From NCBI RefSeq assembly GCF_014280175.1, contig NZ_CP047931.1, positions 2,070,001 through 2,102,000 of the forward strand: a DNA stretch of 32,000 bases, in the 5' to 3' direction. Shown here piece after piece: positions 1 through 32,000 of the stretch. The DNA comes from Synechococcus sp. A15-28 (GTDB taxonomy: Bacteria; Cyanobacteriota; Cyanobacteriia; PCC-6307; Cyanobiaceae). Below the pieces are notes generated by a model. That model was not told the origin of the DNA. It did no database searches and saw only the letters and a program-made list of their open reading frames with translations. Each line of letters opens with the position of its first letter. Within the stretch, counting starts at the first letter, position 1. Both the position numbers and the translations under genes were made by a program.

Positions 1-208
1 ACTCGCCCCCTGAGGTGTTCGGCCATGGCGAGCGCGTGGGAGGGGTCTCCCCCCCTGGGAGGCATCACCTCCGCTGTGATCGCCTGCTGACCGGACTCAA
101 TCGCGCGTTGGAGCGCCGTCGCCAAACCCTGAACTGCCGATGGGGCCCACTATGCAGGATCAGATCATCCAACGGCACTACCATGGGCCGAAAGGGGGGT
201 TGAGGCCC

Positions 209-484
209 ATGTCCAGCAGCGATCCAAGTGATCCCCTCAATATTGCCCTCTCGGCTCGGGAGATTGAGATCATCGAATTGGTGGCCGAGGGTCTCACCAA
301 TCAGGAGATCGCTGATCGGCTGACCATCAGCAAACGCACGGTGGACAACCACGTCAGCAATGTGTTCACCAAAACCGGCTCGAAAAACCGCGTGGCCCTG
401 CTGAACTGGGCGATGGACAACGGCAAGATCTGCCGGGACGGCTTCAACTGCTGTGCCCTTCCAGATGCCGACGGCCCCGAATGA
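209..484 (+). CDS. small stand-alone LuxR/FixJ-type HTH transcriptional regulator (~91 aa)
   Basis: ORF 140..484. LSAREIEIIELVAEGLTNQEIADRLTISKRTVDNHVSNVFTKTGSKNRVAL is a textbook LuxR C-terminal HTH. Start placed at the internal ATG 209 (MSSSDP...); ATG 140 is also possible. Confidence 0.85.
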   Translation: MSSSDPSDPLNIALSAREIEIIELVAEGLTNQEIADRLTISKRTVDNHVSNVFTKTGSKNRVALLNWAMDNGKICRDGFNCCALPDADGPE

Positions 485-629
485 TCACCCCCGGCTGAGC
501 TGGATCGGGGAGGTCTTGGAGTGAGCTGGGGGCCAGCTGAATCTGGAACAAGGCGGCGTATTCGACGCAGGCTTCCAGGCTGGAACCGACAAAGCGCAGC
601 ATTCCTTCCCGGTCGTACAAACCCACCAT
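444..629 (-). CDS. candidate small ORF (61 aa, MVGLYDREGMLRFVGSSLEACVEYAALFQIQ...), function unknown
   Basis: Internal ATG of track ORF 444..998. It fills an otherwise empty ~200-nt convergent gap and has GC-rich third codon positions like neighbouring genes. The AT-rich stretch at 640..687 looks like true intergenic DNA. It overlaps the LuxR gene 3' end by 41 nt. No family recognised. Confidence 0.25.
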   Translation of the reverse strand: MVGLYDREGMLRFVGSSLEACVEYAALFQIQLAPSSLQDLPDPAQPGVIIRGRRHLEGHSS

Positions 630-687
630 CGGCGTCACGCCAGTACAGGCAAATCTAAAGCAAATCAAAAGAGACTTCCAGGCTGGC

Positions 688-1194
688 TCAGGCAAAACCG
701 AACGCCTCTCGCTCCGCCAGGGGCCAATCCTGCAGAGGCCGCCGGGCCAGGGCTGCATTGGACCAACGACCATCCCCGGTGATCTCGCGCCCGCACCAGG
801 CCGGAATCTCAAGCGCTGTCTGCGCAGACGGCAATTCCACCTCCGCCAGCAGCAGCGGGCCATTGCGTCCTGCAAACTGATCCACGACCCAGTCCCCACC
901 AACCAGCGACAGGGCAAAACGGGTCTTCTCCAGACGATGGGGAGCCAGGGTCCACAGCGACTCGGCATCCGAAACCGGAATGGCGTACTCGAATTCATGG
1001 CGCACCAGCCCGATGGCGTCAGCGGCCGCCTTCAGGGTCAGCCAGGCGGCCTCTACGCCACGCAGACGAACACGCACCGTCACCCCATCGGCGCTGGCGG
1101 CCAGATAGCCCTGGCGCAGCGGCTGGGGCGCTCCAGCCAACGATCGCCAGCCCTCACCGGTCAGGAGAAAGCGTCGTTCGATTTCGACAGCCAC
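688..1194 (-). CDS. CYTH-domain protein (triphosphate tunnel metalloenzyme family)
   Basis: N-terminal MAVEIERRFLL (ExExK-like CYTH signature). 168 aa, a typical CYTH size. Confidence 0.8.
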   Translation of the reverse strand: MAVEIERRFLLTGEGWRSLAGAPQPLRQGYLAASADGVTVRVRLRGVEAAWLTLKAAADAIGLVRHEFEYAIPVSDAESLWTLAPHRLEKTRFALSLVGGDWVVDQFAGRNGPLLLAEVELPSAQTALEIPAWCGREITGDGRWSNAALARRPLQDWPLAEREAFGFA

Positions 1195-1201
1195 GGCTCG
1201 C

Positions 1202-2152
1202 TCAGTTATGGGACGGCTGGGCGGCCATCAGGCTTCCGGCCCAGTGCAGCTTGGAGGCCACAGTGCGGTAATAAGAGGGGCTCTGGTTCAGCTGCACCAT
1301 CTGGGCATGGTGGCGTGCCTGTTGCACCACGCAGCACTCGCCGGGTTCCAGCACCGTGCAGCCAACCCCGTCCTTCCACAGCTTGACCCGGTGATCCCCC
1401 GCCCCGAGGGGCCAGATCACCAGACGGGCCCGCGGCGGCACCACCACCGTGCGGCTGGAGAGGCTCATCGGACAGATCGGAGCCACCACGATGGCGTCGA
1501 TGCCGGGATGCAGGATCGGGCCTCCCGCGGCCAGGGCATACCCCGTGGAACCGGTGGGCGTGGAGAGGATCAACCCATCGCCGCGGATCTGGTCCACCAC
1601 TTCCCCATCGATCTCCAGTTCAAGGGTGCAGGTGGGTGAAATCTCGTCGCGGTAGGCGCGCAGATAGAAGTCGTTGAGAGCCCAGTGATGCTCTTCGTCG
1701 TCCTCAAGATCAGGCTGCTGAAGAGGCGCTGGTGCGTTCGCCCGTTCTTCAGCGCTGCGGCGATCCACCATGGCCTGAAGCATCATCCTCCGCTCCATGG
1801 CGTACTGATCGTTGACCAGTCGCTGCCAGATCTCATTGCCCCGGAGAACACGGCGATCGTGGGTGAGGAAGCCGAGATGGCCCCCCACATTGATGCTGAG
1901 GATGGGAATGTCGTACACCGCCAGGTGACGGGCGGCCCCAAGAACCGTGCCATCACCGCCGAGGACCACCGCCAGATCCGGCAGTTGCTCATGGGTTGCC
2001 AGCAGCCCGGGGAATGGATTGACGCGGGCCCCTGACATGGCGGTGGTCACCTCACTGCCGAAGGCCTTCAGCTCCTTGGCACATTGACGGGCTTCACGCT
2101 GAGCCGGTTGGCTGTCAGCCCGATAGATCACCCAGACCCGATCGAGACGCAT
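1202..2152 (-). CDS. nadK: NAD(+) kinase
   Basis: [13 protein letters not shown] motif, later [22 protein letters not shown]. 316 aa. Confidence 0.9.
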
Positions 2153-2167
2153 GGCCCCTGTGGATGG

Positions 2168-2497
2168 TTACCAGCGGAGCAGATTGAACTGTTCCATGTC
2201 GACGGTAACCCTGTTGCGATAAAGCGACAGCAGGATGGCCAAACCCACGGCGGCTTCAGCAGCAGCCACGGTGATGACGAAAACGGTGAACACCTGACCG
2301 CGGATCAGATCGCCATCCACATAGGAGGAGAAGGCCATCAGGTTGATGTTCACGGCATTGAGCATCAGCTCGATACTCATCAGCACACGCACGGCGTTGC
2401 GGCTGTTAATCAGCCCCCAGACGCCGATGCAGAACAACATCGCGGCCAACAGCAGAAAGGCCTGAAGCGAAGGGAGTTGGGATAAAAGCTCGGTCAT
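2168..2497 (-). CDS. ndhE: NAD(P)H-quinone oxidoreductase subunit 4L (NuoK homolog)
   Basis: 109-aa protein with three TM segments, ...[19 protein letters not shown].... Sits in the ndhA-I-G-E order. Confidence 0.9.
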
Positions 2498-2507
2498 CGT
2501 TCAGAGG

Positions 2508-3110
2508 TCAGGAAGAAGGACGCTCAACCAGCAGCGGCGTGCGGGATTTTTCGATCAGGCCCTGATCAGCGGCTTCACCGGTGACGACGTCTGTCGCCAA
2601 CACATCCCGGCGGGCCAGGACGATGGCGCCGATCATCGCCATCAGCAGCAGCACAGAGGCCACTTCGAAGGGCAGCAGGTAGTCGGTGAACAGGTGCTCA
2701 CCGATGCGAGCGGTGGCCTCTTCACCAACGGCGGCAGGACCGGGCAGGGCCCATGGGGTGGTGACCACAACCCGCACCAGTAGGGCCAGCAAGCCCAGAC
2801 AAACCCCGCCGGAAACGGCCCGACGAACGTTCAAACCGGCGATGGCCTTGAGGTCTTCCCGCTTGTTCACGAGCATGATCGCGAACAGGATCAGCACATT
2901 GATCGCCCCGACGTAAACCAGGATCTGGGCAGCGGCGACAAAACTGGCGTTCAGCAGCAGGTAAAGACCGGCCACGGCCATGAATACCCCTCCGAGCAGG
3001 AAGGCGGAATAGACGATGTTGCTGAGCAGAACGACCCCGAGCGCCCCGGTCACCACAACCGCGGACAGCACCAGGAAACAGATCACCTCTGTGGTGGTCG
3101 CAATGCTCAT
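2508..3110 (-). CDS. ndhG: NAD(P)H-quinone oxidoreductase subunit 6 (NuoJ homolog)
   Basis: 200-aa polytopic membrane protein between ndhI and ndhE. 4-nt overlap with the ndhI stop. Confidence 0.9.
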
Positions 3111-3754
3111 GCGTCGCTCTCCTTGGCGTCACCGCTGGATTGTCCCTCATTCTTGGCCGCAGCCTTCGCGGGAGGGGCCAGGGTTTCCAGCACCTCAGAG
3201 GGAAGCTTTCCAGCACGGGGGCGATCATTCGCCACACCATGGGGATCGATCTCGCCGGCGGGAAGGTAGGCGAGCTCACGCAGGGGCTGCACCGAAGGAT
3301 CGGTGGTCACGCTGGTGGGCAGCCTGCCCAGAGCGACGTTGTCGTAGTTGAGGCTGTGACGATCAAATGCCGCCAATTCGTATTCCTCGGTCATCGAAAG
3401 GCAGTTGGTGGGGCAGTACTCCACACAGTTGCCGCAGAAGATGCAGACACCGAAATCGATGGAATAGTTGCGCAGCTCCTTCTTCTTGGTGGCCTTGTTC
3501 ATCACGTAATCGACCACCGGAAGGTTGATCGGGCAGACCCGAACACAAACCTCACAGGCGATGCATTTGTCGAACTCGTAGTGAATCCGGCCGCGGTACC
3601 GCTCCGAAGGGATCAGCTTTTCGTAGGGGTACTGCACCGTCACCGGACGGCGTTTCATGTGGTCAAAAGTGACCGAAAAACCCTGGGCCAGGTTGCGCGC
3701 GGCATCCACGGCATCCCGCGTGTAATCACCAACCTGTTTGAGAAATCCGAACAT
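3107..3754 (-). CDS. ndhI: NAD(P)H-quinone oxidoreductase subunit I (2x[4Fe-4S] ferredoxin-type)
   Basis: Two CxxCxxCxxxCP motifs ([24 protein letters not shown]). Acidic/Ala-Lys-rich C-terminal tail. Confidence 0.95.
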
Positions 3755-3828
3755 GGCGAGAAGCCTGGAAGAGAAGGAGGGTCAGGTCACCGAAACCATG
3801 ATGGCCGGTGCAGCACGATCCAGAGGGA

Positions 3829-4950
3829 TCAACCGCCGAAGGCCACAGGAAACGCCAGTTTGAGAGCAGCGGTCACCAGCAGGTTGACCAGGGACAAGGG
3901 CAGCAAGAATTTCCAGCCAAGATCCAGCAGCTGGTCAATGCGAACCCGGGGGGTGGTCCAGCGCAGAAGGATGGCCACAAACACCAGCAGATAGGCCTTC
4001 AGCACCGTCATCACGATGCCGACGGAACCGGTGATCACCTGAACGACCGGGGCATCGATCGGCTGGTTCAACCAACCCGCCAGCCATTCAACGGGGATCG
4101 GGAAGCCCCAGCCCCCCAGATAGAGAACGGAAACCAGAACCGCCGACAGCACCAGGTTGATGTAGCCCGCCAGATAGAAGAGGGCGAACTTCATACCGGC
4201 GTATTCGGTCTGATAACCCGCCACCAGTTCCTCTTCGGCCTCAGGAAGGTCGAAGGGCAGACGTTCGCACTCCGCCAGCGCACAGATCCAGAAGATCAGA
4301 AACCCGACGGGTTGGCGCCAGATGTTCCAGCTCAGGATGCCGGCGCCGGTCTGCTGACCGACGATGTCGACCGTGCTGAGGGAGTTGCTCATCATCACGA
4401 TGGCCAGCACCGCCAGCGCCAGGGGAATTTCGTAGCTGATGGATTGGGCTGCAGCCCGCAGACCTCCCAGCAACGAATACTTGTTGTTGGACGCATAGCC
4501 ACTCATCAGCAGACCGATGGGCTGAATGCTGCTGAAAGCGATCCAGAGAAAAATGCCGACGCCGACATTGCTGATCAGCAGGTTCTGACCGAAGGGAATG
4601 ATCAGCCAGGAGATGATCACCGGAATCACCACCAGCACAGGACCGATGGTGAACAGAAGGCTGTCGGCACGGGCCGGGATGATGTCCTCCTTCACCAACA
4701 GCTTGAGGCCGTCCGCCAGTGGCTGAAGCACCCCCAGGGCACCGGCGTACTCAGGTCCGATCCGCTGCTGCACTGCCGCGGAGATCTTGCGCTCCAGCCA
4801 GACCGACACCAGCACGCCGACCACGGCGGCCACCAGCACCAGGAGCATCGGCAGGGGCAACCAGAGCAGCCTTGCGGCCTGTTCCGACAGGCCCAGACCC
4901 TGCAGTGCCTGGCTGAAACTCAGTTCAAGGTCCAGTCCCGGACTCACCAT
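3829..4950 (-). CDS. ndhA: NAD(P)H-quinone oxidoreductase subunit 1 (NuoH homolog)
   Basis: 373-aa polytopic protein with [15 protein letters not shown] and [30 protein letters not shown] motifs. Confidence 0.95.
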
Positions 4951-4974
4951 GGTGTCGACTGAAGTGCCTGCAAC

Positions 4975-6165
4975 TTAAGCGGCCGAAGCGGATGCTCGCT
5001 CGTCCATGGGCATCCACGCGCGTGGCTGGGACCCCGAATAGATCTGCGATGGGCGAAAAATGCGGTTGGCCCCGAGCTGTTCACGCCAGTGGGCCAACCA
5101 ACCGGCGACCCGAGCGATGGCGAAGACCGGCGTGAACAGATCCCTGGGGATGCCCAGCTTGCGGTACACAAGCCCGGAGTAGAAGTCGACGTTGGGGTAG
5201 ATCCCCTTGGGCCCCAGCCGGGACTCCGCCTCCCGCTCGATGGCCACCGCCACGTCGTAAAGGTCGTCGTGGCCAAAGCGGGCGAACATGTCTTCCACAA
5301 AGGCCTGAAGAATCACTGCCCGGGGATCCTTCACCTTGTATTCCCGGTGGCCGAAACCCATGATCTTGCTTTTGGCGGCTATGGCCTCATCGAGGAAGGC
5401 GCCAGCTTTTTCGGGGGCTCCGACCTCCTCCAGCATCGCCAGAACGTCCTCGTTTGCCCCACCGTGCAGGGGCCCAGCCAGGGTGCCCACCGCGGAAGCC
5501 ACCACGGCGTAGGGATCGGTGAGGGTGCTGGCGGTGACGCGGGCGCTGAACGTACTGGCGTTGAGGCTGTGCTCGGCATGGAGCATCAGGCAACGGTCGA
5601 AGATGCGGGCCGCCATGGGGTCCGGCTCACGCTCAGTGAGCATGTAGAGGAAATTTGCGGAATAGGCCAGATCGTCGCGGGGCTGAATCGGATCCTGGCC
5701 CTTTCGAATCAGCTGAAAGGCCGCAACCATCGTGGGAATCTTGGCGATCAGCCGCACCACCGCGTCGTAGACGTACTGGGGGTCGTCGATGGCGCGACGG
5801 GAATAGAACAACCCCAGGGATGCTGCGCTGGATTGCAGGGCATCCATCGGATGCCCACTGGCGGGGAAGCACTTCATCATGTCCCGCACCCGGAAGCTCA
5901 CCCGTCGGTGCATCTGCACAGCGTGTTCGAACTCCGCCAGTTGATCGCGGCTTGGCAGTTCCCCCAAGATCAACAGAAAGGCGGTTTCCAGGAAGCTGCT
6001 GTTCGCCGCCAGGTCCTGAATCGGGTAGCCGCGGTAGGTCAGCAGGCCCTGCTCGCCATCGATGTCACAGATGGCGGACTGGGTGGCCGGTACACCGTCC
6101 AGACCGGGTCGGAGTTCGATGCCTGTCCGCGCATGGCGCAGGTCCCCTGACTGCTGCTGAGCCAC
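4975..6165 (-). CDS. gltA: citrate synthase
   Basis: GPLHGGANE and GFGHREYK motifs. 396 aa. Confidence 0.95.
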   Translation of the reverse strand: MAQQQSGDLRHARTGIELRPGLDGVPATQSAICDIDGEQGLLTYRGYPIQDLAANSSFLETAFLLILGELPSRDQLAEFEHAVQMHRRVSFRVRDMMKCFPASGHPMDALQSSAASLGLFYSRRAIDDPQYVYDAVVRLIAKIPTMVAAFQLIRKGQDPIQPRDDLAYSANFLYMLTEREPDPMAARIFDRCLMLHAEHSLNASTFSARVTASTLTDPYAVVASAVGTLAGPLHGGANEDVLAMLEEVGAPEKAGAFLDEAIAAKSKIMGFGHREYKVKDPRAVILQAFVEDMFARFGHDDLYDVAVAIEREAESRLGPKGIYPNVDFYSGLVYRKLGIPRDLFTPVFAIARVAGWLAHWREQLGANRIFRPSQIYSGSQPRAWMPMDERASASAA

Positions 6166-6204
6166 CGCCGCTTCGTCACTAATGGCAAACCTAAGCCGGC
6201 CGGA

Positions 6205-6690
6205 TCAGATTCCCCTGGTGCCCTGCAGCAGTCCGGGCCGCAGCAGGGCCTCGAGCGACCAGCCCCCAGGTCTGGATCGCAGCTGCACCAGACCGGCCTT
6301 TCGAATCCGCAGGGATCCGGGCGGCAGCCTCAGAAGGTCGCAGGCCAACAAGCCCAGGTCCGGTTCATGACCCACCAGGGCAATGGAGCCACTGTGGTCG
6401 TCGAGCAACGCAGCGACCAGTCCGCCGGGGCAGAGCCGGTCGTCGCTGTCCAGCACGGGGGCCAGACCGGCCTGCAGCGCGATCTGTGCGGTCTCCAGGG
6501 CACGGACGTAGGGACTGGTCACCAGTCGATCCATTCGTAAACCACCTGCCACCAGAGCCTCCATCACCGCCTGGGTGCGGCGGCGCCCCCTCTGCGTCAG
6601 CGGCCGGTCAGCGGCATCGCGCCCCTCCACTCGCGCCACGGCGATGCCGTGGCGCAGCAGCACCAGCTCATCCAAGCTCGAGTCGGGCAT
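6205..6690 (-). CDS. histidine-phosphatase family protein, SixA-like
   Basis: LVLLRHGIA catalytic RHG motif near the N-terminus and a later VGHEPDL motif. Start uncertain: ATG 6717, ATG 6690 or GTG 6663. The first two overlap the upstream gene's 3' end. Confidence 0.75.
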   Translation of the reverse strand: MPDSSLDELVLLRHGIAVARVEGRDAADRPLTQRGRRRTQAVMEALVAGGLRMDRLVTSPYVRALETAQIALQAGLAPVLDSDDRLCPGGLVAALLDDHSGSIALVGHEPDLGLLACDLLRLPPGSLRIRKAGLVQLRSRPGGWSLEALLRPGLLQGTRGI

Positions 6691-8242
6691 GCAGGGGGAG
6701 AACAGAGCTCCCCTCATCCTGACGATCCGCCTCCAGGCTCAGGCTGAGCCCCTGAATCCGTGACTGCAAGGTCTGTCCTGCCATGGCCTGCAACAGGGAC
6801 CAGGGCTGCCATTGCGCCAGAACAGCGCGGGCTGGCGTTGAGGCCAGCATCAGGGACTGGACCGGAGCGGACTGGAGACGACTGAGGTTGCGCCACTGGT
6901 GCAGGCGTGGCTCGAGAGCCCGAACGTCCTGCCGTTGCGTCAAGGCCGGCAGGGTCTCTGCCCACCAATCGCGATCGTTATCCGTTGATCGCGCCAGCGC
7001 CAGGCTGGCTTCCACGCCGGCACTGCGGCCCCGTTGCCGCGTCAGCCGTGTCCACACCTGAATCGATTCGCCATCACCGCTCAGATCGGACTGGGCCAGC
7101 CCCTGGGCCTTGAGCTGGTCATCCACCGCCGACAGATCCGGTTCGTCATGGCCGCTGGCCAACAGCCAGCCCTCGTCTTGTTGCTGCCACAGCAGGGGGC
7201 CCTCATCCAGCTCCAGCACGGCCAGGGCCGCCGGCTGCTGAGCAAGTCGCTGCTTGAGCACAGGCCCGAGCCACTGCGCCAGAGGGTGACCTTCATCCGG
7301 GTCGAGCAGGCGGTGTGGGTTCTGCAGCTGGGCCATCAGGCTGGCGCGACCACCGGAACCACTCACAAGATCCCGCTGAACAGGCCAGGGTTCGGCCTCG
7401 ATCGTCTCCTGCCAACGCAGGCGACCCTCCATCAGCAGATCGGCGTTCTCCGCCTGCAGGGCCGCCACCATCCCCTCAAGTCCACTCAGGGCCGTAGGCA
7501 GGTCGAACCAGCGCCGCAACGCCTCGGGGGAGGCCGTCAGCAGGGCCACCCCATGGTCCAGCTCAGCCATCTCCCGCCCCAGCTGCTCATCGCCGAGCTG
7601 ATGCTGCTGCTGAAGCTGAGAGACATCCAGAACCCGCTCCAGCACCCCCCGCCCGGAGGCCAACAGCACCAGGTCTTCGTCAATCAGGGCCGACGCCAGA
7701 GGCTGCGGTTCCCGACCCACCAGGGCACCACGGCCGCTGATCAGTCCCATGCCCCGATAGCTGCTGATCTGCAGATCGGTGCCCGCCAGGCTGCGGGTCT
7801 GCCAGAAGCGTTGCAGAAAACGGCGGGCGCCATCGCTGTCGCTGCTCGTCAACGCCAGCACCCAACCCGGCGTATCGCTGGCATCCAGAAGGGTGAGGCT
7901 GAGTTCCGGCCCCACCCAGCCAGCGAGTTCAGCGTCGAAGTCGAGCCCCGCCAGCGCGAAGGCACCATCACGCCACTGACGCATTCCATCCCGTGCCGCC
8001 CGCCGCTGACGCGGAGGTGCCACCGCCTGGGCATAGGCCGGCAGACGCGCAGTGTCAGCCAGCCAATGCAGCGACAGGGCCGCATTGCGGGGGACGAAAC
8101 GGGCCGCCCGTGGCAGGTGCAACGGTTGGTCCACCAGATGGAGCGGACTGCGCCGTTCCAACCCCCAGAGCAGGCCGGTGGTCACCAGCACCAGGGAGAG
8201 CACGGCGGCGGCCAGAGCCGTCAGAAAGGAGCGGGCCTGCAT
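6668..8242 (-). CDS. conserved hypothetical protein with an N-terminal membrane anchor (cyanobacterial DUF-type)
   Basis: 524-aa ORF. N-terminal hydrophobic segment FLTALAAAVLSLVLVTTGLLW. Coding-like GC3. No catalytic motif recognised. Confidence 0.7.
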   Translation of the reverse strand: MQARSFLTALAAAVLSLVLVTTGLLWGLERRSPLHLVDQPLHLPRAARFVPRNAALSLHWLADTARLPAYAQAVAPPRQRRAARDGMRQWRDGAFALAGLDFDAELAGWVGPELSLTLLDASDTPGWVLALTSSDSDGARRFLQRFWQTRSLAGTDLQISSYRGMGLISGRGALVGREPQPLASALIDEDLVLLASGRGVLERVLDVSQLQQQHQLGDEQLGREMAELDHGVALLTASPEALRRWFDLPTALSGLEGMVAALQAENADLLMEGRLRWQETIEAEPWPVQRDLVSGSGGRASLMAQLQNPHRLLDPDEGHPLAQWLGPVLKQRLAQQPAALAVLELDEGPLLWQQQDEGWLLASGHDEPDLSAVDDQLKAQGLAQSDLSGDGESIQVWTRLTRQRGRSAGVEASLALARSTDNDRDWWAETLPALTQRQDVRALEPRLHQWRNLSRLQSAPVQSLMLASTPARAVLAQWQPWSLLQAMAGQTLQSRIQGLSLSLEADRQDEGSSVLPLHARLELG

Positions 8243-8256
8243 GGGCCTGCGAAGTC

Positions 8257-8270
8257 AGATGACGTCATCT
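8257..8270. promoter_or_regulatory. 14-bp perfect palindrome AGATGACGTCATCT in a divergent intergenic gap (candidate operator)
   Basis: Read directly. Lies between the start of the 524-aa gene (8242, minus) and the rhodanese gene (8296, plus). Confidence 0.25.
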
Positions 8271-8295
8271 TTGTCCATCGCCGCAGAATGGCGCC

Positions 8296-8649
8296 ATGGA
8301 ATCGACCCACCCACGCCCGATTCAAGCCCGGGATCTGCACGCCTGGCTCCAGGACGACCGCCCCGATCCCCTGCTGGTGGACGTGCGGGAGGACGCGGAA
8401 CTGGAGCTGGCCCGCTTCCCCGCGGAGGTGCAGCACTGGCCTCTGAGCCGATCCGACGCCTGGCTGGAGTCCGTCCCCCAGCAGCTGGCGAATGACCGTC
8501 CTGTCGTGGTGATCTGCCATGCCGGTGTGCGCAGCCTCCATTTGGGTTTGTGGCTGCTGCAACAGATGCCTGAGCTGGAGGTGTGGAACCTTGAAGGGGG
8601 TATCGATGCCTGGAGCGTTCACGTGGATCCGTCGGTGCCCCGCTACTGA
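8296..8649 (+). CDS. rhodanese-domain sulfurtransferase (single domain)
   Basis: Active-site loop VVICHAGVRS. 117 aa. Its stop overlaps the hrcA start (TGATG). Confidence 0.85.
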   Translation: MESTHPRPIQARDLHAWLQDDRPDPLLVDVREDAELELARFPAEVQHWPLSRSDAWLESVPQQLANDRPVVVICHAGVRSLHLGLWLLQQMPELEVWNLEGGIDAWSVHVDPSVPRY

Positions 8650-9623
8650 TGAAGCCTCTGTCCCCCAGGCAACAACAGGTGCTGCAGGCCACGGTCAACC
8701 ACTACGTGGACACGATGGAACCGGTGGGCAGCCGCACGCTGGTGCAGCGCTTCGGCATTCCCGCCAGCTCCGCCACGGTTCGTTCAGCGATGGGGGCACT
8801 GGAAAAACGGGGTCTGCTGACTCAGCCCCACACCTCAGCCGGCCGCATCCCCAGCGCCCTTGGTTATCGCCATTACGTCGACGACCTGCTGCCGGAACCG
8901 GGGGTCGCCGTGCAGCACCTGGAACGGGAAATCACGGGCCTGAGCCTGCGCTGGGCGGCCCTGGATGACCTTCTCCAGCAACTGGCCCGTCGCTTGACCG
9001 ACTTCACCGGGCTGATGAGTTTGATCACCCGCCCGCAGCAACCCCGAGCGCAGCTGGAGGCCATCCGTCTGGTGCAGAGCGGTGATCGTCTCCTGGTGAT
9101 GCTGGTGGAGGACAGCGGCCTCGCCAGCCATCTCAACCTGCGGCTACCACCGGGAGCCGGCGATGAACTGACGGCCATGGAACGCTGGACCGATCAACAG
9201 CTGGAGGAAGGCACCCTCAACTGGCAATCCCTGCCACCCCATCTGCAACGCAGCGGCAACGTGCTGCGCAGTGCCCTCGACCACCCCTCCATGTCCCCCG
9301 AGACGCCCCTCGTGGTGCATGGGCTCTCCAGATTAGTGGCCGAACCGGAATTCCACACCACAACAGAGCTGCGACCACTGCTGGAGTTGATCGATGACCA
9401 GCCCTGTGCCGTGGTCAGTGCCACCGATCAACCGGGGGTCTGGATTGGGGAGGAACATCCCCAAAAGGCCCTGCAGGCCTGTTCAGTCGTCCAGGCCCCG
9501 TACCGCTGCGGCCAGGAAGGAGTGGGTCAGGTGGCCTTGGTGGGACCGATGCGGATGACCTATGCCACGGCCCACGCCGCCGTCCAGCGGGTGGCCCGCC
9601 ACCTCGATCTGCTGCTCTGCTGA
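8649..9623 (+). CDS. hrcA: heat-inducible transcription repressor HrcA
   Basis: N-terminal LSPRQQQVLQATVNHYVDTMEPVGSRTLVQRFGIPASSATVRSAMGALEKRGLLTQPHTSAGRIPS winged-helix signature. Confidence 0.9.
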   Translation: MKPLSPRQQQVLQATVNHYVDTMEPVGSRTLVQRFGIPASSATVRSAMGALEKRGLLTQPHTSAGRIPSALGYRHYVDDLLPEPGVAVQHLEREITGLSLRWAALDDLLQQLARRLTDFTGLMSLITRPQQPRAQLEAIRLVQSGDRLLVMLVEDSGLASHLNLRLPPGAGDELTAMERWTDQQLEEGTLNWQSLPPHLQRSGNVLRSALDHPSMSPETPLVVHGLSRLVAEPEFHTTTELRPLLELIDDQPCAVVSATDQPGVWIGEEHPQKALQACSVVQAPYRCGQEGVGQVALVGPMRMTYATAHAAVQRVARHLDLLLC

Positions 9624-9628
9624 GCCGA

Positions 9629-10885
9629 TCAGAGCTGATCACCCAGCTTTTCAGCCACGGTGTTGACGTCCTTGTCGCCGCGACCGGAGCAGTTGATCAC
9701 GATCTCGCTGCCCTCAGGCAGCGTGGGGCAGAGGGTCTCCAGCCAGGCGAAGGCATGGGCGGTCTCCAGGGCCGGAATGATCCCCTCCAGCTCACTCACC
9801 AGGCGCAGGGCATCGAGGGCCTGCTGATCGGTGACGGCGCCGTACTCAGCCCGTCCGATCTCGCGCAGGTAGCTGTGCTCAGGGCCCACACCCGGGTAAT
9901 CGAGACCGGCGCTGATCGAATGGGCTTCCTGCACCTGTCCGTCGTTGTCCTGCAGCAGCAGGCTCATGGCGCCATGGAGCACCCCGGCACGACCTTCGGT
10001 GATGGTGGCGGCATGGCGACCGGTGGCGACGCCATCACCAGCGGCTTCGACACCGATCAAACGCACATTGGTGCACTCCACAAAGGGGTGGAACAGCCCC
10101 ATGGCATTGGAGCCACCGCCCACGCAGGCCATCAGCACATCCGGCAGGCGACCGAAAGCCTCACGGCACTGCTGACGGGCTTCCTGACCGATCACGGCAT
10201 GAAAATCCCGCACCAGCATCGGGTAGGGATGGGGGCCGGCGACGGATCCCAGGATGTAGTGGGTTGTCTCGACGTTGGTGACCCAGTCGCGGATCGCTTC
10301 GCTGGTGGCGTCCTTCAGGGTGGCGGTCCCGGCCGTGACCGGTTGAACCGTGGCCCCCAGCAGGCGCATCCGGAACACATTCAGGGCCTGGCGCCGCATG
10401 TCTTCGGCGCCCATGTAGATCACACACTCCAGACCGAAGCGGGCGCAGACGGTGGCCGTCGCCACACCGTGCTGGCCGGCACCGGTCTCGGCGATGATCC
10501 GCTTCTTGCCCATGCGCAGGGCCAACAGCGCCTGGCCGAGGGCGTTGTTGATCTTGTGGGCGCCGGTGTGATTCAGGTCCTCACGCTTGAGCCAGATGCG
10601 GGGGCCACCATCGGCGCGGCGGTAGTGGGCCGTCAGCCGTTCAGCTTCGTAAAGCGGTGTGGCCCGGCCGACGTAGTTCTTGAGCAGCTGGTTGAGTTCT
10701 GCGGTGAAGGCGGGATCGTTCCAGGCCTGGGCCGCGGCCTGCTCCAGCTCCGCCAGAGCCGGCATCAGGGTTTCCGGAACGTACTGGCCACCGAAACGAC
10801 CGAAGCGACCGTGGGCTCCAGGACGCACGGAAGGCTGCAGGCTGGCGGGATCCGGCGTGCTGGCGGTCGGCAGGGTGCTGGTCAC
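9629..10885 (-). CDS. trpB: tryptophan synthase beta chain
   Basis: [14 protein letters not shown]-lysine motif and GGGSNAMG. 418 aa. Confidence 0.95.
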
Positions 10886-10963
10886 AGGGATCCACAGCGG
10901 AGCGTCGACTCAGGGTAGGCAGACGCGCTGCAGGCAGGATGGATCCGATTGCACGGAATTCGG

Positions 10964-11287
10964 ATGCCGAAGGGCGGCTGGCAGGAATTCAGCAGCGCTG
11001 ACAGCCTCCAGCGCCCAGCTGTCACGGCAGACAGCACACCAAAGGCGCAGCAGATGGTGCGGGTGCAACCCACCCGCGGTGGCAAGGGCGGCAAGACCGT
11101 GACCGTGATCCGTGGGCTTGAACTCGACGCCGCCGGGTTCAAGGCCCTGCTCAAGAAACTGAAAACAAGGATCGGCAGCGGCGGCACCGCCAAGGACGGT
11201 GTGATCGAGCTGCAGGGGGATCAGGTGGACCTGGCCCTGGACCTGCTGGCCAAGGAGGGCTATCGACCGAAGCGAGCCGGTGGTTAG
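10964..11287 (+). CDS. translation initiation factor SUI1/YciH family
   Basis: [16 protein letters not shown] ... [21 protein letters not shown]. The track ORF begins at TTG 10949; ATG 10964 (MPKGGW...) is preferred. Confidence 0.85.
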
Positions 11288-11318
11288 GGGAGAATGGCGC
11301 GCACTTCAGCCTCAGCCC

Positions 11319-11963
11319 ATGACCGCCAGCCCCACCTACGGAGAGCTCACCAACCAGGGGGCGTCCACCAACATCGCCTGGCATCAGGCTTCGGTGGATC
11401 GGGCGGCACGGGCTGAGCAACGCGGTCATCGCAGCGCCATCCTCTGGTTCACCGGACTTTCCGGCTCCGGCAAGAGCACCCTGGCCAATGCCGTCAACGC
11501 CGCCCTGTTCCAACGGGGCCTGGCGACCTACGTGCTGGATGGCGACAACGTCCGCCACGGCCTCTGCAAGGACCTGGGCTTTTCCGATGCCGACCGCGAA
11601 GAGAACATCCGTCGCATCGGCGAGTTGGCCAAATTGTTCCTGGACTCCGGCGTCATCGTGCTGACGGCCTTTGTGTCCCCCTTCCGCGCGGACCGGGACA
11701 AAGCCCGCGCCCTGGTGGAGGACGGTGATTTCATCGAAATCCACTGCGCGGCGGATCTGGAGGTCTGCGAATCCCGCGATCCCAAGGGTCTCTATGCCAA
11801 GGCCCGTGCCGGCCAGATCAAGGAGTTCACCGGCATCTCCAGCCCCTACGAAGCACCGGAGGCCGCAGAACTGAAGATCGACACCGGCAGCCAGGAGCTG
11901 GCCGAATCGGTCGAACTGGTGATCAAGGCCCTGCAGGAACGGGGGGTGATTCCGGCGGCGTGA
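11319..11963 (+). CDS. cysC: adenylyl-sulfate (APS) kinase
   Basis: P-loop [32 protein letters not shown]. Start at ATG 11319 within track ORF 11280..11963. Confidence 0.9.
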
Positions 11964-12999
11964 CACCGCTCCTCGCCGCCTCGGCGAGGGTTTTGATGCA
12001 GCTGGCCACAGGCACCGCCAGCAGCAGACCCAACAGATCGCCCACGCCGAGAATGGCTCCGAGCCGGGAGCCGATCGGCAAGGCGATCAACAACCAAGCC
12101 GGCTGCAGCCCAACGATGCTGCCCATCAGCCGCGGTTGGATCACCTGATCCACGATCTGGCCGACCACGATCGCCGCCGCCAGCAGCTCGATGCCGGTGC
12201 GGGGATCCTGCACACCGAGCACAGCGCTGACGAACACGATGGTCAGGGCACTGGCGTAGGGAATCAGGGTGGTGAAGCCGATCAGCACGGCGAACAACAC
12301 GCCATAGGGAATCTCCAGCACGGTGAACACCACCAGTTGTCCGGCGCTGAGGATCAGAGCCAACACCACCTGTCCTGCGAAGTAGCCGCGGAAGGTGCGA
12401 TCCAGCGTCGTGCCCACCAAGCCACGCCAGCGGGGCGGCAGCCACTGGAGCAGCCCCGCGGCGATCGAATCACCGCCCAGCAGCAGAAACACCGCCAGCA
12501 CCAGGATGATCAGCCCATTGATCGTGGTGCCCACCGTGGCCCCGAGGATGCTGAGCAGCCGCTGGCTGAACTGCGTCGCCAGTCGACTGATCTGGGAGAT
12601 CAGATCACTGCTGAGATCAGCGAACTCCGCTGGCAAACCATGGTTCAAAGCCCAGGATTGCCCCTGGTTGATCCAGGCTTCCGCTGCAGCGAGCAAAGCG
12701 GGCGAGGCATTGGTCAGCTGACTGAGCTGGTCAATAAGCAGCGGCAGCAGCTCCACCGCCGCCAGCCCGAGCAGGCCCACGGTGAGCAGCATCACCAGGG
12801 AGACGGAACCGATGCGGGAGAGACCGCGGCCCATCAGCCAGCGACAGGGCAGGTCCAGCAGAAAGGCGATCAAGGCCGCCGTGAGGAACAGGCCGGGAAA
12901 CGGCGCGAACTGCACCAGTAGCCGCTTGAGCACAAAGGCATTCACCCCCAGAAGCGGCAGCACCAGTCCGAGACGCAGCCAGGCCGGCCAGGGGTTCAT
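11923..12999 (-). CDS. AI-2E/PerM (UPF0118) family membrane transporter
   Basis: 358-aa polytopic protein with the characteristic ...[17 protein letters not shown]... and [19 protein letters not shown] segments. Confidence 0.8.
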
Positions 13000-13010
13000 C
13001 GCGTTGAAAG

Positions 13011-13568
13011 TCAGGGGGTCGACATGCCGTCGAGATAGGCCGTGCTGCCGAGATCCAGCAGACGGGCATCCTTGGCCGCCACTGCATCGTGCAACCTGCG
13101 GCGATAGTCCGCCAGTCGAGCCGCCAGGGCCTCGTCCGCCACCGACAGGATCTGTGCAGCCAGCAATCCGGCATTGAGGCCGCCGCCGATGGCCATGGTG
13201 GCCACAGGAATGCCTCCCGGCATCTGCACAATCGAATGGAGCGAATCCACCCCGGACAGGGCTCGGCTTTGCACAGGGACTCCGATCACCGGCAGGGTGG
13301 TGAGGGCCGCCACCATCCCCGGAAGATGGGCCGCACCACCGGCGCCGGCCACGATCACACCGAAACCCTCAGCACGGGCCGCTTGAGCAAACGCCACCAT
13401 CTCCAGGGGCGTGCGGTGGGCGGACAACACCCGCACCTCCACCTCAACCCCCAGCTCCCGCAGGATGGCCGCGGCCGGTTCCATGGTCGGCAGGTCGGAA
13501 TCACTGCCCATCACCACGGCCACGCGGGGGAGAACTGTCGTCACGGAAAAGAACGGCAAGACTGTCAT
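13011..13568 (-). CDS. purE: N5-carboxyaminoimidazole ribonucleotide mutase
   Basis: [20 protein letters not shown] and [14 protein letters not shown] motifs. Start set to ATG 13568 (MTVLPFF...); the longer track ORF adds a non-homologous extension. Confidence 0.9.
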
Positions 13569-13601
13569 CGTCTCCCGCAGCGGCCCCTTCGGCCAGACCT
13601 G

Positions 13602-14753
13602 ATGCGACGGATCACCGATGTGCGCCTGCCCGCACCCCTCGGCAGCGACAGGGAGCGACGCCATTGGGTCGATCTCAACGATGACGGCTGCATCGTTGCC
13701 ATCCAGCCCCAGGTTGAGGCGGAACAACGCCATGGCACCAACTGGCACGGCGACTGGCTCAGCCCCCGCGGCATTGACCTGCAGATCAACGGTGGTCTGG
13801 GGCTGGCCTTCACTGAACTGGTCGACCAGGATCTGCCGCGGCTTATCGCGCTGCTGGAGCTGTTGTGGCAGGACGGTGTCGAGGCGATTGCCCCGACCCT
13901 GGTGACCTGTGGCATTGGCCCGTTACGTCGAGCCCTGGAGGTGTTGCGCCAGGCGCGGCGGCAGCATCAGCCGAGCCGCTGCCGTTTGCTGGGGGCCCAT
14001 CTGGAGGGTCCGTTCCTGGCGGAAGCCCGCCGCGGTGCGCATCCGATGGAGCATCTGGCAGCCCCCAGCCTGGAGGCACTGGAGCAGCGGATCGGCGGTT
14101 TTGAATCGGAGATCGCCCTGGTGACCCTGGCGCCGGAACTGGAGGGGGCCGCCGTGGTGATCCAGCGGCTGCGGCAGCTGGGCATCGCCGTCGCCCTCGG
14201 GCACAGTGCCGCCAAGGCAGAGCAGGCGGGCCAGGCCTTTGACCTGGGGGTGGAGATGATCACCCATGCCTTCAATGCGATGCCAGGACTGCACCACCGG
14301 GCGCCTGGACCACTGGGGGAAGCCTGCCGGCGGGGCGGTATCGCCCTGGGCCTGATCGCCGATGGGGTGCACGTGGACCCGACCATGGCGGTGCTGTTGC
14401 AACGGCTGGCCCCGGAGCAGGTGGTGCTGGTGAGCGATGCCCTGGCTCCCTACGGCCTGGCGGATGGCGAACACCGCTGGGACAAGCGGGTGCTGCTGGT
14501 GCAGAACGGCACCTGCCGGCTGGAGGACGGCACCTTCGCCGGGGTGACCCTGCCCCAGCTGGAGGGTGTCAGACGTCTTGCTTGCTGGAGCGATGAACCC
14601 GGCGCTGCAATCTGGAGCGCCACGGTGGCGCCGCGGCGGCTGAGCGATGGCGGCACGGGGGTGGAGGACGCCCTGCTGGGGAAACCACTGAAGGAACAGC
14701 TGCGCTGGAGCCGCCAAGCGGCTGGAGATCTGCACTGGGCCTGCGCTGCTTAA
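13602..14753 (+). CDS. nagA: N-acetylglucosamine-6-phosphate deacetylase
   Basis: [18 protein letters not shown] and THAFNAM motifs. Start at in-frame ATG 13602 (MRRITDV...). The upstream 171 codons of track ORF 13089.. are antisense to purE. Confidence 0.85.
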
Positions 14754-14780
14754 GATCCCGCCGAATACGTCCAACCTTCG

Positions 14781-15494
14781 ATGGCCCCCGATCAACTGCT
14801 GGAGCAGAAACAGGCCGAGAAGCAGGAGGTGAAGGGCTACTTCGAGACCACGGGCTTCGATCGCTGGAACCGCATCTACAGCGAAAGCGATGAGGTGAAC
14901 AAGGTGCAGCGCAACATCCGCATCGGCCACCAGAAGACCGTCGATGAGGTGCTGGCCTGGATCAAGGAGAGCGATGAGCTCAACGACGTGAGCTTCTGTG
15001 ATGCAGGCTGCGGCGTCGGCAGCCTCAGCCTGCCGCTGGCCGAGATGGGGGCCGGCTCGATCAGCGCCAGCGACATCTCCGAAGCCATGGCCCAGGAAGC
15101 CGACCGACGCGCCCGCGCGGCAGGTCTGGACATGGCAAAGCTCAGTTTCAGCGCTTCAGACCTGGAGAGCCTTCAGGGTTCCTTCCACACCGTGTGCTGC
15201 CTGGATGTGTTCATTCACTACCCCCAGCAACTGGCCGAGGAGATGGTGAAGCACCTCTGCAGCCTCACCGAACAGCGCCTGATCGTCAGCTTTGCGCCCT
15301 ACACACCGCTGCTGGCGCTGCTGAAGGGCATCGGCCAGCTGTTCCCAGGCCCCAGCAAGACCACCCGGGCCTACACGCTCAAGGAAGCAGGCATCGTCAA
15401 AGCGGCGGAAGCCTGCGGCTTCAAGCTGGTGCGCCGCAGCCTGAACAAGGCCCCCTTCTACTTCTCCCGCCTGATCGAATTCCGCAAGGCCTGA
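14781..15494 (+). CDS. chlM: Mg-protoporphyrin IX methyltransferase
   Basis: VKGYFETTGFDRWNRIYS...VNKVQRNIRIGH N-terminus and SAM motif DAGCGVGSLS. Confidence 0.9.
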   Translation: MAPDQLLEQKQAEKQEVKGYFETTGFDRWNRIYSESDEVNKVQRNIRIGHQKTVDEVLAWIKESDELNDVSFCDAGCGVGSLSLPLAEMGAGSISASDISEAMAQEADRRARAAGLDMAKLSFSASDLESLQGSFHTVCCLDVFIHYPQQLAEEMVKHLCSLTEQRLIVSFAPYTPLLALLKGIGQLFPGPSKTTRAYTLKEAGIVKAAEACGFKLVRRSLNKAPFYFSRLIEFRKA

Positions 15495-16405
15495 TCTCCC
15501 TCAAACGGGGGATCGACCTGCAGTGTGGACTCCCCCAACTGAGGGAGTCCGGACAACCGCCAGGCATGCAGCCGGTAGCCCCCATCCCCTGGGGTTGCTG
15601 TTGCGGAAATCTCTCGGTTGAGCAGATAGAGCGGATCTCCGAGCAGCGGGCTGCCCAGCTGCGCCAGATGAATACGGATCTGATGGGGGCGACCGGTGGA
15701 GATCGTCACCTGCAAACGATCACCCTCAGCCGTGCGCTCCAACAGCTCGAACTCGGAGTGGGCTGAAAGCCGTTTGCGGATTGGCTCCTCATCCAGGGGT
15801 TCCGGCCCCCAGATCCAACCCAGCAGCGGATGCGGCCGTTCCACCACGTCACTGCTCACCGTCAAACACCGCCCCAGCTCCAATCCAGGCACCCGCTGGC
15901 TCCAGGCCTGATACACCTTGCGGCAGCCGCCATCCGGCCGGAACTGCTTGGACCAGAGGGCGCGAGTTGGCGACGTGCGCGCGCACACCTGCAGGCCGGA
16001 GGTGAACCGCCCCAGCCGATGCACCGGCCGCGCACCGGTGGGCTCGAGCAAGGCCGTCAATGTGTGGCGGAGGAAGCCACCGCCGGGCATCACCGGCAAC
16101 CCCGAGGGCTTGTTGATCACCAGCAGATCGCCGTCGTCGTGGATCGTGTCCCAGTGATCGGGAATCGCCTCTTCCAGCCAGGGCGGCCGGCTCCAACAGA
16201 GGATCTCACCGCCCTGCAGCTGTTGATCACCAGAGAGAACTGCTCCGTTCAACTCCAGCTCGCCCGCAGCGATCCTCTGCTGCCAGATCAATGCTTCGGA
16301 GTGGCGGTAGCGATGCGCCAGCCATTCGCTCACCAGGGTCCTGACGCCGACCCGCGGCACCCTGTCGCGGTAGGTCCAACCGCTGTTGAGCGCGGCAGGC
16401 TTCAA
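15458..16405 (-). CDS. RluA-family pseudouridine synthase with an S4-like N-terminus
   Basis: HRLGRFTSGL catalytic-Asp-region equivalent and GRPHQIRIHL motif. TTG start overlaps the response-regulator stop (TTGA). Confidence 0.8.
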   Translation of the reverse strand: MKPAALNSGWTYRDRVPRVGVRTLVSEWLAHRYRHSEALIWQQRIAAGELELNGAVLSGDQQLQGGEILCWSRPPWLEEAIPDHWDTIHDDGDLLVINKPSGLPVMPGGGFLRHTLTALLEPTGARPVHRLGRFTSGLQVCARTSPTRALWSKQFRPDGGCRKVYQAWSQRVPGLELGRCLTVSSDVVERPHPLLGWIWGPEPLDEEPIRKRLSAHSEFELLERTAEGDRLQVTISTGRPHQIRIHLAQLGSPLLGDPLYLLNREISATATPGDGGYRLHAWRLSGLPQLGESTLQVDPPFEGDQALRNSIRREK

Positions 16406-17139
16406 GTCACCAGACGGTGCTCCAGGGCGTAGCGCACCAGTTCCGTGCGGCTGGAGGTACCCGTCTTGTTGAACAGCCGGCTCACGTACTTCTCAACGTT
16501 GCGAATGGAGGTCTCCAGCTGACGGGCGATTTCCTTGTTCATCAATCCTTCCGCCACCAGCTGCAGCACGCTCGCCTCCCGCGGCGTGAAGCTGTGCACC
16601 ACGGGCTCAGTGGAAGGCAGTGCTTCCGCCTGGGCCAACAGCGAGCGGATCTCGGTGATCTGCTTGGCCATCTGACCCATATCCGTATCCGCAAAGCGGG
16701 CCGCCTCCTGCAGCAACCGCTGCTGCCGCTGGGCCACATTGCGCACCCGCGCCACCAGCTCATCGGGATCGAACGGTTTGGGGATGTAGTCATCCACCCC
16801 CGCCAGGTAGCCCTGGGTGCGGTCCGCCGTCATTCCCTTGGCGGTGAGGAAGATCACCGGGGTGCCTCCAAGGCGTTCATCGGCCCGCAGCTTCTTCAGC
16901 AGCCCGTAGCCATCGAGCCGCGGCATCATCACATCGCTGATCACCACCTCAGGAAGCATCTGCTGCGCCTTGGTGAAGCCTTCTTCGCCATCCACGGCGG
17001 TGGTCACCTCAAACCCTTCGTCCTCGAGGTAGGCCTGCACTGCCGTCCGCAGCCCCGGCTCGTCATCCACCAGCAGCAGCCGCGGGGCCGGCACAGAAGC
17101 CTCCTGCGCGTCAGGGCTGGGAATTGGCGTGTCGGTCAT
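16402..17139 (-). CDS. two-component response regulator, receiver plus LuxR/NarL-type HTH
   Basis: Receiver: LLLVDDEP...ISDVMMPRLDG...FLTAKG...KPF. C-terminal FTPREASVLQLVAEGLMNKEIARQLETSIRNVEKYVSRLFNKTG. Confidence 0.9.
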   Translation of the reverse strand: MTDTPIPSPDAQEASVPAPRLLLVDDEPGLRTAVQAYLEDEGFEVTTAVDGEEGFTKAQQMLPEVVISDVMMPRLDGYGLLKKLRADERLGGTPVIFLTAKGMTADRTQGYLAGVDDYIPKPFDPDELVARVRNVAQRQQRLLQEAARFADTDMGQMAKQITEIRSLLAQAEALPSTEPVVHSFTPREASVLQLVAEGLMNKEIARQLETSIRNVEKYVSRLFNKTGTSSRTELVRYALEHRLVT

Positions 17140-17163
17140 GGCCGGAATCGCTCTGACAGAAGC

Positions 17164-17703
17164 CTATGGACGGGGAGACTTCGGAGCCAGTGCGGGTAAC
17201 TGCTGCTGACGTTCGGGAATCAGGGTCGAATAGCCCAGATCAAGGGCCTTCTGGCGCAACGTCGCTGGTTCGGTTCCCGCCACTTCGGGAACACAGGCTG
17301 CCCACCACACCAGATGATCCTCACGGTTGGTGTCGCTCACAGGACCGCCGGGGTTGAGGTTGCGCACATACACCGCCGTGGCAGTTCGTTTGACCCGCAA
17401 GGGATTGGCAGCACTGCAATTCACCGACTCGAAGTAGATGTTCAGATCATTCGGCAGCTCTTCCCAGATCTTGTACTGCCGCACGTCCGGATCAGCGGCG
17501 CTGGGCTTGATTGCATAGATGCCGATGGTGCGCAGGCCACCGGCATCCGGCGTTTCGATCAGCACCTTCAGATCAGCGGGGCGGGACTTCTTCATCTGCT
17601 CTAACACCTCCTGGCGATCAATCGCAGCGGCGCCAGGGGGGGCCAGCAACAGGGCCAGGCCGAACCAGGCCGTCGGGAATCGCAGACCCATGCCGATGGT
17701 CAA
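17164..17703 (-). CDS. hypothetical secreted protein (signal peptide)
   Basis: N-terminal GLRFPTAWFGLALLLAPPGAAA followed by a soluble domain with two Cys. No family recognised. Start 17703 or 17691. Confidence 0.6.
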   Translation of the reverse strand: MTIGMGLRFPTAWFGLALLLAPPGAAAIDRQEVLEQMKKSRPADLKVLIETPDAGGLRTIGIYAIKPSAADPDVRQYKIWEELPNDLNIYFESVNCSAANPLRVKRTATAVYVRNLNPGGPVSDTNREDHLVWWAACVPEVAGTEPATLRQKALDLGYSTLIPERQQQLPALAPKSPRP

Positions 17704-17801
17704 CTACGTGGCCAAGCATGATCGCAACAGTGTGAACAAACCAGCTGTCACGCCGTCCTCTTGCCTTTGATTTCCAGGCCACCACGCCCTGTGCGGCTCA
17801 G

Positions 17802-18902
17802 GTGGTGGAGGCGATGGCGCCCTACTGGAGTGAGGAATGGGGCAATCCCTCCAGCCGTCAGCACCGCCTCGGACTCACCGCTTCAGCGGCTGTGAACCTG
17901 GCCCGCAGGCAGATCGCGGAAGCCCTGGCCATCACGCCCCAGCGGCTGGTGTTCACCAGCGGTGCCACGGAAGCCAACAACCTTGCGCTGCTCGGCCATG
18001 CCCGAGCCCTGGGGAGCGGCCATCTGATCAGCGTGGCCACCGAACACCACGCGGTGCTCGATCCGCTGCATCAACTGCAGCGCGAGGGATTTGCCGTCAC
18101 GCTGCTGCAACCGCGCGCGGACGGGCTGATCGATCCGCAGCAGCTGCGTGCGGCGATCACCCCCGACACCCGGCTGGTCAGTGTGATGGCCGCCAACAAC
18201 GAAATTGGCGTGCTGCAACCGCTGGCGGAGCTGGCTTCGGTCTGTCGCGACCACGGCATCGCCTTGCACAGCGATGCGGCCCAGGCCTTCGGTCACATCC
18301 CTCTCGAGCCCGATGCCCTGGGCGTTGATCTGCTGAGCCTCAGTGCCCACAAGCTCTATGGCCCCAAGGGAATCGGTGCTCTGGTGATCCGAGAGGGTCT
18401 GGGACTTCAACCCCTGCAATGGGGCGGGGGCCAGGAGGCGGGCCTGAGGGCCGGCACCCTGCCCACCGCCCTGATCGTGGGTTTTGCAAAGGCTGCCCAG
18501 CTGGCCATGGCCGATCGGGAAGAACGGCAGCAGCGGCTGGCAGGACTGCGTGATCAACTCTGGGAGGGCCTGCAGCAGCGCCTCCCCGGCGTGCTGCTCA
18601 ATGGGGCCCTGCAACCAAGGCTGCCCCACAACCTCAACATCACCCTGCCCGGGGTGAACGGCAGCCGCCTGCATCGCTCCCTCAAACCGCAACTCAGCTG
18701 CAGCAGCGGCTCGGCCTGCAGCAACGGCGCCCCCTCCCACGTGCTGCAAGCGATCGGCCGTTCGCGCGCTGAAGCCGAAGCCTCCCTGCGGCTGAGCCTG
18801 GGGCGCGACACCACAGCGGACGACGTCCACCAAGCAGTGATCGCCGTGGGTGAGACCGTCGCTGCAGCCCAGCGCAGATCTACCTACGTTCAGCTCGAGT
18901 GA
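17802..18902 (+). CDS. cysteine desulfurase (IscS/NifS class I)
   Basis: SAHKLYGPKGIGAL PLP-lysine and SSGSACS catalytic loop. 17802 (GTG) is the first canonical start, but the conserved LAFDFQATTP lies in-frame upstream (see finding). The true 5' end may be CTG 17745. Confidence 0.85.
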   Translation: MVEAMAPYWSEEWGNPSSRQHRLGLTASAAVNLARRQIAEALAITPQRLVFTSGATEANNLALLGHARALGSGHLISVATEHHAVLDPLHQLQREGFAVTLLQPRADGLIDPQQLRAAITPDTRLVSVMAANNEIGVLQPLAELASVCRDHGIALHSDAAQAFGHIPLEPDALGVDLLSLSAHKLYGPKGIGALVIREGLGLQPLQWGGGQEAGLRAGTLPTALIVGFAKAAQLAMADREERQQRLAGLRDQLWEGLQQRLPGVLLNGALQPRLPHNLNITLPGVNGSRLHRSLKPQLSCSSGSACSNGAPSHVLQAIGRSRAEAEASLRLSLGRDTTADDVHQAVIAVGETVAAAQRRSTYVQLE

Positions 18903-18911
18903 TTTGGATCC

Positions 18912-19709
18912 ATGAGCACCCGGGCCGAGCTTTCCGTTGGCGCTGCCATCCAGGAGGGATGGCGGGCCTTTCGACTGGCCCCCTGGGCCTTTGTGGGGTT
19001 TGTGCTGCTCAGCTCGCTGCTGGCCCAGTTGGCCAATCTGATTCCTGTGTTGGGCGCTCTGCTGGCAACGCTGGTGAACCTATGGGGCGGTGTTGGCCTG
19101 ATCCGCGGCTCCTGGATCGCCCTGGGGGGGACCGCACCTCGCTTTGACGATTTCACCCGCTGGAACGGGGCTGCCCTATGGCGTCTGTTCAGCCGGCAGC
19201 TGGTGCTTTGCCTCCTGCTGCTGCCCATCGCCCTGTTGGTGATCGTCGTGGCCCTCAATGCCGCCGATGCCTGGACGGTGTTCGCTCCGCTGATGAATCT
19301 GGCGCTGACGGTGGACCCAAGCGATCCGCAGCTGGCGGACGCCGGCAGTGCTGCCGCCCTTGAGCTGGCCCTGAATTTCAGCCGCAGCCCCCTGGCCTTG
19401 CTGACCCTGGCCTTCGGGTCTCTGTTTGCCACCTACATCCAGGTGAACCAAAGCTTTCTTGGCTTCATTGCTCTGCTCGAGGGCCTCAACCCGATCGCCA
19501 CGATTCAGCGCGGCATCAGCGTGGTGCAGGATCAGTGGTGGCAAGTGTTCGGCCTGTTGGTCCTGCAGGTGGTGATCCTGCTGCTGGGGCTTCTGGCCTG
19601 TGTCGTCGGCCTGGTAGCCGCCGCCCCAGTCTGCGTCTGCATCACAGGCGCTGCTTATCGGCAGCTGTTCGGTCAGGAGGACCAAGCCGGCCTGCTCAGG
19701 GATCAGTAA
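18912..19709 (+). CDS. integral membrane protein, conserved hypothetical
   Basis: 265 aa with several long hydrophobic segments. Follows the desulfurase by 9 nt. No motif recognised. Confidence 0.6.
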
Positions 19710-20580
19710 CCTTGCGGGCCAGGCGCCATTTGGCGCTGCGGCTGCGGGGATTGGCCTCTTCCTCCTGCTCCGTCGCCACCACCGGCTTGCGGGTGATTCG
19801 TTGCAAGCGCTCATCCCGCAGGAAAGCGGTCTTGACGCGGCGGTCTTCCAGGGAATGGAAGCTGATGATCCCCAGCAGGCCCTCGGGCTCCAGCCAATCG
19901 GGAGCCTGCTGCAGCAGACGATCCAGCACCCCCAGCTCATCGTTCACCGCAATCCGCAGGGCCTGGAAGGTGCGGGTGGCGGGATGGATCCGACCTCGGC
20001 GAGCCTTGGGGGGGTAGCAACCGGCCACCGCATAGGCCAGGGCCGACGTGCCTTCGTATGCACCCTTCTCCTTGAGGTCGGCTTTGATCCGCCGGGCGAT
20101 GCGACGGGAGAGCCGCTCCTCCCCATAGCCATAGATCAGATCCGCCAGCTCGTTCTCCTCCAGGCGATCCATCAGCTCAGCCGCGGTCTCCCCCTCACCG
20201 CTGGAATTCATCCGCATGTCCAAGGGGCCATCCAGGCGGAAGCTGAAACCCCGCTCCGCCACATCCAGCTGCGGGCTGCTCACCCCCAGATCTGCCAGCA
20301 CCATCACAGCGGGCTCGGGCGGCACGTAGTCGGCAAAATTCGTGGCCACGATCGAGACGCGATCGCCGAAGGGAGCCAAGCGCTCCGCCGCCGCGGCCCG
20401 GGCCGTGGCGTCCTGGTCCAGGCCGATCAAGCGCAGGCCGGGATGCTGTTCCAGCAGCAGGGCGCTGTGGCCGCCACCGCCGAGGGTGGCGTCGATCAAC
20501 AGGCCATCGGCACGGTGGATCTGGCGGGCTGCATCCAGCACCGCTTCCGCCAGCACGGGCACATGGCTGAACAACGGCAC
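19696..20580 (-). CDS. rsmH: 16S rRNA (cytosine1402-N4)-methyltransferase
   Basis: HVPVL..., [20 protein letters not shown] and [11 protein letters not shown] motifs. Confidence 0.9.
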
Positions 20581-20634
20581 AGGCCCGAGGCGAGGACTAC
20601 CTAAGATCTACTCATCGATCGGACCGCCGCTCCC

Positions 20635-21819
20635 ATGACGCAGCTGGAAACGCGCACTGAGCCCATGGTGGTGAACTTCGGGCCCCACCACCCCTCCATG
20701 CACGGGGTGCTGCGGCTCGTGGTGACGCTGGACGGTGAGGACGTGGTCGACTGCGAACCGGTGATCGGCTATCTCCACCGCGGCATGGAGAAGATTGCTG
20801 AGAACCGCACGAACGTGATGTTTGTGCCATACGTGAGCCGCATGGACTACGCGGCAGGGATGTTCTATGAGGCGGTGGTGGTGAACGCCCCAGAAAAACT
20901 GGCGGACATCCCGGTGCCCAAGCGAGCCAGCTACATCCGGGTGCTGATGCTGGAGCTCAACCGCATCGCCAACCACCTGCTCTGGCTTGGCCCCTTCCTG
21001 GCGGACGTTGGTGCTCAGACTCCGTTCTTCTATATCTTCCGCGAGCGGGAGATGATCTACGACCTCTGGGAAGCTGCGACGGGCCAGCGGCTGATCAACA
21101 ACAACTACTTCCGCATCGGCGGCGTCGCCGCTGATCTGCCCTGGGGCTGGTTGGAGAAGTGCCGCGATTTCTGCGACTGGTTCGGCCCCAAGATCGATGA
21201 ATACGAAAAGCTGATCACCAACAACCCGATCTTCCGGCGCCGCATTGAAGGGCTGGGAACGATCGAGAAGCAGGACGCCATCAACTGGAGCCTCTCGGGG
21301 CCGATGCTGCGCGCCTCCGGGGTGCCCTGGGACCTGCGCAAGGTGGATCACTACGAGTGCTACGACGACTTCGACTGGCAAGTTGCGTCAGAGAAGGAAG
21401 GCGATTGCTACGCCCGCTACCGCGTGCGCATCGAGGAAATGCGCCAGTCGCTCAAGATCCTGCGGCAGGCCTGCGACATGATCCCCGGCGGTCCCACCGA
21501 AAACCTCGAAGCCAAAAGGCTCAATGAAGGCAAGGGCAGCGACGCCGCCGGTTTCGACTTCCAGTATGTGGCCAAGAAGGTGGCCCCCACGTTCAAGATC
21601 CCCAACGGCGAGCTGTACACCCGGCTGGAGTCCGGCAAAGGCGAGATCGGTGTGTTCATTCAGGGCAACAACGACGTCACCCCCTGGCGCTTCAAGATCC
21701 GCGCTGCCGACAGCAACAACCTGCAGATCCTTCCCCACATCCTCAAGGGACACAAGGTGGCCGACATCATGGCCATCCTTGGTTCCATCGACGTGATCAT
21801 GGGCTCTGTGGATCGCTGA
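20635..21819 (+). CDS. ndhH: NAD(P)H-quinone oxidoreductase subunit H (NuoD homolog)
   Basis: [15 protein letters not shown] ... [13 protein letters not shown] ... ends [12 protein letters not shown]. 394 aa. Confidence 0.95.
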
Positions 21820-21862
21820 GGTCCTGAACCGTTTCCTCCAGCGAGTCCGCAGGACGGGGTAT

Positions 21863-22237
21863 GTGCTGCCGTCGGTTCTCACCGGGACCCTCTGGCTGAA
21901 AGGACTTCATCCGGAGCTACCAGGTTGGAGTTGCCCACTGCGGTCTCTGACCGGTATTCCCTGCCCCACCTGCTTCCTCACCCGCGCCACCGCCGCTGCA
22001 CTCAGCGGTGATCTGCACGGTTCCATCCAGTGGCATGCCTTTGGCCCCATGGCCGCGGCTGGATTGCTCAGTTGGAGCGCATTGGCCCTGGTTCGACGAC
22101 GGTTGGTCCCACTGCCTGAAGGCCGGTTCCCTTGGCTGGGGGTCGCCACGGCGCTGCTGATGTTCTGGCTGTTACGGCTGACCCTCAGCTATGGCTTTGG
22201 GGTGGAAGGCATCCTGGGGTTCCCGGCTTTGCCTTGA
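21863..22237 (+). CDS. DUF2752-like small membrane protein
   Basis: CPLRSLTGIPCPTCFLTRA motif followed by TM segments. GTG start. Confidence 0.65.
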   Translation: MLPSVLTGTLWLKGLHPELPGWSCPLRSLTGIPCPTCFLTRATAAALSGDLHGSIQWHAFGPMAAAGLLSWSALALVRRRLVPLPEGRFPWLGVATALLMFWLLRLTLSYGFGVEGILGFPALP

Positions 22238-22257
22238 ACCATTCGCCGCCGATTGCC

Positions 22258-22716
22258 GTGACCTCACAAGACCACTGGCTCAAGTTGGAACGCCAGGTTC
22301 ATTTCGGAGACACCGATGCCGCCGGTGTGATGCACTTCCATCACCTGCTGCGCTGGTGCCACGAAGCCTGGGAAGAGAGTCTGGAGCGTTACGGCATCGA
22401 CGCCGGCACTATCTTCCCGGGCTGCCGCGGCCAGCAGCAATGGCCAGCGGTGGCCCTACCGGTGGTGCACTGCCAGGCCGACTTCCTGCGTCCGGTGCAT
22501 GGTGGTGATCGATTGCGCGTGCATCTGAAGCCCCAGCGGCTCGACCCTGGTTGCTTCGAGGTGCGAACGACGTTCCAACTCGAGACCACTGTTGTGGCCA
22601 ACGGCCTGATCCGTCATCTGGCCATCCGTTCAGACTCCCGTGAGCGCTGCCCGCTGCCTGAGCCCGTGGACCTCTGGTTGGAAGCCTCTGGCTTGGGCCA
22701 GATCACTAGCCTCTAG
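22258..22716 (+). CDS. hotdog-fold 1,4-dihydroxy-2-naphthoyl-CoA thioesterase (Slr0204-like, 4HBT family)
   Basis: ERQVHFGDTDAAGVMHFHHLLRWCHEAWEESL and ALPVVHCQADFLRPVHGGDRL match my recollection of the cyanobacterial DHNA-CoA thioesterase pattern. It also neighbours the men genes. Start GTG 22258 or TTG 22234; ATG 22132 overlaps the previous gene. Confidence 0.75.
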   Translation: MTSQDHWLKLERQVHFGDTDAAGVMHFHHLLRWCHEAWEESLERYGIDAGTIFPGCRGQQQWPAVALPVVHCQADFLRPVHGGDRLRVHLKPQRLDPGCFEVRTTFQLETTVVANGLIRHLAIRSDSRERCPLPEPVDLWLEASGLGQITSL

Positions 22717-22895
22717 TCCCGCCGTCGCTGCCAGGCCCAGACGAGGGCTGCGCACTGCAAAGGGAACACGGCAGCAGCCCAGGCCAACGGATGAAACCCC
22801 GCGGACCCATGGCCCACCAGGGCTGCCGTACTGAACAGTGCGGTCCCAGACAGCAGGGCGGTGCTGGCCGATCGCCGGAAGCCAGAGCTCGACAT
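22713..22895 (-). CDS. candidate 60-aa membrane ORF coupled to the TM2 gene
   Basis: ATG overlaps the TM2 stop by 1 nt (TGATG on the minus strand). Two hydrophobic stretches and a basic C-terminus (QRRRD). GC-rich third positions. Exactly fills the convergent gap. Confidence 0.35.
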   Translation of the reverse strand: MSSSGFRRSASTALLSGTALFSTAALVGHGSAGFHPLAWAAAVFPLQCAALVWAWQRRRD

Positions 22896-23173
22896 CAGAA
22901 CCAGGGTTTCTCCTGATCGAGATAGAGCTCGCGAAATTCGTCGGTGGATTTGGTGAGGTAAATGACCCCCTCGATCAACCCGATGATGGACATCACACCA
23001 GTGGCAACGCCGCAGGTCACCACTCCACCGGCCAGGCCCACCACCAACATGATGATCCCGGCGTTGTTGTAGCCCAGCACAAACTTGTGGATACCGAAGG
23101 AGCCCAGAAAGATTCCCAGCAAGCCAGCTGCCAGCTTCCTGTTGCTGATCTCGGTTTCAGACAGCTCAGCCAT
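22895..23173 (-). CDS. TM2-domain membrane protein (92 aa)
   Basis: KLAAGLLGIFLGSFGIHKFVLGYNNAGIIMLVV... is the TM2 signature (two helices, GxHxFYLG-like). Its ATG 23173 overlaps the menE stop by 8 nt. Confidence 0.8.
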   Translation of the reverse strand: MAELSETEISNRKLAAGLLGIFLGSFGIHKFVLGYNNAGIIMLVVGLAGGVVTCGVATGVMSIIGLIEGVIYLTKSTDEFRELYLDQEKPWF

Positions 23174-24329
23174 CGGGGTCTGGCGGGTTCCCTGATTCTT
23201 GCGACTGCAACCAGGCCTGCCAACGACGTCGATGCCACTTGCCGGCCTCCGATGGCGCCAGCTCGGGACAGAGCACCCAACGCTGCGGCCGCTCTGCCGC
23301 AGGCCAAAGTCGGGTGAGGTCCTGCAACCGCTCCACGATGTCGGGAGTGCTGCTGCGCACCAGACCCACCAACCGCTCACCCCAGTCCGCATCAGGACGC
23401 CCCAGCAGCAACACCGCCTGGAGTGGCAGGCCTGAGGCCAGCAGGCGGGCCTCCAGCTGTTCCGGAAAGACCGTCTCACCCCCGGAAATCACGGCCCCAT
23501 CCAGCCGGCCCAGGATGCGCAGATCCGCCTCGAGCACAGCCCGATCCCCGGAACGCCACCAACCACCGGCGTCGCGCAGGCCCTGCAACTGTTCAGGCTG
23601 CTGCGGCCGCCAACAGGCGATCGCCAGACGCCCCGTTTTCACCTCCAGGGCCCCATCTGCAGCCAGCCGCAGCTCAACGTCCATCAGCGGGACACCGCAG
23701 CTGTCGTCCCCCTGCAGGAAGCGTTCCGGCGGCAAAGCCGTCACCATCGCCGCCGTCTCCGTGGCGCCGTAGCAAGGTGACAACCTGATTCCCGCCTGGC
23801 GGGCCTGATCAGCCATCACAGCCGGGAGCGCGGCACCCCCCACCCAGATCACGCTGAAGCGTTGCAGCCAGTCGATACCGCTTGGATCCGCCAGAAGCCG
23901 ACCGAGCTGGGTGGGCACCAAGGACAACAGGGCAGGCCTCTGGCCCCACCCCGCCTGCGCTTCGCAGGTCCCGATCAACTCCTGAGGCTGCTTGAGCGCA
24001 GTGGGCTCAAGGGAAAGGTGGGGCACCCCCCAACAGTGGCTGCGCCACCAAGGCATCAATCCACTGACGTGATGCATCGGCAGGGGATTACAGATCAGCA
24101 CCTCCCCCGGATCCAGACCGATGCCCTGCAACCAGTGAGCCGTTGCAACTGCTGATTGATCCAGATGCTTCAGAGGTTGCAGACAGATCCGCCGACCACC
24201 ACTGCTGCCGCCGCTGCTCACCAGCACTCCTGGACCGGGCGGCAACAGCTGCTGAGGCAGCGCTTCCGCTCCCCTGAGGGGCATCCAGCGCCCGTCGCGG
24301 AACCCTTGCAGCAGCTCACGGGCCGTCAT
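23166..24329 (-). CDS. menE: o-succinylbenzoate-CoA ligase
   Basis: Adenylate-forming enzyme motifs (SSGGSSGGRR P-loop-like, YGATET, GWWRSGDRA). ATG 24329 overlaps the menC stop (ATGA). Position in the men chain. Confidence 0.85.
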   Translation of the reverse strand: MTARELLQGFRDGRWMPLRGAEALPQQLLPPGPGVLVSSGGSSGGRRICLQPLKHLDQSAVATAHWLQGIGLDPGEVLICNPLPMHHVSGLMPWWRSHCWGVPHLSLEPTALKQPQELIGTCEAQAGWGQRPALLSLVPTQLGRLLADPSGIDWLQRFSVIWVGGAALPAVMADQARQAGIRLSPCYGATETAAMVTALPPERFLQGDDSCGVPLMDVELRLAADGALEVKTGRLAIACWRPQQPEQLQGLRDAGGWWRSGDRAVLEADLRILGRLDGAVISGGETVFPEQLEARLLASGLPLQAVLLLGRPDADWGERLVGLVRSSTPDIVERLQDLTRLWPAAERPQRWVLCPELAPSEAGKWHRRRWQAWLQSQESGNPPDPDG

Positions 24330-25303
24330 GGTGAGGCCGCCTCCCACACCGCAGCCGGGTCGTCGCTGAACAAGGGGCCCGAGGGACACCAGCCCGGCGC
24401 AAGCCCCGGTGCCACGGGCGTCGGCCCCTGCAGCTGCAGCGCCGCCAGATGATGCAGCCAGCGGCGCCCGATTCCCGTTTCAAAGGCGGTGCTGAGCATC
24501 CGATAAGGCACGCACTCCTGCAGCTGCCGCAACAGCGGCCGGGGATCCCCCTCCAGCAGCGGACGCCGCACCTGCCATCCGCCCCAACGGTTCCGCAGCG
24601 ATGGGTCCTGGTCCAAGGATTCATCCAGGGCAACCGGCCCCAGGCCCGCCAGATCCTTCAGGCCCTGCTGATCGTCCGGTGCCAGAGGTTGCTCCAGCCA
24701 GGCGAAGCGTGGATCCCCCACCAGCCGTTCCATCCAGCGGCGGGCCGTGGCCCGGTTCCAGCCACCGTTGGCATCCAGCCGCAGGGACGCCGTGGATGGC
24801 AACCGCTCCAACAAGATCTCCAGCAACGACCACTCCTTCGGGTCCGGGTCCGCCGCCACCTTCCACTTCAGCGTCAACTCCCGCTGACGACCCCGCTGTT
24901 CCAGCAATTGCTCCAGTTGCGGCAGCATCCGCTCACCTGCCGGCAGCAGCTCAGCAGACCTCGGCGCCGCCAGCCACCCCTGTCGGCCAGGGCTGCCCAC
25001 CAAACCGTCCAACTCCGCCAGGGCTGCCCCGACCCCGAAGCCCAAGGCGGGAGACAGCCTGGGCAGCCGCTGCTCGAGCTGTGATCGATGCAGCAGTTGA
25101 CCAGTCAGCTGCTGCAAACCAGCAGCGCACGGCGATCGCTCGGCTGGATCGAGCGGCGCCACCTCACCCCAGCCCAGAGCACCATCGCTCGCCTCAATCC
25201 GCAACAGCCAGCCTTCGCGGTCTTCAATCACCCCCGCCGCGGTGCGCAATGGCTGCTGCAGCAAAAAGCGAAAGCGGCGCCACTGCAGCTGGAGAGGCAT
25301 CAC
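24326..25303 (-). CDS. menC: o-succinylbenzoate synthase (enolase superfamily)
   Basis: LKWKV...LRLDANGGW...LEQPL...LDES pattern of metal and catalytic residues. Start GTG 25303 or ATG 25300, both overlapping the menA stop. Confidence 0.85.
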   Translation of the reverse strand: MMPLQLQWRRFRFLLQQPLRTAAGVIEDREGWLLRIEASDGALGWGEVAPLDPAERSPCAAGLQQLTGQLLHRSQLEQRLPRLSPALGFGVGAALAELDGLVGSPGRQGWLAAPRSAELLPAGERMLPQLEQLLEQRGRQRELTLKWKVAADPDPKEWSLLEILLERLPSTASLRLDANGGWNRATARRWMERLVGDPRFAWLEQPLAPDDQQGLKDLAGLGPVALDESLDQDPSLRNRWGGWQVRRPLLEGDPRPLLRQLQECVPYRMLSTAFETGIGRRWLHHLAALQLQGPTPVAPGLAPGWCPSGPLFSDDPAAVWEAASP

Positions 25304-26232
25304 AGCCCCCCCAGGGCCAGTCCAAACGCCAGACCCAGGCCGTTCCAGGCCTGGAACCGCAGGGCCAGAAACTTGCTCCCGCTGATGCGGTCGGGCTGGT
25401 CATGGCAACGCCGCATCAATCGGATCAAAGCCAGACCCGCCGGAAGCCCCAGACCGCTCAGCAACACGGTGAAAGGCCAGTCTCCGTTCAGAACCGGAAG
25501 CCACTCCAGCGCCAGCGTCAAAGCCACAAACCAGGGCACCAACGCCGCAGCCCGTCCTGTGCCGAGACGCACCACCGGTGAACGTTTGCCGTGGGCCGCA
25601 TCCTCCTCCACCTGATGAAAATGTGAGCAAAACAGCACCAGGCTGGTGGCCAGGGCCGGCCCTGACCCCAGCATCCAGGCGGTTTCCCAAGGAATCGACG
25701 TCACCCCCCTGGGCTGCAACACCATCAGGGCCGCTGCGGTGGCAAAAGGCCCAAATGCCAGCCAGCACAGGGGCTCACCCAAGCCGCGATAGCCAAGGCG
25801 GAATGGCGGGCCCTGATACACGAAACCCAGTCCGCAGCACACCAACACCAGGGCCAACACCGTCCAGCTGCTGCTCCAGGCCAACCAACCCATCAACAAC
25901 AACCCCAGGGCCAAGGCGGAGGTCGCCCCCAGCGCCACCCGGTCCCGCCGTCCGGTGAGGTTCACCACGGAGTGGGGTTTGCCGGTGGTGTCGACACCCG
26001 TGGCCGCATCAAACACATCGTTGCTGAGGTTCTCCCACAGCAGCAGCAGGATGGCCGCCAACAGAAACCCGAACAACTGCGTCCAGCGCAGCGATCCAAC
26101 GGCACCGAGGCGCCACCCCGCCGCCAGCAGTACCGGCATCACCGCCACGGAATACATCGGCCACTTGATCGCGGCTTTCCACAGCAAACGCCGTTCGGCG
26201 TAACGGGATGCGACAGCCTGCGGCTTAACCAT
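25300..26232 (-). CDS. menA: 1,4-dihydroxy-2-naphthoate phytyl/polyprenyltransferase (UbiA family)
   Basis: NLSNDVFDAATGVD (NxxxDxxxD) motif, polytopic. Start at ATG 26232 (MVKPQAV...) within track ORF ..26412. Confidence 0.9.
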   Translation of the reverse strand: MVKPQAVASRYAERRLLWKAAIKWPMYSVAVMPVLLAAGWRLGAVGSLRWTQLFGFLLAAILLLLWENLSNDVFDAATGVDTTGKPHSVVNLTGRRDRVALGATSALALGLLLMGWLAWSSSWTVLALVLVCCGLGFVYQGPPFRLGYRGLGEPLCWLAFGPFATAAALMVLQPRGVTSIPWETAWMLGSGPALATSLVLFCSHFHQVEEDAAHGKRSPVVRLGTGRAAALVPWFVALTLALEWLPVLNGDWPFTVLLSGLGLPAGLALIRLMRRCHDQPDRISGSKFLALRFQAWNGLGLAFGLALGGL

Positions 26233-27706
26233 GGACTGGACCCGATTCCCGCGGGTGATCACCCATACATTTGAACAGTATCCCCGGCCGGAACCGCCGC
26301 AGATGTCGGCTGATTGTTCGTTCAGCAGTGTTCTCGAGGCCTCCCGGCAGGGCTGGATGGCCGCAGGAGGAGAGGACACGCTGCTCAGCCTGGCCCTGCC
26401 CCTCGATGGCATTGACCCGCTTCAGGCCCTGCCGGTGCTGGCAGATCAAGCCCCGTTCCAGATGCTCATGGACGGTGCCCCAGGGCTTTGTCTGGCGGCT
26501 GCCGGGTCCTGCCAGCAACTGGAACTGGACGGTGCACGTCGTTTCGAACTGGCCCAGCGCTTCGCCGATCTCAGCCTCAGCCGTCTGGTGGACACCAGGC
26601 CCGTCTGCCCCGCCCAGGCCAGGCCAAGGGTGGTGCTGCGCTTCCGATTCTTCGATCAGGTCGGGGAACACCACCACGGAGTCATGCACCCCCCAGCTGT
26701 CGAGGCGGTGCTGCCCCGCTGGCAGCTCACCCGTCAGGGACGCCGTGGCTGGCTCCGCCTCAATGGGGTCGTCAACGCCACCGCCGAAGCCCGGAATCTG
26801 GCCGAACAGCTCTGGCTCAAATGGGAACAACTTCAGAAAGAGCTGCCCCAAGTCGCGTCCAGTCGATCACCGACGCAGCTGACCAACGGCAACACAGAGC
26901 ATTGGAAACAGCGCTACAGCCGTGCTGTCGAACGAGGCATCGATCTGGTTAACAAGGGGGAACTGCACAAGCTGGTGCTGGCGGTGCGGCACACCATTGA
27001 TCTGGACACGCACTTCAATCCCTTGCCCCTGCTGCAGCGACTGAGGCGTCAGCAGGCCGGAAGCTGCCGCTTTCTATGGCAGCGGAACGCAGACGACGCT
27101 TTTTTCGGCGCCTCCCCAGAACGTCTGCTGAGCCTGAGGGGTGGCTGGCTGCGCAGCGATGCCCTCGCCGGAACCGCAGGCGAGGGCGATGACGGAAACC
27201 AACTGCTGCGCTCTGACAAAGATCGTCGTGAACATGAGCTGGTGGTGGACACGCTCACCAACCAGCTGTTGCAGATGGGACTGACACCCTGTCGCCGCCG
27301 CCTGCCGCAGCTGGCCCGCCACGGCCAACTCACCCATCTGCACACCCCGATCACGGCTGAGGTGCAGGAAAGGCCAGTGCTCAGGCTGGCAGAACAGCTG
27401 CATCCGACCCCTGCCGTCGCTGGCTTGCCACGACGGGAAGCCATGGCCTGGTTGCGCACGCTCGAACCCTTCGAGCGAGGCAACTATGCGGCACCTATTG
27501 GCTGGATTGATAACCAAGGTGATGCAGAGCTTCGTGTCGCCATTCGCTGCGGCCACGCCCGAGGACATCAGATGGAGTTCACAGCCGGCGCAGGGCTCGT
27601 TCGCGGCTCATGCCCGGATCGGGAAATGCAAGAAGTAGATCTAAAATTACAAGTTCTGATTAAGGAATTTGACGCAGCAACAATTTTTAATGTCAGAAAT
27701 GCCTGA
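26231..27706 (+). CDS. menF: isochorismate synthase
   Basis: Chorismate-binding motifs LHPTPAVAGLPR, ERGNYAAPIGW and FTAGAGLVRGS. Start ATG 26231 or ATG 26303 (MSADCS...). The last ~27 codons are AT-rich. Confidence 0.9.
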   Translation: MDWTRFPRVITHTFEQYPRPEPPQMSADCSFSSVLEASRQGWMAAGGEDTLLSLALPLDGIDPLQALPVLADQAPFQMLMDGAPGLCLAAAGSCQQLELDGARRFELAQRFADLSLSRLVDTRPVCPAQARPRVVLRFRFFDQVGEHHHGVMHPPAVEAVLPRWQLTRQGRRGWLRLNGVVNATAEARNLAEQLWLKWEQLQKELPQVASSRSPTQLTNGNTEHWKQRYSRAVERGIDLVNKGELHKLVLAVRHTIDLDTHFNPLPLLQRLRRQQAGSCRFLWQRNADDAFFGASPERLLSLRGGWLRSDALAGTAGEGDDGNQLLRSDKDRREHELVVDTLTNQLLQMGLTPCRRRLPQLARHGQLTHLHTPITAEVQERPVLRLAEQLHPTPAVAGLPRREAMAWLRTLEPFERGNYAAPIGWIDNQGDAELRVAIRCGHARGHQMEFTAGAGLVRGSCPDREMQEVDLKLQVLIKEFDAATIFNVRNA

Positions 27707-27764
27707 TCAAAGGGTTCCCCTCCTTCAGCAATACTAAAATAAGAATAATGAATTAATCGAGGAA

Positions 27765-28904
27765 ATGGCAGCAAACGATGTTGCGTCAAATTTTTATGAC
27801 GCTTTTGTCGCTTACCTGCAAAGCGAAAAAGGAGAAAGGAAGGAAAGCAAAAAAGCTTTGAGATCTTTGATGTCTAAAGATTTCAACTTGAAAGTCTCTG
27901 GCACACCAGGAATTGTCTCCAACGCCTACGGAGCATCCAATCAACCCGTCAAAAACGACGGCACGGGAGATCCTCTCTACAGCGACGGCATTCCTAATGG
28001 ACGCTCCAACGCGATGAAGCGGTTCAAGGCACTCCGCAAAGAAATCACCACCGACTCAGTCGAAGTTGATTTCGTCATCGGCGGGGAATTCGGCACATCA
28101 TTGACCATCACAGATCCGGTGACGTGGGCAACAGAACCCATGACGGACAGGGTGGTCATACTCTCTGACCATTACGCAACGGCCAAAAATACCAACAACA
28201 ATTTCCGCCTTGATGTCGCGAGCTTCTTCACAGTCGGCGATGACGACAAAGTCAACGACTTTGAAATGCGCTTCGACTCCTATGTGATGTCACAAGCCAT
28301 GTCAGGCATGGAGCCTTTGATCGCCAATCCAGATATGGACGAGGCGATGCAGGGGTATCGCGATAGTTCTGTAACCACAGATCAGACCATTAACGGCACA
28401 TTTACATTCTTCGGGACATTTGCAACCGCGGCACCCCCAGATCCAGACAACCTTGACGTGATCGCACCCGTTCTAACGGACGAGGTGAGAGTCAAGTTCC
28501 AGGGAGATCCCAACTTTCAACTCTCGGCCCGCGACATAATTGGCATCGGGAAGGATGACTATTTAGCCGTACAAAAAGGCTCATGGGTGCAAAGCATCAG
28601 TGAACTTTTCACGATGGAAGAAATCTATGCTCTTGATGACATTTCTGTCGCAAACTATAAAGAACAACGGATTTCATCTGGACCTGGTTTTTCCGAAGAA
28701 GGCCATGGGCCGAGCCTAGGAAATCGGTTTGTTATGGACGCAGCAATCATCACCTACATTCATAACAACGAGGAAAACCCTGACCTCCCTCAACTCACTG
28801 CGTCAACGGAAGGGTTATTTGATACAGCACCGATCGTGGAAGCAACCTACGGATCAGAGCCTTTTCCAATTCCTACCCAAAGCTACGTTGGACCATTGGC
28901 GTAA
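27765..28904 (+). CDS. hypothetical protein A, putative tandem NTF2/SnoaL-like fold (379 aa), paralog of 29007..29996
   Basis: Long uninterrupted ORF in lower-GC DNA, with GAGGAA immediately upstream of the ATG. Shares blocks with the next gene (see finding). No signal peptide or TM segment. Confidence 0.8.
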   Translation: MAANDVASNFYDAFVAYLQSEKGERKESKKALRSLMSKDFNLKVSGTPGIVSNAYGASNQPVKNDGTGDPLYSDGIPNGRSNAMKRFKALRKEITTDSVEVDFVIGGEFGTSLTITDPVTWATEPMTDRVVILSDHYATAKNTNNNFRLDVASFFTVGDDDKVNDFEMRFDSYVMSQAMSGMEPLIANPDMDEAMQGYRDSSVTTDQTINGTFTFFGTFATAAPPDPDNLDVIAPVLTDEVRVKFQGDPNFQLSARDIIGIGKDDYLAVQKGSWVQSISELFTMEEIYALDDISVANYKEQRISSGPGFSEEGHGPSLGNRFVMDAAIITYIHNNEENPDLPQLTASTEGLFDTAPIVEATYGSEPFPIPTQSYVGPLA

Positions 28905-29006
28905 TACTTTGCAGGGCACCATGCCAGTTTAATCTTTTCTTTAGATCAAAGAAGGTCGTTCTGCGAAATTTTAGTTAAAATAAAGTTAAGCATACCCAGC
29001 TTAAAG

Positions 29007-29996
29007 ATGGCCACTGCAGCAGAGATTTCATCAAACTTTCTCGCAGTCTACGAAGATTATTTGAAAGGAGAGGCATCTGCCAGAGATCTTCGTCCCTTTT
29101 TGGCCAAAGATGTCGTACTAGACAGGTCTGGTCAGGCCGGCCTGATTTCTTCAGTCGGCGGCGTCTTTGAGGGCCGATCAACAGTAATCAAAAACTTCAA
29201 ACGTTTGCGCCAACTGGTCTCTACTGAAGAGATGCCAGTTCATGACGTCCTGTCCAACAGTTTTGCTGTCAGTCCAACCTTTGAATTTACGCCTCAAACC
29301 GACAGAATTGCTGCGGCCACAGACCAGTTCTCAACTGTCAGAGAAAACGGCAAGTCGTTTCGTCTCGACCAAATTGCCTACATGACTGTTAATGCGAAGG
29401 ATCGAATCTCAGATCTTCGCTTCCACTACGACAGCTACCCCATGGCTGAAGCCATTGTTGGGGAGGACGATCAGATTCCCAACCCAAACATGGATGATGT
29501 GTTGGAGCCTGTCCGAGATCGTGACATCGATACTCAAACAGCATTCGGAATCGTTGGTAACTGGTTTGGCACCTTCGGAGGAATTCAAGGTAGCAAAACA
29601 GGAGACACATCTGGACTCACAGCTCTCGAGCCAGTAACCCAACCCGACGCGCTGATTAAATTCCAAGGCGATCCAGACCTTCTCCCCTTTGCCGACTCAG
29701 AGGTTCGCCAAGGAATCGACGCCTTTATTCAGACATTCGCAGATCAGTGGGAACACAGCTACGACCGTGAATTCGAAATCCAGGAGTACTTCTATGAGAA
29801 CGACAAAGTGATCGTGAATACACGCGAAAAGCGCATGGCCATTCCTTCGAATCGTCATTATGACGTCATGGTCTCTATCGTTCAAACTGCATCGTCTGAA
29901 AATGGAGGCCGCGTCAATTCCAATGAGGGAATTTTTGATACCATGATCACAGTGACCGCTTTCGAGGGAGAGTATCCCTTCGTTAATGCTTGCTAA
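29007..29996 (+). CDS. hypothetical protein B, putative tandem NTF2/SnoaL-like fold (329 aa), paralog of 27765..28904
   Basis: Long ORF with colinear shared motifs with protein A. Followed by an intrinsic terminator. Confidence 0.8.
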   Translation: MATAAEISSNFLAVYEDYLKGEASARDLRPFLAKDVVLDRSGQAGLISSVGGVFEGRSTVIKNFKRLRQLVSTEEMPVHDVLSNSFAVSPTFEFTPQTDRIAAATDQFSTVRENGKSFRLDQIAYMTVNAKDRISDLRFHYDSYPMAEAIVGEDDQIPNPNMDDVLEPVRDRDIDTQTAFGIVGNWFGTFGGIQGSKTGDTSGLTALEPVTQPDALIKFQGDPDLLPFADSEVRQGIDAFIQTFADQWEHSYDREFEIQEYFYENDKVIVNTREKRMAIPSNRHYDVMVSIVQTASSENGGRVNSNEGIFDTMITVTAFEGEYPFVNAC

Positions 29997-30045
29997 ATCA
30001 TCCGAGGAAAAGTTGAATCGCCACAGTCCTGTGGGATGAATCCAG

Positions 30046-30073
30046 AAGCCGACCTGAAAAGGCCGGCTTTTTT
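30046..30073 (+). terminator. rho-independent terminator after gene B
   Basis: AAGCCGACC-tgaaaa-GGCCGGCTT stem (9 positions, one A/C mismatch) running into TTTTTT, 50 nt after the stop at 29996. Confidence 0.6.
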
Positions 30074-30094
30074 GTGGGTTGCTCTACAAATCAA

Positions 30095-30122
30095 TTGCCA
30101 GGAGCTCAGAAATATTTAGAGT
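30095..30122 (+). promoter_or_regulatory. candidate sigma70-type promoter for the aldo/keto reductase
   Basis: TTGCCA (30095..30100), 16-nt spacer, TAGAGT (30117..30122), 24 nt upstream of ATG 30146. Sequence match only. Confidence 0.3.
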
Positions 30123-30145
30123 ATATATGTACGAATACGACTCAA

Positions 30146-31321
30146 ATGAAGTATCGCCTTCTCGGTAGGTCAGGACTACGCGTTTCCGAAATGTGCCTCG
30201 GGTGTGGCACGCTCGGGACCAATTGGGGAGATTTAGGGGCCAATCAAGAAGAGTCCAATAAGATCCTCGAAGGCTTCGCCAATGCAGGTGGAAACTATCT
30301 GGACACCTCAAACCGATATCAAGAATCGCAGTCAGAGCAGTGGGTCGGTGACTTCATTCAAAGAGAAAGAGATTTCTTTGTTGTCGGAACGAAATATTCC
30401 CTGGGTGATGGCGCAGCAGATTTCAATGGTGTTGGCAAGCCAACCAATCAAAAAGACCCGAACAACCGCGGTAATCACCGCAAAAACCTGAGGCGATCGG
30501 TGGAGGGCAGCTTGAAGCGCCTGAAAACTGATTACATCGACGTCCTTTGGCTTCACATCTGGGATTACACAACCCCATTTGATGAAATCGTCCTGAGTGT
30601 CAATGATCTCATCAAAGAAGGCAAAGTCCTCTATGCAGGCTTGTCCAGTGTGCCTGCGTGGCAGGTCTCACGCATGAACACCTATGCCGATTATCACGGT
30701 CTGCACCCGTTCATTGCACTACAAAATGAGTGGAGCCTGGTCGAGCGGTCGCACGAACCAGAATACCTGCCCATGTGCAAAGAACTCGACATTGGAATGA
30801 CCTGCTGGTCCCCACTTCACGGTGGACTTTTATCGGGTAAATACACCACCGATTCCGTGGATCCCTCAATTCCGAATCGAGTACTACCGCACGTCAAGGA
30901 CAGCAGTCAATTCTGGTACGAAGCAACCCAGAGGAACCTGGCCATCCTGAAAGAACTTCAACCCATCGTGGACGAAATTGGAGAGCCATGGACTGCATTT
31001 GCGCTGCGCTGGCTGATGCAACAAAAGGAGACCGTCACGATTCCGATTTTCTCAGTACGCACCGCTAAGCAACTCACTGATGCATTGCGAGCTACAGAAT
31101 TTGAACTCAGTGACGAACAAATGGCAAAAATCAATGCCATCTCATCACCTGCGATCACATCGCCGTACCCGGCCTTTGGCGCTTACCCATACACGATGCT
31201 TGAGTACGGAAGCCCAGCACTCCCCAACTTCTTCTCAAGGGCACTGCTTTATGGAGAGACCGAGGCAATGATTGAAAACCACCGTGTTCCTCATCCCTAT
31301 CAGTTTCAGATGGAGGGCTGA
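30146..31321 (+). CDS. aldo/keto reductase family oxidoreductase (391 aa, long form)
   Basis: MKYRLLGRSGLRVSEMCLGCGTLG N-terminus. Tetrad candidates D (YLDTS), Y (NRY), K (VGTKYS), H (VLWLHIWD). SLKRLKTDYIDVLWLH block. The track ORF starts at GTG 30074 inside the terminator T-tract, so ATG 30146 is preferred. Confidence 0.85.
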   Translation: MKYRLLGRSGLRVSEMCLGCGTLGTNWGDLGANQEESNKILEGFANAGGNYLDTSNRYQESQSEQWVGDFIQRERDFFVVGTKYSLGDGAADFNGVGKPTNQKDPNNRGNHRKNLRRSVEGSLKRLKTDYIDVLWLHIWDYTTPFDEIVLSVNDLIKEGKVLYAGLSSVPAWQVSRMNTYADYHGLHPFIALQNEWSLVERSHEPEYLPMCKELDIGMTCWSPLHGGLLSGKYTTDSVDPSIPNRVLPHVKDSSQFWYEATQRNLAILKELQPIVDEIGEPWTAFALRWLMQQKETVTIPIFSVRTAKQLTDALRATEFELSDEQMAKINAISSPAITSPYPAFGAYPYTMLEYGSPALPNFFSRALLYGETEAMIENHRVPHPYQFQMEG

Positions 31322-31389
31322 CCCGCCCAGCTGAATCCAGGACGTTTGTGGCGTTTTTCAGACTTTTTATCCTGCAGAGAAAAAAGCAG

Positions 31390-31395
31390 TAGAAT
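31390..31395 (+). promoter_or_regulatory. candidate -10 box TAGAAT upstream of the outer-membrane protein gene
   Basis: TAGAAT lies 20 nt upstream of ATG 31416. There is no convincing -35. Confidence 0.2.
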
Positions 31396-31415
31396 TCCTC
31401 AAATGCTTATTTTAG

Positions 31416-32000
31416 ATGAAGCGGACTTCAGCAATCATTGCATGTCTTGCGACGTTTGCTTCACCTGCTCTTGCAGGAGAAGAGTCGGAATCCACAAATT
31501 GGCTGCCTGGCTCTCAACCCGCTGAGGCAGTCATTGAGGACTCCGAGTCTGAAATCACACCAGAACAGATTGCTGATCGAATTAAAGAGCTCGAAATTGA
31601 GCTGATCAAATTAAAGAAAGCCGCAGGCGTTTACGGAAAAGGCAAAAAGATTGCTTTGCCCAAAAACGGAATTTACGTACAGGCCGATATCGGGATACAA
31701 CAGCGTGAATGGTCAGGGGAAAATGGCAATACTCAGTTGTTCTTCAACGAGGGCCTCTACGGTGGTCTAGCTGTTGGCTATCGCTACGACCGCAATTTCC
31801 GTTTCGCGTTTGAATACTCTGAAATGAATAATGATGTCAGCGATATGCGAGCAGGTAATGGTGGCCAACTCTTCCGAGATCCTAAAAATAAAGATGTCAT
31901 TCTTCAGGATGGATCGTCTAAAGTTTCCGGTAATGGTGATGTAAAACTGCAAAGCTACACACTAAATGCATATTATGATCTGAATGGGTTTGGTCATGAA
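31416..32000 (+). CDS. 5'-partial gene: secreted outer-membrane beta-barrel protein (OMP_b-brl/OmpA-like barrel type)
   Basis: Absent from the ORF track because it has no stop in the window. Hand translation from ATG 31416 is open for 195 codons to the window end. It gives MKRTSAIIACLATFASPALA|GEE (signal peptide), an acidic stretch, the coiled-coil-like EQIADRIKELEIELIKLKKAAG, then amphipathic strands YVQADIGI, GLAVGYRY, FRFAFEY and LQSYTLNAYYDL. Confidence 0.7.
   Translation, partial: MKRTSAIIACLATFASPALAGEESESTNWLPGSQPAEAVIEDSESEITPEQIADRIKELEIELIKLKKAAGVYGKGKKIALPKNGIYVQADIGIQQREWSGENGNTQLFFNEGLYGGLAVGYRYDRNFRFAFEYSEMNNDVSDMRAGNGGQLFRDPKNKDVILQDGSSKVSGNGDVKLQSYTLNAYYDLNGFGHE

Follow-up and report, generated by a model that had tools for sequence, protein, structure and literature searches.

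The low-GC stretch that follows menF in Synechococcus sp. A15-28 is a real accessory cassette of about 7.4 kb, with six genes, located between the core genes menF and gshB. Judged from its composition and its relationships to other genomes, it is very probably a laterally exchanged island, and divergent marine Synechococcus lineages probably swap it by homologous recombination in the conserved genes on either side, with no site-specific element involved. More tentatively, the cassette may handle a small neutral alcohol or carbonyl compound. The explanation as a whole (a traded six-gene island, the recombination route and the handling of a small alcohol or carbonyl) is the one towards which we cautiously lean. 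The window (the whole stretch of 32,000 nucleotides analysed) ends inside the island, and for the island genes beyond its end we used L012 (99.4% identity to the window).

Composition and boundaries of the island

In 1-kb windows, GC content amounts to 0.59-0.685 over positions 1-27,500 vs 0.466-0.498 over 27,501-32,000, two ranges that do not overlap. This bears out the original prediction of a collapse in composition at about 27,625 that lasts to the window end. The prediction had the low-GC segment begin after menF, and here the segment stands but its position does not: GC drops from 0.61-0.68 to 0.47-0.50 at about 27,610, within the final ~32 codons of menF, and the alignment to the empty-site genome L043 stops at 27,609. 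Among the relatives surveyed, L043 is the nearest to the window, with flanks ~85% identical at the nucleotide level. Its site is cleanly empty, and the alignment restarts 7,443 bp on. The right boundary, for which the prediction had pointed beyond position 32,000, was thereby found ~3.05 kb past the window end, 13 bp inside the gshB 3' end. Codon usage follows the same pattern, with GC3 values of 0.71-0.78 in menA and the menF body, 0.40-0.55 in the island genes (0.2-0.3 under the host level) and 0.27 in the final 99 bp of menF.

Judged from composition and alignment, at its left edge the island substitutes its own sequence for the menF 3' end (Table 1). The menF tail has a GC of 0.37 and a GC3 of 0.27, vs 0.64 and 0.71 in the remainder of the gene. 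This AT-rich tail is common to all island-bearing variants, while genomes with an empty or S9-peptidase-filled site retain a GC of 0.63-0.64 there; the conserved MenF ending EVxLKLxVL is still encoded by the low-GC version. The menF coordinates given are those of the longest ORF, and gene callers begin later (449 aa, as called on the near-identical contig L014).

Table 1. Features of the menF-gshB region of Synechococcus sp. A15-28 (window positions, or positions on L012 where indicated).
Feature	Position	Strand	Basis
menF (isochorismate synthase), left flanking core gene	26231..27706	+	Pfam Chorismate_bind 1.2e-61
Apparent low-GC replacement of menF 3' end (~32 last codons), island left edge	27610..27706	+	GC, L043 alignment
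In-window part of ~7,443-bp low-GC island	27610..32000	.	GC and L043 alignment
Separable two-paralog module	27682..30041	+	Missing from otherwise homologous L032 cassette
Paralog A, predicted tandem NTF2-like, 379 aa, no signal peptide	27765..28904	+	ORF, AlphaFold, Foldseek
Paralog B, predicted tandem NTF2-like, 329 aa, no signal peptide	29007..29996	+	ORF, Pfam SnoaL_2, AlphaFold
Intrinsic-terminator-like hairpin and T-run, between paralog B and AKR	30045..30078	+	Folding vs shuffles
Long aldo/keto reductase (AKR), 391 aa, ~50-aa C-terminal extension	30146..31321	+	PF00248 3.1e-70
Small beta-barrel outer-membrane protein (OMP), exported, cut by window end	31416..32000	+	Signal peptide, Pfam; 295 aa full
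Second exported protein, 346 aa	L012:5255-6295	+	Read from L012
GMC oxidoreductase, 506 aa, beside gshB	L012:6364-7884	-	Read from L012

The order of genes is menF with its low-GC tail, paralog A, paralog B, the terminator, AKR, OMP and the 346-aa exported protein, all in one direction, followed by GMC and, to its right, gshB on the opposite strand. The four co-oriented genes predicted earlier are thus present as ORFs in the window, but the full island has six genes with GMC reversed. menF and gshB are convergent core genes that normally abut, and the island fills their junction; on the other side of menF, its adjacency to menA is conserved in every picocyanobacterial locus compared.

Distribution at the menF-gshB junction

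The slot survey covered 67 picocyanobacterial genomes, each representing a species and having menF and gshB on one locus; the two genes were counted as abutting at 150 bp or less. They abut in 43 genomes, in agreement with the statement in the original prediction that relatives run directly from menF to core genes such as gshB. Unrelated fillers occupy the slot in another 23, 16 with ~2 kb of inserted DNA (coding for a secreted S9 peptidase in the single one read, WH7803, L058) and seven with others. The cassette is present, in part, in only one of the 67. It is therefore accessory, as had been proposed, and not a feature of most relatives at this locus. The proposal of a strain-specific insertion, on the other hand, has to be given up, since several lineages of marine Synechococcus carry the cassette at this one slot, and it exists there in four variants or more. 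These variants contain two paralogs (L012 and L017), one (L101 and L102) or none (L032), and on metagenome contigs the cassette, again in this slot, likewise has two paralogs, one or none.

Exchange between lineages

Between lineages, nucleotide identity reaches 82-97% in the island vs 58-76% in the flanks, and protein identity 99% (AKR) and 97% (GMC) vs 63% (menF) and 70% (menA). The flanks themselves vary: L017 and L032 are 88-91% identical in menF, 70-73% in menA and 78-83% in gshB, and L017 and L021 are 95% identical on the gshB side vs 69% on the menF side. The left similarity breakpoint lies about 100-200 bp ahead of the menF stop in one lineage pair and at the menA/menF boundary in another. 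A search of the island found no tRNA, integrase, transposase or flanking repeat, an observation already made for the window that now extends to the complete island. Because island similarity far exceeds that of the flanks, breakpoints differ by lineage pair, and integrases, tRNAs and att-like repeats are missing, the acquisition mechanism, earlier considered unknown, can be inferred as homologous recombination via the flanks. Strong purifying selection could be a partial cause of the high island similarity, but it is a poor account of 92-97% nucleotide identity in the island vs ~65% in the flanks.

Alternatively, the cassette could be the remnant of a site-specific element (phage, ICE or integrative island) that targeted the menF 3' end and brought a replacement end keeping the gene intact. 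The same low-GC last ~100 bp of menF in all island-bearing variants, and the way the replaced end recalls elements integrating into gene 3' ends, are in line with such an origin. We regard it as very improbable, given that no complete cassette copy holds an integrase, recombinase, transposase, tRNA or phage gene, that the right junction holds no second copy of the displaced menF tail and no flanking direct or att-like repeats occur, and that the breakpoints vary by lineage pair and can take in the whole of menF. An ancestral core segment of odd composition, lost repeatedly, would fit the constant slot in marine Synechococcus, but is effectively refuted by the presence of the cassette in one of 67 species genomes, the clean empty site in L043, the excess of island over flank identity and the GC3 below host level.

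As a genomic island, the cassette is of an ordinary type. It shares low GC, patchiness, unknown or niche-related cargo and insertion between conserved core genes with islands and islets of the flexible genome in marine Synechococcus and Prochlorococcus (Dufresne et al. 2008, PMC2441476; Dore et al. 2020, PMC7522525), from which it differs by its small size (7.4 kb), the lack of tRNA, integrase or phage genes and an edge that replaces a core-gene 3' end. The clade III strains analysed in PMC7522525 include A15-28; neither there, nor in PMC2441476 or a 2023 gene-cluster survey (PMC10119275), are the cassette or the menF, gshB, GMC and AKR genes mentioned.

The two paralogs

The first two island genes encode long proteins that are indeed paralogous, as predicted, with 28% identity over their full length (E=7e-42). 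Paralog A is 100% identical to an entry named hypothetical protein in Synechococcus sp. A15-28. The family is very rare (22 representative clusters in 1.84 billion), and paralog B is represented by 3 clusters only in 5.8 billion proteins; A-type relatives with ~49% identity accompany AKR/OMP/GMC genes in L101 and L111-L114. Pfam matches among the paralogs are SnoaL_2 and SnoaL (polyketide cyclase family), the former in the C-terminal half of paralog B (1.8e-8, 35.4 bits vs a cut-off of 27).

Structure models support A and B as tandem NTF2-like proteins, the putative fold named in the original prediction. In the AlphaFold model of paralog A (pTM 0.77) each half consists of three helices followed by a curved sheet, and in that of paralog B the N-terminal domain reaches a pLDDT of ~90; the C-terminal domains of both are low-confidence models. 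Both models match tandem- and single-domain NTF2 structures in Foldseek: for A, Lsd19 (3rga, 1.8e-9) is the best match and single NTF2 domains reach TMt values of up to 0.84, and for B the matches include Lsd19, MonBI/BII, LEH and KSI. The polyether epoxide hydrolases Lsd19 and MonBI-MonBII (3RGA, 4RZM, 9KW6), the top matches of both models (E 2e-8, 1.8e-9), likewise have two NTF2/LEH-like domains per functional unit. They differ in that the paralogs are only 10-12% identical to them, with whole-chain TM-scores of 0.3-0.4 and an rmsd of 16-19 A, which means that the domain arrangement of the paralogs is different or mis-modelled, and in that the paralogs have neither a sequence-level match nor a PKS/epoxidase context. 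Single halves match the fold of limonene-1,2-epoxide hydrolase, ketosteroid isomerase and SnoaL cyclases (TMt 0.7-0.85 to 3dm8, 3ec9, 7epn and LEH), but in contrast to these single-domain enzymes the domains are fused in tandem and bear family-specific invariant motifs (FRLD, DSYxM, NPxMD, KFQGDP and EGxFD), which could not be mapped onto known catalytic residues. Comparison with solved structures gave no sequence-level similarity, and the two halves of the tandem protein have no detectable similarity to each other (hhalign E=0.21).

The paralogs are evidently dispensable in the variant L032, where the cassette comprises AKR, OMP, GMC and the 346-aa protein and lacks both paralogs. Its alignment to the window breaks off after 27,681 and resumes at 30,042; between these points L032 has 228 bp of unrelated sequence. 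The right edge of the two-paralog module coincides with the hairpin at 30045-30078 (-22.2 kcal/mol, z=-3.17; 0 of 200 shuffles fold as well), which conforms with the terminator predicted after the second paralog. A simple terminator scan missed this hairpin.

Oxidoreductases and exported proteins

The AKR, correctly recognized in the original prediction as a long form, almost certainly begins at ATG 30146, given that an upstream GTG at 30074 (415 aa) falls inside the terminator hairpin and that homologues, DepB and the gene calls on near-identical contigs all begin with MKYRLL. The independent promoter predicted for it found no support, as promoter-like sites are no commoner there than in shuffled sequence. 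Its predicted catalytic tetrad Asp-Tyr-Lys-His aligns with that of DepB (DTSNRY, GTK, LWLH), which together with deoxynivalenol (DON) 3-epimerase AKRs is its nearest solved relative (8HWN, 9WK1, 8HW0; E 2.4e-46 to DepB). This similarity to DepB goes no further than the AKR superfamily (160 bits for the domain, residues 1-342, with no match to a close family), and the C-terminal extension sets the protein apart as a member of a long, mainly cyanobacterial family of 380-395 aa. In the DepA/DepB epimerisation pair, a dehydrogenase makes a ketone that the AKR reduces (PMC6056672, PMC9427786), a precedent for GMC plus AKR, although DepA is a PQQ enzyme and the partner oxidase in A15-28 an FAD-dependent GMC.

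The GMC protein contains N- and C-terminal GMC domains, the FAD motif GxGxxG and the HPxGT His, all shared with its nearest solved relatives, alcohol and pyridoxine oxidases (pyridoxine 4-oxidase, 4HA6/3T37), and with choline oxidase/dehydrogenase; compared with pyridoxine oxidase it lacks the His pair (TIWHP vs THHHP). Its scores place it outside all curated equivalog families (246 bits vs a BetA cut-off of 732, 226 vs an MftG cut-off of 387), and the AKR is likewise far under every NCBIfam equivalog cut-off.

The OMP is an exported beta-barrel protein, as predicted: it has the signal peptide MKRTSAIIACLATFASPALA followed by GE, the full-length protein (from L012) matches Surface_Ag_2 (26.9 bits vs a cut-off of 22) and, weakly, Opacity, and the C-terminus ends in Phe (VRYTF). 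Its L111 homologue matches OMP_b-brl (6e-9). The 346-aa protein gave no family match at all in profile searches of Pfam and NCBIfam, and its signal peptide and C-terminal TTTF alone make it a putative barrel-type protein.

A larger related locus

The A15-28 gene set appears to be a selection from a larger low-GC cyanobacterial locus, an undescribed conserved locus that contains AKR, GMC, ThiJ/DJ-1, TPP enzyme, small SnoaL_2 and glyoxalase genes, GlcNAc-2-epimerase-like and isoamylase genes and STAS/RsbW/SpoIIE partner-switching regulators, and in some lineages also an A-type paralog, two OMP-like genes and a MIP channel. The long AKR is 60-78% and the GMC 50-57% identical to those of A15-28. 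Four loci (L111-L114) further share the A-type paralog, both OMP-like genes and the low GC; here the same five families occur at 37-73% identity in a different order, with a glycerol-facilitator-like MIP gene between the OMP-type genes and AKR. Similarly, Cyanobium CH-040 has an AKR/GMC pair within a ThiJ/TPP/glyoxalase/SpoIIE locus, and on a contig of GC 0.43 with P0223 (whose cluster is named by NCBI after a Xenococcaceae cyanobacterium MAG) the AKR stands beside SnoaL_2, Zn-ADH, DJ-1, glyoxalase, GlcNAc-2-epimerase-like and STAS genes. A distant tandem-NTF2 relative is found in a syntenic locus of a sludge bacterium. Compared with the larger locus, the A15-28 island is a six-gene subset in a different genomic slot, which adds the B-type paralog and lacks the MIP channel, all regulators and the ThiJ, glyoxalase and TPP genes.

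Possible function

That the cassette handles small alcohols or carbonyls is suggested by the occurrence of AKR/GMC and A-type paralogs in the ThiJ/DJ-1, glyoxalase and TPP-enzyme locus as well. The two exported barrel-type proteins would provide passage through the outer membrane, the cytoplasmic FAD-dependent GMC would convert a hydroxyl to a carbonyl, and the NAD(P)H-dependent AKR would reduce carbonyls, so that both could form an oxidise-then-reduce pair or a sink for reactive aldehydes. The tandem-NTF2 proteins may be optional accessory catalysts (isomerase, hydrolase or dehydratase beside a carbonyl or epoxide) or ligand binders. Of the small-molecule chemistry and envelope passage proposed originally, the NTF2 folds, the AKR and the barrel are thus in place, and the function itself stays putative.

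The carbonyl-detoxification theme would be guilt by association from other organisms, and detoxification of internal aldehydes has no obvious need for outer-membrane channels, which fit external uptake better. The cassette might then serve to take up and catabolise an external organic nutrient (such as a polyol, sugar alcohol or other small neutral solute), which would make the island a niche-specific mixotrophy trait. The two OMP-type genes conserved within the cassette, the MIP gene of L111-L114, the alcohol and pyridoxine oxidases nearest to GMC and the carbohydrate genes of the larger locus (isoamylase, a CBM48/X25 protein and a GlcNAc-2-epimerase-like protein) point this way. We judge it unlikely, if worth keeping in mind, and equally so the route it implies, with entry via two OMPs (plus the MIP channel in fuller variants), oxidation by GMC and processing by AKR and NTF2 proteins: the island has no inner-membrane transporter and no kinase, aldolase or other entry to central metabolism, and partners elsewhere (DJ-1/ThiJ, glyoxalase, partner-switching regulators) look more like stress or detoxification genes.

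Secondary-metabolite tailoring, with NTF2 proteins acting like Lsd19/MonB or SnoaL cyclases, GMC and AKR as redox tailoring enzymes and OMPs in export, takes up the two-NTF2 architecture of the best structural matches and the SnoaL-type Pfam hits. It is quite improbable in view of the distant and purely structural resemblance given above, the dispensability of the paralogs in L032 and the fact that neither the 7.4-kb island nor any of the ~20-kb related loci contains a PKS, NRPS, terpene synthase or epoxidase. 

AKRs and NTF2 enzymes are able to act on quinones or polyketide-like aromatics, and menF, menA, menC and menE are physically adjacent to the cassette, which might suggest service to the naphthoquinone (men, phylloquinone) pathway, e.g. 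by reducing or isomerising a quinone intermediate. This link, a speculation of the original prediction, is extremely unlikely: most picocyanobacteria have men genes without the cassette, the homologous cassettes in L111-L116 and Cyanobium CH-040 belong to a stress/carbonyl-type locus away from men genes, and the slot beside menF also takes unrelated cargo, as with the S9 peptidase of WH7803.

Composition and extent of the island

The window falls into two compositionally disjoint parts. In 1-kb sliding windows, GC content ranges from 0.59 to 0.685 over positions 1-27,500 and from 0.466 to 0.498 from 27,501 to the window end, and GC3 declines from 0.78 in menA and 0.71 in the body of menF to 0.40-0.55 in the genes of the low-GC block and 0.27 in the final 99 bp of menF. 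Both measures bear out the original prediction of a collapse in composition near ~27,625 that persists to the window end. The remainder, described there as GC-rich and filled with housekeeping genes, is indeed ordinary core genome, which encodes NAD kinase, NDH-1 subunits, citrate synthase, HrcA, a class-V aminotransferase and the men genes. The low-GC segment had been read as four genes, and the open reading frames recovered here match those listed, but in full the island has six genes and continues past position 32,000. About 60% of it lies inside the window, and a second exported protein and a GMC flavoenzyme are encoded beyond.

Features of the low-GC segment within the window
Feature	Start	End	Length
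Paralog A (tandem-NTF2)	27765	28904	379 aa
Paralog B (tandem-NTF2)	29007	29996	329 aa
Hairpin with T-run	30045	30078	
Aldo/keto reductase (AKR)	30146	31321	391 aa
Exported protein (OMP)	31416	continues past window end	295 aa in full

The sequence beyond 32,000, whose inspection had been suggested, was followed through related contigs, which locate the right boundary at gshB and contain neither a recombinase gene nor flanking repeats there. The full layout is shared by the metagenome contigs L012 and L014 (98-99% identical to the window) and by the divergent 22-kb contig L017; with arrowheads giving gene direction, it reads menE< menC< menA< menF> A> B> AKR> OMP(295 aa)> exported protein(330-346 aa)> <GMC oxidoreductase(506 aa) <gshB.

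Of the genomes surveyed, L043 is nearest to the window (85% nucleotide identity in the flanks) and has an empty site. Its alignment to the island-bearing sequence stops at window position 27,609 and restarts 7,443 bp further on, 13 bp within the 3' end of gshB, with just ~80 bp of its own sequence between the two blocks; the island therefore starts within menF. The last ~100 bp of menF have a GC content of 0.38-0.49 in all island-bearing variants, against 0.63-0.64 in genomes with an empty site or with an S9-peptidase insert, and this AT-rich tail keeps coding for the conserved C-terminal helix of MenF. In every variant the island edge is thus the final ~100 bp of menF. A low-GC tract ~1.2 kb into menF of L017 was rejected as a further part of the island, the dip being intrinsic to menF and present in empty-site genomes too. 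In several other empty sites (L028, L031 and L025; e.g. L028:10900-10921), tblastn coordinates indicate that the convergent 3' ends of gshB and menF appear to overlap by ~20 bp. Such an overlap, leaving no intergenic DNA at the insertion point, may account for the presence of a menF tail on the island itself.

A terminator had been predicted after the paralogs. The hairpin with its T-run is real, and its fold energy (-22.2 kcal/mol, z=-3.2) makes a terminator after paralog B plausible, but a consensus search did not pick it up; such searches for promoters and terminators did no better here than on shuffled sequence.

A variable slot between menF and gshB

To place the island in its phylogenetic context, one genome per species (GTDB) was surveyed with a GshB search, which yielded 80 loci onto which the cassette proteins were mapped; 67 of these contained both gshB and menF. 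The two genes are convergent and abutting (<=150 bp, some overlapping) in 43 of the 67, as had been surmised for related picocyanobacteria. They are separated by ~2 kb in 16, of which the single genome read, that of WH7803 (L058), has an unrelated secreted S9-type peptidase, and by other fillers of 1.3-3.3 kb in seven. The cassette was found in one species genome only (L032, Synechococcus AG-670-B23) and there in partial form, with AKR, OMP, the 346-aa exported protein and GMC and without both paralogs. The case named in advance against an accessory island, namely the same genes at the same locus in most relatives, was therefore checked and not encountered. The idea of a strain-specific insertion stands as far as accessory status is concerned (one of 67, with the clean empty site of L043), but not as regards a single strain, since several lineages carry the cassette in the same slot.

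The S9-type insert of WH7803 (L058:10960-12981) encodes a 673-aa secreted prolyl-oligopeptidase-like protein, and similar-sized gaps occur at this junction in L027, L034, L044, L046, L048-L054, L056 and L059-L062. The other 1.3-3.3 kb fillers were seen in freshwater Cyanobium and Vulcanococcus. The menF-gshB junction is a general variable slot and not specific to the cassette.

Low-GC islands are familiar in marine Synechococcus (PMC2441476, PMC7522525), and A15-28 is a strain of clade III of this group (PMC7522525). In the literature no description of the cassette was found. The A15-28 island is a new, well-delimited case of these islands with an uncharacterised cargo.

Cassette variants and probable transfer between lineages

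The form of the cassette in the slot varies. Two paralogs are present in the A15-28 and L017 types, and one A-type paralog in contigs L101 and L102 (49% identical to A; AKR 84-90%, OMP 75%, 346-aa protein 69%, GMC 75%; GC 0.43 overall), while L032 has none. Compared with L032, the stretch with the two paralogs forms a sharply bounded 2,360-bp indel (window 27,682-30,041) with the terminator hairpin at its right edge, and the paralogs are accordingly optional within the cassette. Solitary B-type paralogs, 81-83% identical to B, occur in L001:1200-3101, L002-L010 and L106. Their surroundings are a small separate patch of low GC, flanked on one side by a high-GC cobO/btuR-type adenosyltransferase gene and on the other by a rhodanese-domain gene convergent with it. 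This is a second islet, again at a junction of convergent genes.

Island and flanks have diverged to very different degrees. Between the A15-28 and L017 lineages, nucleotide identity is 82-97% over the island genes and 58-76% over menE, menC, menA and menF; protein identity is 99% for AKR and 97% for GMC, compared with 63% for MenF and 70% for MenA. The island is thus of far more recent origin than its host genomes. Together with its deviant composition and its patchy presence alongside an empty site, this excess of similarity over the flanks marks it, by sequence, as very probably a laterally acquired genomic island. Between L017 and L032 similarity jumps at the menA/menF boundary (entire menF 88-91%, resembling the island in this, menA 70-73%, gshB 78-83%), and between L017 and the empty-site locus L021 the gshB side is 95% identical and the menF side just 69%. 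These pairs indicate that the left breakpoints differ among transfers and that the flanks are mosaic.

We infer that the cassette spreads by homologous recombination through the conserved flanking genes. The alternative, movement as a site-specific integrative element of a phage, ICE or integron-like kind, is disfavoured, as its hallmarks (an integrase or recombinase, a tRNA or att target, direct repeats) were not found. Our searches agree here with the sequence-alone reading, which had seen no integrase, transposase, tRNA or flanking repeat: none of the six island proteins has a recombinase domain, no copy contains a recombinase or transposase, and no tRNA, flanking direct repeat, Rfam element or PADLOC defence-system model was detected.

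Divergence within the island is uneven. Between A15-28 (L012:4361-6295; window 31416 onward) and L017, protein identity is 85% for paralog A, 88% for OMP and 89% for the 346-aa protein, next to 99% and 97% for the AKR and GMC proteins, and nucleotide identity within OMP falls to 68-74%. This pattern suggests that recombination has occurred inside the island or that surface-exposed proteins evolve faster.

Proteins encoded by the cassette

The protein identities proposed from the sequence alone (two paralogs with a putative NTF2/SnoaL-like fold, an aldo/keto reductase and an exported beta-barrel protein) have all gained support. The AKR matches the (beta/alpha)8 domain PF00248 (3e-70, 237 bits), and its Asp-Tyr-Lys-His tetrad is intact in the alignment with DepB, the nearest solved relative. 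None of the named NCBIfam equivalogs compared (YdjG methylglyoxal reductase, YghZ/AKR14, Tas, DkgA/B, Kv-beta) reaches its cut-off, the best scores being 118 bits against 550 for YdjG and 115 against 365 for Kv-beta. This 380-395-aa form is mostly cyanobacterial, with named matches in Cyanobium CH-040 (71%), in MAGs of Oscillatoria, Xenococcaceae and Crocosphaera (58-59%) and in one planctomycete (55%). The GMC enzyme matches GMC_oxred_N (151 bits) and GMC_oxred_C (98 bits), has the FAD motif GxGxxG as IIVGAGAAG at residues 8-16, and its WHPVGT, containing the active-site His, aligns with HHPCGT of pyridoxine 4-oxidase, which together with alcohol oxidases provides the nearest solved relatives. 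It too stays below the NCBIfam equivalog cut-offs (BetA choline dehydrogenase 246 vs 732; MftG, mycofactocin, 226 vs 387). Neither AKR nor GMC has a signal peptide. Since the catalytic tetrad of the one and the FAD motif and active-site His of the other are kept, both look catalytically competent.

In the 295-aa protein the signal peptide ends ALA|GE, and the C-terminus, ...RYTF, has a terminal aromatic residue; the protein scores 26.9 bits against Surface_Ag_2 (cut-off 22) with an Opacity-type match, and its homologue in L111 matches OMP_b-brl at 6e-9. It is accordingly predicted to be a small outer-membrane beta-barrel of the OMP_b-brl/Opacity/Surface_Ag_2 kind. The N-terminus of the 346-aa protein resembles a signal sequence, and its last residues are ...TTTF; the protein has no match in Pfam or NCBIfam and no detectable relatedness to the 295-aa protein.

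Paralogs A and B are 28% identical end to end (E=7e-42), and both are devoid of a signal peptide. For A, an exact counterpart (100% identity) exists in Synechococcus sp. A15-28, where it is listed as a hypothetical protein. The family is small. A search of 5.8 billion sequences gave three clusters for B and 23 for A, an exhaustive profile search gave 22 representative clusters out of 1.84 billion, and a metagenome scan with the family alignment gave just six loci. That alignment has 46 invariant columns, including the motifs FRLD, DSYxM, NPxMD, KFQGDP and EGxFD. Numbered as in paralog B, the invariant residues include R119, D121, D142, Y144, K218, Q220, D222, E274, R276, E307 and D311. Against Pfam SnoaL_2 (PF12680, gathering cut-off 27 bits), B scores 35.4, above the cut-off, and A 13.1. 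AlphaFold models of the two proteins (pTM 0.74 and 0.77; pLDDT ~85-95 in the N-terminal domains, weaker in the C-terminal ones) display in both halves the secondary-structure pattern of NTF2, three helices on a curved 5-6-stranded sheet. Foldseek ranks the tandem-NTF2 proteins Lsd19 and MonBI/BII first, followed by single-domain NTF2 proteins (LEH, KSI and putative isomerases), with TMt 0.7-0.85 against NTF2 structures. By their modelled alpha+beta cone fold, both paralogs would belong to the NTF2-like/SnoaL superfamily.

Similarity to characterised members does not extend to sequence. The polyether epoxide hydrolases Lsd19/MonB share 10-12% identity with the paralogs in structural alignments and no detectable sequence relatedness. 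The tandem NTF2-type iota-carbonic anhydrase (PDB 7C5X; Foldseek E ~1e-6, TM 0.16-0.26, 10-12% identity) showed no kinship beyond the shared NTF2 fold and no sequence match in PDB, where the family profile, run against all sequences, returned only noise (E>1). An hhalign comparison of the N-terminal with the C-terminal half gave E=0.21, so that sequence comparison does not demonstrate an internal duplication. An LEH-like Arg-x-Asp...Asp triad was considered for the invariant R119-x-D121...D142, but these residues, set in register by eye with the LEH sequence, may lie on a different strand.

Also noted were giant proteins of 1,000-2,100 aa in which SnoaL_2/NTF2 segments are joined to NHL or lactonase-like repeats (L116:1-5415; P0040, P0041, P0044). 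P0040, P0041 and P0044 weakly match the FRLD...DSY region of the family (E 1e-8 to 1e-4), and one giant protein is annotated as 'sugar lactone lactonase YvrE/ketosteroid isomerase-like'.

A wider cyanobacterial locus

The gene families of the cassette also occur in a second, divergent context, which offers the best hint of what they do. Contigs L111-L114, of uniform GC ~0.46-0.47, hold the same five families in a different order and at 37-73% identity, together with a MIP channel, in a ~20-kb locus.

Gene order in L111-L114
Part	Genes
Left	<RsbW-like kinase <STAS <isoamylase <STAS <GlcNAc-2-epimerase-like
Middle	A-type paralog> OMP> 330-aa protein> MIP> AKR> <GMC
Right	CBM48/X25 protein> ThiJ-like> TPP enzyme> 140-aa protein> small SnoaL_2> glyoxalase> <cNMP-binding flavoprotein

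These contigs are probably of picocyanobacterial origin, as judged solely by 57-87% protein identity and synteny with Cyanobium sp. CH-040. There, an AKR/GMC pair lies inside the same ThiJ/TPP/SnoaL-like/glyoxalase/SpoIIE block, whose proteins are 57-87% identical to those of L113 except for the CBM-like protein (49%). This block (L115:4000-18220, JAGQCJ010000003.1) has a GC content of 0.46-0.53, against 0.61-0.64 in the adjoining 4 kb, and so appears foreign, a low-GC island in freshwater picocyanobacteria too. On a GC-0.43 contig with protein P0223, whose cluster is named by NCBI after a Xenococcaceae cyanobacterium MAG, the AKR adjoins SnoaL_2, Zn-ADH, DJ-1/PfpI, glyoxalase, GlcNAc-2-epimerase-like and STAS genes, and several of the proteins are 60-75% identical to their L113 counterparts. 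A distant tandem-NTF2 relative (28-33% identical) lies in a syntenic locus of a bioreactor-sludge bacterium.

Five gene families thus co-occur both in the marine menF-gshB cassettes and in the L111-L114 locus, and these shared families and partners indicate that the A15-28 island represents a six-gene part of a cyanobacterial locus that is widespread and apparently undescribed. What can be recognised in this locus is a set of enzymes for aldehyde/alcohol chemistry, together with stress regulators of the partner-switching type.

Significance and possible function

Small islands of this type are a route to niche-specific traits in marine picocyanobacteria. The existence of this one will not surprise a specialist and overturns no established knowledge, but it is useful in several respects. 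It is a tidy, well-bounded example, with a precisely defined empty site and four natural variants carrying two, one or no NTF2 genes; its recombination signature is sequence evidence that argues for transfer through flanking core genes and not by a mobile element; and it links tandem-NTF2 proteins of a very rare and uncharacterised family with a conserved AKR/GMC pair and with a larger undescribed locus rich in carbonyl-detoxification-type and partner-switching stress genes. Experimenters thereby gain a hypothesis that can be tested, and the cassette variants offer natural knock-outs.

As the favoured, though tentative, proposal, the cassette could handle a small neutral alcohol or carbonyl compound. 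GMC would make a carbonyl and AKR would consume carbonyls, the two acting as an oxidise-then-reduce pair, for which DepA/DepB provide a precedent (PMC6056672, PMC9427786), or as a sink for reactive aldehydes. The exported proteins might give passage across the outer membrane, and the NTF2 proteins might contribute isomerase- or hydrolase-type chemistry or bind a ligand. The main alternative, uptake and catabolism of an external polyol-like nutrient, seems to us rather unlikely; what separates the two readings is mainly which way the flux runs and what it serves. Tailoring of a secondary metabolite is disfavoured: for enzymes of the Lsd19/MonB type a polyether PKS cluster with an epoxidase would be expected, whereas no PKS or epoxidase domain occurs in any island copy or related locus. 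A link to the menaquinone pathway of the adjacent men genes is likewise disfavoured.

The handling of a small alcohol or carbonyl compound can be extended to a bolder hypothesis, to which we give little credence as a whole. The tandem-NTF2 proteins would be a new enzyme family and part of an unrecognised cyanobacterial pathway with the long AKR, GMC, two outer-membrane proteins and, in fuller versions, MIP. The role of this pathway would be to take up or remove a specific small neutral carbonyl or polyol (e.g. an algal or photochemical aldehyde), and it would be traded among ocean Synechococcus as a niche-adaptive module via flank recombination.

Additional observations

Two long open reading frames in the high-GC core part of the window, 9755-10918 (+) with 387 aa and 13089-14753 (+) with 554 aa, have no Pfam match at E<=1e-5; each overlaps long opposite-strand ORFs, and they may be spurious GC-rich frames or unannotated genes. 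Immediately past menE, L017 (L017:1-5291) has an ORF of >3,133 aa where L014, ~98% identical to the window, has short TM2-domain and thioesterase genes; this giant ORF may be another lineage-specific insertion beside the men cluster.

Follow-up and report, generated by a model that had tools for sequence, protein, structure and literature searches.

Synechococcus sp. A15-28 carries two adjacent genes, here called A and B, whose products are annotated as hypothetical proteins (WP_186586929.1 and WP_186586930.1, respectively). In JGI/IMG, B is labeled a "ketosteroid isomerase-like protein". A prediction made from the DNA had described the pair as tandem paralogs, each apparently an internal duplication of an NTF2/SnoaL-like domain. 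The locus raises the questions of which fold the two proteins adopt, how they are related to each other, and what biologic role they might have. Literature searches on the cluster, on the accessions of A and B, and on the genes slr1852-54 found nothing relevant.

We analyzed both genes and their surroundings in a stretch of 32,000 nucleotides (the window; Table 1), and we compared them with related gene clusters in other organisms. In each protein, one chain holds two SnoaL_2-type alpha+beta cone domains that arose by internal duplication, and the two proteins belong to a very rare, uncharacterized family within which they diverged long ago. We tentatively propose that they act on a carbonyl or alcohol metabolite that is also a substrate of neighboring oxidoreductases.

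Table 1. Features of the A-B locus (window coordinates)
Feature	Position	Strand	Evidence
Low-GC (~47-50%) island; genome ~65% GC	27707..32000	.	GC profiles; same-site variant island
Gene A, A-type tandem NTF2-like protein, 379 aa	27765..28904	+	ORF; homology to B
Gene A N-domain, ~residues 1-181	27765-28307	+	Alignment to B
Gly/Asn/Asp-rich insert NAYGASNQPVKNDGTGDPLYSDGIPN, A residues 53-78	27921..27998	+	A-type-specific
Gene A linker, ~residues 182-204	28308-28376	+	Alignment to B; NPDMDE at 28326-28343
Gene A C-domain, ~residues 205-379	28377-28901	+	Alignment to B
Second A-type-specific insert SGPGFSEEGHGPSLG, A residues 305-319, C-domain	28677..28721	+	Alignments
Gene B, B-type tandem NTF2-like protein, 329 aa	29007..29996	+	ORF; Pfam SnoaL_2; AlphaFold2 model
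Gene B N-domain, residues 1-151	29007-29459	+	
Gene B linker, residues 152-175	29460-29531	+	NPNMDD at 29481-29498
Gene B C-domain, residues 176-329	29532-29993	+	
Terminator-like hairpin and U-run after B	30045..30073	+	RNA fold
Aldo-keto reductase (AKR), conserved C-terminal extension	30074..31321	+	Pfam Aldo_ket_red, E=3e-70
OMP1 start (signal peptide, coiled coil, beta-barrel)	31416..32000	+	Translation; continues past window end

Two fused NTF2-like domains in each protein

Both open reading frames of the original prediction were recovered, and every peptide block that it quoted as common to A and B is found in the translations. Its alignment of the two proteins, made by eye, is backed by BLASTP: they are colinear over 368 columns with 28% identity (137 bits, E=7e-42), far above chance. 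Protein A is 100% identical to a hypothetical protein of Synechococcus sp. A15-28. Compared with a metagenomic ortholog at dS ~0.5, dN/dS is 0.156 for A and 0.096 for B. This purifying selection indicates that A and B are real coding genes. The AKR gene of the same cassette (dN/dS 0.011) is under roughly ten times stronger constraint.

Protein B matches the Pfam SnoaL_2 model (PF12680) in two stretches with 35.4 bits, above the cut-off of 27, and its halves scanned singly give weak matches (E=0.0065 and 2.8e-4). Protein A has no Pfam match, its SnoaL_2 score being 13.1 bits against the same cut-off of 27; by its homology to B (E=7e-42), it presumably carries the same NTF2-like fold. Across the family, 10 of 14 members match SnoaL_2 (best E=9.9e-11), and SnoaL_2 and SnoaL are the only Pfam models matched.

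An AlphaFold2 model of B (pLDDT 92.4, pTM 0.90) repeats one arrangement in both halves: a pair of helices, a strand, a further helix, a sheet made of long antiparallel strands and a C-terminal helix. Each half thereby shows the alpha+beta cone fold, in which three helices pack onto a curved antiparallel sheet. This model replaced the result of a first run on 14 close sequences, in which the C-domain was poor (pLDDT 64). Its Foldseek neighbors are NTF2-like proteins, including LEH, KSI and SnoaL-like "putative isomerases", with target-normalized TM scores of 0.64-0.86 against single-domain NTF2-like structures. Searches of PDB sequences with phmmer and profiles found nothing for B or for its C-half, and for the N-half only a marginal match to 3dm8 (E=0.011); a match to 7pl2 was a repeat artefact.

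Evidence for the internal duplication comes from comparing the halves as profiles. When a diverse family alignment was used, hhalign matched the N-half to the C-half over 137 colinear columns with a probability of 94.9% (E=4.7e-8); a shallow alignment of Synechococcus sequences alone had given no signal (0.75%). As a control, each half was compared with single-domain SnoaL proteins encoded in the same gene clusters, and the probability was at most 0.4%. Because the halves match each other and not these SnoaL proteins, we conclude that the duplication is real. The NTF2-like pattern proposed for each half is thus borne out for B by domain matches and structural modeling and is likely for A by homology, and the searches uncovered neither a different fold nor a strong match to a well-characterized enzyme family.

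The domains are joined by a conserved segment consisting of a (Y/F)DSYxM(S/A)(Q/E)A helix followed by NP(D/N)MD. The latter motif had been predicted as a conserved linker; it lies within inter-domain residues 152-175 of B, and its N159 and P160 are invariant. The Gly/Asn/Asp-rich insert that had been noticed in protein A, NAYGASNQPVKNDGTGDPLYSDGIPN, is also real. Alignment to B places it in the N-domain loop that leads from strand beta1 to helix alpha3, and its sequence is conserved across the A-type subfamily and missing from B-type and distant members. We found a second insert, SGPGFSEEGHGPSLG, which directly follows the invariant E-x-R strand. Polar residues are invariant in both domains (in B numbering, D121 and D142-S143-Y144; D222, E274-x-R276 and D311). 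Instead of serving catalysis, the strands with the conserved E-x-R and R-x-D might form an interface between the domains.

A rare family and a horizontally acquired island

Only 22 representatives of the tandem-NTF2 family were found among 1.84 billion proteins. Their hosts extend from marine picocyanobacteria to Gammaproteobacteria of wastewater. A search of IMG/VR found no relative on viral contigs. Regarding the description of A and B as tandem paralogs, their paralogy stands (E=7e-42), but a recent tandem duplication does not, because the two proteins lie on opposite sides of the deepest split in the family. Moreover, some related islands have an A-type gene alone, with no B-type gene. The A-type protein is the fastest-diverging product of its cassette, with 48-52% identity versus 71-84% (locus L012) and 36-73% (locus L020) for its neighbors.

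Members of the family also differ in their N-termini. Neither A nor B has a signal peptide, and neither reading frame can be extended upstream. Proteobacterial-type members bear signal peptides or anchors, and four members (P0032-P0035) have signal-peptide-like N-termini. Two others, P0030 and P0031, are fusions with DUF4114; the gene for P0030 adjoins a homolog of OMP1.

In A15-28, the low-GC island begins directly after menF (26231-27706). A six-gene cassette comprising A, B, AKR, two outer-membrane beta-barrel proteins (OMP1 and OMP2) and a GMC flavin oxidoreductase has the core gene menF on one side and the core gene gshB on the other, and a variant island is found at the same site; the island was horizontally acquired. 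The window ends within OMP1, whose product is 90% identical to OMP1 of metagenomic locus L002, has weak Pfam matches (Surface_Ag_2 and OMP_b-brl) and ends in YTF. The complete island is present in metagenomic loci L002-L005, and, judging from these orthologous contigs, OMP2, the GMC oxidoreductase (on the minus strand) and gshB presumably follow beyond the window.

The RNA fold of 30030-30080, which includes the hairpin after B, has a predicted energy of -18.7 kcal/mol (z=-3.06 versus shuffles), and a simple scan for consensus terminators did not call the hairpin. Its terminator-like form suggests that A and B are a two-gene transcription unit. The true start of the AKR gene is probably the ATG at 30146. 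The nearest NCBIfam models to the AKR are the methylglyoxal reductase YdjG, Kv-beta and YghZ, all under cut-off, and the protein is 46-47% identical over its full length to the AKRs beside the tandem NTF2 gene in loci L019 and L022. We also considered roles in phage interactions. PADLOC, used to detect anti-phage defense systems, matched none of the six cassette proteins, and a weak match to the anti-CRISPR AcrIIA4 (16-18 bits) was under the cut-off of 27.

Related gene clusters and candidate functions

A tandem NTF2 gene occurs together with AKR and GMC genes in islands of the A15-28 type and in loci L012, L019, L020/21 and L022/23/29; across the tandem-NTF2 loci, identities are 46-84% among the AKRs and 36-76% among the GMC proteins. 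Loci with long flanks always include redox or carbonyl enzymes. In unrelated bacteria, the tandem NTF2 gene and orthologous AKR and GMC genes belong to a larger conserved cluster. Its further products are ThiJ/DJ-1/PfpI proteins, single-domain SnoaL proteins, a glyoxalase-I-like protein and a TPP-dependent decarboxylase/carboligase-like enzyme, joined by an isoamylase and a partner-switching module of the IcfG type, in which an RsbW-like kinase and a PP2C phosphatase accompany two STAS proteins. The TPP enzyme, ThiJ/DJ-1, glyoxalase, both STAS proteins, isoamylase and RsbW-like kinase co-occur with the family in four lineages. According to tblastn, the TPP, DJ-1, glyoxalase, STAS, isoamylase and RsbW genes are shared by the Contendobacter clusters, in which AKR and GMC genes are absent within 10 kb. 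The accessory enzymes resemble benzoylformate decarboxylase/ALS, PfpI deglycase, the glyoxalase-I-like YaeR and methylglyoxal/glyceraldehyde-3-P reductases, and none reached an equivalog cut-off.

OMP1 lies beside the tandem NTF2 gene in all four cyanobacterial arrangements, and one island type includes a MIP channel gene. The non-cyanobacterial clusters have no OMP genes, and the neighboring genes there encode cytoplasmic enzymes. The AKR and GMC proteins encoded next to proteobacterial-type members have no signal peptides, so they may be in a different compartment from these members, which carry a signal peptide or anchor.

Since A and B travel with an AKR and a flavin oxidoreductase, we infer a small-molecule function, probably involving an aldehyde or ketone. 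With somewhat less than even confidence, we propose that both are pocket proteins for small molecules, most probably enzymes of the acid/base type, that act on an aldehyde, ketone or alcohol metabolite of the AKR and GMC enzymes. The metabolite would be oxidized by the neighboring GMC enzyme and reduced by the AKR, and A and B would perform chemistry of the isomerase, hydratase or cyclase type, as in their SnoaL, KSI and LEH relatives, by using the invariant carboxylate, arginine and hydroxyl residues listed earlier. The cassette might then constitute a route for converting or detoxifying reactive carbonyls or sugar-derived aldehydes, with the two OMPs (and, in one island type, the MIP channel) passing the compound across the envelope. 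In the full cluster, this route could be tied to alpha-glucan breakdown and carbon-status signaling. Because the sole tandem-NTF2 gene of a cassette may be of either the A type or the B type, A and B in A15-28 could be sub-functionalized isoforms or form a hetero-complex. Several observations weigh against the proposal: the possible separation of compartments, the tendency of secreted NTF2-like domains to be non-catalytic (PMC3924330), the missing AKR and GMC genes near the Contendobacter clusters, the weaker constraint on A and B together with the fast divergence of the A-type protein, accessory enzymes that stay under the equivalog cut-offs, and the possible interface role of the E-x-R and R-x-D strands.

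A more ambitious version of this proposal, which we consider doubtful, is that the tandem NTF2 gene is the signature of an undescribed supercluster, dispersed over distantly related bacteria, that couples carbon-status signaling to reactive carbonyls by combining an IcfG-type partner switch, alpha-glucan-degrading enzymes, the TPP enzyme, DJ-1/PfpI, glyoxalase, AKR and GMC. The tandem NTF2 protein would be a new two-pocket acid/base enzyme, possibly at the envelope, with no characterized NTF2-like counterpart. A trimmed version with dedicated outer-membrane channels would have been captured by marine Synechococcus and would serve there as a mobile island for niche adaptation.

Several other explanations were weighed. 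It is possible, if on balance unlikely, that A and B are non-catalytic envelope proteins that work with the OMPs, in the periplasm or at the outer membrane, to bind, carry or sequester a lipid or a small molecule that is hydrophobic or reactive. The signal-peptide-like N-termini of P0032-P0035, the DUF4114 fusions with an OMP1 homolog next to P0030, the position of OMP1 in four of four cyanobacterial arrangements and the fast evolution of the tandem NTF2 protein relative to the neighboring enzymes are consistent with such a role. A review of the NTF2-like superfamily also notes that secreted members tend toward non-catalytic ligand binding (PMC3924330). However, A and B lack a signal peptide, and no upstream extension could supply one; the clusters outside cyanobacteria place the gene among cytoplasmic enzymes, with no OMP genes. 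In addition, the invariant Asp, Glu, Arg, Ser and Tyr residues of both domains are more typical of catalysis or of very specific recognition. The extreme alternative of functionless, decaying remnants or mis-called reading frames in a junk island has in its favor the hypothetical-protein annotations and the absence of a Pfam match for A. Its probability is close to nil, as selection (dN/dS 0.10-0.16 over dS ~0.5) and synteny across distant lineages effectively refute it; full-length orthologs in dozens of metagenomes and the high-confidence model also contradict it.

Known enzymes with paired NTF2-like domains suggest two further possibilities. Each domain of A and B might open an epoxide in the manner of Lsd19, MonB or LEH, with the GMC flavoenzyme supplying the epoxide for a secondary-metabolite or lipid-epoxide pathway. 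The top full-length Foldseek matches are indeed Lsd19 (3rga, E=7e-10; 4rzm) and MonBI-MonBII (9kw6, 9kw8), followed by many LEH structures; Lsd19 and MonB share the double-NTF2 architecture, and the cassette includes a flavoprotein gene. We nonetheless find this explanation quite improbable. Full-length TM scores are 0.30-0.39, with rmsd of ~16-17 A and 8-11% identity; sequence and profile searches of the PDB did not retrieve Lsd19, MonB or LEH at E values up to 10; and polyketide synthase and Lsd18-type epoxidase genes are absent from all loci. Furthermore, GMC enzymes oxidize alcohols and are not known as epoxidases. Even less probable is an assignment of A and B to the iota class of carbonic anhydrases (COG4337/COG4875-like), as enzymes in which the NTF2-like domain is repeated. 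Algal multi-domain iota-CA structures (7c5x, 7c5y) are among the top structural matches (E ~2e-7), the full cluster has an icfG-type module tied to inorganic-carbon regulation, and one island type has the MIP channel. Yet TM scores are only 0.17-0.23, Pfam matches are to SnoaL_2 and SnoaL alone, and the His-His-Ser-Ser motif and His197 have no counterpart, with no alignment column reaching 50% His. It is also not obvious what the AKR, GMC, TPP and DJ-1 neighbors would contribute to CO2 hydration.

Few small-molecule scaffolds match the NTF2-like cone in versatility, and few systems are known in which two such cones are covalently fused. The downstream effectors of the IcfG module in cyanobacterial carbon regulation are poorly understood. 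The ligand of the tandem NTF2 proteins, if identified, could reveal what this module controls, and it could explain the low-GC island at the menF/gshB hot spot of some oligotrophic Synechococcus strains. If the proteins prove to be ordinary isomerases or binders, the outcome would be a defined island and a family with a correct annotation.

Comparison with known systems

The original prediction recognized no characterized family with this fused arrangement, a statement that proved too strong: the double-NTF2 architecture is already known from Lsd19, the MonBI-MonBII entry, algal iota-CA and TcpC. Each half of the A/B family has the fold of single-domain SnoaL_2/LEH/KSI-like proteins (3ec9, 3dm8, 1s5a, 7epn and the LEH 1nu3). 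Such proteins are ~130-150 aa long and usually form non-covalent dimers, whereas the A/B family has two diverged copies fused through a conserved linker. The LEH pocket contains an Asp-Arg-Asp triad plus Tyr/Asn; the A/B family has R119-x-D121 with D142 and E274-x-R276 with D311, in which both spacing and order differ from LEH. No established catalytic motif could be assigned to the family.

Lsd19 and MonBI-MonBII (3rga, 4rzm, 9kw6, 9kw8), as the best full-length matches, align over both halves (E 7e-10 to 1e-7), but their low TM scores and high rmsd indicate that the domain arrangement differs. Lsd19 reportedly uses the acid/base pairs Asp38/Glu65 and Asp170/Glu197. The linker and end motifs (Y/F)DSYxM(S/A)(Q/E)A, NPDxD, GDPxxLPFAD and E-x-R are, relative to Lsd19 and MonB, specific to the A/B family.

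Iota-CAs (Bigelowiella Bn86287, 7c5x/7c5y; Anabaena all2909) resemble A and B in having repeated cone-shaped alpha+beta barrels in each chain. They have a C-terminal His-His-Ser-Ser motif and catalytic Thr106, Tyr124, His197 and Ser199 (PMC8132391), and at the strand end equivalent to this motif the A/B family has (Y/F)DS (N-half) or FD(S/T) (C-half). TcpC, a VirB8-like protein of Gram-positive type IV secretion, has a short linker between its two NTF2-like domains and is envelope-associated and non-catalytic (PMC3548508); TcpC is membrane-anchored, and A and B have no anchor. A VirB8/TcpC-type component was rejected, in that no locus has conjugation or type IV secretion genes and neither sequence matches nor top structural matches point to one.

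At the level of gene clusters, the closest likeness is to the icfG operon of Synechocystis PCC 6803 (slr1852-slr1862), which has been connected with the metabolism of glucose and inorganic carbon (PMC8670252, PMC12329169). Its order of epimerase, STAS, isoamylase, STAS and kinase equals that of the full tandem-NTF2 clusters, where a GlcNAc-2-epimerase-like gene, STAS, isoamylase, STAS and an RsbW-like kinase have PP2C nearby; the likeness is one of neighborhood only, and the A15-28 window has no icfG-type module. Taken together, these comparisons suggest that A and B are a variant of an already known double-NTF2 architecture, with a putative function.

A rare two-domain NTF2-like family formed by internal duplication

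A and B belong to a rare family of two-domain NTF2-like proteins that arose by internal duplication and whose genes sit within a conserved group of genes for carbonyl and redox enzymes. Both ORFs lie where the original prediction placed them, and every peptide block that it quoted was found. The two proteins align colinearly over 368 columns with 28% identity (BLASTP, E=7e-42). Measured against a metagenomic ortholog (dS of roughly 0.5), A has a dN/dS of 0.156 and B one of 0.096; purifying selection thus acts on both, and they are real genes. This constraint is much weaker than that on the adjoining aldo-keto reductase (AKR) gene (0.011); the value for OMP1, an outer-membrane protein gene, is 0.085.

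Features in the window and in the related marine locus L020
Feature	Coordinates	Strand	Details
menE-type AMP-binding gene	23166-24389	minus	synteny with L002
menC-type gene	24326-25303	minus	synteny with L002
ORF A	27765-28904	+	379 aa
ORF B	29007-29996	+	329 aa
Stable hairpin and U-run after B	30045-30073		-18.7 kcal/mol, z=-3.1
OMP1	31416 to beyond window end		partial in window
Short MIP/aquaporin-family channel	L020:13778-14395		205 aa; between OMP2 and AKR

The NTF2-like fold, originally assigned by pattern recognition, is borne out for B. This protein matches the Pfam family SnoaL_2 in two stretches (35.4 bits; cut-off, 27), and its halves, when scanned separately, match with E=0.0065 and E=2.8e-4. 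A reaches only 13 bits, and neither of its halves has a Pfam match. With close homologues alone, AlphaFold2 modeled only the N-domain of B well; with distant members added, pLDDT was 92.4 and pTM 0.90, and five of five models scored at least 89.9. In this model, one order of elements occurs twice (residues 1-151 and 176-320), and the connecting residues 152-175 contain the invariant N159-P160 of NP(D/N)MD. A Foldseek search of the PDB with the model returned more than 300 NTF2-like matches at E <=0.001, and the single-domain matches 3ec9, 3dm8, LEH and KSI-like 7epn have target-normalized TM scores of 0.64-0.86. A presumably adopts the same fold, given its full-length homology to B.

The predicted internal duplication also proved correct. 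Similarity between the N- and C-terminal halves was undetected with Synechococcus sequences only (hhalign, 0.75%). When each half was represented by twelve to thirteen diverse sequences, hhalign matched the two across 137 colinear columns at 94.9% probability (E=4.7e-8), including a family-specific ending (YDSYxMSQAxxG over FDSxITxTAFxG). Comparison of each half with the three single-domain SnoaL/NTF2 proteins from the family's gene clusters, made as a control, showed no resemblance (<=0.4%), and therefore the duplication is specific, rather than generic NTF2 similarity.

Family members and conserved residues

When 1.84 billion representatives were searched exhaustively with a profile, 22 proteins scored E <=0.001, and only 11 of these <=1e-30; word-index searches with B and with A found three and 23 clusters, respectively. 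Public databases call family members "hypothetical protein" or, generically, "ketosteroid isomerase-like protein", and we found no study of any member in the searchable literature. Both the identity matrix and the tree divide the family into two groups: an A-type clade (A, P0019, P0020 and P0023; mutual identity, 49-79%) and a clade with B, P0027/28, P0030/31 and P0032-35. Because A and B fall in different clades, they lie on opposite sides of the deepest split. B is 32-43% identical to non-Synechococcus members and only 30% to A. Two inserts are private to A-type proteins, at residues 53-78 (the insert noticed in A originally) and 305-319. One sequence in the P0019 cluster, HCP39595.1, was deposited under a Verrucomicrobiales MAG, which is probably a binning error; the rest of that cluster is from marine metagenomes.

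P0030 and P0031 carry a fused C-terminal DUF4114 domain, and P0032-P0035 have signal-peptide-like N-termini; upstream extension of A or B cannot encode a signal peptide. In a wide alignment (B numbering), the invariant residues include P96, D142-S143-Y144, A149, N159-P160, F190, G221-D222-P223, A229, G236, E274, R276, D311, G321 and P324-F325, and D121 is nearly so. Neither His nor Cys reaches 50% in any column. Residues 217-260 of B (window 29655-29790), which take in an acidic stretch, have a weak, sub-threshold match to the anti-CRISPR family AcrIIA4 (16-18 bits; cut-off, 27), seen in four of 14 family members; this match is most likely spurious.

Genomic island and supercluster

Synechococcus sp. 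A15-28 carries its tandem-NTF2 genes on a horizontally acquired island. GC content drops from about 65% to about 48% immediately past menF (26231-27706), and the remainder of the window is core metabolism. Orthologous metagenomic contigs contain the whole island, in the order A, B, AKR, OMP1, OMP2 and a GMC flavin oxidoreductase (opposite strand), beyond which high-GC gshB resumes. OMP1 (295 aa) has a signal peptide, a coiled coil, a beta-barrel and a C-terminal YTF; OMP2 (330-346 aa) ends in TTTF. The hairpin and U-run after B suggest that A and B form a transcription unit apart from AKR; a simple terminator scan did not call this hairpin because of a bulge in its stem. The mechanically called AKR start (GTG at 30074; 415 aa) is probably wrong, and the true start is probably the ATG at 30146, which fits the 392-394 aa of AKR orthologs. 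A promoter-like site occupies 30095-30122, upstream of this ATG. Defense models matched none of the cassette proteins, and no relative lies on a viral contig.

A second island (L012) at the same site has one A-type gene, then AKR, OMP1, OMP2 and GMC, and lacks B. Identity to A is only 51-52% for its tandem-NTF2 protein; its remaining four proteins share 71-84% with their counterparts. Window 27707-32000, L002:7000-15500 (a metagenomic relative) and L012 together make the menF/gshB junction look like a hot spot for islands: low-GC cassettes (41-50%; host, about 65%) of at least two diverged kinds are found at this site, one carrying A and B and one a single A-type gene. The menE-side flank is also variable, since L002:1-3291 encodes a giant protein (>3133 aa) in a low-GC gene just past menE, where the window has ordinary core genes (thioesterase, ndhH). 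In the window, the mechanically called minus-strand ORFs upstream of menA (23166-25303) overlap by 64 nt.

Other loci join the family to a longer gene set. In distant lineages (L019, L022/L023/L029), a single same-strand cluster encodes epimerase-like, STAS, isoamylase, STAS, RsbW-like kinase, ThiJ/DJ-1, TPP enzyme, a 151-154-aa protein, SnoaL_2, signal-anchored tandem NTF2, AKR, SnoaL, GMC, DJ-1 and glyoxalase proteins, with GAF-PP2C nearby. The window AKR shares 46-47% identity with the AKRs of these clusters over its full length, including an unusual C-terminal extension, about 60 aa long and conserved (common to the AKRs of L019 and L022); for the GMC proteins, identity is 36-38%. A third marine arrangement (L020/L021) has the first five of these genes on one strand, followed by tandem NTF2, OMP1, OMP2, a MIP channel, AKR, GMC, an X25-domain protein, ThiJ/DJ-1 and TPP enzyme. 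In Candidatus Contendobacter/Competibacteraceae, the family gene accompanies TPP enzyme, ThiJ, DJ-1, glyoxalase, two STAS, isoamylase, RsbW-like kinase and PP2C genes; AKR and GMC are absent from these clusters. The DUF4114-fused P0030 (L015-L017) is followed by an OMP1 homologue (37% identity, E=3e-54), at a locus where a high-GC genome shows a GC dip. P0031 is encoded at L030.

The conserved supercluster (L019, L020/L021, L022/L029, L006-L011 and L026-L027) consists of GlcNAc-2-epimerase-like, STAS, isoamylase, STAS and RsbW-like kinase genes joined to ThiJ/DJ-1, TPP enzyme, several SnoaL, tandem NTF2, AKR, GMC, DJ-1 and glyoxalase genes. We found no description of it in the searchable literature. 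Its regulatory/glucan part mirrors the Synechocystis icfG operon (Slr1855 epimerase homologue, Slr1856/1859 STAS, Slr1857 isoamylase, IcfG PP2C and Slr1861 kinase/anti-SigC), which has been linked to the regulation of glucose and inorganic carbon (PMC8670252, PMC12329169). The nearest NCBIfam models for the accessory enzymes, all scoring under equivalog cut-offs, are benzoylformate decarboxylase/acetolactate synthase, PfpI deglycase, glyoxalase-I-like YaeR and methylglyoxal or glyceraldehyde-3-phosphate reductases.

Possible roles and known double-NTF2 proteins

We tentatively favor a role for A and B as pocket proteins, probably enzymes of the acid/base type whose substrate would be an aldehyde, ketone or alcohol metabolite also handled by AKR and GMC. 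The OMPs might pass this metabolite through the outer membrane and, together with the MIP channel of the L020 island type, would complete a path for a small neutral solute across both membranes. The main rival, which we consider somewhat less likely, is that A and B are non-catalytic binders or carriers at the cell envelope; signal peptides and DUF4114 fusions in family members, linkage to OMP genes and fast evolution support such a role, as does the fact that NTF2 domains, when secreted, generally tend not to be catalytic (PMC3924330).

Two further roles are suggested by known proteins. Lsd19-like epoxide opening agrees with the top structural matches, but the domain arrangement fits poorly (TM, 0.30-0.39) and both sequence searches and gene context disagree, making this role improbable. 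Activity as an iota-carbonic anhydrase is scarcely credible, as the test for its defining His-His-Ser-Ser/His197 was negative.

The original prediction recognized no characterized family with a fused arrangement, yet several proteins have one: Lsd19 and a MonBI-MonBII entry, which align over both halves of the B model, the multi-domain algal iota-carbonic anhydrase and the T4SS protein TcpC (PMC3548508). The interest of the present family comes mainly from its rarity and from the conserved, undescribed supercluster that it marks. It differs from all four of these double-NTF2 proteins in sequence, motifs and context and, where testable, in domain arrangement.
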